Positions 1 through 64,000 of a DNA stretch of 64,000 nucleotides are shown piece by piece. Source of the stretch: Escherichia phage UPEC06. Where the stretch lies: sequence record MW250786. One strand, written 5' to 3'. Positions within the stretch are counted from its first letter, which is position 1; every line of letters begins with the position of its first letter. Under the pieces are notes generated by a model. It was given only the letters and a program-made list of their open reading frames with translations. It ran no database searches and was not told the origin of the DNA. The position numbers were made by a program, and so were the translations under genes.

Positions 1-150
1 ATACTGATCGTGGTAAGTATCGTCATAACCAAACGAATCATCAACCAGATCATTAAACTGCAACCAACCTAAGTATTCATGCTTACTTGCAAAACCACGC
101 TGGAACCATTTAGTTTGCTCAACCGGAACTGTCAATTTAGCTTTACCCAT
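1..150 (-). CDS. hypothetical protein, partial (N-terminal part only; gene continues beyond window start)
   Basis: Reverse-strand ATG at 150 opens a frame (MGKAKLTVPVEQ...) that runs off the window edge; not in the ORF track because under 60 aa. Confidence 0.3.
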   Translation of the reverse strand, partial: MGKAKLTVPVEQTKWFQRGFASKHEYLGWLQFNDLVDDSFGYDDTYHDQY

Positions 151-164
151 AATATTTCTCCTTA

Positions 165-638
165 TTATTTAATCAGTGCCTCAGAAAACTCAGGAAGATC
201 CATAACGATTGTTTCGGAACGATCTTCTTTTCGTGTGTATTTACGGGTATTCACTTTTTCAACAACCGGAATATCAAAATCCAAAGAATTAACAAAAGCC
301 GTCGCTTTAGAACTACTAACATCTAGGATATCCATCTTTTCGTAGATATCTACAAGTGGGAATTCTGATTTGTCACGTAGACGTCCAGAAAACACTGTTG
401 TTTCACGACAAAGGTACGGCTTATCGATACAACGTACATTCACTCGGTTAATTCGGTCAATCTGGCAAGGTTTGTACTCACCTGTCTCTTCATTCAGGAT
501 GGAGACTTGGAAACCGATCAGGTGAAGAACTTTACGAAGAGTCTTGTCATCCTTCGGGTCGAAGTTCATGATTTTTGCACATTCCAAAATGAAATCCAGA
601 GTTACTGCACCGTATTTAACTTCTTTCTTAAAACCCAT
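165..638 (-). CDS. hypothetical protein
   Basis: ORF track 165..659; the second in-frame ATG (MGFKK) is preceded by GAGGAG at SD spacing, so start placed at 638. Confidence 0.45.
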   Translation of the reverse strand: MGFKKEVKYGAVTLDFILECAKIMNFDPKDDKTLRKVLHLIGFQVSILNEETGEYKPCQIDRINRVNVRCIDKPYLCRETTVFSGRLRDKSEFPLVDIYEKMDILDVSSSKATAFVNSLDFDIPVVEKVNTRKYTRKEDRSETIVMDLPEFSEALIK

Positions 639-660
639 TTTAATCTCCTCGTACAACATT

Positions 661-684
661 TTAAAAAGAGGGGCAATATGCCCC
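661..684 (-). terminator. putative rho-independent terminator (minus strand)
   Basis: GGGGCA-ATA-TGCCCC hairpin followed on the minus strand by a T-run, directly downstream of the 727..1758 gene. Confidence 0.4.
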
Positions 685-726
685 AGCGCCGATAATAATA
701 TAAAATTAACTAACCAATGTCAACAC

Positions 727-1758
727 TTATTTTGCAACATGACCAGGAATTAACTGGCGATGTTGAACAAACCCTTTCAGGTTTCCACTCCAGAAGTTAC
801 CGTCACGATCTACGTGAGTAATACCTTCCTGCCAGGTACTGAATTGAGTTGGGTGGTTAATTGACCACAAGACTTCACCATACTCATTGGTGTGGTGGTA
901 CTCTTGTTCAATCTCCTTCGCCTGATGCTCGAATGGAGAAGCGTGGACCTTTTTACCGGATACAAGTTTGGCATAAATATCCAAAGCTTTATCTTTTGTA
1001 TTGTTAAGACGACGATAACTTACCTGCCCACAACAAGAGGAAGAGATAGACAAAGCCTCTTCTTCAGATAGCATAATGTGATTTCCATCTTCATCCTGTA
1101 CACAATACCCTGCGAAAATATGTCCATCACCCAAAGGTCCAGAATCGAAGCAATGATCTACGTAAGGCGTATGCCACACCCCAGGCTGCAACAATTCTGG
1201 AGTAGAAGCTTTATAAGCTTCGTGCATTTTCTTAGCCAATACTTCGATCGTTGGGTCTGCATCTGCATCAACACGTAACCAGAAGAAGTTTTCAAATTCT
1301 GTTGCTGTAACGATAGTCTTCATCATCTGGAACGGCTCGATCAATCGGTTAGCAATCTGCTTATGGAACCCCGCTGCCTCGAAACGTTCTGCCCACTCGC
1401 AGGCATTTTCCGCAGCCTTGGCCCAAGCTTCTCGTCCGGTACAGTACAGTTCATGACACACGCCACTTGTATCTTCCACCCAATCATACCATACTTTACC
1501 ATCATGTTCTGTTCCTTTATCCTGCATACCAGGTTGGTTAGCACCAAATCGAACAGGCATTGCCATATTTTCACGGATCAGTTTAACCATTGTCTTGATC
1601 GGCACTGCACGAGAAGACATTGCATTTCGGCTAAACAGTCGGTGCGTCATAAGTTCTGAATGAATGAATCGAGGATAGGTCAATTCAAACGTGGTGATAC
1701 GAGCTTTACTACGGTAGCCAACAGAATCTGCAATAATACGGGCTTCAATCATGGACAT
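727..1758 (-). CDS. putative flavin-dependent thymidylate synthase (ThyX-like), divergent
   Basis: THRLFSRNAMSSRA resembles the ThyX RHRx7-8S signature; protein is longer than typical ThyX; next to nucleotide-metabolism genes. Confidence 0.4.
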   Translation of the reverse strand: MSMIEARIIADSVGYRSKARITTFELTYPRFIHSELMTHRLFSRNAMSSRAVPIKTMVKLIRENMAMPVRFGANQPGMQDKGTEHDGKVWYDWVEDTSGVCHELYCTGREAWAKAAENACEWAERFEAAGFHKQIANRLIEPFQMMKTIVTATEFENFFWLRVDADADPTIEVLAKKMHEAYKASTPELLQPGVWHTPYVDHCFDSGPLGDGHIFAGYCVQDEDGNHIMLSEEEALSISSSCCGQVSYRRLNNTKDKALDIYAKLVSGKKVHASPFEHQAKEIEQEYHHTNEYGEVLWSINHPTQFSTWQEGITHVDRDGNFWSGNLKGFVQHRQLIPGHVAK

Positions 1759-1774
1759 TCAAATCTCCTCTCTA

Positions 1775-1981
1775 TTAATTTAAATCTTCAACAAATTGTG
1801 GCAAGTAATCTTCAATTGGGCTAATCAAATCATTTTCTCTTACAATTTCCAAGTTAGCAAGTCTTTTCTTTGCCAAGTAAGAAATAAATTCCTTAGTATC
1901 TACCCTGTGTCCTTCTAGTGCCAACTTACCGTCAATATAAACACCTTCCCAATCTTCACCTTCGAAAAATACTATTTTCAT
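1775..1981 (-). CDS. hypothetical protein
   Basis: ORF in the leftward gene array; start/stop overlap with neighbour. Confidence 0.35.
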   Translation of the reverse strand: MKIVFFEGEDWEGVYIDGKLALEGHRVDTKEFISYLAKKRLANLEIVRENDLISPIEDYLPQFVEDLN

Positions 1982-2163
1982 TTTATTTTCCTGATTTTGT
2001 AATCAACACGAACATCATACATAACGTGAAGATACATGTCAAACATTTCTTTGCACATATCGCTTTTTACTTTGAAGGAAGCCAAAAGGCTTCCATTTTC
2101 TTTAGAAAGGATCTCTACATAATCCCCTTCCCTAACTACCCACCTTCCTTTACCACATCTCAA
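1978..2163 (-). CDS. hypothetical protein
   Basis: Small ORF tightly packed between neighbours. Confidence 0.3.
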   Translation of the reverse strand: MRCGKGRWVVREGDYVEILSKENGSLLASFKVKSDMCKEMFDMYLHVMYDVRVDYKIRKIK

Positions 2164-2765
2164 GATTCTCTCTCCAAAATAAATTCAGCAATCGATGCCC
2201 AATCGCTAGTTACCAAGTCGTAACATCCGATCTCTTCTTCATCTTGACTGAAGGGCGTATCATACTTGATTTTTACTACCTTGTCACTAAATTGATTCAA
2301 AAATTTATTACGATCATCAATGATGTAATCACCCGAAACTCCAGCCTTGTACTTTGTAGCATAAAAACCACACCCGTCTGTTCCATTTTCAAGGTCCAGG
2401 TTAGGGAAGTGTCGCTTCAAGAAACGAACCTTACTGCTAAAATGACCTTTCTTGCAATAAGAAACAAACCGAATAGGGAATCCTGCGGCATGTAACTTGT
2501 TGATTGCATCTACCGCTCCCGCAATAGGGAACATCTTATCATACAAGAAAGGATCTTCCCAATAATCATAAGGAGGGATAGCCTTCTTACAGCGATCAGG
2601 GAAGTACCGAGAAAGATTGTAATCAAAATACCCATTCTCGCTAATGTCCTTGTCCATAAGGTCAGAATCAGCCTCCATATTATAGATGCTTTCCATCCAG
2701 TGCAACCAAGGCCATCCAGAATCAACGATAGTTAAGTCAACATCCACAATGATCGCTTTTTTCAT
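2160..2765 (-). CDS. HAD-superfamily 5'(3')-deoxyribonucleotidase-like phosphatase
   Basis: N-terminal IIVDVDLTIVDS (DxDxT/V HAD motif I) and C-terminal YIIDDR motif. Confidence 0.55.
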   Translation of the reverse strand: MKKAIIVDVDLTIVDSGWPWLHWMESIYNMEADSDLMDKDISENGYFDYNLSRYFPDRCKKAIPPYDYWEDPFLYDKMFPIAGAVDAINKLHAAGFPIRFVSYCKKGHFSSKVRFLKRHFPNLDLENGTDGCGFYATKYKAGVSGDYIIDDRNKFLNQFSDKVVKIKYDTPFSQDEEEIGCYDLVTSDWASIAEFILERES

Positions 2766-3404
2766 TTACTCTTTCCCCTCTGAGAGTTTGATAATTAATT
2801 TTGCAGTTTCAGTTAGCTTACCATTAACGTTTTCAACGTCGAAATCTCTAGGTCGTGCACTTTCAGGAAAATTCTCAGAGTAAATATAATTACGAGAATC
2901 GCCTTCAAAAGTTAATTTATTACCAGTTCGTGGATCGGTACGGTGAAGACGGATCAATGTGTAATCTCCATTTACCGCCTTCACTACCGGAACGCTTTCA
3001 TGAACAAATCCACCATCAGAGCTAATAAACGTACAGGTATAACCATTCATTTCCATACTTTTCGCAATATCTTTGACACGCTTGGCAAGAGCAACACCAA
3101 AGTATTCTTCTCCGAAGAGAGGCTTCGCAACATTCTCAGAGATATGGATCAGCCAGTTACGTGGAGACACTTGTTTACCTGCAACATTGAAATATGGTTG
3201 AGGCACTTCTTTATAATCACGGTGGTAAAGTGCATCCCACAGTTCACGATTAATACCTGCAATACGAATAGCTAGATCGATAAGGGAACCTTTAAACTCA
3301 ACATGAATACCTACGTTATTATCTACCGTAACTAACTCTGCAATCTCTTTAGCAAGAGCATCTTTACCAGAAAAAGCAGGACCATTCAAATTGATAAATT
3401 TCAT
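2766..3404 (-). CDS. deoxynucleoside monophosphate kinase (P-loop)
   Basis: N-terminal MKFINLNGPAFSGKD P-loop resembling the T4 gp1 dNMP kinase N-terminus. Confidence 0.55.
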   Translation of the reverse strand: MKFINLNGPAFSGKDALAKEIAELVTVDNNVGIHVEFKGSLIDLAIRIAGINRELWDALYHRDYKEVPQPYFNVAGKQVSPRNWLIHISENVAKPLFGEEYFGVALAKRVKDIAKSMEMNGYTCTFISSDGGFVHESVPVVKAVNGDYTLIRLHRTDPRTGNKLTFEGDSRNYIYSENFPESARPRDFDVENVNGKLTETAKLIIKLSEGKE

Positions 3405-3425
3405 ATTAATCTCCTCTCAGTTTCA

Positions 3426-3451
3426 CAATAAAAAACCGCCCCGAAGGGCGG
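3426..3451 (-). terminator. rho-independent terminator (minus strand)
   Basis: CCGCCC-CGAA-GGGCGG hairpin followed on the minus strand by TTTTTATT, downstream of 3463..4557. Confidence 0.55.
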
Positions 3452-3462
3452 TTAAATCAAAA

Positions 3463-4557
3463 TTACAGAATGTTTGCCAGCGTTTTCTTCATCGCTGCCT
3501 TCTCGCGAACATTCTGACGATCTCGTGCACAAGAACCACATTCCTGGCAACGATAAACCTTGAACTTAGACAAGAACGTTACTGCTTTTTTACCTTCTTC
3601 AACAACCAGGTCGTCACTACCACAACGAACACAACGCATAGTTGATTGATCTTTGTGGAACAATGCAACGTTTGGATGTTTACGCATGAAAGGTCGTACA
3701 GTCAGGTACAGTTCTTCCAGCGTTGGGATATCACCAATGTTATATTCTTCCATCTCATCAAATGCTGTCGGATCACCTTCAACACAACGTCGCCACAGAC
3801 TGAAACCTTCATGCGACAGCTTACGACTATCAAGTTCAAAATAGTTACATGCTGCTTCAAGTGCATTTGAAGGAAGAGAGAAAGCTTCTTTCAGCGCAGC
3901 CAATGTATCGATCGTAATGTAAGGACTTGGTGGTTGCATACCGTAGTATGCGAAACGCTGGTTTGCCCAACCACGGTCAAAGCGAGCATTATGTGCGATG
4001 AAGATATCACATTCATCCAGAACTTTCCACAGGTCTTCGATCAACTTACGATCTGACTGGTGATCTCGTGCAAACTCTTCTGGATAATCCGTCAGCTTAC
4101 GGCTGAAGATCGACGGGTTGTGCAACCACTTACCAGCAAATGTCAGCATGTACGGTTCCATAATTACCTGCTTCGGTGCAATGAACTGTTTAAATCGTCC
4201 AAACGAATATGCAACAGAAGGAGATGTTTCAACGTCACCAAGGAAAACTTTAGCACCTGGGTTCTGCTCTTTGATCTTTTCAATAAAATCTTTTTCAATC
4301 TTAGCAACAGGTTCACCACTCGACTCTTTCTGCTGCATATATTCTGCATAGTTTTCGTAATCTTCATACGCCGGAGTCATTTCAAGGAGTTCTTTAACAC
4401 TTGAAACATCATTCTTTTCAATTTCACGACGGATCATATTACGAACCGTGGATTCCTGAGACTCTTTACCCAATTGGCGAGCTACTTCGCGCTGAGACAT
4501 ACCGTGTTTCATCAGTTGCAGAACTTGTTCAACAGTAAAAGTTACTTTATTAGTCAC
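3463..4557 (-). CDS. DEDDh (DnaQ-like) 3'-5' exonuclease domain protein with N-terminal HTH and C-terminal zinc ribbon
   Basis: HTH-like segment (SQREVARQLG), DVETS (exo I-like), FIAHNARFD (exo III HxxxxD), C-terminal CVRCG...CQECGSC. Confidence 0.5.
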   Translation of the reverse strand: MTNKVTFTVEQVLQLMKHGMSQREVARQLGKESQESTVRNMIRREIEKNDVSSVKELLEMTPAYEDYENYAEYMQQKESSGEPVAKIEKDFIEKIKEQNPGAKVFLGDVETSPSVAYSFGRFKQFIAPKQVIMEPYMLTFAGKWLHNPSIFSRKLTDYPEEFARDHQSDRKLIEDLWKVLDECDIFIAHNARFDRGWANQRFAYYGMQPPSPYITIDTLAALKEAFSLPSNALEAACNYFELDSRKLSHEGFSLWRRCVEGDPTAFDEMEEYNIGDIPTLEELYLTVRPFMRKHPNVALFHKDQSTMRCVRCGSDDLVVEEGKKAVTFLSKFKVYRCQECGSCARDRQNVREKAAMKKTLANIL

Positions 4558-4567
4558 TAAAAACTCC

Positions 4568-4813
4568 TTATTTAAAAAATTCGATTACATCGGCAACAGC
4601 AAAGTCACGGATATCTTGTTTATCTACATCATACGCTTTCATAAACCACTGTTCGCCACGATGATACGGCGATTCACCATACCACATTACTGGCGTACCA
4701 GTTACAGTACGATAACCACACTCACCTTTCCAATTGCGGTAATAAAACCGCAAGGTTGGTAAACCGTATGTGTTATGGTCAACTTCTTGACTCATACAAA
4801 TAACCCTCCTCAA
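4568..4813 (-). CDS. hypothetical protein
   Basis: ORF track; overlaps the upstream gene end by about 35 nt. Confidence 0.3.
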   Translation of the reverse strand: MRRVICMSQEVDHNTYGLPTLRFYYRNWKGECGYRTVTGTPVMWYGESPYHRGEQWFMKAYDVDKQDIRDFAVADVIEFFK

Positions 4814-5357
4814 GTTTATCGATAAACGCTTTCACATAAAGAGTTATCATCTCTCCTTTATCCAAACCCTCATCGATAACTACATTGTACCTCAATAAAG
4901 CGTTCATTGCAATTGTTTCTTTCTTTAATCTCTTCAAATATTTTTTCAGGTCAGCAACAATCTCACCATGAAACTTTCTTGAAGAGTAATCCCTTTCGAG
5001 ATAGTCAGCCATTCTACGTAGAACTTCACTCATTGTCAAGTCTGTTTTATCTTCCATGTGTTTAGACCAAAGTTTTTGTACACCGCCTTCGAAAAGGTTC
5101 AGGGTGCTTCCAATAACACCCCTAACCTTTCCATCAAAGTGATCATGGTCTAAACAAGGCTTCTCCATAACTTCACCCAGTATAGCACAAACTCCCTGTT
5201 GGTCAAGCAATATTTCATCACGATATTTTGCTATTTCCTTCGACCCACTCACCCAAAGATCCTTATTCAATTTAACACGGATAGGTGTAGTTGCCTTATC
5301 CTTCGCTGTGAATAGTGGCCTCTTTGACCGCCGCTTCCTCACTCTCGGTACTCGCAT
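4779..5357 (-). CDS. endonuclease VII-like (T4 gp49-like) junction-resolving nuclease
   Basis: CAILG...PCLDHDHFDGKVRGVIG matches the endo VII Cys / DHDH / GKVRG core; true start may be internal. Confidence 0.5.
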   Translation of the reverse strand: MRVPRVRKRRSKRPLFTAKDKATTPIRVKLNKDLWVSGSKEIAKYRDEILLDQQGVCAILGEVMEKPCLDHDHFDGKVRGVIGSTLNLFEGGVQKLWSKHMEDKTDLTMSEVLRRMADYLERDYSSRKFHGEIVADLKKYLKRLKKETIAMNALLRYNVVIDEGLDKGEMITLYVKAFIDKLEEGYLYESRS

Positions 5358-5964
5358 GTACTCCCTCCAAGGCCAAAGCCATTAAGAACTCACCGTGTGT
5401 AGGTGCAACAGGGTTTTCAAAATACTCTTCCATTCCGAAGCGATAAAGTGACATTGGAAAGTTTATATTACTAAACAGACTGTTGTCAACATTATTTTTA
5501 AACTCTAATGGAACGTTCGAATCAAAATCCTTAAAGAATTCAGATCGACTTGAGTTTATAAAAACCCTTAAAGCATTATCAAAAATCGGATTACCTTTTT
5601 GCTTCGTCAAATAAAGTAATTCTTTCAGTGAAGCTTTATCAGAAACAGATTTGAAAGAATACCCACTGATGATGATCTCGTCAAAACACATACCTCTGAC
5701 TTTTTGCCAAAAAGACCACTGTGCAGAACTGATCGTCTGAATGTGCATGTTCAGCTTAGATCGTTCATTAAACAGGTTTATATCGTAACCACTACGATCT
5801 TTCTGATAAGAACCAAACCCCAAGCTATTTGCAGTGTGCTTCAGTTTAGCAATGAAATCCCCCCTTTCGAGGGTATTCCAACAGATCACTAATTTCTTAC
5901 TCTGGTAAAACTCTTCAGATTCATAGCGTTCAATAACCGTTTCGTTCAAGGTAGCATCTCCCAA
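5296..5964 (-). CDS. hypothetical protein
   Basis: ORF track; no recognisable motif. Confidence 0.3.
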   Translation of the reverse strand: MGDATLNETVIERYESEEFYQSKKLVICWNTLERGDFIAKLKHTANSLGFGSYQKDRSGYDINLFNERSKLNMHIQTISSAQWSFWQKVRGMCFDEIIISGYSFKSVSDKASLKELLYLTKQKGNPIFDNALRVFINSSRSEFFKDFDSNVPLEFKNNVDNSLFSNINFPMSLYRFGMEEYFENPVAPTHGEFLMALALEGVHASTESEEAAVKEATIHSEG

Positions 5965-6508
5965 TTAAGTAGGCATCTGCAAGATCTGTAGACCCGCCGT
6001 TCTTACCTGTCTTTGAATATCCAGCTAAAAACCCAGGTTCCATCAACTCGCAAACCTTCATCATTTGATCTTTATCCATTTTAATTTTTTCCATCTTCGT
6101 ACCTTTTGCATTCATCACTTCTTGTTCTTCACCAGGTAACTTACCTCGTGCCCAAGATTTAACGGATGTTGGTGCAATTGTGTGTATGTTGTCCATACTA
6201 TACCCATCTCGAAGCAGTGTCAACTGAATACAGAAAAATAATCCTGCAAGATCCCTTGTCGCATTACCAGCAGAGCCGAAACTCAAAGACTCTAATACGA
6301 TCTTCTCAACCTTAAAAGATTCACAAATATCTGCAATGTGTCTAGAGATGTATGCCATCTGCTCGACAGGGTTGTCAAATCGAATCTGCCAGTCCTTGGC
6401 ATTTGCAGATCCGGTGGTTTTTAATACCTCTTTAAAGATCGGTTCATTACCGTCAAAAACTACACATGCACAAGAAGCCATACTCTGATCGATGGATAAA
6501 ATTTTCAC
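5930..6508 (-). CDS. putative RuvC/YqgF-like nuclease (tentative)
   Basis: N-terminal ILSIDQSMASCACVVF resembles the RuvC ILGIDPGS..GYGV first strand with catalytic Asp. Confidence 0.3.
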   Translation of the reverse strand: MKILSIDQSMASCACVVFDGNEPIFKEVLKTTGSANAKDWQIRFDNPVEQMAYISRHIADICESFKVEKIVLESLSFGSAGNATRDLAGLFFCIQLTLLRDGYSMDNIHTIAPTSVKSWARGKLPGEEQEVMNAKGTKMEKIKMDKDQMMKVCELMEPGFLAGYSKTGKNGGSTDLADAYLIGRCYLERNGY

Positions 6509-6816
6509 GCTGATTCCCCTTCTTCGGTATTATCAAGATAATGATACTGGTCGATTAAGAACACATAGTTCTTTACTTCTCCGTCCATGTAAACCATAAA
6601 AGTTACATATTTCTCATCATAGAACGGATCACCAACAACATAGATCTGGCAGATAGAATCAACACGTTTGTCAAACCACTGGATTCGCCAAGGCTCCTCA
6701 AGCATAGTCCAAGGTTCTTCAATCTTGTAGACCTGGCGCTTTGCGCCAGGAACTAGTGCTGCACGAATTTCGTCAGCGATCATAACATCATCAAAACTCT
6801 CAGAAAAACCCGACAT
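6505..6816 (-). CDS. hypothetical protein
   Basis: ORF track; translationally coupled to neighbours. Confidence 0.35.
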   Translation of the reverse strand: MSGFSESFDDVMIADEIRAALVPGAKRQVYKIEEPWTMLEEPWRIQWFDKRVDSICQIYVVGDPFYDEKYVTFMVYMDGEVKNYVFLIDQYHYLDNTEEGESA

Positions 6817-7925
6817 TAAATACCTACCCGTTTTAAAGTTGAGGCTAATGTTGTCTTATCATTTTCTGTACGTTTCATATAAACGCATTGGAAAATAACA
6901 GATGCCCATTGACCAGCAGAAAACTTACGAAGATTACCCAAATGATCCGTATATTCAACACCTTCGGGGAACCAACTCTTATATTGTTCAATAATAGCCA
7001 ACCACATACTCTTCTCGTCTGCACAAGGGGAGATGACCTGGAAAGCCGATGTTTCACCAAAGCGAAGACCCTCGAAGGTTTGATATGGTTTAACGTTATC
7101 CGCTGCATCACCGAATAGCATTTGGTAACCGAAGAATTTCTTACCCCAACCTTTTACCTTACCAGACTCCATCCAGATCTCACCCATAGAATCATCGATC
7201 AACCAAAGTTCAGGATGTTTCCATGTACGCTCTGTTGAGTCACGCATTGTGTTAAACAACAAAGAAGGAACCTGAACCTGATCCTTATCGAATGATGCCA
7301 CAATATGACTAAACTTTCCAGTCTTCCGATAATTTAAATATCCTTTATATCCAAGGATCGATAAATAATCATCTGCCTCAATACCATCCACAATGATCGC
7401 ACCATACTTCTGCTGAACATATCGACGAGTCTCCCCAAGCAACAGAGGACGTAAAGTATCTTCACGGTTACCCTTATAGATCTCAGGGGTCGGGAGTGCA
7501 AGACGGAAGTTACCACCCCCACCTAAAACACCAAGCCCGTTTGCTGATCCTACGTGTTCAAGAATAGCATTGATCTTAATCTTCAATAAGTGAAGACAGT
7601 TCTCCACTGGTTCTGGAGTTTGCTTTTCAATGATCTCGAAATCATCACGTGTCCACGGAGTAAATTCTTTTCCGCGAGCAACCGCTTTTGCTTCCATATT
7701 AATGTTTTGGTCTTTTAACCATCCACCAACAACATTCTTTTGGCGACCCCAAAACTCTGTTTTATTCTTAAACTCTTTCTCTCGGCCTGTTTCTTTGTGT
7801 CGAGCGATGATCGTTCGTTTTTCTGCACCAGCCGCAGCAACATAGCAAGTTTGATCGAGATCAAGTGCAACAACCACGTTGTCTTCGACAATACCTGACC
7901 AATCTTCAATTACCGGATAACCCAT
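6816..7925 (-). CDS. putative 5'-3' exonuclease / flap endonuclease (RNase H-like, FEN family)
   Basis: VVALDLDQTCYVAAAG and GAIIVDGIEADDYLSILG resemble FEN/T4 RNase H motifs (IDxS...; ExADD). Confidence 0.45.
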   Translation of the reverse strand: MGYPVIEDWSGIVEDNVVVALDLDQTCYVAAAGAEKRTIIARHKETGREKEFKNKTEFWGRQKNVVGGWLKDQNINMEAKAVARGKEFTPWTRDDFEIIEKQTPEPVENCLHLLKIKINAILEHVGSANGLGVLGGGGNFRLALPTPEIYKGNREDTLRPLLLGETRRYVQQKYGAIIVDGIEADDYLSILGYKGYLNYRKTGKFSHIVASFDKDQVQVPSLLFNTMRDSTERTWKHPELWLIDDSMGEIWMESGKVKGWGKKFFGYQMLFGDAADNVKPYQTFEGLRFGETSAFQVISPCADEKSMWLAIIEQYKSWFPEGVEYTDHLGNLRKFSAGQWASVIFQCVYMKRTENDKTTLASTLKRVGI

Positions 7926-7938
7926 AGACCTCTCCTTA

Positions 7939-8442
7939 TTAAAATGCTTCGCCGTAATCTTCGTCTTCTTTAACTTCTTTTACTGGTCGCTTAAATTTGA
8001 AATCTTTACCCATGTATTCATACAGGTAATCGATATTCAAAGACCATTCTTGCTTACTTCTTTGTCGCCATAATGCCGCAGCTTGCATAATGTATTCTTC
8101 GGCAGCTTTCTTGTCAACACCGTTAACTTTCATAAAGTGTTTAACTGCACGAGTCATGTTACCAGTCGCTTGAGCACGACCGATATGTTTTACTTCGTGG
8201 CAAGGAGGGCATAAAGCAATCACGCCTCGTAACACAACTTCACCATTAACAAAGTCCCAGATTTCGTGAGCTTCTACAGGATGCTTACGCCCATTCCCAC
8301 CTTTGCCCCCACAAACCTCGCAAGTGTAGTTAGCTTCTTGATAGCACTTTCGACGAACTTTGTCCCAACCAGCTTGGGTAAGGTAAGATCGGAGGTTATT
8401 GTCCCAAGCTGTGCTTGGAATTAATTCGATAGTCAATTTCAT
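7939..8442 (-). CDS. HNH-family endonuclease-like protein
   Basis: CEVCGG...HPVEAHEIWDF...CPPCHEVKH: CxxC / H..H / CxxCH arrangement. Confidence 0.4.
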   Translation of the reverse strand: MKLTIELIPSTAWDNNLRSYLTQAGWDKVRRKCYQEANYTCEVCGGKGGNGRKHPVEAHEIWDFVNGEVVLRGVIALCPPCHEVKHIGRAQATGNMTRAVKHFMKVNGVDKKAAEEYIMQAAALWRQRSKQEWSLNIDYLYEYMGKDFKFKRPVKEVKEDEDYGEAF

Positions 8443-9087
8443 TTAATATGCCTCACATTTACCAATCATATTCATAGCTTCAGAAACATCGATAATCATA
8501 TCCGTTGCTTCGTCCCAAGCTTTCCCCAAAAGATTCTCTCCATACCAGAAACTTTCATCATCTACCATAGGGTGATTCTCATCCATACCGATCCCCCATA
8601 TACGATCTCTCGGGGAGGCTTCTACAAACTTCAAACCCTTTTTACGGTAACCCACCGCCAGTTCACGAAGATTACCATTGTCGCACATACGACTATACAC
8701 TAAACGAGTGACAATATTAAATTTATTTTCATCCCAAACCGCCTGATCAAAATTCTTTACCTTACGACCTAGCGTTTTAGCACCTTGCGGCGTTACGGCC
8801 TTGATGATCCTTTCCGCTGAATCTTTGTCACCGAAAAGCATAGCCTTTTCATACATCATGTAATGCTCACCAGTGTGGAAATAAATCCCCTTCATCTTCT
8901 GGTCGAAGTTTGAAAACGGAGAGATCTCCTGGTAATGATTACTAAAAACATCACGATAAGAATAAAAGAACACATGTTTATCAGTGACTCGCATAAAAAC
9001 TCCTATAGATCCAATGCAGATATTGAAATTAAGAATAGCACTACCGAAAGTAATCCATCCGGCGTACTGAAAAATCCAATCCAGCAC
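8443..9087 (-). CDS. NADAR (YbiA-like) domain protein
   Basis: FSNF...GEHYMMYEKAMLF...EASPRDRIWGIG aligns by eye with E. coli YbiA/NADAR signatures; first ~30 codons hydrophobic, start may be internal. Confidence 0.7.
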   Translation of the reverse strand: MLDWIFQYAGWITFGSAILNFNICIGSIGVFMRVTDKHVFFYSYRDVFSNHYQEISPFSNFDQKMKGIYFHTGEHYMMYEKAMLFGDKDSAERIIKAVTPQGAKTLGRKVKNFDQAVWDENKFNIVTRLVYSRMCDNGNLRELAVGYRKKGLKFVEASPRDRIWGIGMDENHPMVDDESFWYGENLLGKAWDEATDMIIDVSEAMNMIGKCEAY

Positions 9088-9130
9088 GCTCTTGTGAACA
9101 GGTAGAATGCCAGTATTAAAACGATAACCC

Positions 9131-9367
9131 CTAAGAATGTTTCGATTTTTCTAACTCCCGAGCCATGATCTTAGTAATGTCAGCAAACGCCACGTAAGCA
9201 TGTTTGTAACAACCAACGTCAACCTTAAGGGATTTGATCTCTTCTTCCAGTACATTTATTGTATGGAGTGTTTGACGAATAAGATCAACATCCTTAGTTG
9301 TTATATTGGGTGAAGCTGTCATTAACTTAAGCCTTTCTTTAATCGTTTCGATATCTTGATTATACAT
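9131..9367 (-). CDS. hypothetical protein
   Basis: ORF track; predicted coiled-coil character. Confidence 0.35.
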   Translation of the reverse strand: MYNQDIETIKERLKLMTASPNITTKDVDLIRQTLHTINVLEEEIKSLKVDVGCYKHAYVAFADITKIMARELEKSKHS

Positions 9368-9692
9368 TCACAATCTCCAGTAAAGATCCAGGAATTGAAA
9401 CAGAACAGTTTTCTGCCATTGGGAATTTAGCAATCCAATCTGAAAGGCTGCAATAGGCAGACCAATCAAAGTCTTCGTCGAAAACGACAATATTATTAAA
9501 TTCCACACCATCAAGATTAACAATCTTTTTAATAATCAGGTCTTCGATCTGACTTGCCTTAAAAAGACCACAGATTTTGGATGGCAAGTTAAGTCCCCAC
9601 CGTTCACGAAATTCAGAATCTTCAAACTTGAAGAAACCAACTGCCTTTGCCAAGTCTGCTGCACGGACCTCTAAAATAACCGATTTACTCAT
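9360..9692 (-). CDS. hypothetical protein
   Basis: ORF track. Confidence 0.35.
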   Translation of the reverse strand: MSKSVILEVRAADLAKAVGFFKFEDSEFRERWGLNLPSKICGLFKASQIEDLIIKKIVNLDGVEFNNIVVFDEDFDWSAYCSLSDWIAKFPMAENCSVSIPGSLLEIVNV

Positions 9693-9941
9693 TTAATTTC
9701 CTCCTCGATCTGTGTAGTGCTGTATAATCTCATTTAAACATTTGCCTGTCAACGAAAATTTCTTAGCTACATAGCACTCAGCAATGTGTTCTTTCAAATC
9801 TTTAGAGTCTGTGTAGCCCATTTCAACAATGAAGTGACGGATCTTCGTCTTGTCCTTATCATTTAAAGAATTGAAATAATCACTTTTAGAATCAATTATT
9901 CTCATTTTCAAGTTTCCTGATCTGATAGTAAAGAGAGTCAA
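9693..9941 (-). CDS. hypothetical protein
   Basis: ORF track. Confidence 0.35.
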   Translation of the reverse strand: MTLFTIRSGNLKMRIIDSKSDYFNSLNDKDKTKIRHFIVEMGYTDSKDLKEHIAECYVAKKFSLTGKCLNEIIQHYTDRGGN

Positions 9942-10164
9942 TGATCTCTTCGTTGGCCTTAATGTACATATCCCGTAAGAAAGGTTTCAACCCATCACGC
10001 AAAATATTTCCATCACAAGCATCGTTCAGGTATGGATGGCCTAGAGCCTCCCAGGCAGGTTGATTGGTATAAGTGCCCCAGCCTTGATTCATCATCTGGT
10101 TAAGGTGCTCGATTTGTTTTATCTTAAGCTGCAAAGCTTCAATAGTAATCTGTTTAATATCCAT
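9892..10164 (-). CDS. hypothetical protein
   Basis: ORF track; overlaps neighbour, start uncertain. Confidence 0.3.
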   Translation of the reverse strand: MDIKQITIEALQLKIKQIEHLNQMMNQGWGTYTNQPAWEALGHPYLNDACDGNILRDGLKPFLRDMYIKANEEIIDSLYYQIRKLENENN

Positions 10165-10625
10165 CAGTAAAGGTCCTCAGAGTAAAGTTCTTTTTCATTA
10201 CCACCACGTTCAATACGTACTTGTCCAGCGTAAGTTGCAATAATCATTGCTTCTTCACGTGTCCAATAATTGCTATATTGGTCAATAAACCCTTGGTCAT
10301 CATCACAAACTTGTTGAGTAACTAATTGAGGTTTAACTACATCTAAAACTTCTGCCATATCTTTAGAATAATGACGAGCACCTGGAATAATAAGAGTTCG
10401 TCCATCTTTTAATTTAAAACGGTTGGCTGCGCAGACAATTCGTCGTTGATACTTTTGGTTTTCATCCCAATACAGAGTCTGCCAACAGATTTCAGGAACT
10501 TCATCTAAAACATTTTGTTCTGTATATTCACCACCGTAAGAAGCTAATTTAGCAGCCAGACTTTCCGGAGTCTCACGCGACAAAGCTTTATCTAACAGAG
10601 CTAAACGTTCTTTAAAAGTTTTCAA
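10164..10625 (-). CDS. hypothetical protein
   Basis: ORF track. Confidence 0.35.
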
Positions 10626-10629
10626 TTGA

Positions 10630-10818
10630 TCACCCCTTTGTAGTAGAATCTTGCTTGGTCATTTCACGAAGAATAAGTGCTCCAATATTTTCAAGAAGTG
10701 TTACAAGAGAGTCAACCTCAGGTAACTTAATACTCTTGGCTTCTTTACTCATCCCATCACGAACTCCCGAAATTTGCATAAACACGGCAATCATTTCTTT
10801 TGTAAGTTTAATATTCAT
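10630..10818 (-). CDS. hypothetical protein
   Basis: ORF track. Confidence 0.3.
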
Positions 10819-10885
10819 TTTATCTCCTGTTGTTGGTTGATATGGGTATTATACAGAACTGGAGGCAGGTGTCAAGAGATATATA

Positions 10886-10910
10886 AAGAAAACCGCCCCG
10901 AAGGGCGGTT
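10886..10910 (-). terminator. rho-independent terminator (minus strand)
   Basis: Same AAAACCGCCCCGAAGGGCGGTT hairpin as at 3431-3451, followed on the minus strand by TTTTCTTT. Confidence 0.5.
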
Positions 10911-10919
10911 TAAAAATTT

Positions 10920-11162
10920 TTACCAATTTGCGTAACCATCTTGTTCATCGGTATCACGATCTATGATTCGTGGCTTTGGAGTTAGATCCATATGAGCAAG
11001 AGGCGTACCTTCTGGAATATCATTCAGTGAATATTCAACATTTACCAGTTGACCTGTAAGCTCATCCATCTTTTGGGAGATATACGCTGCAACTGATCGA
11101 CCCTCCAGAGTAGCCAGGTATTTCAGTTTTTCGTAAGTTGCGTCGTTAAAATTAATATTCAT
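10920..11162 (-). CDS. putative ribbon-helix-helix (CopG/Arc-like) DNA-binding protein
   Basis: ATYEKLKYLATLEGRSVAAYISQ resembles an RHH strand-helix-helix motif. Confidence 0.35.
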   Translation of the reverse strand: MNINFNDATYEKLKYLATLEGRSVAAYISQKMDELTGQLVNVEYSLNDIPEGTPLAHMDLTPKPRIIDRDTDEQDGYANW

Positions 11163-11224
11163 ATTTGTATCTCCTTTTTGTATTTTTCATTACAAGGACC
11201 ACACTAACGTGGCCCGATCGTTAC

Positions 11225-11446
11225 TTAAGCTACCAGTTCTAAATCTTCAGCTTCTGCGTAGAAACCATCGACGATAACACCGTCCTGACGTGTGAATGCA
11301 ACAATAACATCTCCCCAATCTTCATCGACGAATTCAACAACGCCAATATCTCCAAATCGAACACCAGACAAACTGTAGCGGTCTTCATAATTACCTAACG
11401 GACTGAACTTAACTGTCTGACCTGGATTAACTTCTTTGATATTCAC
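11225..11446 (-). CDS. hypothetical protein
   Basis: ORF track. Confidence 0.35.
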   Translation of the reverse strand: MNIKEVNPGQTVKFSPLGNYEDRYSLSGVRFGDIGVVEFVDEDWGDVIVAFTRQDGVIVDGFYAEAEDLELVA

Positions 11447-11486
11447 AGAATTTCTCCTTATACAACTTTAAGATATTAACTTTATA

Positions 11487-11798
11487 TTATTCTTCATCAA
11501 CTTCACGACCCATCAAGATATCAAGTTCGTTCAGTTGTTCAATCTGGCTTTCAAGCGCTGCACGTTTCTTCTCTGCTGCATCTTGCTTATCGTATTCACC
11601 GTTGATCAGGGTACGTAGGAATTTAGGGTCGATGTTCAGGTCTTCTTTAGTGATCGCCAGGATGCTTTTCAGATCTTCAGCAGCATCTTTCTGACGACGA
11701 ACAGCTTCAACACCTTCCTGAACAATGTTAGCCAGACGCTTACGAACTTCCAGGTCAGAAGGCAGGGTATTGATCAGTTCGATTTTAGATTTAGCCAT
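11487..11798 (-). CDS. hypothetical protein
   Basis: ORF track; charged, helical character. Confidence 0.35.
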   Translation of the reverse strand: MAKSKIELINTLPSDLEVRKRLANIVQEGVEAVRRQKDAAEDLKSILAITKEDLNIDPKFLRTLINGEYDKQDAAEKKRAALESQIEQLNELDILMGREVDEE

Positions 11799-11883
11799 TT
11801 GTATTTCTCCTCTTTAGTGTTTAAATAGTAAGTTAACTTCTTTGCTTCGATGGGGTAAATAATACCCCATTCAATATCTTCTG

Positions 11884-12231
11884 TCAAGCAGGATTTTTAA
11901 GTTCTTTAAAAACAACCTGGAAGACTGGAATTTCATCACTGATCTCTGACACAAGTAGAGCTACAGTTTCACAAGGTAAAGTACATGTTGCAAACGTCTC
12001 ATAGCCTGTATGGATCTTCAAGGTTAAATTACCTTTCAGTCCAATTTGGAACTGACGTACAAAAGAACTTAATGCACTAACATAAATCTCATGATATCCA
12101 TTTGGACGACGAACATATTTTTTACCACTTGCAAGACCCTGGATAACAAGACCATCAAAAGAGATTTTAGTCTGAGCACCATCATACAGTGGCAACGCAG
12201 TTTTTTCAACATCTTTTTCTTGATTCATCAT
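11884..12231 (-). CDS. hypothetical protein
   Basis: ORF track. Confidence 0.35.
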   Translation of the reverse strand: MMNQEKDVEKTALPLYDGAQTKISFDGLVIQGLASGKKYVRRPNGYHEIYVSALSSFVRQFQIGLKGNLTLKIHTGYETFATCTLPCETVALLVSEISDEIPVFQVVFKELKNPA

Positions 12232-12237
12232 TTCTCC

Positions 12238-12414
12238 TTATCGTACAAACATTTTACCCTGGTCACAATAACCGTTTTTAATTCCTCGTGGAGCAGACAA
12301 ACATTTTACTGCAATCTCTCCACACTTGCAAGGAGCATTTTCACGTTCTGCAATCTTTCGGTTCTGATCGAAAACTTCACCACATTTTTCACATTTGTAA
12401 GAATACAACGGCAT
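12238..12414 (-). CDS. small zinc-ribbon protein (FmdB-like)
   Basis: Hand-translated 58-aa ORF missing from the track: MPLYSYKCEKCGEVF...APCKCGE, like the FmdB MPIYEYxCxxCG motif; abuts neighbours. Confidence 0.4.
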   Translation of the reverse strand: MPLYSYKCEKCGEVFDQNRKIAERENAPCKCGEIAVKCLSAPRGIKNGYCDQGKMFVR

Positions 12415-12417
12415 TAA

Positions 12418-13194
12418 TTACATACCCTCCAGGTTTGCTTCAAAATAAGTGATTGGCTTCATGATCTTGCCATTCTTATCTTTAAATACTACACGATCCA
12501 TACCATCACCACCTTTTACGATGCTTCCCTTTACACCTTGATAACGGTTACGGTTACGCAGTTCAATCTGTTCAGCTTCCAAACGCAACATGGCATCAAG
12601 ATCAAAATCAGCTTCTGCAAAAAAGTAATACGTCTTGTAGAAACATTCCGTAAATTCTTTCACGGTTGGGATCTTGGAATCATTTGAATCCAAAACCTCA
12701 TTTAAAGCACGACGAGCATTAAAGTTGGAGTTCTGCATGATTGCAACAACCGCCATAACGATCCCGTTTGTATTGTCACTCTCGATAAATTGATCAAGAG
12801 TTCGATAAAGCGAAGTCAGATTATACGTACCCATATTGTCAGCAGGACAGATGTTTTCAGAACCACCTTTTAGGAAGTTGTAATATGATCCAACTACAAA
12901 CAAGTCGCAAAGTGCATCTATGATTTCCTTACGATTCTTTTTAGTTAAACCAAGATCATAAAGTTCATTGTACTCTTCCATAACAAGAGTTTTTTGGAAT
13001 TTTGAAATATCTTCAGAGAAGTCATGAAAACCACGAGCAACAAAATTCCAATTTTTTACTCGCTCTGCTGCTTCCCGAAAGAAGCTATTGCCCTTAACAT
13101 CAATCATCTCGGAAATAAAGGTTTTCTGATCAGCACTCAATTCATTGTATTTCAATTTAATCTCCTTTCGTTTAACTTGGGGGCCATTATACAT
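12418..13194 (-). CDS. hypothetical protein (weak MazG-like NTP pyrophosphatase resemblance)
   Basis: EEYNELYD...CDLFVVG loosely resembles MazG EExxEL / GDxLF motifs; speculative. Confidence 0.25.
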   Translation of the reverse strand: MYNGPQVKRKEIKLKYNELSADQKTFISEMIDVKGNSFFREAAERVKNWNFVARGFHDFSEDISKFQKTLVMEEYNELYDLGLTKKNRKEIIDALCDLFVVGSYYNFLKGGSENICPADNMGTYNLTSLYRTLDQFIESDNTNGIVMAVVAIMQNSNFNARRALNEVLDSNDSKIPTVKEFTECFYKTYYFFAEADFDLDAMLRLEAEQIELRNRNRYQGVKGSIVKGGDGMDRVVFKDKNGKIMKPITYFEANLEGM

Positions 13195-13209
13195 GACCCC
13201 TTATCATTG

Positions 13210-13671
13210 TCAACAGTCTTTATAAGTTTCTAGTGCAACTTTACGGGCTTCATCCTTTTCAATCTCAAACTTAGATCGTTTGTCCTTTCTTGAAGCCTTG
13301 TTACGTCGCTTAACGATTCGACGACAGGTGTGGTAAAGTCGTGTACCTTCATAATCATTCATCCAGAACAGATCGCCATTCACGAAGAGAGTATCGGAGA
13401 TAATACCACAAGCCTTTTCAATGTAAGTAACCTTACCTGTGACCGTATCGACAATTGTATAGTCAACATACCAAAGACTATCGTTATCCTCGCACGGGTC
13501 TTGTTGGCCTTCAGGAACAAAAACTCCAGAATGTATCTCAAATCGAGGAGATCCTTTACGGATCAGCTTCAAGATTTTACCTGCTGGCTTACGAGTTAGC
13601 AGTACCGGAACACCTAAGACTACTGAAAGGTAAAGTGTAATCCCTACAAACCCAATAATTAAAGCTTCCAC
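13210..13671 (-). CDS. hypothetical membrane-anchored protein
   Basis: N-terminal hydrophobic helix (LIIGFVGITLYLSVVLGVPVLL) then basic region. Confidence 0.35.
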   Translation of the reverse strand: MEALIIGFVGITLYLSVVLGVPVLLTRKPAGKILKLIRKGSPRFEIHSGVFVPEGQQDPCEDNDSLWYVDYTIVDTVTGKVTYIEKACGIISDTLFVNGDLFWMNDYEGTRLYHTCRRIVKRRNKASRKDKRSKFEIEKDEARKVALETYKDC

Positions 13672-13673
13672 TA

Positions 13674-15041
13674 TTAAACCTCCTCTGCAATTTTACGAAG
13701 AAGATCCAGAAGAGAATTCGATGCCTCGATCACTTCTTCTAGACTGTTGGCTACACTCTTATCAAAACGAAGCTCAACAAACTTATAATTTAAACGTGGC
13801 AGAAATAGGGATTTCAGATCTTTATTTTCTGCGTCAGTAATGTCATTAGCTTTGATCGTAATAATCTGACCAATAAAATACTCACTTGGTTTTTTACGAA
13901 GTGCATCAGTAAGTCCAGAGCCAGCACCAACCTCAAGAAGTCCATCACGAGTACGGCAGATCAGAGATCCAATAAGCCCAGGTTTCTTTTTGTGAGGCGT
14001 TGTCGCCACAACTTCAAGATCAACATCGAACTCATTTTTAAGTTTGATCCCTTTCTTAGTTTTGTTATCTCCCCAAGGCATATTCGCTTCTTTAAGAACC
14101 GTACCCTCTTTCTTCTGCAAACGCATTTCGATAAAGTGGTCAATAGCCTCTTTAAGACTGCCAATCTGACGACCACGGATCATCTGGAAATGAGAAGACT
14201 CATCAACATAGTTGACAATATTTTCAACCTGCTTACGACGATCTTTATATTTTTTCTTGGATTTACGTGCGATATACTCGTCCATAGAAACAACATCCCA
14301 AACAACCAAACGTACCAGATTAGGATCAATGTTTTCAGGATCTTGGTTAAGATATCCGTTACCGATCTCTCGTGGTTGAACCCCGTGCGGGTATGACAGG
14401 TCAATAACTAAACCTTCCCCGTGCATAACAAAAGGACCATCAGAATTGGCTTTTTCTTTCAGGTTTTGCTCAAGTGAAGGAATACACCGGAAATTAAGCT
14501 CTTTCCCTGATCGTGAACGATAAATGATCTGCTCAGGCCAAACCATAATGTCTGCATAAAGTCCGTCCATCTTCTCGTCGGAGAAAGCACCCTCGTAGTT
14601 GAAATTACGAAGGAGATCCTCTTTGAAAAGGGTGTAGCTTTGGTAAGGAGGCTCTGTAATCAGATCCTTCCAAACCTTGTTGGTCAGGGTTGTCTGGATA
14701 CCACACTCAAGATCGCGGTTAATGATCTTCAGCAGTGTTTCTGGTTCTTCGCACAGTTGAACAGCATTCGTGAGAACATCACGGGCTTCATGCCCAGTAT
14801 ACATACGACTTGCAACATCGTTGACGATAAGATCAATACTCTCTTGCAGATTACGGCTTCCTTGGTGGAAAGTTGCAGGATCAACCTTAAAACTGCGAAC
14901 AAAAAAGTTTAACTCTTTGCTATATGCTACCCGAAATACTTCACGCAGGCCATCATTGTCCGCATGGCTACGTAAGATCGCTTCTTTTTCTTTTGTTGAT
15001 CCGGTTGCTGCAAGTTGTTCGATAATCTTAGTTACGCTCAT
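13674..15041 (-). CDS. ATP-dependent DNA ligase (T4 gp30-like)
   Basis: N-terminus closely parallels T4 DNA ligase (ILNEIASIGSTKQKQAIL); RDLECG...NKVW block; KMDG adenylation motif; C-terminal AGSGL block. Confidence 0.8.
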   Translation of the reverse strand: MSVTKIIEQLAATGSTKEKEAILRSHADNDGLREVFRVAYSKELNFFVRSFKVDPATFHQGSRNLQESIDLIVNDVASRMYTGHEARDVLTNAVQLCEEPETLLKIINRDLECGIQTTLTNKVWKDLITEPPYQSYTLFKEDLLRNFNYEGAFSDEKMDGLYADIMVWPEQIIYRSRSGKELNFRCIPSLEQNLKEKANSDGPFVMHGEGLVIDLSYPHGVQPREIGNGYLNQDPENIDPNLVRLVVWDVVSMDEYIARKSKKKYKDRRKQVENIVNYVDESSHFQMIRGRQIGSLKEAIDHFIEMRLQKKEGTVLKEANMPWGDNKTKKGIKLKNEFDVDLEVVATTPHKKKPGLIGSLICRTRDGLLEVGAGSGLTDALRKKPSEYFIGQIITIKANDITDAENKDLKSLFLPRLNYKFVELRFDKSVANSLEEVIEASNSLLDLLRKIAEEV

Positions 15042-15050
15042 AGTTTCTCC

Positions 15051-15386
15051 TTAGTTTGCTTTGATTTCTAATGTGTATTTTGCCAGACCAAAACCAATCT
15101 TGTCAAGATCTTCTAGGGATTTTTTAACCTCTTCAAAGACCTCTTTAGTTACATTATTTCCACTAACAATATACCGTATCTCAGGACTCCCATCCCCCAC
15201 AACTTCGAAATCATAGTCCTTAAAAAATACGATCACTCCGGCTGCACCATTCTCGTCACTACCGGATAGCATGATTCCCTCTTCATTAGCAACTTGAAAA
15301 ATTCGATCTTTGAAATCATATACCTTACCAACAACAAACTTAAGAGAGTTAAATTTAGTCTTGTAGCCTTTGAATCGGTATTTCAT
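15051..15386 (-). CDS. hypothetical protein
   Basis: ORF track. Confidence 0.35.
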   Translation of the reverse strand: MKYRFKGYKTKFNSLKFVVGKVYDFKDRIFQVANEEGIMLSGSDENGAAGVIVFFKDYDFEVVGDGSPEIRYIVSGNNVTKEVFEEVKKSLEDLDKIGFGLAKYTLEIKAN

Positions 15387-15604
15387 TTAGTCTCCTTTAG
15401 TTTTCCACAAAGAGCACCTTCAACATAGTCAGGGTTCTCTTTAAAGAACTGATCATTCTTTTTTATGATGACACCAATATTTCGACGGAGAAATGCGAAA
15501 GCTTTGATCCCACGATACCAAGCGTCAAAGCTGGACTTCTTCAGTTCTCCACCTGTATAGACATTGGTGAAATAAAACGGATGAGTCTTCTTACTTATCC
15601 TCAT
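15383..15604 (-). CDS. hypothetical protein
   Basis: ORF track. Confidence 0.3.
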   Translation of the reverse strand: MRISKKTHPFYFTNVYTGGELKKSSFDAWYRGIKAFAFLRRNIGVIIKKNDQFFKENPDYVEGALCGKLKETK

Positions 15605-15613
15605 TGTTCCCCC

Positions 15614-15967
15614 CTAAACAGAGAAAAGAACCTCTTCTTTCTCCACATGAAATTCAAAATCGTCCACAAGATTAGATTCCCAGTCCTTACTTTCATGGTA
15701 ACTACACGTCCAACGGTAAACACCAGGACCAGAATCTGAATCTGGGGGAAGACCAATATACTCCGCTTCAGGACCCTCGTCAAGCAATGCAGGGTGAATA
15801 TTTGGTGCTTTAAGGACGGTTACCCGTCCACTGTAATCGACAGCCACGATCCAAACACTACCGTTAGGAGATTCGAAAACTTCCTCTTCTGGATCTTCTT
15901 TGATAAGAGTTTTGTTTGGCTTTTTCAAGCAGGTTGCTAATCCAGAATCAATCCACTGGTTTGACAT
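15614..15967 (-). CDS. hypothetical protein
   Basis: ORF track 15614..16105 trimmed to the internal Met (MSNQWIDSGL) because the upstream part overlaps the 15987..16358 gene. Confidence 0.3.
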   Translation of the reverse strand: MSNQWIDSGLATCLKKPNKTLIKEDPEEEVFESPNGSVWIVAVDYSGRVTVLKAPNIHPALLDEGPEAEYIGLPPDSDSGPGVYRWTCSYHESKDWESNLVDDFEFHVEKEEVLFSV

Positions 15968-15986
15968 TCCGTTACTAAGCCATTTT

Positions 15987-16358
15987 TCAGACAGACTTTT
16001 TCTTTTTTGTGACACGTTTCTTCTCCTTTTCCACTTTTGGTGGTGCTTTCTTTTTAGGTTTGGTCCAAGCCTTTTTAGGCTCATCTGGCTTCTCATACAG
16101 CCCAAGCACGACTCTTTCTATCGCACTCATAGGAACGATTGTCATCTTCCGTCTCTTAGCGTCAGGAAGCTGTAACTCCCAAATACCCAACCAATAAGAG
16201 AGATCATCAATGCGATCCTGTACCCAAGGGTCCGGCTTCGGAATAGTTAGTAGTCTACTCAACTCTTCATTGCATGTCAACAAACATTCTTCAAGTTTTT
16301 CAACTGGCGTATTAAAAACAAAGGCCGTCTTGTCAAAAGGCTTCTTCTCTGTCGTCAT
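15987..16358 (-). CDS. hypothetical protein with lysine-rich C-terminal tail
   Basis: C-terminus KKAWTKPKKKAPPKVEKEKKRVTKKKKSV. Confidence 0.35.
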   Translation of the reverse strand: MTTEKKPFDKTAFVFNTPVEKLEECLLTCNEELSRLLTIPKPDPWVQDRIDDLSYWLGIWELQLPDAKRRKMTIVPMSAIERVVLGLYEKPDEPKKAWTKPKKKAPPKVEKEKKRVTKKKKSV

Positions 16359-16362
16359 AGCG

Positions 16363-16557
16363 TCACTCTTCAGTATCGTAGGTGTTATTCTTGATTGCTT
16401 CCAGTAATACGTCCAAAGGTACAGTGAAAGACTCTACAGTGTCCATACCACCAACCTTATAGCCGTGAACAATCTCACCACCTTCGCGATTACACACCAG
16501 AAGAGAATATCCACCAGCAATGTTTTCACTGATCTCGATATCAACAACTTTCATCAT
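16363..16557 (-). CDS. hypothetical protein
   Basis: ORF track. Confidence 0.3.
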   Translation of the reverse strand: MMKVVDIEISENIAGGYSLLVCNREGGEIVHGYKVGGMDTVESFTVPLDVLLEAIKNNTYDTEE

Positions 16558-16981
16558 CAGTCTCCTTTTTGTCCTCTACCCAACCATAAGCCTTCATACA
16601 CCCCTGGTAATTAGGCCACCTTTTATTTACAACGTTCTCAAGCCACTCAAGATCTGTGCTTACATGGATGTATTCGCTGTACAGTTCATCAAGAGTGTCA
16701 ATAAGATCAGGACGCTCTTTCAAATACTCTCGAACGTCCCCGATCCTTTTTCCAAGTTCACAATTTTCACATTTACACACTGCTAGATACCTCCTCCAGA
16801 ACGCGTAATCTTTCTGCCAATACCCAAGTCCCACCTTGAGACTCAGGTCTTTGAAAATTAACAATGCCTTGAACTTCAACCTTGAACCACTTACGGATCT
16901 CTCCCGATTTAAGGTTTGTCTTGAGATGAGGTGCTTCAGGTTTAAGTGTACAATGCCAACCTGGTCGTACCGAAAATCCAC
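16541..16981 (-). CDS. hypothetical protein (start uncertain)
   Basis: ORF track; 5' part overlaps 16773..17111 in another frame. Confidence 0.25.
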   Translation of the reverse strand: MDFRYDQVGIVHLNLKHLISRQTLNRERSVSGSRLKFKALLIFKDLSLKVGLGYWQKDYAFWRRYLAVCKCENCELGKRIGDVREYLKERPDLIDTLDELYSEYIHVSTDLEWLENVVNKRWPNYQGCMKAYGWVEDKKETDDESC

Positions 16982-17111
16982 GAGTGGGGTGATTTTCAGC
17001 TTCCATCCACTTATTCTTTTCTACGACTAAAGATCTATTGATAAATAGGGGACCTATTGTACCGTCTTTCCTGACTCTAAACAACTTGTACGCCACAATA
17101 GACTTTTTCAT
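16773..17111 (-). CDS. hypothetical protein
   Basis: ORF track; begins MKKS. Confidence 0.3.
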   Translation of the reverse strand: MKKSIVAYKLFRVRKDGTIGPLFINRSLVVEKNKWMEAENHPTRGFSVRPGWHCTLKPEAPHLKTNLKSGEIRKWFKVEVQGIVNFQRPESQGGTWVLAERLRVLEEVSSSV

Positions 17112-17407
17112 CCCATATGCTCCAAAACAAGAAGGTGCTTATAACGATGATTATGTGAATAGACCAATAGAGCCATATCCATCCAAGCAACCTCGTCAGC
17201 GTCACCAATCACAGAGAGGCATAAGTTGTCACAGTTCTGTCTTACTTTCGCCACAGTGAGTTCTACACCCCTTCCTTCGAGGATTTCTTCGAGGTATTTA
17301 AACTGGTCATTCAGTTCTGTACACCACAAGTAGAACCGAGGCTTTTCCTGTGCACGAAAGATATTTTCCAACTGTTCACTTAATTCATCACTAAAGATCA
17401 ATTTCAT
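17108..17407 (-). CDS. hypothetical protein
   Basis: ORF track. Confidence 0.35.
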   Translation of the reverse strand: MKLIFSDELSEQLENIFRAQEKPRFYLWCTELNDQFKYLEEILEGRGVELTVAKVRQNCDNLCLSVIGDADEVAWMDMALLVYSHNHRYKHLLVLEHMG

Positions 17408-17546
17408 GATTTATTTTTCCTCTCTCCGATACCTTTGTTGAGATACTTAACCAAACTAATACCAAATGCTATCAGCATCATAAACCACACTGTTCCAAAC
17501 TCAACAATGTTCAACCCAAAAGCTACAACATCGTTACACTCTTTCA

Positions 17547-17828
17547 TCAGATCATCTCCAAAGTTATTAGTACATTATCCAAATCTTCAGCCACAAGCTG
17601 TAAGTCAGGCTTCATACTATCTTCCACACGATGATAAATCAAGCCTTTTTCCACATACTGATTCATTACTCCGTAATAGTTCCCCAAAATGGTGTACCAG
17701 TCACATTCGTAAACAGTCACAACACATACTTTCAGTCCAGCTTTTGCTGAATGCCAAGCTTCTCTCATAGCTTGAAGATGACTTAATTCATTTTCTGATA
17801 ACTTTTTACATTTATTATTCAAAATCAT
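17547..17828 (-). CDS. hypothetical protein (first gene of the leftward array)
   Basis: ORF track; lies at the edge of the divergent intergenic region. Confidence 0.35.
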   Translation of the reverse strand: MILNNKCKKLSENELSHLQAMREAWHSAKAGLKVCVVTVYECDWYTILGNYYGVMNQYVEKGLIYHRVEDSMKPDLQLVAEDLDNVLITLEMI

Positions 17829-17926
17829 TATAAAGATAACCTGTTGTTTGTTAAAGTAGAGTCACTATACCTATGTAAAAACTCCATGTCAAGACTTTAA
17901 ATTTAAAAAATTTAGTATAAAATCTA

Positions 17927-17993
17927 TAAAAGATCCTTTAAGATCTGTAGATCTATAGATCATATATATAAAAAGATCTTATAAAAGATCTTG
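17927..17993. repeat. cluster of GATC-containing short repeats (AAAGATCTT / AGATCT)
   Basis: Six GATC cores in about 65 bp, including two AAAGATCTT and two AGATCT palindromes. Confidence 0.6.
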
Positions 17994-18015
17994 TTTTTAT
18001 TGTTTTTAATAATAA

Positions 18016-18066
18016 TTATGAATGAAATGAATAATTATTATATAATTTATGAATGAAATGAATAAA
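18016..18066. repeat. 19-bp direct repeat TTATGAATGAAATGAATAA x2 in AT-rich DNA
   Basis: Copies at 18016-18034 and 18048-18066; ATAAAGGGTTTG is also repeated at about 18074 and 18141. Confidence 0.6.
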
Positions 18067-18149
18067 TTATAATGATAAAGGGTTTGGCGAGAGGCTTCGA
18101 GCCAGGGAAATCTAATATAGTATTGTATGCCTAAACGGGCATAAAGGGT

Positions 18150-18177
18150 TTGACATGTTGGGATAGTCATGTAAGAT
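18150..18177 (+). promoter_or_regulatory. sigma70-like promoter candidate for the rightward small-ORF operon
   Basis: TTGACA, 16-nt spacer, TAAGAT; followed by AAGAGGAGGG and the ATG at 18206. Confidence 0.4.
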
Positions 18178-18205
18178 AGCGAAGGTAAGATTAAGAGGAG
18201 GGTCT

Positions 18206-18592
18206 ATGTTTGAGATAAACACCTCTGTTGGGAAGAAGACTTTTGAAGACGATGCGTTCGCCATGCTTCCTCTTCGTTGGGTTACTGAAATGTCCGGCGA
18301 GGATTTAAAGAGGATGATACTTTTGAGGTGGAGATTTTCATTCTTTGCGGAGTTTGCTTCTCGACAGGGCGAATCAGTGGAAACGTGTTTCTATGAATCA
18401 CAGGTGGCATTGTGTGAGTTGTTTCAAATGTCACCGACCAGTCAAGCCAAGGTAAGTGCATTCCTTAAGAAGATGGAGACTGGCGGTTACATCAGGATTT
18501 ACAGAGATAAGGTGATAATCAACGGAAAGTCGAAACCACGTCATTACATTGTGGTTAACGACCCAATACTTAAAGAGAAGTACGGATATTGA
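18206..18592 (+). CDS. hypothetical protein, possible winged-helix DNA-binding protein
   Basis: Strong SD; QVALCELFQMSPTSQAKVSAFLKKMETGGYI looks HTH-like. Confidence 0.35.
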   Translation: MFEINTSVGKKTFEDDAFAMLPLRWVTEMSGEDLKRMILLRWRFSFFAEFASRQGESVETCFYESQVALCELFQMSPTSQAKVSAFLKKMETGGYIRIYRDKVIINGKSKPRHYIVVNDPILKEKYGY

Positions 18593-26611: not shown

Positions 26612-27705
26612 TGATTAAGACCCTTATAGAGAAAGGTCGCCAGATTAAATCTCGCGGAATTGCTCTAACTCACCGAGATCAAGGCTACAGTGCGAACAAT
26701 CGACACGTAAGCCTCCTCACTAAATCTGACATTGACCCAAGCAAACTGACGGTTGATGTTATCAAAGCTCTTGAGCAAGTTCAAGTAACTATCAGTATGG
26801 AAGAGTTCTTACGTCGCTTCTTCCACATGTATTACGATGATGCAGAGTTACTTACTAAGCTGATGGGCTTCACAACTACCTTTGAAGACGAATACGCGGA
26901 TAAAGACCCTGAAGACTTGGATTCTTATACTGCTGATTACGTTAAACGTCATCAAGAATATCTCGATGAAAAACTCGAAACTATCTCCATTATCAAAAAA
27001 GCAAAAGAAGGTGAAGATCTTTCCCTGATCGAACGCTTTGAGTTAATTAAGACTCGTAAGCAATTCGAAGACGGTTGTAAAGAATTAGCTTTGGATTTTG
27101 GTGATGAATCTGAATTACGCAAACCAGAAACTGGTGAAGTAGTTAAATCAGCTACTAAGCCTGAACCTGTAAGCTCCGCTGGAGCGACCACAACCATCAA
27201 GGAGACTCCTGTGGAAAAAGAAGTAGATGTAACCAAGTCCCAACAATTCATTGATCTGATGAAAGCTAATGAAGCGTTGATGGCTCAGGTTGAAGGTATG
27301 AAAGAAACCTTCACCGCTGCTCAAGAAATCGTTAAAGCTCAGGCTGTTGCAAAACGTGAAGTTGCCTTGAACAAAGCTGCAAGTTTTGGTTTTGTTGCTG
27401 ATGACCAACGTGAAGCTGTTGCTGACCTGATCGAAGACCCAGCTAAAGCATCTGTTGTTGCTGTGCTGGAAAAAGCTGCTGCTGCTCTTAAAGAGAAAGA
27501 CGAAGCTCTCGTCGCTAAAGATGCAGAAATCGAAGAGATCAAAAAATCCTTCGCTGACGGCAAAGAAGTAGGTGCTGATGGTCAACTGACTGAAGTTGCT
27601 AAAGGCTCTGAAGACGCTCAGGCTCGTTTGAACCGAGTAATCGCAGAACGTGCAGCAGAGATCGCTAAGGCTGCTAACGGCAATGCTGAATTTATTAACG
27701 CCTAA
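26611..27705 (+). CDS. putative scaffolding protein
   Basis: Ala/Glu/Lys-rich helical C-terminal half; directly upstream of decoration and capsid genes. Confidence 0.45.
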   Translation: MIKTLIEKGRQIKSRGIALTHRDQGYSANNRHVSLLTKSDIDPSKLTVDVIKALEQVQVTISMEEFLRRFFHMYYDDAELLTKLMGFTTTFEDEYADKDPEDLDSYTADYVKRHQEYLDEKLETISIIKKAKEGEDLSLIERFELIKTRKQFEDGCKELALDFGDESELRKPETGEVVKSATKPEPVSSAGATTTIKETPVEKEVDVTKSQQFIDLMKANEALMAQVEGMKETFTAAQEIVKAQAVAKREVALNKAASFGFVADDQREAVADLIEDPAKASVVAVLEKAAAALKEKDEALVAKDAEIEEIKKSFADGKEVGADGQLTEVAKGSEDAQARLNRVIAERAAEIAKAANGNAEFINA

Positions 27706-27725
27706 TTATTGAGGAAACGAATAGA

Positions 27726-28157
27726 ATGGCTAAAGCACATGTTGTAACTCTCGAAGGTAACTACTCTGATATCGTACTGGGCCGTGTTGTTGCATTTGGT
27801 GACACTGGTTGGAACTTTGAAGAAGTAGAAATGGATTATACTGCTGATCTGGTCGCAGGTCTGCTGGTTAAAGCTGATGGTACTCCGGCTGCTGTTGCAG
27901 ACGCTGCTGACGTTTACGGTGTTCTGGTTGACCGTAAAGTTCTGCCTGGTGTTACCAAGCATGACGGCGCTACCCCGATGGCTGGTGAGAAGCTTCCTAT
28001 GACTATCGCTGTTCGTGGTCTGACCCTGAACGCAACCAAACTGGTCTACGCTGACGGTACTGCAATTGACGATGCTGGTCGCCTGGCTCTGTCTAAAGCT
28101 GGTAACCAAGTAACTGATCGTGTAGTAGCTACCGAATTCCTCGGCGCTGTCCTGTAA
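27726..28157 (+). CDS. putative head decoration protein
   Basis: 143-aa Ala/Gly/Val-rich protein immediately upstream of the major capsid gene, strong SD. Confidence 0.4.
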   Translation: MAKAHVVTLEGNYSDIVLGRVVAFGDTGWNFEEVEMDYTADLVAGLLVKADGTPAAVADAADVYGVLVDRKVLPGVTKHDGATPMAGEKLPMTIAVRGLTLNATKLVYADGTAIDDAGRLALSKAGNQVTDRVVATEFLGAVL

Positions 28158-28180
28158 CTTTTTCGAAGGAGAATATTTAA

Positions 28181-29176
28181 ATGCAAAATGGTGATTTTCA
28201 AATCCTGGATTACACTGGCCTGATCTCTACTCTGCCGCGTGTTGATACCCTGCTTCAAAGCATGAACCTGTTCACTGAGAACTTTGGTCGTACTACTATC
28301 GCTAAAATCGAACGTCGTGATGACGGTGCTGGTCAGATCAATGCTGTACAGCGTGGTAGCGTTCGTCAGCACCTGGGTAATGATCGTAAAAAGATCGTCA
28401 ACCTGAATATCCCGTTCTTCCCTCTGGACCGTTCTATCGACCGTGCAGACATTCAGAACTTCCGTGAATTCGGTACTGACAACGCTCCGGCAACTGTTGA
28501 AGCTGAAGTGGCTCGTCACCTTGCTAGAATTCGTCGCAGTCATGCAGTTCTGAAGTCTAAAGCAATGTACGCTGCTCTGAAAGGTACTTCCTGGTCGCCA
28601 AATGATCCGGTTTGTGATTACGACTACTACGATGTTTGGGGTGTAACCCAGCAGACTGCTGACGTTGACTTCACCGCTCTGGCTATTGACCCGATTGAAG
28701 TGCTGGAAGCTGAAGCTCGTGCACACATCATCGATTACGCTGGTGACCAAGGTGACAACTACGAGATCGTCGTTATGGCATCCCGTCAGTGGTTCTCTGC
28801 TCTGATCGCTCACCCGCAGGTAACTGGTGCATATTCTCAGTACCCTTCTACTCAGGAAGTCCTGCGTCGTCGTCTGGGCGGTAATGCCAACAACCGTATC
28901 TTCGAACACAAGAACATCCTGTTCATCGAAGACATTTCCGGTAACATCCCTGCTGGTGAAGCATACATCTTCCCTCGTGGTATCGATCGTATGTTCGAAA
29001 TCTATTACGCGCCGAGCGACACTCTGGAAGGTGCTAACCAAGTAGCTCAGGAACTGTATGTATTCTTCAAAGAATCTCAGTACCTGCGTGAAGCGAAGAT
29101 CGAATCTGAAACTTCCTTCCTGACTGTTAACAACCGTCCTGAACTGGTAGTTAAGTCTGTTGGTAAGTTTGAATAA
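28181..29176 (+). CDS. major capsid protein (lambda gpE-like family suggested)
   Basis: 331 aa, strong SD, follows scaffold/decoration genes, followed by a strong terminator. Confidence 0.55.
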   Translation: MQNGDFQILDYTGLISTLPRVDTLLQSMNLFTENFGRTTIAKIERRDDGAGQINAVQRGSVRQHLGNDRKKIVNLNIPFFPLDRSIDRADIQNFREFGTDNAPATVEAEVARHLARIRRSHAVLKSKAMYAALKGTSWSPNDPVCDYDYYDVWGVTQQTADVDFTALAIDPIEVLEAEARAHIIDYAGDQGDNYEIVVMASRQWFSALIAHPQVTGAYSQYPSTQEVLRRRLGGNANNRIFEHKNILFIEDISGNIPAGEAYIFPRGIDRMFEIYYAPSDTLEGANQVAQELYVFFKESQYLREAKIESETSFLTVNNRPELVVKSVGKFE

Positions 29177-29192
29177 TCTTAATAACTGATTA

Positions 29193-29220
29193 AAGGTCAC
29201 CTTCGGGTGGCCTTTTTTAT
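29193..29220 (+). terminator. rho-independent terminator after the major capsid gene
   Basis: AGGTCACC-TTCG-GGTGGCCT hairpin followed by TTTTTTAT. Confidence 0.6.
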
Positions 29221-29300
29221 TATGCCTGTACAATTTAGGCAAAATAGTGTACCATTATAAGATAGGCTATTAATCTAATCAATGACGAAGGAGTAATTTA

Positions 29301-29894
29301 ATGTCTAAGCAAACTCACTTGGAAATTTTTAAAAGTGAATATCACATGCTCAAGTTCTTCGGTGAATATCTAGAAAAGCTTGATGTAAACACCTCTGCAC
29401 GTTTAGGTGCATTCCTTTACAGCTACGACGGAAAACTAGTCCTTGCCCGTGGCCTTTATGATTTTCTAACTCAAATGGAAAAGATGACCGCTCTCGGTAT
29501 CGACACCCTTGCTTCTGTGCAAAAAGGTACAAGTTTCCTAGTATTCTTTAAAGAGAAGCCTAAAGATCCTTTAAAATTCCGTTTGGATGTTAAGAAAATT
29601 GAGGCTGTCAAAGAAGCCATTGTTACTGATACTCCAACTAAGGTAATGGAAGAGTCTGTACTTGTCAACACTAAAGTTGAAGAAGTTAAAGAAGTTGAAG
29701 TAAAGGAAGAATTAACTGCTCGTACTGAAGAAGAAAAATCTCAGATCTTAGCCAAGGCTGAAGAACTGCGTGACGACAGCAAAAAGTCTGCATCTAAGGC
29801 GGCATTGGAAGCTTTCGCTGTGGAATACGGCATTTCACTGAGCAAAGGTAAAACCTTTGATGGGATGCTTGAAGATTTAGCTGCTGCACTTTAA
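29301..29894 (+). CDS. hypothetical protein (first gene of the collagen-like fibre module)
   Basis: Strong SD; C-terminal half charged and helical (EEVKEVEVKEELTARTEEEKSQ). Confidence 0.4.
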   Translation: MSKQTHLEIFKSEYHMLKFFGEYLEKLDVNTSARLGAFLYSYDGKLVLARGLYDFLTQMEKMTALGIDTLASVQKGTSFLVFFKEKPKDPLKFRLDVKKIEAVKEAIVTDTPTKVMEESVLVNTKVEEVKEVEVKEELTARTEEEKSQILAKAEELRDDSKKSASKAALEAFAVEYGISLSKGKTFDGMLEDLAAAL

Positions 29895-29946
29895 TCTCAC
29901 CTCATGCCCCTGTTCAGGGGCTTAAATCCCTAGGAGAATTTTATAA

Positions 29947-32900
29947 ATGGCTGAATATAATGATAAGGTCGTGGAAGCATTCGTTACTGCTCCTGATCCT
30001 GTCGTAACTACCACTGGTGGTGGAGTTATTTTTAACGGTATTGAAACGGAAGATACTGTATCTACCCTGTTAGTTGGTAATGGTACTGCCTCTTCCCCTC
30101 TGCAAGCTCAAGTTAAGCTATCTCGCCGTGCAGGTAACGCCCTGACTCTGGTTCAGACTGATAACGAGGAAGGCTTGTTTGCTTCCGCTGGAGATGCTAA
30201 AGTATCTACCTCTCAGGCGAACGTTGCAAAATACGTCACTGCGGAAGAAGCTGCTGCTCAAGGTGATGCCAGTTTGGAAGGTGTTCTGGTTGAGCCAGTT
30301 CATGCTACCACTACCGCTGTTGGTGACGCACTGGAAATTACCGCAGATCCTCTGGTTGCTAAAAACTCCCGTATATCCCTGAAAGTTTCCACCTCTTCAA
30401 CTAACGCTTTGTCTGTAGACCCTGATGGTTTGGCAGTTAAAGTTTCCCCCGCTATCGACAACAGCTTGCAAGTTCGTGAAGGTGCACTGTATGTAGCTCC
30501 AGTTGGTGCTGACATTTCTCAAGATGCAGGTAACAAACTGGAACAACGTTCAGATGGTCTGTTTGTAGAAACCATCAAAGGTGACAAAGGCGATCAGGGT
30601 GAACAAGGACCAGCAGGTCCACAAGGCCCAGCCGGAGAAACTGGACCTGCTGGCCCGCAGGGTGAAAAAGGGGATAAAGGGGATACTGGAGAAGTCGGTC
30701 CTGCTGGCGCAACTGGACCTATCGGTCTGACTGGCGCAACTGGCCCTCGTGGTGTAGAAGGTCCTCGTGGCCCTGCTGGTATTGGTATCAACATCCTCGA
30801 CACCTTGGCATCTGAAGATCAATTGCCTTCTGTTGTTGATCTTGCGAATGGTGATACATACGTAATCGGACAGAGTTTCTTTACCGTTATCACTGAAGGT
30901 GGTATCAAACAATGGAGAAACGTAGGTAACTTCGCTGGACCTGAAGGTCTTTCTGCATTTGAAGTTGCTGAAACCGCAGGCTTTGTTGGAACAGTCGATG
31001 ACTGGTTGGCTACCCTTCGTGGTGCTGACGGTATAGGTCTGCAACTCCTTGGTTCTTTCCAGCGTATCGAAGATCTTCCTCAAGAAGAGAACAAACCTGG
31101 TGATGCCTACATCATTCAAGAAAAGATGTATGTTTGGACTGGTGATACAGATGGCTGGCAACCTGTAGGACAGATCGGTCCTGAAGGTCGTTCTGCTTAT
31201 CAGGTCTGGCTGGCTAACGGGAACGTAGGTTCTCAGCGTGAATTCCTTGAATCACTGAAAGGTGAGAAAGGTGATACTGGCGATCAGGGTCCTCAGGGTA
31301 TCCCAGGTGCAGATGGTAAAAATGCTAACGCCATTAATATCTTAGGTTCCGTTGCAGATCAGGCGAGTTTGCCAGAAGGTGCAGATGCAGGTGATGCTTA
31401 CCTGATCGGTACTAACGTATTCGTTTCTGATGGTGCTGGCAACTGGCAAGACTTGGGATCTTTCCAAGGTCCGCAAGGTCCTACTGGTGCTAAAGGCGAC
31501 AAGGGTGACAAAGGGGACAAAGGGGACAAAGGCGATAAAGGTGATGACAACTATGCCATCGCAGTTGCTAACGGTTTCCAAGGATCAGTAAATGAATACC
31601 TTGCATCTATCAAGGGTGAGAAAGGTGACGTTGGTGCAACTGGCCCTCGTGGATTGGCTGGTCCACAAGGTGAACAAGGTCCTGTTGGTGCGGGTCTGAA
31701 TATCCTTGGCTCAGTAGCTTCCGAAGATCAATTACCTCAGACTGGTATTAGTGAAGGTGACGCTTATCTGATTGAAGCTGATCTTTATATCTTCACTGGC
31801 GGTCAGTGGACTAACGTTGGTAACATCAAAGGTCCTCAGGGTGATATTGGTCCTGTAGGTCCACAAGGTCCTATCGGCTTGACTGGTGCACAGGGACCGC
31901 AGGGTGCAACAGGAGCACAAGGCCCTGCTGGCCCACAAGGTGAGACGGGTCCACAAGGTGGTATCGGTCCACAGGGAGAAACTGGAGAGAAAGGCGATAA
32001 GGGCGATAAAGGCGACAAGGGTGATATCGGAACGGGTATCGTAGCTCGTGGCGTTGTTGCAACCCAAAGTGCACTTCCTTCCGGCGCAGCACCTGGTGAT
32101 TTCTACGTTGTAGAAGATGAAGGTAACGGTTACGCTTGGGACGGTACAGCTTGGGTTTTAACTGGATTAGCTCGTGGACCTCAAGGTCTTAAAGGCGATA
32201 CCGGAGAAACCGGAGCCAAAGGTGATAAGGGCGATAAAGGTGATGCAGGCGATGCACTTAAGCTGAGAGGCTTGGTTGCAACTTCCGCTGAACTGCCTTC
32301 CACTGCTGAACTTGGTGACTTCTATGTCGCTGAAGACACCGGAATTGGTTACGCTTGGGATGGTGTTGCTTTCGTTTCTGCCGGAACCGTTAGAGGACCG
32401 CAAGGTGAAGTAGGGCCGCAGGGTGAAGTTGGTCCTCAAGGACCTCAAGGCGAGAAGGGAGATGCTGGCGAGCAAGGTCCTCAAGGATTGGTCGGTGAAA
32501 CAGGTGCAAAAGGTGATAAAGGAGATAAGGGTGACGTTGGCTCTGGTCTGATTCCGAGAGGAACTTTACCATCTCAAGCAGATCTTCCTCAAACTGGTGA
32601 AGTTGGTGACTTCTACGTAGCTAACGATACTGGTATTGGCTATGCTTTTGATGGAACTGCATTCGTAGAAGCTGGAGTTGCCCGTGGTCCACAGGGTGAA
32701 CAAGGACCCCAGGGTGAACAGGGACCACAAGGACTTAAAGGTGATACTGGTGAAACAGGTGCTCAGGGACCTCAAGGTGTTCAAGGTGAGAAAGGTGATA
32801 CCGGAGAACGTGGAGAGGTAGGTCCGCAAGGTGATCAGGGTCCGCAAGGTGAGCAAGGTCCTCAGGGTGATATCGGACCAGGTGTAGAGATCATTGGACG

Positions 32901-33747
32901 ATTTGATACCTCTGATGAATTACCTTCCACGGGTACTTTGGGTCAAGGTTACCTTATCCAAGGCGACTTCTGGGGTTGGACTGGTGCAGCATACGAGAAC
33001 TTGGGTCGTATTCAAGGTCCGGTTGGACCAGTAGGTCCTACGGGTGACCAAGGACCACAAGGCCCTGTCGGTAACAAAGGCGATAAAGGCGACCAAGGGA
33101 CCCTTTGGGTAGTTTTTGCTCGTGCACCAATGGTGAGCGATGGTCGTGTTAACGATCTGTACCTCAACTCTTCCACTCTGGAATATTACCGTAAAACTTC
33201 CGCAACGAACTGGGCACTGCTCGGATTCTTAGGTGGTGGTAACGTGTATGACGCACCAGGGGACGGAAAGCTGTATGTCCGTACTGATGGTGGTTGGGTT
33301 GAATTACCTACCGCAGAAGTTCTGGAAGCACCTCGTGATGGTAACCAATACGTCCGTAAAGACGGCGCTTGGACAACTGTTACAGTTCCTGTAACGGAAG
33401 CACCACTTGAAGGTGGATTCTACGTCCGTGAAAATGGTGCGTGGGTTAAACTGGATCAGTACGATTTACGTGTTGTTGCTTCAACTGGTGCAATTGATGC
33501 AAGCTCTGGTAATGCTTGGACTTTAGATGGTACAACCAACAAGTCCTTGACTATCACCGGATTGCCAGCAGGAAGGGCTAAAACCATAGTTTTACGATTC
33601 ACTGGTAACGGTGGTCAGATTAACTGGGATAGCCAGATCGCTTGGTCTAACGGAACAGCACCGACCCTCGGAGCTACCCGCACTATCCTGACCCTGTTCT
33701 GGGATGGTGAATTCCTGACTGGTACTCAGGCAATGACTGTAGGTTAA
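29947..33747 (+). CDS. collagen-like repeat fibre protein (side-tail-fibre-like)
   Basis: 1266 aa; long Gly-X-Y runs alternating with eight ~50-aa modules; C-terminal YVRxDGxW repeats x3 typical of phage tail-fibre repeats. Confidence 0.7.
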   Translation: MAEYNDKVVEAFVTAPDPVVTTTGGGVIFNGIETEDTVSTLLVGNGTASSPLQAQVKLSRRAGNALTLVQTDNEEGLFASAGDAKVSTSQANVAKYVTAEEAAAQGDASLEGVLVEPVHATTTAVGDALEITADPLVAKNSRISLKVSTSSTNALSVDPDGLAVKVSPAIDNSLQVREGALYVAPVGADISQDAGNKLEQRSDGLFVETIKGDKGDQGEQGPAGPQGPAGETGPAGPQGEKGDKGDTGEVGPAGATGPIGLTGATGPRGVEGPRGPAGIGINILDTLASEDQLPSVVDLANGDTYVIGQSFFTVITEGGIKQWRNVGNFAGPEGLSAFEVAETAGFVGTVDDWLATLRGADGIGLQLLGSFQRIEDLPQEENKPGDAYIIQEKMYVWTGDTDGWQPVGQIGPEGRSAYQVWLANGNVGSQREFLESLKGEKGDTGDQGPQGIPGADGKNANAINILGSVADQASLPEGADAGDAYLIGTNVFVSDGAGNWQDLGSFQGPQGPTGAKGDKGDKGDKGDKGDKGDDNYAIAVANGFQGSVNEYLASIKGEKGDVGATGPRGLAGPQGEQGPVGAGLNILGSVASEDQLPQTGISEGDAYLIEADLYIFTGGQWTNVGNIKGPQGDIGPVGPQGPIGLTGAQGPQGATGAQGPAGPQGETGPQGGIGPQGETGEKGDKGDKGDKGDIGTGIVARGVVATQSALPSGAAPGDFYVVEDEGNGYAWDGTAWVLTGLARGPQGLKGDTGETGAKGDKGDKGDAGDALKLRGLVATSAELPSTAELGDFYVAEDTGIGYAWDGVAFVSAGTVRGPQGEVGPQGEVGPQGPQGEKGDAGEQGPQGLVGETGAKGDKGDKGDVGSGLIPRGTLPSQADLPQTGEVGDFYVANDTGIGYAFDGTAFVEAGVARGPQGEQGPQGEQGPQGLKGDTGETGAQGPQGVQGEKGDTGERGEVGPQGDQGPQGEQGPQGDIGPGVEIIGRFDTSDELPSTGTLGQGYLIQGDFWGWTGAAYENLGRIQGPVGPVGPTGDQGPQGPVGNKGDKGDQGTLWVVFARAPMVSDGRVNDLYLNSSTLEYYRKTSATNWALLGFLGGGNVYDAPGDGKLYVRTDGGWVELPTAEVLEAPRDGNQYVRKDGAWTTVTVPVTEAPLEGGFYVRENGAWVKLDQYDLRVVASTGAIDASSGNAWTLDGTTNKSLTITGLPAGRAKTIVLRFTGNGGQINWDSQIAWSNGTAPTLGATRTILTLFWDGEFLTGTQAMTVG
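31495..31545 (+). repeat. tandem 9-bp coding repeat (GDK)n inside the collagen-like gene
   Basis: ggcgacaag/ggtgacaaa/ggggacaaa units encode [17 protein letters not shown]; similar runs near 31981-32020, 32215-32250 and 32515-32535. Confidence 0.6.
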
Positions 33748-33754
33748 TTTTTAA

Positions 33755-33779
33755 ATGGGGGCTTCGGCCCCCTCTTTTC
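33755..33779 (+). terminator. stem-loop / weak terminator after the collagen-like fibre gene
   Basis: GGGGGC-TTCG-GCCCCC hairpin followed by TCTTTTCAG. Confidence 0.4.
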
Positions 33780-33793
33780 AGAAAGGAGTTAAT

Positions 33794-34429
33794 ATGGTAA
33801 TCGATAAGATTTATGGCTGGACACCTATGATCCGTATGTCTGACATGCGATATCCGGTATACCTGGCCGACTATCGTGCTGAGTATCCCAACGTATCTAT
33901 CGGCAGTTTTGTTTATGCTGTTGGTATGGCTGAGGTTGGATATCATGCGGTTTATGACGTAACTATGCCGCAAGGTGATGTTGTTACTGAAGGATCGCCG
34001 GAATTACGTGAAGATGGATTCTGGTACAGAACTTGGAATGTTAGAGACTTCACCGAACAAGAGATCGCTGATAACCTTGCTCGTGAAAAAGAGCAGCGTA
34101 TCAATGAGGCTCGGATGACTCTTGATAATGAGAGATCCGAAGGGGTTGTTGTAGCCAGCAAACGATATCAGTCAGACGCTCAAGCTTTTGCTTATTATAG
34201 TTCCATCTCTGCTGTTGCTAAAGACTCACCTGAAGAAGTTTTTCACTTAGTTACTTCTGATAATCAGGTAGAAGAATTCCTCGGTGATGAAGTTATTGCC
34301 CATATAAAAGAAATTCAAAAAGTTAACGCAAAAGTTTATGACGAGTTTGCGAAAATTGTAAAATCTATCCGTGAAGCAAGTTCTTCTGAAGAAATCCCTC
34401 AAGTACCTCCCTCTTTTCAAAATCTTTAA
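33794..34429 (+). CDS. hypothetical protein, possible fibre assembly/chaperone protein
   Basis: Start at ATG after AAAGGAG (track start 33755 lies in the hairpin); sits between two fibre genes. Confidence 0.3.
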   Translation: MVIDKIYGWTPMIRMSDMRYPVYLADYRAEYPNVSIGSFVYAVGMAEVGYHAVYDVTMPQGDVVTEGSPELREDGFWYRTWNVRDFTEQEIADNLAREKEQRINEARMTLDNERSEGVVVASKRYQSDAQAFAYYSSISAVAKDSPEEVFHLVTSDNQVEEFLGDEVIAHIKEIQKVNAKVYDEFAKIVKSIREASSSEEIPQVPPSFQNL

Positions 34430-34459
34430 TAGTAAATAAACTTACTTAAGGAGCATTGC

Positions 34460-36058
34460 ATGAGTAAAAGTATTAGAGGAATGGCAGGTCATAATAACGG
34501 TGTTTTTTACGGAAATGCCCTTTATGACTTAGAAAGAAAGGTTAAAATGGATTTTAAAGATATCATGGAAAAAGGTGATTCCAGCCAAACACCTGGTCCA
34601 GAAGGTCCACAAGGACCAAAAGGGGATACTGGCCCTGCCGGACCTGTAGGTCCTGTAGGTCCGCAAGGACCACAGGGTGAGATCGGGCCTCAGGGTCCTA
34701 CTGGCCCTCAAGGACCTGTCGGAGCTACTGGTCCTACCGGACCTGAGGGTAGTGAAGGACCACAAGGCCCTCAAGGAGAGCAAGGTATAGCTGGTCCAGT
34801 AGGACCAAAAGGGGATACTGGTGAACAAGGTCCTCAGGGAGAGCAAGGACCCGCTGGTCTAAAAGGCGATACTGGGGATATTGGCCCTGCTGGACAAGAA
34901 GGGCCAATAGGTCCGACTGGCCCAACTGGCCCTGCCGGACCAAAGGGGGATGTTGGTCCTCAAGGACCTAAAGGCGAAACTGGTGAGCAGGGACCTATTG
35001 GACCACAAGGCCCACAAGGGGATGTTGGTCCTGTAGGTCCAGCAGGGCTTACTTTCCGAGGTTTTTATGATCCTTTAGTTGAATACTCTCAGAACGATAC
35101 TGTATCTTACAACGGATCTACTTATTTTTCCTTAAGAACAAGTATAGGCGCTAGTCCAGACACATCACTTGAAGATTGGTCTTTATTGGCAGCAGAGGGA
35201 GCAAGAGGCCCACAAGGCCCAACTGGCCCTCAGGGACCTAAAGGCGACCAGGGTGAGATTGGTCCTGCCGGAGCTACCGGTCCTGAAGGTCCGACTGGCC
35301 CAACTGGCCCGACTGGACCCGCTGGACCGAAAGGGGATAAAGGAGATAAAGGAGAGGTTGGACCTCAAGGACCTAAAGGCGACCAAGGGGTTATGGGAGA
35401 ACAAGGACCGCAGGGTATCGCTGGAACTACTGGACCTGCTGGTCCACAAGGACCTAAAGGCGACAAAGGAGATGTTGGCCCTCAAGGTCCCGCTGGTCCA
35501 CAAGGTTTGGATGGTATCCAAGGCCCAGCGGGTCCCCAGGGGATTAGAGGAATACAAGGACCTAAAGGCGACACTGGTGAGCAGGGAGAGAAAGGGGATA
35601 AGGGTGACAAGGGTGAGAAAGGTGATGCAGGAATATCAAGAACATTCCTTAAGGTTAAAACATCATCTGTTGGCACCAATCACGCGATCAAAATGCCAGC
35701 ACCTCTTGATAACCTATCTATAGGCATAAGGCTTGATTCAGCGGTACGTTTTAGTATTAGGGGTTGGATTGATACAGATACGACAGCCAGAAATGTTAGG
35801 GGGGATATTGAAGGCTTCAATAACTCTGAAAATTACTTCAATACAACGGTAAGACAATTGATATCTTCATCAACTGCAACTGGCACAACCCTTGTAGCCG
35901 ATATCAGCGAATTCCAAAGAATTAGGCCATATACATTTAGCTTCTTTGAAACAACAACAGAGACAATGTGGAGAGTAACTATAACTCTCTTCACGTCAGG
36001 GTATGTAGTAACTGACAATCAATGGCTATGTATAGAAGCTGTTAGACTTGATGCGTAA
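34460..36058 (+). CDS. collagen-like repeat fibre protein 2
   Basis: 532 aa; two long Gly-X-Y blocks separated by a short non-collagen segment; non-collagen C-terminal domain. Confidence 0.65.
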
Positions 36059-36111
36059 AATAACTGACGAAGGGACTCGCCTACTGATTTGTTCTTTCCT
36101 TTAATAATAGC

Positions 36112-36140
36112 AAAGCCACCTTCGGGTGGCTTTCTTTTTA
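36112..36140 (+). terminator. rho-independent terminator closing the collagen-like module
   Basis: AGCCACC-TTCG-GGTGGCT hairpin followed by TTCTTTTTAT. Confidence 0.6.
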
Positions 36141-36160
36141 TACAAATGACTTTCTCTTTT

Positions 36161-36184
36161 AATTGTGGTAAGATGATACAATAC
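36161..36184 (+). promoter_or_regulatory. candidate promoter motif (AATTGTGGTAAGAT...TACAAT)
   Basis: ATTGTGGTAA(A/G)AT also occurs at 36745-36766 upstream of the next gene. Confidence 0.3.
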
Positions 36185-36197
36185 TCTGGAGGAAACT

Positions 36198-36716
36198 ATG
36201 CATACTGATGAAGAAGTAATTCAACTGGTAAGAACATTTTTAGGTGGCCTTACTGAAGAAGAGATGCCTGACAGCATCATTTTATTTTTCTACAACAAAT
36301 GGAAGGTCTGCTATGATTTGGAAAACAGACCAGACCAATTCTCAATAATCCTTTACAATACTGTTTTAGATTGTGTTCGTTGGCTCTTGGTACAGAACGT
36401 ATCAAGTGGAGCTTCTGGAATACGTGAACGGTTTGAAAAGGTTGGTGATGAAACTATCTCTGTTAAATATGGAGATAATTCCGGCAACTGGCAGGACTTC
36501 CTCGATTACTTACTTGAGCACCCAGAATACATTGATCCTTGCTTAAAAGAGAACTCTGGCCTAGGGCTGGTAATAATAGGTGGTGTTCGTAAAAATGAAG
36601 TTAATCGCGTCCGTCGTAACCCAAATTCATACAATGGGTTTATGGAGAAGGGCATTTATCCGGCACCAGGGACCAGATCAGGAGTAAGGAAGCGAAATCC
36701 GTGGATGGTCAACTAA
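36198..36716 (+). CDS. putative head-tail connector/neck protein
   Basis: By position between head and tail genes; SD GGAGG. Confidence 0.3.
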   Translation: MHTDEEVIQLVRTFLGGLTEEEMPDSIILFFYNKWKVCYDLENRPDQFSIILYNTVLDCVRWLLVQNVSSGASGIRERFEKVGDETISVKYGDNSGNWQDFLDYLLEHPEYIDPCLKENSGLGLVIIGGVRKNEVNRVRRNPNSYNGFMEKGIYPAPGTRSGVRKRNPWMVN

Positions 36717-36779
36717 AGCTTTGAGTTTGTTGCTTTTGCTCATCTATTGTGGTAAAATAACTTTCATGGAGAAATAACC

Positions 36780-37241
36780 GTGAAGAAAACATCAACAGTT
36801 GATTTTTCTGTCATGGATCACTATTTCGACCAACTCTCTGAATTGGAAACAAAAGAGATTGAGGTGGGCTTCTTTGATGAGGCTCACTATTCTGGTCTAA
36901 ATATGGCGACTCTTGCAGCAATTCACGAATTAGGATGGAACAATCTTCCTGAACGTAACTTCATGCTTTCTACTTCGATTCATTATCGCGGTGGACTCAT
37001 CAAGAACCTCAAACGGCTTAATGATGATTTGCTGAAAGGTAAGTCATATAGCCCTGCACTCAAGAAAATCGGTAAGGACTACGCTGACAGCATTCGTTTT
37101 ACAATTGATCAAGGTACGTTCTCCAATAACCGAGTATCCACTGCATGGGCGAGCTATAAAGGATTCAGTGATGCAATGATCCATTACGGCGATCTTTCAG
37201 ATGCAGCGAAGTTTAAGATTGTTCCTCTTACGAAAGACTAA
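36780..37241 (+). CDS. putative head completion/neck protein
   Basis: GTG start with GGAGA SD; position. Confidence 0.3.
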   Translation: MKKTSTVDFSVMDHYFDQLSELETKEIEVGFFDEAHYSGLNMATLAAIHELGWNNLPERNFMLSTSIHYRGGLIKNLKRLNDDLLKGKSYSPALKKIGKDYADSIRFTIDQGTFSNNRVSTAWASYKGFSDAMIHYGDLSDAAKFKIVPLTKD

Positions 37242-37250
37242 GGAGGCATA

Positions 37251-37691
37251 ATGTCTCGTGGCTATTTATTGTTAAGTCGTCGCAACCAGCTTATCCCTCG
37301 TATCGAGGTTGAAGGTCGCAGACGTTCTTATAAAAAGGTTGATTTGGATGACCCATTCGACAACGGTGGTCTGGAAATTGAATACACACCATTCACGGCT
37401 GTTGAGTGTGTCATTCAACCAATCCGAGGCAAAGCGCTTCGTGATCAAAACAACCAACTGACTACAGCAGGTGAGGAAGATTACGACTCCTATACTGTGT
37501 ATTCAGAAACTGTATTGTATCGTGCACAAGAAGGAACGGATAAACTTTCTGATCAATTGTGGCTTCCCAATTCTGTTGGTGAGAACAGTTGGTTTACAGT
37601 AATGAAAGCTGACCGTTATCCAAGTGCAGGCAACATGAGATATCGTTACTATCTGATCGCTGTACCTGTTGGAACAGAGGGTGGATTATAA
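37251..37691 (+). CDS. putative neck/tail completion protein
   Basis: SD AGGAGG; position. Confidence 0.3.
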   Translation: MSRGYLLLSRRNQLIPRIEVEGRRRSYKKVDLDDPFDNGGLEIEYTPFTAVECVIQPIRGKALRDQNNQLTTAGEEDYDSYTVYSETVLYRAQEGTDKLSDQLWLPNSVGENSWFTVMKADRYPSAGNMRYRYYLIAVPVGTEGGL

Positions 37692-38350
37692 TGGATCAAT
37701 TGCCTAATGAGTTTACAAACTCCGACGAGATTATGGGCAATCTCACAAGGGTTATCGGTCGTCTCTTGAAAGACGTAACCACTTACAAGGTGGTTGAAGC
37801 TGGTGAAACAATCCCTAAAGTTGAGGGACCATTCATCCTCGTAGACCTATCAGATTTAAGCCCTCTCGATTGGGAAACAAATCAGATTGTTGAGAATGGT
37901 ATCACCCACACTGTTCACAACTACACTGCAACATACACACTCACCGCATATCGTGGAAAACCTCACTGGGCATTGACTCGTTTTCATCAGGCATTGAGCC
38001 TTGCATGGATAAGAGATAAATACTTCCCTGTCGGATCACCTTATGCTTACTCGTCCACTTCTTCTATTGCAAGATTAAGAATTCCCCTTAATGAGCAATA
38101 TTACGAAAACAGGGCAAGGGTACTGATTACCTTTAACGTTACATTCGTTGAAAGTGACTTCGGTCAGTTTGAAAATATCGAAAGCATCATTATCGACACT
38201 AGTGTTTCAGATCCCTCTGGAAACAAGATCGAAAATGAAGCCCTTATCGATATCAACGTCAAACCAGGTGGTGATGGTCCTAGTATCCCGCCAGAACCGG
38301 ATATTCCTTTCACTTACATCGATACTATCGTTACTGTAAACGAGAAGTAA
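37691..38350 (+). CDS. putative tail completion/tail terminator protein
   Basis: Overlapping stop/start with previous gene; immediately upstream of the sheath gene. Confidence 0.3.
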   Translation: MDQLPNEFTNSDEIMGNLTRVIGRLLKDVTTYKVVEAGETIPKVEGPFILVDLSDLSPLDWETNQIVENGITHTVHNYTATYTLTAYRGKPHWALTRFHQALSLAWIRDKYFPVGSPYAYSSTSSIARLRIPLNEQYYENRARVLITFNVTFVESDFGQFENIESIIIDTSVSDPSGNKIENEALIDINVKPGGDGPSIPPEPDIPFTYIDTIVTVNEK

Positions 38351-38461
38351 ATCCGGTTATTGATAGGCCCACGCTTATCAGTGACAAATGAGGGGCTTCG
38401 GCCCCTAATCAATTGGCACTTCCGGTGCTAGTCAATAATCGTCTAGAAGCAGAGGATAAAC

Positions 38462-39877
38462 ATGGCTTATGAAGATAAGGTAGTTGACGTCGAGGTAACT
38501 CTTGGCACTCAACCTATTGATACCGTAGGGTTTGAAACCCCAATGTTCTTAGCAGTACACAACAACTTCCCTGAACGTCTCCGTCTGTACGGGTCTTTGG
38601 AAAGTCTGGTTGGTGATGGATTTGCAGTTGGTTCCGCAGCGCATCAGTTTGCATCCAATGCATTTGGCGGTTCTTTTGCTCCGCAACTGGTGGCTATTGG
38701 TCGTATGTCTATGTCGGGTTCTCGAATCGACTTTACTGGCACTACCAATACCGAACGTGTTGTTGTAAATATTACCATCAATAAGGTTGTTAAAGCAATC
38801 ACCATTTTGGTTAACGTTGGAAACACCCCTGGTCAGATCGCAACCGCTCTGGCAGAAGGCATTAACAACGATGCGGATTTGGCTGGTCGCGTTACTGCAA
38901 CTGTTGAAGGTGGTGTCGTCGTTGTTGTACAATCCGCAGAAATTATCAGCGTAGGAAAAGGCGAAGGTAATTACAAGATTGTAAACACCTCTGTTGAAAC
39001 TGTTGCAACTGTTCTTCCGCAGGTACTTGCTGAAAACCACAACTGGTACTTCCTGTCTCACGAACAACGTTCTGATGCAGATATCGTTGCAGCGGCTGAA
39101 TTTGCACAAGCCAATTATAAACTGCACGTATATAATTCCAGTGACAGCGATGCTCTGGCAGCAGCTAACCAAAGCGCTTCCGTGTTTGATACACTGAAAG
39201 CTCTGGGTTACAACTCTCTGGGTACTTACGACAAAGAAGCGGATGTAGAATTCACCGAAGGTTCTGTTATCGGTGCAATGGCTGCCAACGATCCTTCTTA
39301 CGGTGACTCTATTCACCTGAAGACAATGCCTGGCATGAAGCCTTCTACCATCTCCGAAACTCAGCGTAGCAACGCTTGGGGACGTAACGCAAACATCTAT
39401 CGTGCAATGTACGGCACTAACAGCTACATCGAAGGTCGTACCTCCAGCGGTCAGTATGTTGACGTTATTCGTTTCTCCCATTGGCTGAAATTTCGCATGG
39501 AAGAATCTGTATTCGGATACATGAAGCGTCGTTCTGATCAAGGCCAGTCCATGAAGATGAGTGATGAAGATCTTCCGGTTCTGCGTTCTATCCTGTTCAA
39601 TAATCCAATCAACATCGGTATTCGTAACGGTGGTATTCTGACTGGTTATGATACAGTGAACCGTGTGAGCTACGATCCAATCATTACTATTCCTCGTCGT
39701 GCTGAAATTCCAAGCAACGACTTGGCTAACCGTATCCTGCGTGATGTTAAAGTTGAAGTAGTTTACAACAACTCCCTGCACTACGTTAAAATTCGCGCTG
39801 CTGTTGTTCTGGATCGTCCTCAAACTACGACCCAAAGCACTCAGACTTCTTTCACTACTTCTTCTGTAGGGGTGTAA
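38462..39877 (+). CDS. putative tail sheath protein
   Basis: 471 aa, followed by a 160-aa tube-sized gene, a chaperone-sized gene and the tape measure gene. Confidence 0.5.
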   Translation: MAYEDKVVDVEVTLGTQPIDTVGFETPMFLAVHNNFPERLRLYGSLESLVGDGFAVGSAAHQFASNAFGGSFAPQLVAIGRMSMSGSRIDFTGTTNTERVVVNITINKVVKAITILVNVGNTPGQIATALAEGINNDADLAGRVTATVEGGVVVVVQSAEIISVGKGEGNYKIVNTSVETVATVLPQVLAENHNWYFLSHEQRSDADIVAAAEFAQANYKLHVYNSSDSDALAAANQSASVFDTLKALGYNSLGTYDKEADVEFTEGSVIGAMAANDPSYGDSIHLKTMPGMKPSTISETQRSNAWGRNANIYRAMYGTNSYIEGRTSSGQYVDVIRFSHWLKFRMEESVFGYMKRRSDQGQSMKMSDEDLPVLRSILFNNPINIGIRNGGILTGYDTVNRVSYDPIITIPRRAEIPSNDLANRILRDVKVEVVYNNSLHYVKIRAAVVLDRPQTTTQSTQTSFTTSSVGV

Positions 39878-39880
39878 TAG

Positions 39881-40363
39881 ATGGCACTGAATCCTAAGTT
39901 AATTAGTCTCCAGGCGTATGACCCAGCCAAAGTCCTGATCTTTATCGGTGGTCAACGTGTTTCTGGATTCGCCGCTGATACGAAAGTCGTTGTTTCTCGT
40001 AACAATGATAACATTACTCCGCTGTCGGGTGTAGATGGTGAAGTGAGTTCTGCTATCGTCCGTGATAACTCCGGCGTAGTGACCATCTCTTTGCAGAATA
40101 CCTCTGTATGGAACGGTTATCTCTCTCAATGGCAGTTGCAAGCCCGTCTTACCGGACTTGTTTACTTCCCGATTCAGATTGAAGGTTCTCAGGGTCTATC
40201 TCTGAACACCTTCGGATGGATTCAACGTCAACCAGACCTGACCTACGGTTCTGAAGTAGGCCAGATGGACTGGGAAATTGGCGTAGTCGATGCACAGTTG
40301 AGCGCTGATCAGATTCAAGGCGTTGCTGCTGGTATCGGTGGAATCCTCGGACTGGATCAATAA
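39881..40363 (+). CDS. putative tail tube protein
   Basis: 160 aa immediately after the sheath gene. Confidence 0.5.
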   Translation: MALNPKLISLQAYDPAKVLIFIGGQRVSGFAADTKVVVSRNNDNITPLSGVDGEVSSAIVRDNSGVVTISLQNTSVWNGYLSQWQLQARLTGLVYFPIQIEGSQGLSLNTFGWIQRQPDLTYGSEVGQMDWEIGVVDAQLSADQIQGVAAGIGGILGLDQ

Positions 40364-40442
40364 TTACGTGAGCCTCAAGGATGAGGCCCTTCTTACGCTA
40401 CGGACATATTTATATTAACAAAGTGGACACAGGAGTGTAAAC

Positions 40443-40913
40443 GTGCAAGGTTTTAAATTTAAAAAGACTACAGAGATCACTCTCTGCGGCGGTAAGCGAT
40501 TCACGATTTATCATTGGTCGCCTACTCAAGTTATCCGTAATATGCCTAAAATTGGCAAGCTGGTAGCTGTTCCTTTGGGTACAATGGCAGGCTCTGCTAT
40601 TTCCGGTGGACAAGATTTTCAAGATGCTGTCCCAACCGCAATTCTTTATATTCTGGATCGTATCGATGAAGGTGGTCTGGAAATTATCAACCTTTTACTG
40701 GAAGGCGTTGAAGTAGACAACATGGGCGGCCCGATTGATATCGATGAAGTGTTTGATGGTCACGTAGAAGATTTGTTCAAGTTACTTGCTGAAATCATAC
40801 AGGTGAACTACGGCTGTTTTTTCGGCAAGAGCGGTTTCGGGACAATCGAAAATCTCCTTCAGAAGTTCGGTCTGGTTCGCAAGGTGGACCAACTGGATCA
40901 GACGGAAGCCTGA
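40443..40913 (+). CDS. putative tail assembly chaperone
   Basis: 156-aa acidic protein between tube and tape measure genes. Confidence 0.4.
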   Translation: MQGFKFKKTTEITLCGGKRFTIYHWSPTQVIRNMPKIGKLVAVPLGTMAGSAISGGQDFQDAVPTAILYILDRIDEGGLEIINLLLEGVEVDNMGGPIDIDEVFDGHVEDLFKLLAEIIQVNYGCFFGKSGFGTIENLLQKFGLVRKVDQLDQTEA

Positions 40914-40927
40914 GGCCGCTGAGTACG

Positions 40928-41179
40928 GTGGAAAGGGCCTTGGAGTATTGTAGGAAAAACTCCAGTCTGAAATGGTATGACTATCTTTATTTCCGTGTCA
41001 TGGAGAAATTCAAGGGAGTTAATGAACTTTCTATTGAAAGTGGGGACATGGAAGACCTTCTTAAGAAAAATGAATATATAGATATTCAAGAATATTTGGA
41101 AGGTGTTCAAGAGAAAGAGAAGGAATACGAACGCCAGCGAATGGAACAACAAGAGGCCCAGTTAAAACGGAGAAAGTAA
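40928..41179 (+). CDS. hypothetical protein (possible second tail chaperone ORF)
   Basis: 83-aa charged coiled-coil ORF between chaperone and tape measure genes. Confidence 0.3.
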   Translation: MERALEYCRKNSSLKWYDYLYFRVMEKFKGVNELSIESGDMEDLLKKNEYIDIQEYLEGVQEKEKEYERQRMEQQEAQLKRRK

Positions 41180-41236
41180 ATAAATAGGGCTGGAGTCGAA
41201 AGACTCTGGCCTTTATTTTTATTATGAGGAGTCGAA

Positions 41237-43660
41237 ATGGCTGTTGAAGTAATTGCAACAACAAAGAACCGAGTCATATTTGAAACTGACAAAGGTTCCT
41301 ATCGAAAAGCTCGTGAGGAGATCCGAAAACTCTCCAACGAATGGAAAAAGGCTTCAACAGAGGCTACCGCTGCCGGAAAGAATTCTCCTGCTGAGGCTTA
41401 TAAACAATCCGCTCGTGAAATGAGACTAGTCAGTAAACGTCTGGAAGAAACTCGGAAGCGTGAGGAGAAGAAGGCCACTGATTATCGTATTGCTCTGGCA
41501 AAGAAAGAAGCCAAGGCAAAAGAGGCAATTCAGAAGGTTTCTGCTGCAAGAATACGACAACAGGTTAAAAGCCTGACGGCTGCATCCCCTGGTTCTGCTG
41601 AGATGAGAAAGTTCTATCAGGAACAGGAGAAAGCTGCCCGTGCTGCTGCAAGATCTGCAAACCGTACAGCGACACCTTTACCGCCTTTCAACATCCAACG
41701 TGTGGAAGCTGCAAATCAATTATTATCTCGCGGTAACAGAGAGCCAGGGTCAGGTATTGTTGGAGATCCTAATAGCCGATTCAACCCTGATTTAATTGCT
41801 GCACAAAACAGAGCGATGCAACGTAGTTCTCGTATCAAAGAGAGAATGGAGAAGCAACAAACTCAAGAACAGGAACGTGAACGTGTCCGCGCTGCTCGTG
41901 CTGCTGCCCGTATTGATGATGTTACAGCACAACAGCGTATTCGTCTATCTTCTCGTTATGGTCGTGGTTATGCAGGTGCTTTGGGTCGTGACTCGGAAGG
42001 TCGTGGGATTGAAGATCTTAATAGACAATTCCGTGCAGGAACGTTATCATCTGGTCAGTATCGTCAAAGCATACAGGCGCTAGAAAGACAATTCCGTGCT
42101 GCACAGTCAAGTGCTGGATCTTTCTCTTCCACACTTAAAGATGTTCGTTCCAGCCTGGTAAGTGCTACTGCCGCATACGGAGTTTTCTCAGCAGGTGCAT
42201 CAATAACTCGTCAAGGTCAATTCTTTGAAGGAATCAACGCAACTTCTCTATTGATCTCTGATTCGGCAGAAGAAGCTGGTCAGCGTGTTAAGTTTGTTCG
42301 TGACGAAGCATACCGTTTAGGTTTGGATCTGAAAACTGCATCGCAGGGATTTACCCAGTTAGCGATCTCTGCTGATGGTGTTATTAGTAAATCTCAAACA
42401 GACGAATTATTTAGTGCATTTTCTGAATATTCCACCGCACTTCAGGTCGATCCCGTAAGATATCAGCGTGGCATTACAGCAATTCAACAGATCCTTGGTA
42501 AAGGTCAAGTAATGGCTGAAGAACTTAAAGGCCAGTTGGCTGAAGCAATTCCAGGTTCCTTGCAGGTATTCTTGAAAGCAACTCAGGAAGCTTTTGGTGA
42601 CACCTCTATCGACATTGCAAAATTGCTCAAGCTGATGGAAGACGGTGAATTGAAAGCCTCCAAGATCATACCTTTGGTTGGTAAATACTATGCAGAGGCT
42701 GCTAATAAAGGTGGTGCACTGGATAAAGCTTTGGAAAGTAACCGTGTTGCTTATCAGCGTTTAACCCAGACTTTTGCAGAGTTCCAAAACAAAATATTCC
42801 AAGGTGGCTTTGGAGAACAACTTACAAGAGTGTTCAATAACTTAGCTACGATCCTGTCAAGTAATGGTAATGTTGCCAGCACCATTGGTAGATTCTTCGG
42901 TAACGTAATTGAAGGGTTTACAGACATGGTTCTTGAAATTCACGATAACTTGGTCCTTCTCGACCGTGTTGTGACTTACTATTTCAAGAAGATTGGTGTT
43001 GAAGGTGAAACTCTTCGACAGGTGTTCGACTGGGGTTCTTATCTCCTCGGGATTGGATTATTCCTTGGTGGATTGACTAAAGTGTTCAACATCCTTGCTA
43101 AGATTGCAGGACTTAAAGGTGCACTTAAGGAAATTCGTGGTACACTCGGTGGTGATTTGGCTACAGGTGGAAAAACGAGCACAGGTGCAAGCACAACTGC
43201 TTCTGGCGGGGCAGGTACACCAGGTCAAACCAGCGTAGCGGGTAGATTCAGTCAGCTTGGTAAGCTTGGCAAACTCTTCGGCCTTGGTACTCTTTACTCA
43301 GCAGGGTCAGAGATCAATGACCGCTTTATTCAAAGTGGAGAGAGCCGATTGGCTGGAGCAGGGCTTGACGCAACAGCTTTCCAGCAGCAATATGGTGTAA
43401 CTCCACAACCTGTCGGGTTAACGGATGTGTTCATGGAGTTGTTTGGTGGCTCTCGTGACATAACTGTAGATCCTAACACTATCTCGACTCCATCTGGTAT
43501 TCGCCCTAGCGGATTTCCTCTGGAAACTCCAGCAGCACCACCTGAAGGTAAGATCACCGTTGAGATCAAGAGTGGAGAGATTCGTCAATATATCCGTGCA
43601 ATTGTGGATGAAGAGAACGGATTCAATATCAACCTGCTCACTCAGGGTGGTAACCAATAA
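41237..43660 (+). CDS. tail tape measure protein
   Basis: 807 aa, Ala/Arg/Gln-rich N-terminal region, Gly-rich segment near C-terminus, canonical position. Confidence 0.7.
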   Translation: MAVEVIATTKNRVIFETDKGSYRKAREEIRKLSNEWKKASTEATAAGKNSPAEAYKQSAREMRLVSKRLEETRKREEKKATDYRIALAKKEAKAKEAIQKVSAARIRQQVKSLTAASPGSAEMRKFYQEQEKAARAAARSANRTATPLPPFNIQRVEAANQLLSRGNREPGSGIVGDPNSRFNPDLIAAQNRAMQRSSRIKERMEKQQTQEQERERVRAARAAARIDDVTAQQRIRLSSRYGRGYAGALGRDSEGRGIEDLNRQFRAGTLSSGQYRQSIQALERQFRAAQSSAGSFSSTLKDVRSSLVSATAAYGVFSAGASITRQGQFFEGINATSLLISDSAEEAGQRVKFVRDEAYRLGLDLKTASQGFTQLAISADGVISKSQTDELFSAFSEYSTALQVDPVRYQRGITAIQQILGKGQVMAEELKGQLAEAIPGSLQVFLKATQEAFGDTSIDIAKLLKLMEDGELKASKIIPLVGKYYAEAANKGGALDKALESNRVAYQRLTQTFAEFQNKIFQGGFGEQLTRVFNNLATILSSNGNVASTIGRFFGNVIEGFTDMVLEIHDNLVLLDRVVTYYFKKIGVEGETLRQVFDWGSYLLGIGLFLGGLTKVFNILAKIAGLKGALKEIRGTLGGDLATGGKTSTGASTTASGGAGTPGQTSVAGRFSQLGKLGKLFGLGTLYSAGSEINDRFIQSGESRLAGAGLDATAFQQQYGVTPQPVGLTDVFMELFGGSRDITVDPNTISTPSGIRPSGFPLETPAAPPEGKITVEIKSGEIRQYIRAIVDEENGFNINLLTQGGNQ

Positions 43661-43663
43661 TTA

Positions 43664-43690
43664 CAGGGGGCTTCGGCCCCCTTTTTTATT
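43664..43690 (+). terminator. rho-independent terminator after the tape measure gene
   Basis: GGGGGC-TTCG-GCCCCC followed by TTTTTTATT. Confidence 0.6.
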
Positions 43691-43728
43691 GTCCTTATTC
43701 GTGTTAAAATACTGAAAGGAGGAAACTT

Positions 43729-44607
43729 ATGGCTACTGATTTAAAACCTAGCACTTACAAAATGGGTACGTACTCACCTGAGCAGATTGCAGCTATCGAC
43801 AAGGCGTATCAGCAAGGTCAAGCTGAAGAGGCTCGTCAAAAACAGACGGCACAGAATACCAAGTTGCGTGAAGATGTTCAATACACACTCTTTGCTTCTG
43901 GTATCAATACAGGTAGAGCGCCCCTTCTTTACGACAAGAACCAAACAGACGATATTGCTATCCTGTTTGACGTTGTTACTACCCACACTTACACAAAGGA
44001 TTATAACAAGACGAGCTATGCTGTAGAGTCAAAAGCTAAAGCATCCGATCATGTTGTAACTCAAGATGGTAAATTTAGTTTTTCGGCAGTCATTACTGAC
44101 TCTCCTTTAATTATAAATGAGAGAAACTATATTGACTTCGATACAGATAAAAATAACCCGTTACAATCCAAGCGTCCAGCAAAAGCTGTAGAGATCCTTA
44201 AGCAAATTGGTGATGGTCATCAACTTGTTACCTTAGTAACAGAAGATGATATCCTGACGAACTATGTAATCACAAACTTCTCTGTTACTCGTGACAATGG
44301 TCAGGGGGGTAGCATTGCTGTTAGTTTGACCCTTGAAGAGTTCCGTTTCCGTGACATTTCTAAAACAGTTCTGGCAAGAACTACTGCCGATCCTAAGAAA
44401 GCTAAGAATGTAAACTCAGGTACTAAACAGACCGCAGAGAATGGTTCTGTTAGCGATAATGCCCAAGGTAAACGTAAAACACCGTACCTTGGAAAAAATG
44501 CTGCTGCAAAAGAGAGAATTGAAAACGCCCTTACTGGCACGACAGATTTCTCAGGGGAGGCAGGCAAGAAATATGAATTCGACCCAGCATCTTTGAAGAG
44601 GCAATAA
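43729..44607 (+). CDS. putative tail/baseplate protein
   Basis: First gene after the tape measure; SD AAAGGAGG. Confidence 0.35.
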   Translation: MATDLKPSTYKMGTYSPEQIAAIDKAYQQGQAEEARQKQTAQNTKLREDVQYTLFASGINTGRAPLLYDKNQTDDIAILFDVVTTHTYTKDYNKTSYAVESKAKASDHVVTQDGKFSFSAVITDSPLIINERNYIDFDTDKNNPLQSKRPAKAVEILKQIGDGHQLVTLVTEDDILTNYVITNFSVTRDNGQGGSIAVSLTLEEFRFRDISKTVLARTTADPKKAKNVNSGTKQTAENGSVSDNAQGKRKTPYLGKNAAAKERIENALTGTTDFSGEAGKKYEFDPASLKRQ

Positions 44608-44975
44608 TGATTGATCTTAATAAGAAATATGTAAGGACATTCGACTTTGAATTGTCTGGATATCCTGACGAAACTTTCCGTGTTGTTTTGGATTCCGTTA
44701 CCTACGAACTGCGATTCGTTTGGAACGAGAGAGATGAATCTTGGTTTTTCTCCTTAGGGGATATCGGTGTTCCACCAACGATAACAACCAAGCTTACTTG
44801 CTACGCGGATATTATAGGGCCTTATCGCTACCTTGATAATGTGCCGGAAGGAAACTTGTACTTATTCCCACTAAGAGACATTGCTACTCGCGTGGGTCGT
44901 TATAACGTTGGCCCTCTCTCTGGTGTTCAAATGATTTATGCATCAAGAGAGGAAGATGTGGAGGCGATCAATTAA
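44607..44975 (+). CDS. putative baseplate protein
   Basis: Translationally coupled small gene in the baseplate block. Confidence 0.3.
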   Translation: MIDLNKKYVRTFDFELSGYPDETFRVVLDSVTYELRFVWNERDESWFFSLGDIGVPPTITTKLTCYADIIGPYRYLDNVPEGNLYLFPLRDIATRVGRYNVGPLSGVQMIYASREEDVEAIN

Positions 44976-45931
44976 TGAAAGCATTGGAAAGGACATATAC
45001 TTTAGTTATCGGAAGGCCTGTTTATATTGGTGAAAAGCCAGTCAACATTGAGCGCTACGCCACTAACAGTAACCAAGGTGAAGCATATGAGATCAAGGAT
45101 CTTCATATTACCTTTCAGTTAAAGAAAGACAACTCAAAGGAACCTAACAAGGGATACGTAAGTGTATTTAACCTTTCCGATGACGTTGTTAACTACCTCA
45201 GTATAAACCAAAGGGAATCTCTCGCTGTCCTTTTAAAAGCGGGATACAATGGTGACGAAAAACTTATCTTTTCTGGAACAATCGAGTTCGTGGAGGATAC
45301 TTTCTCAGAGGAAACACGAGAGACTAAGTTTATTTTTGGTGATGGAACCCTGAACTTGACTACCGCCACAACATCCCGATCTTACCGAAAGGGAACACCT
45401 GTGAATCAGGTTCTTAATGATCTTATCTCTGATCTTAAGCTACCCAAAGGTCGTGTTGTTCCTTTTGGTGCTGACACATTACAGAGTTCTATGGCATTTA
45501 CTGGGAATGCGGCACAGAACTTAGAAAACCTTGCAAAAAATACCGGATCTACCTTTTCGATACAGGATGGTGCTGTCTATTGGACAAAAGAAGGTTCTCG
45601 GTTTGCAAATGTTATGTTTGAGATCTCTGAAGAAGGCGGGATGGTTGGCACACCAACATTAAAGCAACCAAACATCTCGAAGAAGAAAAAGAAGAAAGAT
45701 ACAAAAGATACTTCAAATAAGAAGGAGAAGAATATAAAGGAGGACGTTGGTTTAACAGTAACCACACTCCTTAATGGTGCAATCCTTCCTGAGTCTACAG
45801 TATATCTGAACACCCGTTACATTAAGGGTTTTTACAAAGTCATTGAGTTGACGCACAGAGGTGGTTACGAAACAGGCGACTGGGTAACCGAATTAGGTCT
45901 TGCAGAAACACGAGGGGAGTTGATAAGATAA
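44975..45931 (+). CDS. putative baseplate hub/tail protein with poly-lysine insertion
   Basis: Position; internal KKKKKKDTKDTSNKKEKNIKED segment. Confidence 0.35.
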   Translation: MKALERTYTLVIGRPVYIGEKPVNIERYATNSNQGEAYEIKDLHITFQLKKDNSKEPNKGYVSVFNLSDDVVNYLSINQRESLAVLLKAGYNGDEKLIFSGTIEFVEDTFSEETRETKFIFGDGTLNLTTATTSRSYRKGTPVNQVLNDLISDLKLPKGRVVPFGADTLQSSMAFTGNAAQNLENLAKNTGSTFSIQDGAVYWTKEGSRFANVMFEISEEGGMVGTPTLKQPNISKKKKKKDTKDTSNKKEKNIKEDVGLTVTTLLNGAILPESTVYLNTRYIKGFYKVIELTHRGGYETGDWVTELGLAETRGELIR

Positions 45932-45934
45932 CTT

Positions 45935-46627
45935 ATGGCTTACGTAGATCGTTATGATGCAGCACTGTCTGTCTTTGTCGGAAGATATCTGCGAAACAAC
46001 GTGCATACTAACATCCGAGGAACAGTGGTTGGCGTTAATTACGCCATTCCATCTGTTGATGTTAAACCTATGGCACAAACTGAATTTGAGAACGGAACAG
46101 TAGAAGCTTATCCGGTTATTTACGATGTTCCGATTAACTTCCCTTCCGGTGCGGGTGGAAAGGCAAGATTATCTATGCCTATAAAAGTCGGAGATCTGGT
46201 AGGTGTTGCTTTCTCTGAAAGAAACGAAGGTGACTTCAAGGATGTGAATACCCATCAACTATTCCCTGGTTGGGCTGTGACACAGATATTTACCGAAGGT
46301 AATGGAAAGGTTGCTCATCCAGATAACGTTGTTCTTGAGAATGACAAAGGCGTTATGACATTGATGCCTGATGGGACGATGACGTTTCAGAATCCCGCTG
46401 CCAATCTAAAGATTGAGCAAAGTGGCAAGATGACATTTTCTAATGGCCCTGCAAACATAGAAGTAATGGAATCTGGAATGGTAAGGGTGAATGGTTGCAC
46501 CATAACAACCTCCGGTAACGTGATCACAGCTTCCGGTGTTGATCTGGAAGATTTTTATGCCGACTACCTCAACCATAGACATAGTGGCGTTGAAAGAGGT
46601 GGTGATATAAGCGGGGTTAAAGTATAA
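45935..46627 (+). CDS. putative baseplate spike protein (gpV / Mu gp45-like)
   Basis: 230 aa, upstream of W/J-like genes. Confidence 0.4.
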   Translation: MAYVDRYDAALSVFVGRYLRNNVHTNIRGTVVGVNYAIPSVDVKPMAQTEFENGTVEAYPVIYDVPINFPSGAGGKARLSMPIKVGDLVGVAFSERNEGDFKDVNTHQLFPGWAVTQIFTEGNGKVAHPDNVVLENDKGVMTLMPDGTMTFQNPAANLKIEQSGKMTFSNGPANIEVMESGMVRVNGCTITTSGNVITASGVDLEDFYADYLNHRHSGVERGGDISGVKV

Positions 46628-47151
46628 TGGCTACAGTATTTAAAGACTTCCTTTTAGATCCCTCAACAGGGGATCTTGATTTCTCGACTAGGACTTTGCA
46701 GGTTGTTACCTCTAACCAGATGAGTTTACGTCAAAGGCTTTATCTTCGCTTCGGGATCTGGCAGGGTACTTGGTATTTCGATGAAACAATAGGCTTCCCT
46801 TACGGAATGTTTATTGCTAAGAAACTATCAAAAACTGTACTGGATAATAGGATAAAGCAAGAAGTTCGTCAAGAACCGGATGTGATAGCGATAAAAGATT
46901 TCAATTCTTCTGTGGAGATTTACAGCCGTAGTTATAAATGCTTCTTTACGGTTGTAACGTCAGAGGGTGAAGAGATTAACTTCGCATTCTTAGGTGATGA
47001 TACTTATGAGTATCCAACACCGCCGGAAGGTAACGTTGAACTGTGTGGTGACGAAGGTTCTTTAATTGAGTTCAAGAACAAACTTTACTACCTGATTAAC
47101 TTTAGATTACCGAAATATGGTGACTCTACTTGGGTCAACACTTGGAAATAA
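46627..47151 (+). CDS. putative baseplate wedge protein (gpW / gp25-like)
   Basis: 174 aa, coupled between spike-like and J-like genes. Confidence 0.4.
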   Translation: MATVFKDFLLDPSTGDLDFSTRTLQVVTSNQMSLRQRLYLRFGIWQGTWYFDETIGFPYGMFIAKKLSKTVLDNRIKQEVRQEPDVIAIKDFNSSVEIYSRSYKCFFTVVTSEGEEINFAFLGDDTYEYPTPPEGNVELCGDEGSLIEFKNKLYYLINFRLPKYGDSTWVNTWK

Positions 47152-47154
47152 CCT

Positions 47155-47185
47155 CAAGGGAGCCTCGTGCTCCCTTTTCTTTTAA
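47155..47185 (+). terminator. stem-loop / terminator
   Basis: AAGGGAGC-ctcgt-GCTCCCTT followed by TTCTTTTAAT. Confidence 0.45.
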
Positions 47186-47242
47186 TTCTCTGGATATTAT
47201 GATAAAATACGCTTATCGTCTAATTTTGGAGCAGGAGGAACA

Positions 47243-48727
47243 ATGGCGTCCAATTACGGTCTAACGGGTAGTGGATTTAACCTCCCGCCGATGGAAGACT
47301 TGATTCAGGAAACGAAGAAAACTTTCAAGAATGAATTTGGTGAAGATTTCAATACCGAAAGTAACTCAGTTGCTGACAAACTCATTTCTATCTTTAACGA
47401 ACGTGAATATCAACTCTGGTTGTTGATGGGTTCTGTTTATTACGCACAGACAATGCAAGGTGCAGAAGGTATTTACCTTGACGACCTTTTATCTAAGCGT
47501 GGTATTTATCGTAACGGGAAGACTCGAAGCACAGGTCAGGTTCAGTTGACCATTGATTCCACTATCCCTTACAACATGATTTACTCTGCCTCTGCATACA
47601 CCATCGACAACGATTATCGTCTATCTAACGATGTTCAGGTTGCAGGAAACATTTTTGCTCAGGTCATCCGTGGTTCGGATCTTTCTGTCGGAAGTTACCG
47701 ATTACAGATCCAGAACATCAATGATCAATCGATCAAGACCATGACATATCAATTGACAGCCACCACTGGTGCGCCTGTTATCGCATTCTTCTCTGCAATT
47801 AAAGATTTCATTGTGGAGAACACTATCCTGTCCAACCGTGATAAAATCATTATTGATTCCGTAGCCAACTCTATCCACATTGGGTATGATAGTAACAAGA
47901 ACCTTATCGGCTTGTCAAGCAGAATCGATTTCCGTACTCAACCATTGGCAGGTACTAGAACTATCACAATGGATGTTAGAGCTACGGAGCCTGGTTTAAC
48001 ATCTCGTGATGCTTTCAGTGTTCGTGGAATAAGTCCGGTTCCGGCGGGTTTCCTTGACTTGACGAACCTGATTGCATTCACCCCAGGGTCAGACGTAGAA
48101 TCAGATAATGAATACCGTCTCCGTGCAATTGATGCAGTTAACACAGGAAAGGCCACTCGTGCAGCGATCCTTTCTGCACTGCTGAACAAAGTTGAGGGTA
48201 TAGAAAAGGTAAGGATCTTTGCAAACAATACCGACAAGACTAACTCTGTTGGTGTACCTCCTTACTCCTTCATGCCTGTTGTTTACGGTGGTAACACTGC
48301 TGAAATCAGTCAGGTACTTTACGACACTATCGCGGGTTCCAACAATACGTCAGGGAGTACTTTCTACAATATCACCACTGAAGATGACCAAGTAGAAACA
48401 ATCTGGCACACGAAGGCCCAAGCTCGTAACCTGAGTATGAGAATCAGCTATCGTGGAAGACCTCTTTCTGTTGTCGAAGAAACAACTATCTCAAATAGCT
48501 TGATTACTGCGATAAATGGGACTATTATAGCCGGAACTCTGTACAACGTTCAGTTGGTAGGTACAGTTATCAGTTCAACGGCATCATCTCGTTTCACTCA
48601 AGTTTTTGTTGAGATTAAGAACGTAGAAGAACCTGAGTCTTCCTATGTTGGAACAGATGTATCTGCCGATGTTACTGAAGTATTCGCCCTGTCCGCAGAG
48701 AATATTGAATTCCGTCAGATAGTTTAA
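47243..48727 (+). CDS. putative baseplate J-like protein (gp6/gpJ family)
   Basis: 494 aa; position after W-like and before I-like and fibre genes. Confidence 0.45.
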   Translation: MASNYGLTGSGFNLPPMEDLIQETKKTFKNEFGEDFNTESNSVADKLISIFNEREYQLWLLMGSVYYAQTMQGAEGIYLDDLLSKRGIYRNGKTRSTGQVQLTIDSTIPYNMIYSASAYTIDNDYRLSNDVQVAGNIFAQVIRGSDLSVGSYRLQIQNINDQSIKTMTYQLTATTGAPVIAFFSAIKDFIVENTILSNRDKIIIDSVANSIHIGYDSNKNLIGLSSRIDFRTQPLAGTRTITMDVRATEPGLTSRDAFSVRGISPVPAGFLDLTNLIAFTPGSDVESDNEYRLRAIDAVNTGKATRAAILSALLNKVEGIEKVRIFANNTDKTNSVGVPPYSFMPVVYGGNTAEISQVLYDTIAGSNNTSGSTFYNITTEDDQVETIWHTKAQARNLSMRISYRGRPLSVVEETTISNSLITAINGTIIAGTLYNVQLVGTVISSTASSRFTQVFVEIKNVEEPESSYVGTDVSADVTEVFALSAENIEFRQIV

Positions 48728-48736
48728 GGAGAAAGA

Positions 48737-49378
48737 ATGGCAGAGGTTACAGAAAAGAAGGATGTTAACCACATCCATCCTCTGCCTGATTTCGTCAAAG
48801 GGGGTATTGATTATTTACCCCCTGAGGTCTTTGAGAATAAAGATAACATCCAAAAGGTCCTTGAGATCTTCTTGAAACGTCTTGAACTCATCGATCAGAA
48901 AGCTGTTGAACTGGCAGAGATGAGAACAATCATCAATGCAGAGGGCGACACTCTCGACGAGATAGGCAGACAAAATGGTATCTTCCGTAACGGATTGAAT
49001 GACCCTGAGTACAGGGCTGTTATTATAATCCTTACAGGTATCGGATCTAAAAGCGGAACAAGGTCTGAAATAATATCCACACTGAAGCAATTATTCGGCG
49101 AAGAGGGTGTGACTACCTACAAGGGTAGAAACTATCGTATGGATATCAACATCTTCAACACCTGTGTGGAAGTTGAGCTTATTCTTGACCAAATACTTGA
49201 TATGCTCCCTCTGGTGACTCACTTGCGAGTTGTGGAGAATCAGGGATACCCGTTTGGATTTGAGGGTGACGAACAAGCATTTGGGTGGGCATCCGTCTAC
49301 GACACTGATCGTACTGGCGCGGGTGGACTTGCAACTTTAGTTTATGTATCTGACGACGAAGACCCTTGGGGCTTTTAA
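48737..49378 (+). CDS. putative baseplate/tail fibre attachment protein (gpI-like)
   Basis: 213 aa between J-like and tail fibre genes. Confidence 0.3.
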   Translation: MAEVTEKKDVNHIHPLPDFVKGGIDYLPPEVFENKDNIQKVLEIFLKRLELIDQKAVELAEMRTIINAEGDTLDEIGRQNGIFRNGLNDPEYRAVIIILTGIGSKSGTRSEIISTLKQLFGEEGVTTYKGRNYRMDINIFNTCVEVELILDQILDMLPLVTHLRVVENQGYPFGFEGDEQAFGWASVYDTDRTGAGGLATLVYVSDDEDPWGF

Positions 49379-49390
49379 TGGGAGAATTTA

Positions 49391-51025
49391 ATGGCTAGAC
49401 CAACAACACCGATTGTTGTCTTTGCGGCACAAGATGTTAACCTTCCTGGCACTGGAAGACCTAACAAATCAAAACCGATTGATGACCTTTTAGCGAAGGG
49501 CTATGACAAAGGACAAAAACCAGCGGCAGAGGAATTCAACTATATTCTTCACCAATCTGGTGCTTGGCTTAACTGGATCGTAGAAGAGAAGTTCCCTGAA
49601 GTTGAAGAAGAATATAAGCGACTGATTCAGGAACTCGAAACACGAGTAAACAATCAACTGGAAGTTATTCGTGAAGATGTTGCAAACGTAAGACAATCAG
49701 TTGCAACCTTGAGAACTTATGTAGAGCAAACTGTTGCAGACATTCGTCGTGAGATCACTGCGGTTGATCAGCGTGTTACTCGTTTGTCTCAAGACTTGGA
49801 TAATGCTGTTTCCAGATTAAACGCCCGTATTGATGAGCTTGAACCTCGTTTAGTTCCGATCGGTGCAATTCTTACTTGGGCAGGCCAAACACCTCCGGCG
49901 GGATTCTTGGAATGTAATGGACAGGTATACAGTACATCTCAAAACCCGAAACTTTATCAAGTCCTTGGTAGGAACGTAGTACCTGATTATCGTGGATTGT
50001 TCCTTCGTGGCTGGGCGCACGGATCTGGCGCTTACGATCCTGACTCTGGTCGTGCTTTGGGTTCTATTCAAGGTGATGCGATTCGAAACATTACTGGCGC
50101 GATGGGTTACGAAAGTATTCGTACTGACCACGGATATCGTGAGAGTGGTGCACTTTATACGCAATATAACTCAAACTCAGGTCCTGATCACGATCGTAAA
50201 AACCCAGCGGGTGATGTTCGATTTGATGCAAGCCGTGTTGTTCCGACTGCACCAGAAAACAGACCTAAGAACGTCGCAGTGATGTATATTATCAAGACTG
50301 ATCAGGCACAAGGTACGGGAAGTCTGTCACCAACTGCACTTGTTACTACGCCGGACACTATTACAAACCGCGTAGGGTTTACTCAAGGGATTTCTGCTCA
50401 GGTTCTCCCTGCAAACTTGGCAAGTCAATACCCTGTGACGTGGACTTCTCAGAACGGTAATGTTGCAACAGTGGATAGTGCAGGTAACGTAAGATTAACT
50501 GGTCCAGGTGAAACTAACATTATCGCCTCTATCTCTACTGGTATCTCTGCCCAAGTTAAAATAGTTTCATATACACCACTGACAGCAATCAGTATCGGTA
50601 GCATACCTAGTGTAGAGGTTAATGATTCCGAGGTTATTCCTGTTAATAGAACACCTGCTAACTCTAACGAGCCTCTCGTGTATTCTACCAGTAATGCTAA
50701 CGTCGCTGTTGTAACTCAAAGCGGTTACGTATCTGGTGTTTCTCCAGGTACAGCGGTAATAACAGTTCGTGGGTCTATCACAGGCATCCAAGCCACAAGA
50801 CAGGTCACTGTAATTCCTGCAACGATTGTTCAGACCATAGAGGATGTTCGTTTAGGTCTTGAGCAACAGACGACAATGAATGGCGATGATTATACAAATC
50901 CTGTGCGTGCTCCGGCGGGTTGTGTTATTACTGGCGTTGTATCAGCAGGTCTTGGGTTAAATCAAGGTTATTATAAACCGATCCAGAAGCGTATATCTGG
51001 CGTATGGGTAACGGTGGAGGGTTAA
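49391..51025 (+). CDS. tail fibre protein with tail-collar domain and Ig-like repeats
   Basis: PIGAILTWAGQTPPAGFLECNGQVYSTSQNPKLYQVLG...YRGLFLRGW matches the phage tail-collar motif; C-terminal half has repeated Ig-like segments. Confidence 0.6.
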   Translation: MARPTTPIVVFAAQDVNLPGTGRPNKSKPIDDLLAKGYDKGQKPAAEEFNYILHQSGAWLNWIVEEKFPEVEEEYKRLIQELETRVNNQLEVIREDVANVRQSVATLRTYVEQTVADIRREITAVDQRVTRLSQDLDNAVSRLNARIDELEPRLVPIGAILTWAGQTPPAGFLECNGQVYSTSQNPKLYQVLGRNVVPDYRGLFLRGWAHGSGAYDPDSGRALGSIQGDAIRNITGAMGYESIRTDHGYRESGALYTQYNSNSGPDHDRKNPAGDVRFDASRVVPTAPENRPKNVAVMYIIKTDQAQGTGSLSPTALVTTPDTITNRVGFTQGISAQVLPANLASQYPVTWTSQNGNVATVDSAGNVRLTGPGETNIIASISTGISAQVKIVSYTPLTAISIGSIPSVEVNDSEVIPVNRTPANSNEPLVYSTSNANVAVVTQSGYVSGVSPGTAVITVRGSITGIQATRQVTVIPATIVQTIEDVRLGLEQQTTMNGDDYTNPVRAPAGCVITGVVSAGLGLNQGYYKPIQKRISGVWVTVEG

Positions 51026-51027
51026 TT

Positions 51028-51540
51028 ATGAGAATGAATAACTTCAAGCTTTATACACCGGAAGTTAAATCTTTCGGAGAAGGAGTTCAGTATTTTCAGG
51101 ATGATAAGGGTCGTGATTTCTACGACTCTCGTGCACTATTCAAAAAGAAATATGTTGTTTTCTTTGATGAGCATAATATTGTCCGTGGCTGGGCAAAGAG
51201 TGAAGAAGTTACCCGTCTTCACCCAGGTGGTTTATCTGTTGTGGATCTTAATACCCTCCCTAAAGATTTTTCTTTGCAAGGTGGTGTTTGGTCATTCAAC
51301 GGAAAACAGGTAGTTAAGGCAGACTATGATCCTGCTTTTAGCACCGCTGCAAGAAAGGCTGGCATTCTGCAAGTGATCGGTTCTGTTATCGTTCCGCTTC
51401 AGGATGCTGTTGAATTGGGAGATGCTACAGATGATGAGCTTGAGAAGTATAACGATCTTCGTAAGATGAGAGTTAAAGTCATGCGTATCCCTGATAGCAC
51501 CTCCCCTGGTGATATCGACTGGTCAGAGTTCACCTTTTAA
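51028..51540 (+). CDS. putative tail fibre assembly protein
   Basis: Directly downstream of and overlapping the tail fibre gene end; SD GGAGGG. Confidence 0.35.
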   Translation: MRMNNFKLYTPEVKSFGEGVQYFQDDKGRDFYDSRALFKKKYVVFFDEHNIVRGWAKSEEVTRLHPGGLSVVDLNTLPKDFSLQGGVWSFNGKQVVKADYDPAFSTAARKAGILQVIGSVIVPLQDAVELGDATDDELEKYNDLRKMRVKVMRIPDSTSPGDIDWSEFTF

Positions 51541-51579
51541 CCTTAGATGAGTCGGGCTTCGGCCCGACTATGGAGACTT

Positions 51580-51912
51580 ATGATTGTTGATATAATGGCA
51601 GTTCTTAAAGCACTTTGGGGTCTTTTAACATTTATTTTGCTGGGTGCACTAAAGATCTTTTACACCGACTTTAAAAAATTAGAGTCACGTCAAAGCGAGC
51701 TTGAAAAAGATGTTCTTCGTTTGAAGGAATCTGCGGTTACTAAGGATAGTATCGATGCCATTCTTGACCGTAAGATAAAACATATCACTGATACGATCCA
51801 GGATATTAGGACCGATATCACAGATATGCGAAAGGAAGCAAAAGAAGAAAACCACGCTCTACAGAAGGATATTCGAGAATTACTAAACAAAATTATTGAG
51901 AACCGCAAATGA
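51580..51912 (+). CDS. membrane protein with coiled-coil (holin-like or other membrane function)
   Basis: N-terminal TM helix (MIVDIMAVLKALWGLLTFILLGAL) then charged coiled-coil; start at internal ATG after the 51550-51569 hairpin. Confidence 0.35.
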   Translation: MIVDIMAVLKALWGLLTFILLGALKIFYTDFKKLESRQSELEKDVLRLKESAVTKDSIDAILDRKIKHITDTIQDIRTDITDMRKEAKEENHALQKDIRELLNKIIENRK

Positions 51913-52367
51913 TTACAGCCATAATATATGGCATTTGTTTCGTAATCCTTGCTACTCGAAAAGAGAGTGGAACAAAGATAATGGCTGGGCTTTGCCTAGC
52001 CTATCTCGTATTGGAGAACCTGATCCTTTGGTTCTTCTCTACGCAACAATATTTCGACATCACTCTTTATTTTAATGTTCTCTGGACATTGGATTCGATA
52101 CTGCTTTTCACTATGGGTTGTACAGTGAAAGGATTACGACAAAAACTTATCGTATGCCTAAGTATTCCGTTCATGCTTATTCAAGTGTTTGCAATCCAAT
52201 ATCCAGAATTGTTCCCCTTATGGGTTTACGAATTCGCTCTTAGAGACGCTCACAAATATTTCATAGAAACCTTTGTGTTCGTTTATTCTTGGAAGGATAA
52301 TACCGTACCGGAATGGATAAGGACAGCAGTGGTGATATTTCTGGTGCTCATTGCCCATATGGTATGA
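51909..52367 (+). CDS. polytopic membrane protein (about 4 TM helices)
   Basis: Four hydrophobic segments; overlapping start/stop with neighbours. Confidence 0.4.
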   Translation: MITAIIYGICFVILATRKESGTKIMAGLCLAYLVLENLILWFFSTQQYFDITLYFNVLWTLDSILLFTMGCTVKGLRQKLIVCLSIPFMLIQVFAIQYPELFPLWVYEFALRDAHKYFIETFVFVYSWKDNTVPEWIRTAVVIFLVLIAHMV

Positions 52368-52389
52368 ACATTGATAATGAAGGTGATCT

Positions 52390-52650
52390 ATGTTAAAATT
52401 TCTCAAAGACCTCGTTACCTCTGCGGTGGAACCAGATAAAGCTTCCCATACAAAGTTTTGGTCTAACGTAGGTATGGCTGCTATGACTGCCGTCTTTCTA
52501 TGGTATGGATTCAACAATACATTGCCTGAATGGTATGTGTGGCTTTATGCTCCTACGGTAGTGGCTCCACACCTTTTGAGTGATCTCATTAACCTCCGCT
52601 GGGGATTATCTTTGAAAAAAGATAAAGGCCCTTCTGACGAAAACAAGTAA
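52390..52650 (+). CDS. small membrane protein (holin-like topology)
   Basis: Two hydrophobic segments and a charged C-terminus (KKDKGPSDENK). Confidence 0.35.
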   Translation: MLKFLKDLVTSAVEPDKASHTKFWSNVGMAAMTAVFLWYGFNNTLPEWYVWLYAPTVVAPHLLSDLINLRWGLSLKKDKGPSDENK

Positions 52651-52662
52651 GAGGAGAAAACT

Positions 52663-55600
52663 GTGTCGTCTAATACTGATATATTGGCACTGGTAAGTAC
52701 CGAAGCAGATCTTGCTGTTGACCAGATCATTGAAGACTCTCGAAGACTTCATTTGATCGTCAACGGAACTGCAACAGAACAAGCTGTTACAGAAGATGGT
52801 AGCTTAATCCCTAGTGTACGTAAAGCGATAATTGATAACTTTTATTTTAAAACTCCACCGTTACCGTGGAGAAATGGAAGTTCAGTTATTGAATTCAATC
52901 AGTTATATGCATTTACCGATGTAAATGGCAACGTAACTTGGTGGTATGCCCCAGGTGCAACTACCAGCACTCCTGTCGTTATGCGAGACAGTCCAATCAA
53001 CGACGGTAAGTTCAGACCTTTCTTCGATAAAGGTAACATTCAAGAAACTTACGCCCCTATCCTTTCCCCTGTTTTTCGTGGAAACCCTACTGTACCTCTT
53101 GCTGCTGAAGGTGATAACTCATTTACTATCGCGAACACAGCTTGGGTTAGTCGAGAAATAGAAAAAGTACGTGGTGAGGTTCTTGAAGAGTCCAGAGGTG
53201 AATTCCAAAACATTATCGTTGCAGATGATGCGAGTCTGAAAGATCTCTATGTAAGTGGAGAAACCATCTTCACTGGCGACAGGATCGCTGCTCTTGATGC
53301 CGAGTTATCTTTAAAAAGATTACGAATGACAGGGACAGACGCAGAAATCGCATTTGAACAAAATGGCGTTCCACCCCAGGCAGGGTTAACAAAAAGAACA
53401 AATATCAAGCCTTTCCAAGTCACCACTGGTGTTGTTGATACCGATAATATAACTGCGAGAGAGATCAAGGTTGGAAATACCTCTGTTTCCACGAATTCTC
53501 TTGATGTTGATGGATTCATGCAAGGTGACTATCTTCACTTAGAGGGTAATGCCAATAACGCAGAAGACCGCCCACAACTGATCGTTGACGGTATTGCGGA
53601 AATAAATACTCTTCGTGTGACGAACACCATTGAAGGATTGAAGGCTGACGTTGAAGGTCTGGATATTAATCCTAACAGCATTGTGGTTGAAAGAACTGCG
53701 GAGATTAAGGGAAATACAACCCTTGGTGCAGATCTTGCCGTTACTGGCAATACGGTATTGAAAAATGTAAGAATCGAAGGTACTCTCACGGGTGCTGGAA
53801 TCGGTGTTGACGGGAAAGACATTTCCCCTCGTAATGTGAGTGCAACATCCGTTACTGTGGCAGAGAGCTTAAACATTACTGGACCTACTACGGCTTCCGG
53901 CGACGTTACGGTAAACAACCTGACGGTTAATGGAACACTCAGGGCCGATATCGACTTTGGAACTGCTGCTGTTGAATTCCAAGATCTGACTGTGACTAAC
54001 AAGGCAACGATCAAGGATCTTGAAATCACCGGAAACCTGACGGGAGTTACAGTCTCTGTTGATGGTGAAGCAATCTCCCCTTCTTCGGTGACAACCACAG
54101 GAAACATCGATGTTGGTAACAACATGCGTGTTCGTGGTGATATTACTCTGGACGGTGAGTTAAGTATCCCAAGCTTAGATACTGGGGACATAACGGCTGC
54201 TGCAATTGATGGTGCGAGCCTCTCAGTTAGTGGCGACATTACCGCAGGAACAACTTCGACCACAACGGTTAACAATCTTGTAGTCACAGGAACCACTACA
54301 GGAATCACTGTAACGGGCAATGTTGACGGACAAGACATTCTCCCATCCTCTGTAGAAACAACGTCTGTAGTGGCCTCTGAGAGAGTTACAACGGCAAACC
54401 TGACATCTACAGGTGACACTCAGGTAAATAACCTGACAATTACTGGAACTGTAACAGGATTCGATGTAGATCTTACCGGAAAGGACATTCAGGTTAATAC
54501 CTTGACGGTTACTCGCGGGTCAACTTTTGACGAGGTTACTGCTAATAACATAACCAACAATCAAAAGATTACCACAGTAGACCTTCAGGTTACTGGAAAC
54601 CTGACGAATGCAGACGGTGAACAATTCTTTGCAAACGTCACTGGTCAAGATATACTTCCTAATAGTGTGCAGTCTGCAACGTCTGTGAGAACTAAAACGC
54701 TACGTGTCGAAGAGACTAGCCTATTGGAAGGTGCTGTTACCTTAAATGATGGTTTGACTATCACTGGTGGTAATATCACATCTGTTCAAGGTCAAGCAAG
54801 CTTCAATGACGTACAGGTATTTGGATCTCTTCTGGACGCGAATGGTAATGCCTTAGGGACAGCGGAAAGCATAAACGGTAAAGATATCTCTCCTCGTAGC
54901 GTTACTGCTCAAGTTGAGATTCAGACTACTGCAATTGTTGCTACAGGTCAAGCTGAAGTTGGTTCTTTGATTTCAACTGGACAAGTAATGGCAGGAAGCT
55001 TAGAGGTTTCAGGGATAGGTAATATTGGTCAGGTTATTACCGACGACGTTCGTGCTGGAAAGGTAACTTCTGGTAACACCGTTATTACTCGTACTGTTGG
55101 ATCTAGCGATCCTGCTCTTGAAGTTCGTGGACCAGGTGAGATTCAGGGTGACCTTAATGTAACCGGAACTGTAACTGGTAACATTGACCTTAGCTCTCAA
55201 GACGTTAACGTTGCTTCAATGACCTCAACGGGAACAGTAAATGCCCTTTCCATTGAGTCTCGTACATCGGTAACTGGATTGTCTGGTACATTCGGTGAAG
55301 ATTATGAAGGTGCACCTACCTATGGTATAACTTCTCTTTCCGGCGCAAACATCAACAAGAACCTTCGAGTTGGTGGAAACCTGACTGTTGTTGGTAACAT
55401 CTCTGGCAATATCGACTTATCTGGAAAGGCGATCGAGCCTGCATCTTTGTCTACCACGACAGCTACGTTAACGACGGCGAACATAACAGACCTGACTGTA
55501 ACTGGTCAGTTTAATATCCCGACTGTACCGTTAAATGTTCAATCCCTTAGTTCTGAAAACGCTATTTCCGCAAGCAAGTTCAGCACCACACCAAAAGAAG

Positions 55601-55896
55601 TAAGCACCACCTCTTCTTCTTACATCCCAGACGGCTCAACGAGCATATATAACGTAAACGTTATAAATGATGTTGAAGTGAAAGCGCCGATTGGCCTGTT
55701 GAGTTCAGGAAAAGGTGAGTCGGTATTCCTCTTCTTTGAACAGGATGGTACTGGTGGACATGCGGTAACATTCGGATCGGAGTTTGTTGTGCATGGTACT
55801 GAAACCATCAAAACAGATGCAAACACTGTATCGGTAGTTAACATGGTTTATCGTGGCAAAGGCCCATTGATTGACGTATTCATCACTCGTCGCTAA
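52663..55896 (+). CDS. large tail fibre / tail spike protein
   Basis: 1077 aa, Thr/Val/Gly/Asn-rich with quasi-repeats (VTGN.TG...DISP.SV); downstream of baseplate genes. Confidence 0.55.
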   Translation: MSSNTDILALVSTEADLAVDQIIEDSRRLHLIVNGTATEQAVTEDGSLIPSVRKAIIDNFYFKTPPLPWRNGSSVIEFNQLYAFTDVNGNVTWWYAPGATTSTPVVMRDSPINDGKFRPFFDKGNIQETYAPILSPVFRGNPTVPLAAEGDNSFTIANTAWVSREIEKVRGEVLEESRGEFQNIIVADDASLKDLYVSGETIFTGDRIAALDAELSLKRLRMTGTDAEIAFEQNGVPPQAGLTKRTNIKPFQVTTGVVDTDNITAREIKVGNTSVSTNSLDVDGFMQGDYLHLEGNANNAEDRPQLIVDGIAEINTLRVTNTIEGLKADVEGLDINPNSIVVERTAEIKGNTTLGADLAVTGNTVLKNVRIEGTLTGAGIGVDGKDISPRNVSATSVTVAESLNITGPTTASGDVTVNNLTVNGTLRADIDFGTAAVEFQDLTVTNKATIKDLEITGNLTGVTVSVDGEAISPSSVTTTGNIDVGNNMRVRGDITLDGELSIPSLDTGDITAAAIDGASLSVSGDITAGTTSTTTVNNLVVTGTTTGITVTGNVDGQDILPSSVETTSVVASERVTTANLTSTGDTQVNNLTITGTVTGFDVDLTGKDIQVNTLTVTRGSTFDEVTANNITNNQKITTVDLQVTGNLTNADGEQFFANVTGQDILPNSVQSATSVRTKTLRVEETSLLEGAVTLNDGLTITGGNITSVQGQASFNDVQVFGSLLDANGNALGTAESINGKDISPRSVTAQVEIQTTAIVATGQAEVGSLISTGQVMAGSLEVSGIGNIGQVITDDVRAGKVTSGNTVITRTVGSSDPALEVRGPGEIQGDLNVTGTVTGNIDLSSQDVNVASMTSTGTVNALSIESRTSVTGLSGTFGEDYEGAPTYGITSLSGANINKNLRVGGNLTVVGNISGNIDLSGKAIEPASLSTTTATLTTANITDLTVTGQFNIPTVPLNVQSLSSENAISASKFSTTPKEVSTTSSSYIPDGSTSIYNVNVINDVEVKAPIGLLSSGKGESVFLFFEQDGTGGHAVTFGSEFVVHGTETIKTDANTVSVVNMVYRGKGPLIDVFITRR

Positions 55897-55898
55897 TA

Positions 55899-55925
55899 GA
55901 GGCCCTTCGGGGCCTTTTCTTTTTA
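55899..55925 (+). terminator. rho-independent terminator
   Basis: GAGGCCC-TTCG-GGGCCTT followed by TTCTTTTT. Confidence 0.55.
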
Positions 55926-55935
55926 GGAGGACAAC

Positions 55936-57171
55936 ATGATCCCTTTTCCAATTATTAATTTCGGTGGCAGTGTTCCACTACCTGTAGGCGTTACAATCAA
56001 GTATGCAGTAAGTACCAGCACCGGAAATATTTTTATTCTGCTTACCAATGGGCATCTATATGTAACTGGATCTAATTATCTAAACGGACTTGGTAAAACA
56101 GGGACCACAAATAATGCAACTTCGGGATGGTCACTTACTAACACAGGTGTTGAAGAAGTTTATGAGGCAGGAACAGAAAGTACACTGTACGGCGGTGTGT
56201 GGGTTAAGAAAAATAATAACCACTATGAATATATCTCTGCTGTAATCTTCCCCACTGTTGACACAACTCTCCAAAACAGTTGGAACGTCTTGCCTGAATC
56301 TGCATACATTGTCGATGGCGTAAATATCTTATCTTCCGCAATACAAATAGCCAGATCATACGCGATCCAGCCCGACGGCACTGTTTACAGACTTCTTCCA
56401 GAGGGACCTCAAGTAGCTTGGCCTGAGAAAACAAAATACCTGTATTTTGCAAACTATAATGCTATTCGTGTCGAGGTTGACGGAACTTTAAAATACCGAG
56501 GCGACAATGGTATAGATCAAGTGGCAGGCACTTCTGCCGGAACAACATTATCAACTTGGACAACCATCGGGGATTCTTCTGTAAGGTATATTAGGGCAAA
56601 ATGTGCTCGTGGTCAAGTGGCTAACACGAGTGGCGGTTCAGGTGCTCAATCTATTGTACTTGTTGTTGCACAGAGGGAAGATGGGTCATGGGATGCAGTT
56701 GGATCGGCAGCAAGAGCAGGGATAAACTCAACCAACGTCCTCGGTCCTAATTTAGCACCTATGACAAGCATTCCTGCTGGAGTTGAAGTTTACCTAACTA
56801 ACCAGATCAGTTATACAAACGCAAGTGTGAGCACTAGGGCAGCACTGCAAGTATTCATCTCTGACAGGGTTAATGGAGTTTATCAATCGACAGGTGGACA
56901 AGGTGGATACACATACTCCTTATTTAGAGATCTTCCTATAACCACCAACGCAACATCTTTTGAAAGCATACATCAAGATATTATAGATGATGGCGGCATT
57001 CTCCATATGACTGGCTCATTGGCTGACACTTTCAAAGTGATTGTTAGTGGTAATGGTAATCTTTACTGGACAGGGAGAGGTTACACAGGGGCTATGTACC
57101 CTGCTGACTTTACGGCCTCTAATACGATAGCTCAGAAGTTTAACTTGGAAGGTATAGTTATTCCAGCATAA
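55936..57171 (+). CDS. putative tail fibre / receptor-binding protein
   Basis: 411-aa Gly/Thr/Ser/Asn-rich protein, last gene of the rightward late block. Confidence 0.35.
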   Translation: MIPFPIINFGGSVPLPVGVTIKYAVSTSTGNIFILLTNGHLYVTGSNYLNGLGKTGTTNNATSGWSLTNTGVEEVYEAGTESTLYGGVWVKKNNNHYEYISAVIFPTVDTTLQNSWNVLPESAYIVDGVNILSSAIQIARSYAIQPDGTVYRLLPEGPQVAWPEKTKYLYFANYNAIRVEVDGTLKYRGDNGIDQVAGTSAGTTLSTWTTIGDSSVRYIRAKCARGQVANTSGGSGAQSIVLVVAQREDGSWDAVGSAARAGINSTNVLGPNLAPMTSIPAGVEVYLTNQISYTNASVSTRAALQVFISDRVNGVYQSTGGQGGYTYSLFRDLPITTNATSFESIHQDIIDDGGILHMTGSLADTFKVIVSGNGNLYWTGRGYTGAMYPADFTASNTIAQKFNLEGIVIPA

Positions 57172-57206
57172 AGAAAAGGCGCTCAAATGAGCGCCTTTAT
57201 TTTTAT
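57172..57206. terminator. bidirectional rho-independent terminator between convergent genes
   Basis: AAAGGCGCTC-AAAT-GAGCGCCTTT hairpin flanked by an A-run upstream and ATTTTTAT downstream. Confidence 0.65.
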
Positions 57207-57219
57207 CTAAATTTTACGA

Positions 57220-58395
57220 TCAAAACGGAATATCGTCGTCAAAATCCATATCATCTACAGACATATTCACATGGCCTTCGATATCAGGTGTAGGTGAATC
57301 TTCTGCTGACGGAGTTAACTGCGGTTCCGGCTCAGATTTCTTTTCTTCTTGCTTAGGGGTTGAAGCCCCGTTACGGATCTTATCTTCCAACTGACAGATA
57401 AATCGGAAATTCTCTTCTGTTTTAGCAATAAACGTTTCAATGTTATTACTTCCCCAACGGGCAGAAAGAATACCACACTGGCCTAAACGAGCACCAAAAG
57501 AATAATCATCCATAGATTTAAACTCTTCGCGAAGTTTTGCTTTAATGGAGTCCATCGCTGCAAGAACTTGCTCTACAACAATACCCTGATTTACGATCGT
57601 TTCATTCGGGAACATCGCATCTGTGATAGACAGTGCATTACCTAAACGAATAGGCAGATCGTCTTTACCTTTACCTGAACGTGATCCTGTTCCAGTACTT
57701 GCACCTTTTGGACCGTAAGCTTTAAAGCCTGTAACCGTACCATCATCTGAACGAACACCTGCAATACGACCACCTTCTGTAATCTGACCCGTCTGTTCAT
57801 CAGTGAGGTTTACAGTAACTTCTGTGCCGTCTTCCAGCTTAACAACTACCTTATTGCCTTCGATAGATGTGATATCACCATAAATCTTCTTAGCTGCACC
57901 ACCAGACGGCTTTTGCTGCTGTTGGGAACCATTTGATTGCTGCTGTTGCTGACGAGGCTCACGAGCACCGGATGCGTCAGTAATCTTGATACGTGCTTTC
58001 TTACCTTCCGTAGAAGAACCCTGACTACCATCTTGTTTGGTGTAGGTCTTGATAACAACAGGTAAGCGAATTTTCATACCTTCTTTAAGATCAGTGTAAC
58101 CACCTTCAGGATTTTTAATCTGGAACTGATTCTCATACTTCAGGTTTTTAACTTCACCTTCACCAAAAGAAATCCAAGCCTGGTCTTCACCTTCTTTCAG
58201 AAGAACTGCATAGCGGTGGGTATTGTTAATGCTTTTTTGCTGACCTGTATTCTTATCTTTAAAGGTGGTAACGCGTGGACTACCATCTTCATTAATACGT
58301 TTAATGAGGATACGTTCAATCGTACCTGCTGCAATGTTTACTGTGGTATCGGAAACAGCATCGTATACAGCATTGATAACTTTAACTTCAGACAT
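57220..58395 (-). CDS. ssb: single-stranded DNA-binding protein (SSB-like)
   Basis: C-terminus DDMDFDDDIPF matches the canonical SSB acidic tail; Gly/Gln-rich linker; 391 aa is longer than bacterial SSB. Confidence 0.6.
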   Translation of the reverse strand: MSEVKVINAVYDAVSDTTVNIAAGTIERILIKRINEDGSPRVTTFKDKNTGQQKSINNTHRYAVLLKEGEDQAWISFGEGEVKNLKYENQFQIKNPEGGYTDLKEGMKIRLPVVIKTYTKQDGSQGSSTEGKKARIKITDASGAREPRQQQQQSNGSQQQQKPSGGAAKKIYGDITSIEGNKVVVKLEDGTEVTVNLTDEQTGQITEGGRIAGVRSDDGTVTGFKAYGPKGASTGTGSRSGKGKDDLPIRLGNALSITDAMFPNETIVNQGIVVEQVLAAMDSIKAKLREEFKSMDDYSFGARLGQCGILSARWGSNNIETFIAKTEENFRFICQLEDKIRNGASTPKQEEKKSEPEPQLTPSAEDSPTPDIEGHVNMSVDDMDFDDDIPF

Positions 58396-58478
58396 TTAAA
58401 TCTCCTTTAACTATTGAACACACCACTTAAGGCCGAGAAACTATATTACAACTAACTTATTTGAATTGCAAACAACTT

Positions 58479-58859
58479 TTAGAGATAAACTCGCTTAACT
58501 TTTTCATGAACATTATCAAACAAAGTGTTGATCATCTGCAAGTCTTTAATAAGTTCTTCCGTAAATTGTTCTTCTTTGTGAGCAAACACACGAGAACGGT
58601 CAATGTTTACGGGATCTGCACTTTGGTCACCAGACAGGTCGAAAATGTCGATACCAATACGAGCACGACCTTTTTCAATCTTATTCTCATCATCAATACC
58701 ATAAACACTCATGATTTGCATTTCACGATCTTCTTCTTTGTTTGTATAGATGATCGTGGTATTCAGATTCTTAATGCCATCATAAATGTGGATATTACGT
58801 GTAGCTGAGATAGGAATCCAATCACCAACCAGATAATCTTTACCGTCGAAAATACTCAT
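58479..58859 (-). CDS. hypothetical protein
   Basis: ORF track. Confidence 0.35.
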   Translation of the reverse strand: MSIFDGKDYLVGDWIPISATRNIHIYDGIKNLNTTIIYTNKEEDREMQIMSVYGIDDENKIEKGRARIGIDIFDLSGDQSADPVNIDRSRVFAHKEEQFTEELIKDLQMINTLFDNVHEKVKRVYL

Positions 58860-58913
58860 CTTCTTTCCTCTGTTGTTTAAGTGGGGCCATTATGCCCCAA
58901 GTAGTACTTTCTG

Positions 58914-59501
58914 TCAAGGACGTTTTGGTGGACTAACGACACCTTTTTTAGATAAAGGTAATTCGTCTGCATCTTTTCCACGAAGAGATTCTAGCCACTC
59001 ATCTAAAGACAGGGGTACTTTACCATCACCTTTGGACCACACAGACAAGCAATACAGATCGTATGCAGATGGACCTCGATCACCTTTGTCACCATTCGGC
59101 CCTTTTAAGCTCTCCAACCAATCCTTTTCGTTCAGTGGGATAGCACCTGGATCTTCTTGATGAAGAACTCTTAGGTATGTTTCATAAGCAGACTCTCCAC
59201 GAGGACCCATTTGACCCTTCTCACCTTGTGGCCCTTTTGCATAATCTGCGTACTTAGATTCCAGATATGCAGACTTCACACCTTCAGGGGCAACGGAAAC
59301 CTTATACAATGACCAAGCTAACAGAGCTATCCAACAAGCAAACAGTGCAAGCGGATAAGGGATCATTGAAGTAAAGAATGACAGAGCTAAAATTACAACC
59401 TTGTTCTTGTGATTACGACGGAAAGCGATGATCACAGGGGCTAACCAGATAGCAAAGATAACCCACGCAGATAAGATAAACAACCAACTAATGTATTCCA
59501 T
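58914..59501 (-). CDS. membrane protein with collagen-like GXY / SAY...WLESLKG motifs
   Basis: Three N-terminal hydrophobic segments, then two copies of GP.GE.G...SAY...WLESL(K/R)G, the motif family seen in the 29947 fibre protein. Confidence 0.45.
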   Translation of the reverse strand: MEYISWLFILSAWVIFAIWLAPVIIAFRRNHKNKVVILALSFFTSMIPYPLALFACWIALLAWSLYKVSVAPEGVKSAYLESKYADYAKGPQGEKGQMGPRGESAYETYLRVLHQEDPGAIPLNEKDWLESLKGPNGDKGDRGPSAYDLYCLSVWSKGDGKVPLSLDEWLESLRGKDADELPLSKKGVVSPPKRP

Positions 59502-59689
59502 TAAGCCTCCTCGGTATCGTCTTTAAAGTAATCTAACATCCAACTTTCTACAGGGGTTGCATAGTAACCCGTTCGACCTTTCTTTTGAAACTCCATGATA
59601 ATTTCATTTGCAATACCTTTTGTGATTGCGATCCCGATCAGTGCACCACCAGGTCCCATTACTGCATGTGAACTAAGATCATTACTCAT
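59501..59689 (-). CDS. hypothetical protein
   Basis: ORF track; overlapping start/stop. Confidence 0.3.
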   Translation of the reverse strand: MSNDLSSHAVMGPGGALIGIAITKGIANEIIMEFQKKGRTGYYATPVESWMLDYFKDDTEEA

Positions 59690-59981
59690 TTTTAACCCCC
59701 TTCATTTTATCTCTTAAACTTTGAGCATCCCACGTATAACCTGAGGAGATACCTTTTTCACGTTCACTATCTTTGAACTTGCAAATTACAGATTTTGCTT
59801 CACCATCAACAACAACCGCATAACTGTTGTAATAATTGTGTTGCTTCTTGCAAAATTCGTGTAACTCCTTAACCTCTATTGGCATCAGAGAAGGTAGATT
59901 TTTGTATCGCTTTGTCTGATCATCTTCACCATCTCCGCAACCAACAAGAAGAAGTATACATAAAATGATTAACCTTTTCAA
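59682..59981 (-). CDS. putative lipoprotein
   Basis: Signal peptide with lipobox LVGC; TTG start with GGGGGT SD-like sequence. Confidence 0.4.
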   Translation of the reverse strand: MKRLIILCILLLVGCGDGEDDQTKRYKNLPSLMPIEVKELHEFCKKQHNYYNSYAVVVDGEAKSVICKFKDSEREKGISSGYTWDAQSLRDKMKGVKNE

Positions 59982-60129
59982 TAGCTACCCCCAAAATATT
60001 TTGTAATCTCTACTGCAAATATTGTCCCAAGTATAAACCATGTGGCACTTAGTACGTTGAAGGGTAAAAACCTTGATCCTGTAAGAGAAACCATAATGAA
60101 AAACGTTACAAAAATCTCTGGAGAAATCA

Positions 60130-60531
60130 TCATTGTTTGATAGTCCCCTTGGCGATCATCTCGTCAAGTTCATCTTCCGCACGACACATAATCTGATAGA
60201 TAGTCTCTGGATTGTTTAAGAATTCTGTGTACTTTTTGATACGACAAACTAAACGTGCACGAACTTTACGCTCACGGGCCACATGATTAAAGTAATGTCC
60301 CTTTTGTCTGTAGATCCAAGCATAATATACAGTTTTTGCTCTATTGCGATCACAACCTAAACGTTCAGCCAACAGAGTGTAAGGGTCATTATTAGTGGGA
60401 CCAAACAAAAATATTTCTGCAAAACTTTCCTTCATGATACGAGATTCTTCATCCGTGATTCGCGGACATTCTTCAGAACCGTAGCGTGGGGTTTTAGTGG
60501 CATTTGGCTTCTTAGGGTATACTTTACGCAT
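60130..60531 (-). CDS. hypothetical protein (basic; possibly nucleic-acid binding)
   Basis: Basic composition with several Cys (CPRI, CDRN, CRIK, CRAE). Confidence 0.3.
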   Translation of the reverse strand: MRKVYPKKPNATKTPRYGSEECPRITDEESRIMKESFAEIFLFGPTNNDPYTLLAERLGCDRNRAKTVYYAWIYRQKGHYFNHVARERKVRARLVCRIKKYTEFLNNPETIYQIMCRAEDELDEMIAKGTIKQ

Positions 60532-60598
60532 TTCATCACTCCTCTAATTAAAACTCTTACTCCCGATGTGAGGAGCCTTTCGGCCCCTCTCTTAAATA

Positions 60599-61207
60599 TC
60601 AATCACAACTACTTGAAGAACTACTGCTGCTACTGTCAGAAGAATAACTATCATATGATGATGAGCTATCATACGAACTTGATCGACTTGAAGAACAGTA
60701 AGAACTTGAACTACTTGTACGATCTTCACTGGAGGACATTACAGCAGCATACGTTGCCACACCACCTAAAGCTGCCACCTGAGGATCAACCTGGCTAGTT
60801 CCATATCCATTTGGAGAGTCGCTCATCTTACGTGGTGCTGCCCGACGTGCCTGATCAATATACTGTCGCTTTGCCTTCGGCGGTAATTTCTTACCTTGAG
60901 CATAGGACGGTAATTCAACGCCCTTCAGTTGTTCATTCAAAGGTTTCGGCGGTGTAGCCTGTGATTTTGGTCGTTCAACAGAGATATCAACAACCTTCAT
61001 CGTCTTATCCTTGATGTTTACCCCAACCAGTACTTCATTTTCTTTTAATGGCTTTTCAAGATCGCGTGTTTCAACTGGACCAAATTTAACGCTTGCAGTT
61101 TCCTGACGTTGTTCGGCCTGCTTTGCAATATATTTGTCGATCGCCGCAGTTTCTACTTCCAGCGGAATAAACAGTGATTTTACCCAAGCAACAAACTTCT
61201 TGATCAT
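60599..61207 (-). CDS. hypothetical protein with serine-rich low-complexity C-terminus
   Basis: C-terminal SSSEDRTSSSSSYCSSSRSSSYDSSSSYDSYSSDSSSSSSSSSCD. Confidence 0.4.
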   Translation of the reverse strand: MIKKFVAWVKSLFIPLEVETAAIDKYIAKQAEQRQETASVKFGPVETRDLEKPLKENEVLVGVNIKDKTMKVVDISVERPKSQATPPKPLNEQLKGVELPSYAQGKKLPPKAKRQYIDQARRAAPRKMSDSPNGYGTSQVDPQVAALGGVATYAAVMSSSEDRTSSSSSYCSSSRSSSYDSSSSYDSYSSDSSSSSSSSSCD

Positions 61208-61428
61208 ACTCTTTCTCCTTTTTCATCAATAACAATCAGTGGCTCAATAACTAAAAGACGTTGCTTCATAAGACTTTTTATAGTCTCATCAATGTCAGAC
61301 AGAAGAATATCTTTTTGACCTTCTATCCAATTGAGTGCTGCCTTTTCTGAAACAAATGCAATACCTTCTTGACCAATATCCCATTCACAGAATACTTTAT
61401 ACACCATCATCCTCTCCCTTGTCAACAT
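61204..61428 (-). CDS. hypothetical protein
   Basis: ORF track. Confidence 0.3.
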   Translation of the reverse strand: MLTRERMMVYKVFCEWDIGQEGIAFVSEKAALNWIEGQKDILLSDIDETIKSLMKQRLLVIEPLIVIDEKGERV

Positions 61429-61714
61429 TATTCGGATTCAGTTTCTTTTCTGCGGTCTTCAAAATAATATCCAGCTTTTCAATTTCCTTATGTAAAGGCT
61501 CAGATAATAACTTCTCACCAAAAAGCCAGAATTTCTTCATGCCTTTCTTAACGCACTTCCCCATAAAGCCCGCGAGGTCTTCTAGTCGCCAAGCGATAAA
61601 ACTAAATATTGCAGCTAAAAGGTGAATCACGGCCAGCAGTAAACGATGTGGGTTTAGTACAGCAAGGCACAGGATCATAAAGATTATTTTAGTAAATCCC
61701 CAAATAATTTTCAT
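61397..61714 (-). CDS. hypothetical membrane protein
   Basis: Two N-terminal hydrophobic segments. Confidence 0.3.
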   Translation of the reverse strand: MKIIWGFTKIIFMILCLAVLNPHRLLLAVIHLLAAIFSFIAWRLEDLAGFMGKCVKKGMKKFWLFGEKLLSEPLHKEIEKLDIILKTAEKKLNPNNVDKGEDDGV

Positions 61715-62097
61715 TCGTAATTAATCTCCACTTTAACAATTTCACCAGTTTTATCATTGAATACTTCAATGTCATAGTATTCAACAATGCCTTCATCATC
61801 AAAAGAACTTTTTTGTTTGCAAGGTGATACCCAAAAACCGTGGATTACTGCCTCCTCAAGTCCGTCGGTATGTGATACAACACTCAATGTCGGGTAAGGA
61901 ACCATAATAGGTTTTACCTCACCACAACCACACGTACAGCAAAATACTTCATCTTCTTCCAGTTGGTACAATCGCTTTTCTGGAACAAAGGTCAGATGCG
62001 CCAAAGGATATTTAGAGACGATAGCATTAATATAAGGTTTTCCTGCCAAGCTGTCAATAAATTCATTAAACTCTTTTCTATTTTTTGATAAACTCAT
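61711..62097 (-). CDS. hypothetical Cys-rich protein
   Basis: CCTCGCGE cysteine cluster. Confidence 0.3.
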   Translation of the reverse strand: MSLSKNRKEFNEFIDSLAGKPYINAIVSKYPLAHLTFVPEKRLYQLEEDEVFCCTCGCGEVKPIMVPYPTLSVVSHTDGLEEAVIHGFWVSPCKQKSSFDDEGIVEYYDIEVFNDKTGEIVKVEINYE

Positions 62098-62330
62098 CGA
62101 GTACCTCCAAAAATATTTAAAGCTTTAGAATAATCAATGTGACCTGGAACAGTGTGAGCCTCTTGTACAAGACATTCCCGACAAATACGTGACACAACTG
62201 TTGTCTTGATCTCTTCTGTATCGCAGAAGCGAGACAATACTTTTGTAACTTGATTGCATTGAGTAATGACAAAATCATGTTTACAACTTGGTTTGTTTTC
62301 TTCAGTTTCTTTCTTTTTAAAAGGCCACAT
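62094..62330 (-). CDS. hypothetical Cys-rich protein (possible zinc finger)
   Basis: CKHD...C...C...CREC pattern. Confidence 0.3.
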   Translation of the reverse strand: MWPFKKKETEENKPSCKHDFVITQCNQVTKVLSRFCDTEEIKTTVVSRICRECLVQEAHTVPGHIDYSKALNIFGGTR

Positions 62331-62338
62331 GATGACTC

Positions 62339-62521
62339 CTATTCTTCAACTATTTCATATTCATCTTTCAAGAGCATAAATTGATAGTCCTTGCCCTTAT
62401 TCGCAATAATAGTACCAGACGCGCTTTCTTTTGTCACGAAAAGAATTGAATCTTTTTGGACACCGTAATACTTAAGTTGCTCAAGCAGTTTGGTCTTCGA
62501 TTCTAAGATTTTGACTTTCAT
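62339..62521 (-). CDS. hypothetical protein
   Basis: ORF track. Confidence 0.3.
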   Translation of the reverse strand: MKVKILESKTKLLEQLKYYGVQKDSILFVTKESASGTIIANKGKDYQFMLLKDEYEIVEE

Positions 62522-62778
62522 TAGATATCAATTACTACGATTTCAAGCATTGAATTTTCAACAGCTTCCTTAAGCTCATCGTATACAATAATAGACCAAT
62601 CATTATTAAGATTACCTTTGATCAGTTTAGCCACCTGTTCTAACGAAGTCACAAAAGGTGTGTCACATTCATTATTGGAAAGACTTAACTTTGTGTGCAT
62701 AAAGCCATCATCATCGGCAGTTTGCCAAAATGAAACAAATTCACCACTGACTTTATGTTTTGCTGAGTAAAATTTCAT
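62521..62778 (-). CDS. hypothetical protein
   Basis: ORF track. Confidence 0.3.
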   Translation of the reverse strand: MKFYSAKHKVSGEFVSFWQTADDDGFMHTKLSLSNNECDTPFVTSLEQVAKLIKGNLNNDWSIIVYDELKEAVENSMLEIVVIDI

Positions 62779-62949
62779 TTAATTGACCTCTTTCTTTCCG
62801 AGATACTCTTTAAGGATTTCGAAAAGTTCTTCAGCTTGGATTTTGTCCATAATAACAGAATCTTCGGCATGGTAGATTTCGATAGTGTCGTCAAAGATTG
62901 CAACTTGTTTTTTGTCAAACTCTTCAGTTTCTTTTAAGAATTTTTTCAT
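62779..62949 (-). CDS. hypothetical small acidic protein
   Basis: Hand-translated 56-aa ORF (MKKFLKETEEFDKK...) filling the gap between neighbours; under the track length cutoff. Confidence 0.3.
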   Translation of the reverse strand: MKKFLKETEEFDKKQVAIFDDTIEIYHAEDSVIMDKIQAEELFEILKEYLGKKEVN

Positions 62950-62970
62950 TTATTTATTCCCCTTAGTAGT

Positions 62971-63237
62971 TTATAACTTTTCTTTACCTAAAGTAAGATT
63001 GATCTCGAAAGCTTTTGTTGTAGCTTTGTCGTCTTCGTTGAAGAAATTAAATTGGACATAGCTCTCAGTCGAACTAACAGCCATACCTACAGAGACAGTT
63101 CCTTCTGGTACGAGATGCTTATATTCTTCTTTTAACACAACGTCGTAAAAATACATCGTCCCACAATCAATTTCATCCCACCCATCAAAAGATTCGATGA
63201 AAGCTTTTTCAATACCAACTAAAGTCTTTTCTGACAT
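62971..63237 (-). CDS. hypothetical protein
   Basis: ORF track. Confidence 0.3.
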   Translation of the reverse strand: MSEKTLVGIEKAFIESFDGWDEIDCGTMYFYDVVLKEEYKHLVPEGTVSVGMAVSSTESYVQFNFFNEDDKATTKAFEINLTLGKEKL

Positions 63238-63260
63238 TATATTTTCCTCTTCGTTTCAAG

Positions 63261-63533
63261 TTAGATATAGTCTACACCAGCTTGTTCCAACAAGTCAAGC
63301 CTTAATTTAAGTTCTTTTTCACGATAGTCGGAAACAAGTTTATCCTTTTTCTTTTCTTCTTCTTCGAACTGGTCGAGTGGAAGAATACGAATAATGTGTT
63401 CTGCCTTCATGTAGGATGTTGATCCGATAAGCTGAACATTACCATTTGGCAGCAGTCGGCCTTTGATCACCCGATAACGAGGAAACAGATCATATTTGAC
63501 GATTGCTGTAACTGCCATATTACTCATGTGCAT
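63261..63533 (-). CDS. hypothetical protein
   Basis: ORF track. Confidence 0.3.
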   Translation of the reverse strand: MHMSNMAVTAIVKYDLFPRYRVIKGRLLPNGNVQLIGSTSYMKAEHIIRILPLDQFEEEEKKKDKLVSDYREKELKLRLDLLEQAGVDYI

Positions 63534-63897
63534 TCTCCATGTCAGAAATTCGATCTTCTACCCAACCACGACGGTAAATGTTGAGGTAAGATTTACCTTT
63601 TGAACCATGATGGGCATATTCGTCAAAATCAAAATCGAAAGGTGTCTCGGTGTTAAGACCTGCGTCAAAGAATTGATTCTTCATTTCGAATTGCACTTTC
63701 ATGTCTGGATCATTTTTACCCAGGAATGAGGACAAATTAAAACAAAGGCCAGCGCCTCGGTAAAAAGCACCATCTTTTGGTGCACCAATGTCTAACCATT
63801 TCTTATATTCCTTGTAGAAATTCAGAAGTTGCGGACTGCTTTTCATTTTGTTCTCCTCATTTGTTTTGATAGGACTACTATAACATAGTCCTATCAA
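63520..63897 (-). CDS. hypothetical protein
   Basis: ORF track; first gene of the leftward block at the right end of the window. Confidence 0.3.
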   Translation of the reverse strand: MIGLCYSSPIKTNEENKMKSSPQLLNFYKEYKKWLDIGAPKDGAFYRGAGLCFNLSSFLGKNDPDMKVQFEMKNQFFDAGLNTETPFDFDFDEYAHHGSKGKSYLNIYRRGWVEDRISDMENAHE

Positions 63898-64000
63898 CTT
63901 GTATACTATTTAATTAAAGATTTTATGAATGCTTGGTAGGACCCTTCTTTACATACCCATCTGGATAATAAAAATCATCTTATACTCCAAATGTGGATTT

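What the first reader, a model, noticed from the sequence alone, without database searches (positions are those of the whole stretch)
60599..61207. Protein with a long poly-serine low-complexity tail
The C-terminal ~45 residues are almost entirely Ser with periodic Tyr/Asp (SSSYDSSSSYDSYSSDSSSSSSSSSCD). Such tracts are uncommon in phage proteins and could be a disordered linker, a phosphorylation or glycosylation substrate, or a slippage-prone repeat.
Basis: seen in the sequence. Interest (0 to 1): 0.4.

Follow-up and report, generated by a model that had tools for sequence, protein, structure and literature searches.

The report
Conserved serine tail ending Cys-Asp
The poly-serine tail is real, translated and conserved. 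It is a disordered C-terminal module that always ends in Ser-Cys-Asp and is shared with the uncharacterised early protein Mrh.1 of phage T4, so it probably has a specific job that is still unknown.

Summary
The ORF (60599-61207, minus strand, 202 aa) and its tail are confirmed: 30 of the last 45 residues are Ser, and no other ORF in the window comes close.

The tail is not a DNA repeat. Six Ser codons are mixed, Tandem Repeats Finder finds nothing, and five isolates show no length change. Among those isolates the tail has dN/dS of about 0.05, as constrained as the rest of the protein.

The protein belongs to phrog_13005, a small family in Septuagintavirus/Certrevirus-type phages of Enterobacterales. 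Family features:
- an N-terminal amphipathic helix (MIKKFVAWVKSLF);
- a basic core (LPPKAKRQ);
- a disordered tail of Ser, Tyr and Asp;
- a C-terminus of Ser-Cys-Asp in almost every member;
- exactly two cysteines in about 90% of members.

The same N-terminal pattern, tail and Ser-Cys-Asp ending occur in T4 Mrh.1 (Pfam DUF7206). Natural chimeric proteins link the two families.

Function is unknown. My best inference is an early, non-virion, probably membrane-tethered disordered protein. It would present a flexible acidic spacer carrying a thiol pair and an exact C-terminal motif to a host partner or a metal. Slippage is refuted. "Linker" does not fit. Phosphorylation or glycosylation has no support so far.

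Verdict: moderately interesting, and a divergent variant of a known uncharacterised family.

The parts
60599..61207 (-). Whole CDS, 202 aa plus stop; member of phrog_13005
   Evidence: (E 5.2e-42 over the full length)
61215..61220 (-). Shine-Dalgarno AAGGAG, 7 nt upstream of the ATG
   Evidence: read from the sequence
61169..61207 (-). Residues 1-13, MIKKFVAWVKSLF: conserved N-terminal amphipathic helix, inferred to be a membrane-targeting sequence
   Evidence: AlphaFold2 helix 2-13. Mean hydrophobicity 0.79, hydrophobic moment 0.71, net charge +3. The pattern is present in 92/93 members of this family and 47/47 Mrh.1 members, and in 1 of 301 window ORFs. No amino-acid change among the 5 isolates
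60974..61093 (-). Residues 39-78: three-stranded beta meander, optional in the family
   Evidence: pLDDT above 90. The region is rich in indels or absent in many homologs
60845..60955 (-). Residues 85-121: conserved basic core, TPPKPLNEQLKGVELPSYAQGKKLPPKAKRQYIDQAR
   Evidence: holds most invariant columns (K88, L90, P100, Y102, G105, L108, P109, P110, A112, K113). dN/dS 0.034
60737..60784 (-). Residues 142-157, PQVAALGGVATYAAVM: short Ala/Gly/Val-rich hydrophobic stretch before the tail
   Evidence: A counterpart (IDTTPIVVAAAVSSW) sits in Mrh.1. It is too short to be a transmembrane helix
60602..60736 (-). Residues 158-202: disordered Ser/Tyr/Asp tail (30 Ser of 45)
   Evidence: dN/dS 0.047, with 10 synonymous-only versus 3 amino-acid-changing codon columns. 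hhalign against the Mrh.1 tail gives probability 96%, E 3e-9
60695..60697 (-). Cys171, the second of exactly two cysteines
   Evidence: 78/85 family members have exactly two Cys. In this lineage the Cys of the Certrevirus 'EEC' motif is lost and a new Cys lies 9 residues downstream
60602..60610 (-). Ser200-Cys201-Asp202, the C-terminal motif of both families
   Evidence: 87 family-A and 46 Mrh.1-family sequences that end in Cys-Asp all carry Ser at -3. SCD is the ending of 78/82 first-search family-A hits and 46/47 Mrh.1 homologs. Synonymous TGT/TGC and GAT/GAC variants occur
60570..60589 (-). GC-rich hairpin (8 bp, GAAA loop) 10 nt after the stop codon
   Evidence: Certrevirus has a different hairpin (GGGGGC-UUCG-GCCCCC) at the same place
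61204..61428 (-). Upstream small ORF (67-74 aa, phrog_9656); its stop overlaps the target's start (ATGA)
   Evidence: The same arrangement occurs in Certrevirus and for T4/VR7 mrh.2-mrh.1, but the upstream proteins are not similar
60130..60531 (-). Downstream 133-aa all-alpha protein (phrog_12333), always next to the target gene
   Evidence: No fold match

Best explanation
SHOWN. The ORF encodes a real, non-virion accessory protein in a leftward block of small genes of a Septuagintavirus-like (Vequintavirinae) E. coli phage. It is a modular, largely disordered protein with these parts:
- an N-terminal amphipathic helix;
- an optional small beta meander;
- a conserved basic motif (LPPKAKRQ);
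- a short Ala/Gly-rich hydrophobic stretch;
- a low-complexity tail of Ser, Tyr and Asp that ends in Ser-Cys-Asp-COOH in almost every member and carries one further Cys.
The tail is selected as protein, not as repeat DNA. The same N-terminal pattern and tail occur in T4 Mrh.1 (DUF7206), so this is a divergent branch of an Mrh.1-like superfamily with a different middle module.

INFERRED mechanism. The N-terminal helix tethers the protein to the cytoplasmic face of the inner membrane. The poly-Ser/Tyr/Asp tract is a flexible, acidic spacer of adjustable length with no Lys and almost no Arg. It displays the functional elements: the exact C-terminus (Cys-Asp with a free carboxylate) and a second thiol. 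These would engage an Enterobacterales host factor, either as a C-terminal short linear motif or through thiol chemistry (a shared metal site, or disulfide exchange with the thioredoxin/glutaredoxin system). The target is unknown.
For: Translation and selection:
- Good ribosome-binding site and ATGA coupling to the upstream ORF.
- dN/dS 0.06 overall and 0.047 in the tail. Among the isolates 10 tail codon columns change synonymously only; at greater distances aligned Ser codons switch between TCN and AGY.

Not repeat DNA:
- Mixed codons, no tandem repeat call, no indel among 5 isolates.

Family-wide conservation:
- 78/82 homologs in the first search end in SCD. In the later tally, 87 family-A and 46 Mrh.1-family sequences end in Cys-Asp and all have Ser at -3.
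- The YDS(G/S)S motif is nearly invariant.
- Exactly two Cys in 78/85 and 41/46 members. The position of the second Cys moves between lineages while the count is kept.

Link to T4 Mrh.1:
- P0081 and P0093 carry both the LPPKAKRQF core and the DUF7206 EYVYMGDGMMEEV motif plus tail. P0093 sits at the orthologous position, next to a homolog of the downstream gene.
- hhalign of the tails gives probability 96%.
- The N-terminal pattern is present in 92/93 and 47/47 members, against 1 of 301 window ORFs.

Disorder and composition:
- pLDDT is below 50 across most of residues 127-200.
- Tail composition bias: S:T 15:1, D:E 17:1 or higher, K+R below 1%.

Context:
- Not among the 28 virion proteins of phage W70 (PMC11370258).
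- Neighbouring genes encode a lipoprotein (lipobox LVGC), small hydrophobic proteins and an Imm-like protein.
- All phages with either family infect Enterobacterales.
Against: - No experiment and no characterised homolog exists. Pfam, PDB sequence search and Foldseek give nothing.
- Membrane binding rests only on a hydrophobic-moment calculation.
- The spacing of the two Cys ranges from 2 to 53 residues, which fits poorly with a fixed intramolecular metal site.
- The hhalign match covers only 20 low-complexity columns. The window protein itself does not reach DUF7206 (no hit at E up to 1), so convergence of the tails cannot be fully excluded.
- A natural variant lacks the whole tract and the first Cys and keeps only ...SCD. 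Either the spacer and thiol pair are dispensable, or that variant is defective.
Confidence: 0.4

Rival explanations
1. The tail is a substrate for Ser/Tyr phosphorylation or O-glycosylation. After modification it would become a polyanion that mimics nucleic acid or sequesters a host factor.
For: The tail is rich in Ser and Tyr, disordered and accessible. Its composition resembles eukaryotic phosphoserine-rich proteins (my own knowledge).
Against: The main text of the Septuagintavirus paper mentions no kinase or glycosyltransferase. T4, which carries the homologous tail, is not known to encode a protein kinase (established knowledge). Ser is preferred over Thr 11-15:1. The idea explains neither the SCD terminus nor the two-Cys rule.
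Confidence: 0.1
2. The tail works purely through its composition, and the SCD end is secondary. It could act as a 'sticker and spacer' low-complexity region (Tyr as stickers, Ser as spacers) that drives self-association or condensates. Alternatively it could be an acidic tail that folds back on the basic LPPKAKRQ core to auto-inhibit it.
For: Tyr residues recur every 4-7 positions. The S/Y/G/D composition resembles FUS-type low-complexity segments (my own knowledge). A basic core and an acidic tail sit in one chain. Tail length is highly variable across the family, 3-54 residues.
Against: The tail is only 20-50 residues long. T4 Mrh.1 has the tail but not the basic core. The strongest conservation is in the last three residues and the Cys count, not in bulk composition.
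Confidence: 0.15
3. The tail is exported to the periplasm, where the two Cys form a disulfide made by DsbA.
For: There is an even number of Cys (exactly two). The tail has essentially no Lys or Arg, while basic residues lie upstream of the hydrophobic stretch, as the positive-inside rule predicts. Neighbouring genes encode envelope proteins.
Against: There is no signal peptide. The hydrophobic stretch is only about 14 residues here and about 7 in T4 Mrh.1, too short to span a membrane.
Confidence: 0.07
4. The tail is the core peptide of a ribosomally made, post-translationally modified product, for example with Ser/Cys heterocycles or thioether cross-links.
For: The C-terminus is rich in Ser and Cys with a conserved end, behind a conserved N-terminal 'leader-like' part.
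Against: No modifying enzyme was recognised in the five flanking genes scanned. The protein has 200 residues with a structured middle. T4 has no known enzyme of this type (established knowledge).
Confidence: 0.03
5. The tract is a meaningless or hypervariable low-complexity stretch produced by replication slippage.
For: The sequence is low-complexity, and tail length differs between genera.
Against: Mixed codons, no tandem repeat, no indel among isolates, dN/dS 0.047, and an SCD terminus kept in almost all members of two families.
Confidence: 0.02

Closest known systems
T4 Mrh.1 (Pfam DUF7206 / PF23836, phrog_2031), an uncharacterised early-region protein of T-even phages
   Same: Both have an N-terminal M..W-[LVI]-K-x-[LF]-F helix, a short Ala/Val-rich stretch, and a Ser/Tyr/Asp/Gly tail with YDSGS that ends in SCD-COOH. 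Both usually have exactly two Cys. In both, the stop of a small upstream ORF overlaps the start. Both occur only in phages of Enterobacterales. Natural chimeras link the two families.
   Different: The window protein lacks the invariant EYVYMGDG..EEV motif and does not reach the Pfam model. It is about 90 residues longer, with a beta meander and the LPPKAKRQ basic core. Its tail is twice as long, and its second Cys lies 30 residues from the last one rather than 7. The neighbouring genes are unrelated.
Certrevirus homologs (CR3 gp041, phiTE_004, CR9 gp041), phrog_13005
   Same: Same family and the same gene position and neighbours, at 41-56% identity. They share the same ends and the same core.
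   Different: Certrevirus proteins have the first Cys in a VEEC motif and an extra Pro/Ala-rich segment. Their tails are richer in Tyr and Gly, or in Pro in CR9 (PSY repeats).
Bacterial and phage SSB-type tails (E. coli SSB linker plus DDDIPF tip; T4 gp32 Ser/Asp-rich C-terminus). This is a working analogy from my own knowledge.
   Same: A low-complexity disordered spacer ends in a strictly conserved acidic C-terminal tip that serves as a docking motif.
   Different: There is no OB fold and no sequence relationship. The tip here contains Cys, and no partner is known.
Ser-rich C-termini of class IIb (siderophore) microcins. This is an analogy from my own knowledge.
   Same: A Ser-rich, unstructured C-terminal region whose exact end matters.
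   Different: Those peptides end in Ser, have double-glycine leaders, and need MceIJ-type enzymes. None of these is seen here.
Polyserine linkers of bacterial glycoside hydrolases
   Same: Long runs of Ser encoded by mixed codons.
   Different: Those linkers join two folded domains of secreted enzymes. Here the tract is terminal, contains Tyr, Asp and Cys, and sits in a cytoplasmic phage protein.

Membership tests
phrog_13005 (Certrevirus/Septuagintavirus hypothetical protein family) | Full-length profile match | tested here: met
   E 5.2e-42, residues 1-200 against profile positions 1-217 of 230. 82 homologs found.
Pfam DUF7206 / T4 Mrh.1 | Score above the Pfam gathering threshold | tested here: not met
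   No Pfam hit at E up to 1. T4 and VR7 Mrh.1 score 103 and 121 bits.
Pfam DUF7206 / T4 Mrh.1 | Central invariant motif E-Y-x-Y-x-G-D-G-x-x-E-E-V | tested here: not met
   The motif is absent from the window protein. It is present only in the chimeric relatives P0081 and P0093.
Pfam DUF7206 / T4 Mrh.1 | N-terminal helix pattern M..[WF][LVIF][KRA]x[LFI][FL] | tested here: met
   92/93 and 47/47 members, and only 1 of 301 window ORFs.
Pfam DUF7206 / T4 Mrh.1 | Ser/Tyr/Asp tail ending in Ser-Cys-Asp-COOH | tested here: met
   hhalign probability 96%, E 3e-9 over the last 20 columns. These are low-complexity columns, so the statistic should be read with care.
Pfam DUF7206 / T4 Mrh.1 | Exactly two cysteines, the last at position -2 | tested here: met
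   The window protein has C171 and C201. The rule holds in 78/85 and 41/46 members.
Pfam DUF7206 / T4 Mrh.1 | Conserved gene neighbourhood (mrh.2 upstream; mrh and srh downstream) | tested here: not met
   Only the 4-nt overlap with a small upstream ORF is shared. The neighbouring proteins show no similarity.
Slippage-prone simple-sequence (contingency) locus | Tandem DNA repeat of a short unit, with length variation between isolates | tested here: not met
   Tandem Repeats Finder returns 0 rows. Only imperfect 11-19 nt repeats are present. All five isolates have 202 aa.
Interdomain polyserine linker | Folded domains on both sides of the tract | tested here: not met
   The tract runs to the stop codon.
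Modified-peptide precursor (microcin, TOMM or lanthipeptide type) | Adjacent modifying enzyme or export genes | tested here: inconclusive
   None was recognised among the five flanking genes scanned. The rest of the genome was not scanned.
Membrane-targeting amphipathic helix (MinD/MreB/FtsA type) | Helix with a high hydrophobic moment and a cationic face that binds the membrane | tested here: inconclusive
   The physico-chemical criteria are met and AlphaFold2 predicts a helix at 2-13. Actual membrane binding cannot be tested with these tools.
Phosphorylation or glycosylation substrate | Modified Ser or Tyr in infected cells | not testable with these tools
   This needs mass spectrometry.

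The most novel reading that the evidence does not exclude
The Ser/Tyr/Asp tract ending in Ser-Cys-Asp-COOH, together with a second cysteine, is a previously unrecognised portable C-terminal module of enterobacterial phage early proteins (T4 Mrh.1 and this Vequintavirinae family). It would act by thiol chemistry, not by simple binding. It could form a shared metal site or a mixed disulfide with a host protein at the membrane. It could also be covalently modified at the terminal Cys-Asp.
Probability: 0.2. Interest if true: 0.7.

Novelty: new variant of a known kind. Interest (0 to 1): 0.45.

Why it matters
T4 Mrh.1 and its relatives are present in many hundreds of sequenced T-even phage genomes, and no function has been assigned to them. 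This work links a second family, from unrelated large myoviruses, to the same two end modules. It identifies the exact C-terminus and a two-cysteine rule as the features under strongest selection. That turns an anonymous 'low-complexity' ORF into a defined target for experiments: three residues to delete and two cysteines to mutate. It also shows that low-complexity tails in phage proteins can be precisely conserved functional elements rather than noise. If the partner is a host factor specific to Enterobacterales, it would be a new host-takeover or anti-defence interaction.

Tried and rejected
- Pfam, PHROGs, PDB sequence search and Foldseek (PDB and BFVD) on the AlphaFold2 model gave no functional lead.
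- Searching the 5.8-billion-protein database with the DUF7206-like part of P0081 returned only two hits.
- Text searches for 'DUF7206', 'mrh.1', 'mrh.2' and 'polyserine + bacteriophage' found nothing relevant. The 'mrh.2' hits were reference-list artefacts in magnesium-nutrition papers.
- I tested whether the neighbours are homologs of T4 Mrh, ModA.3 or Mrh.2. They are not.
- I modelled the co-conserved downstream 133-aa protein, hoping for a sigma-like or helix-turn-helix fold. It is all-alpha with no significant structural match.
- A transmembrane reading of the hydrophobic stretch was rejected because it is only 7-14 residues long.
- A signal-peptide reading of the N-terminus was rejected because a Lys sits in the middle of the hydrophobic run and the window protein has no AxA site.
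- Cleavage by a T4-type prohead protease at the N-terminus was considered and dropped because the motif does not fit.

Full report
**1. The observation**

The ORF at 60599..61207 on the minus strand encodes 202 residues. The last 45 residues are SSSEDRTSSSSSYCSSSRSSSYDSSSSYDSYSSDSSSSSSSSSCD. They comprise 30 Ser, 5 Asp, 4 Tyr, 2 Cys, 2 Arg, 1 Glu and 1 Thr.

No other ORF of at least 50 aa in the window (301 ORFs) has more than 16 Ser in any 45-residue stretch. At the window's Ser frequency of 7.2%, the chance of 30 or more in 45 is about 6e-24.

**2. It is a translated gene, not repeat DNA**

- The start codon is preceded by AAGGAG at a 7-nt spacing and overlaps the stop of the upstream ORF (ATGA).
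- The window is 92-96% identical to five Vequintavirinae E. coli phages: LTH01, A73, W70, A5-4 and A7_1. These belong to the group published as the genus Septuagintavirus. All annotate the same 609-nt CDS.
- The five protein sequences aligned (the window's plus four of these isolates) are 95-98% identical to the window's and have no indel.
- Codon analysis gives 51 variable codon columns that are synonymous only and 16 that change the amino acid.
- In the tail the split is 10 against 3, with dN/dS 0.047. The conserved core gives 0.034 and the variable middle 0.116.
- The 30 tail serines use all six codons, intermixed. Tandem Repeats Finder reports nothing, and only imperfect 11-19 nt direct repeats exist.
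- Between genera, aligned Ser positions switch between TCN and AGY codons. The terminal Cys and Asp codons vary synonymously.
- The short ORFs on the opposite strand and in the other frame across the tail are by-products of the low complexity.

**3. The family**

The protein matches phrog_13005 over its full length. tblastn finds homologs in 31 phage records: the Septuagintavirus-type phages, Certrevirus (CR3, CR8, CR9, phiTE, CB7, PBES 02 and others) and Salmonella phage SSBI34. All infect Enterobacterales.

A search of 5.8 billion proteins gives 82 clusters. An exhaustive profile search of 1.84 billion representatives gives only 27 representatives. The family is therefore small.

Alignments show a modular layout:
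- a conserved N-terminal helix, M[IF]KKFVAWVK[AS]LF, followed by KVDEYIAKQ;
- an indel-rich region that is often absent;
- a very conserved basic core, TPPKPLNEQLKGVELPxYAxGKxLPPKAKRQ[YF]I;
- a short Ala/Gly-rich hydrophobic stretch;
- a Cys;
- the Ser/Tyr/Asp tail, with nearly invariant YDS(G/S)S elements.

In the first search 78 of 82 homologs end in SCD. In a later tally over both searches, 87 family sequences end in Cys-Asp and all of them carry Ser at position -3. Tail length varies from 3 to 54 residues across the family.

One natural lineage, seen on many contigs from one set of samples, has an in-frame deletion of about 100 codons. It removes the hydrophobic stretch, the first Cys and the whole tract, yet still ends ...SGSP-SCD.

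**4. The link to T4**

The distant member P0081 hits Pfam DUF7206 with its C-terminal half. DUF7206 turns out to be T4 Mrh.1.

- T4 Mrh.1 reads MFIFNWFKSFF...EYVYMGDG...GDSCGSSCDSSCSSTSCD.
- The more typical VR7 protein reads MISWLKNLFK...EYVYMGDGMMEEV...IVVTAAAVSSWTGDSSYSSYDSGSCDSSSSSCD.
- Of 47 Mrh.1 homologs, 46 end in SCD.

Profile-profile comparison of the two families aligns the last 20 columns at 75% identity (probability 96%, E 3e-9). These are low-complexity columns, so this number alone is not proof.

Three further facts support a real relationship:
- A simple N-terminal pattern fits 92/93 and 47/47 members of the two families, but only 1 of 301 window ORFs.
- P0081 and P0093 contain the LPPKAKRQF core of one family and also the EYVYMGDGMMEEV motif and tail of the other.
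- P0093 lies at the orthologous genome position, followed by a homolog of the window's downstream gene (33% identity, E 2e-18).

The window protein itself does not reach the DUF7206 model and lacks its central motif. I therefore call it a divergent variant of an Mrh.1-like superfamily, not a DUF7206 member.

**5. What selection acts on**

- Both families have exactly two cysteines in about 90% of members: 78/85 and 41/46.
- The last Cys is always at position -2.
- The other Cys is 5-9 residues upstream in Mrh.1 and 2-53 residues upstream (median 44) in this family.
- In the window's lineage, the Certrevirus 'VEEC' aligns with 'SSED', and a new Cys appears nine residues downstream (YCSSS). The count is kept while the position moves.
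- The tails prefer Ser over Thr by 11-15:1 and Asp over Glu by 17:1 or more. They contain almost no Lys, Arg, Asn or Gln.

This is more specific than 'any polar disordered sequence'.

**6. Structure and location**

AlphaFold2 with the family alignment gives these elements: helices at 2-13 and 20-34, a confident three-stranded meander at 39-78, helices at 90-95 and 110-123, and disorder across most of 127-200. Neither Foldseek nor PDB sequence search finds a relative.

The first 13 residues form a strongly amphipathic cationic helix (mean hydrophobicity 0.79, hydrophobic moment 0.71, charge +3). Those values equal or exceed what I computed for the MinD, MreB and FtsA membrane-targeting sequences.

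The protein is not among the 28 virion proteins found by mass spectrometry in phage W70 (PMC11370258).

The gene sits in a leftward block of small genes that includes:
- a lipoprotein with lipobox LVGC;
- small hydrophobic proteins;
- a protein resembling the superinfection-immunity family.

In T4, mrh.1 lies in the dispensable region that holds srd, modA, modB, mrh and srh, next to motB, which that paper calls an early gene (PMC6070864).

**7. Most likely mechanism (inference)**

The protein is probably tethered to the inner membrane by its N-terminal helix. The Ser/Tyr/Asp tract serves as a flexible acidic spacer. It presents the exact C-terminus (Cys-Asp with a free carboxylate) and a second thiol to a partner.

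The closest working analogy is the disordered linker plus conserved acidic tip of SSB proteins. The two-thiol rule points to metal sharing or disulfide exchange. Both phage groups encode their own glutaredoxin or thioredoxin (for Septuagintavirus; established knowledge for T4), but that is common among large phages and is weak evidence.

I put 0.4 on this package. The descriptive part is much more secure than the mechanistic part.

**8. Rivals**

- Phosphorylation or glycosylation substrate (0.1).
- Function through composition alone, as a self-associating or auto-inhibitory tail (0.15).
- Periplasmic, disulfide-bonded tail (0.07). The even Cys count and charge distribution fit, but there is no signal peptide or membrane-spanning segment.
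- Modified-peptide precursor (0.03).
- Slippage or junk (0.02, contradicted by the data).

**9. Novelty and score**

The gene is already deposited as a hypothetical protein, and both families exist as unnamed database clusters. Three things are new here:
- the link between the two families;
- the recognition of the tail as a conserved module with a Ser-Cys-Asp terminus kept in almost every member;
- the two-cysteine rule.

Function remains unknown, so interest is moderate (0.45). It would rise if the thiol-based or C-terminus-dependent interaction is shown.

Noticed in passing
window 60570-60589 (minus strand); L005 about 3200-3225; L020 about 1895-1915: A GC-rich hairpin lies about 10 nt after the target's stop codon (GAGGGGCC-GAAA-GGCUCCUC). 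Certrevirus has a different hairpin at the same place (GGGGGC-UUCG-GCCCCC). The structure is kept while the sequence is replaced. No U-run follows. Next comes the invariant GAGGAGTGATGAAATG that starts the downstream gene. It may be an RNA stability or processing element.
   Followed up: partly
window 60130-60531 (minus strand): This 133-aa protein (phrog_12333) is always immediately downstream of the target gene in Septuagintavirus, Certrevirus, SSBI34 and the chimeric locus L018. AlphaFold2 predicts five helices (pLDDT 75), and residues 50-76 look like a helix-turn-helix. There is no significant structural match.
   Followed up: partly
window 59682-59981 (minus strand): This 99-aa ORF begins MKRLIILCILLLVGCGDG, a typical lipoprotein signal with lipobox LVGC. 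It is likely a phage-encoded lipoprotein.
   Followed up: no
window 58914-59501 (minus strand): This 195-aa protein has an N-terminal hydrophobic region that weakly matches the superinfection-immunity family (Imm_superinfect, phrog_1039). It also has collagen-like G-x-y repeats that match tail-fibre PHROGs. This is an unusual combination.
   Followed up: no
window 59978-60133 and 61397-61714 (minus strand): Small, very hydrophobic ORFs (51 aa and 105 aa) flank the target's operon. The block looks rich in membrane-acting accessory genes.
   Followed up: no
L020 1501-1887 (protein P0038): A natural Certrevirus-like lineage carries an in-frame deletion of about 100 codons. It removes the hydrophobic stretch, the first Cys and the whole Ser tract, but keeps the last three codons (…SGSP-SCD-stop). 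It is seen on many contigs from one sample series.
   Followed up: partly
L018 4001-4585 (P0093); also P0081: These chimeric proteins combine the LPPKAKRQF core of phrog_13005 with the EYVYMGDGMMEEV motif and tail of T4 Mrh.1/DUF7206. They sit at the orthologous position in a related large phage.
   Followed up: yes
L005 1958-2287; L007 1961-2296: In CR3 and CR9, a gene annotated as similar to T4 NrdA.1 lies two genes upstream of the homolog. This is a second small T4-like accessory gene in the same block.
   Followed up: no
window 60568-60798 (+) and 60592-60729 (-): These are spurious ORFs of 76 and 45 aa across the tail, in other frames. They are artefacts of the low-complexity sequence. 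The substitution pattern supports only the annotated frame.
   Followed up: yes
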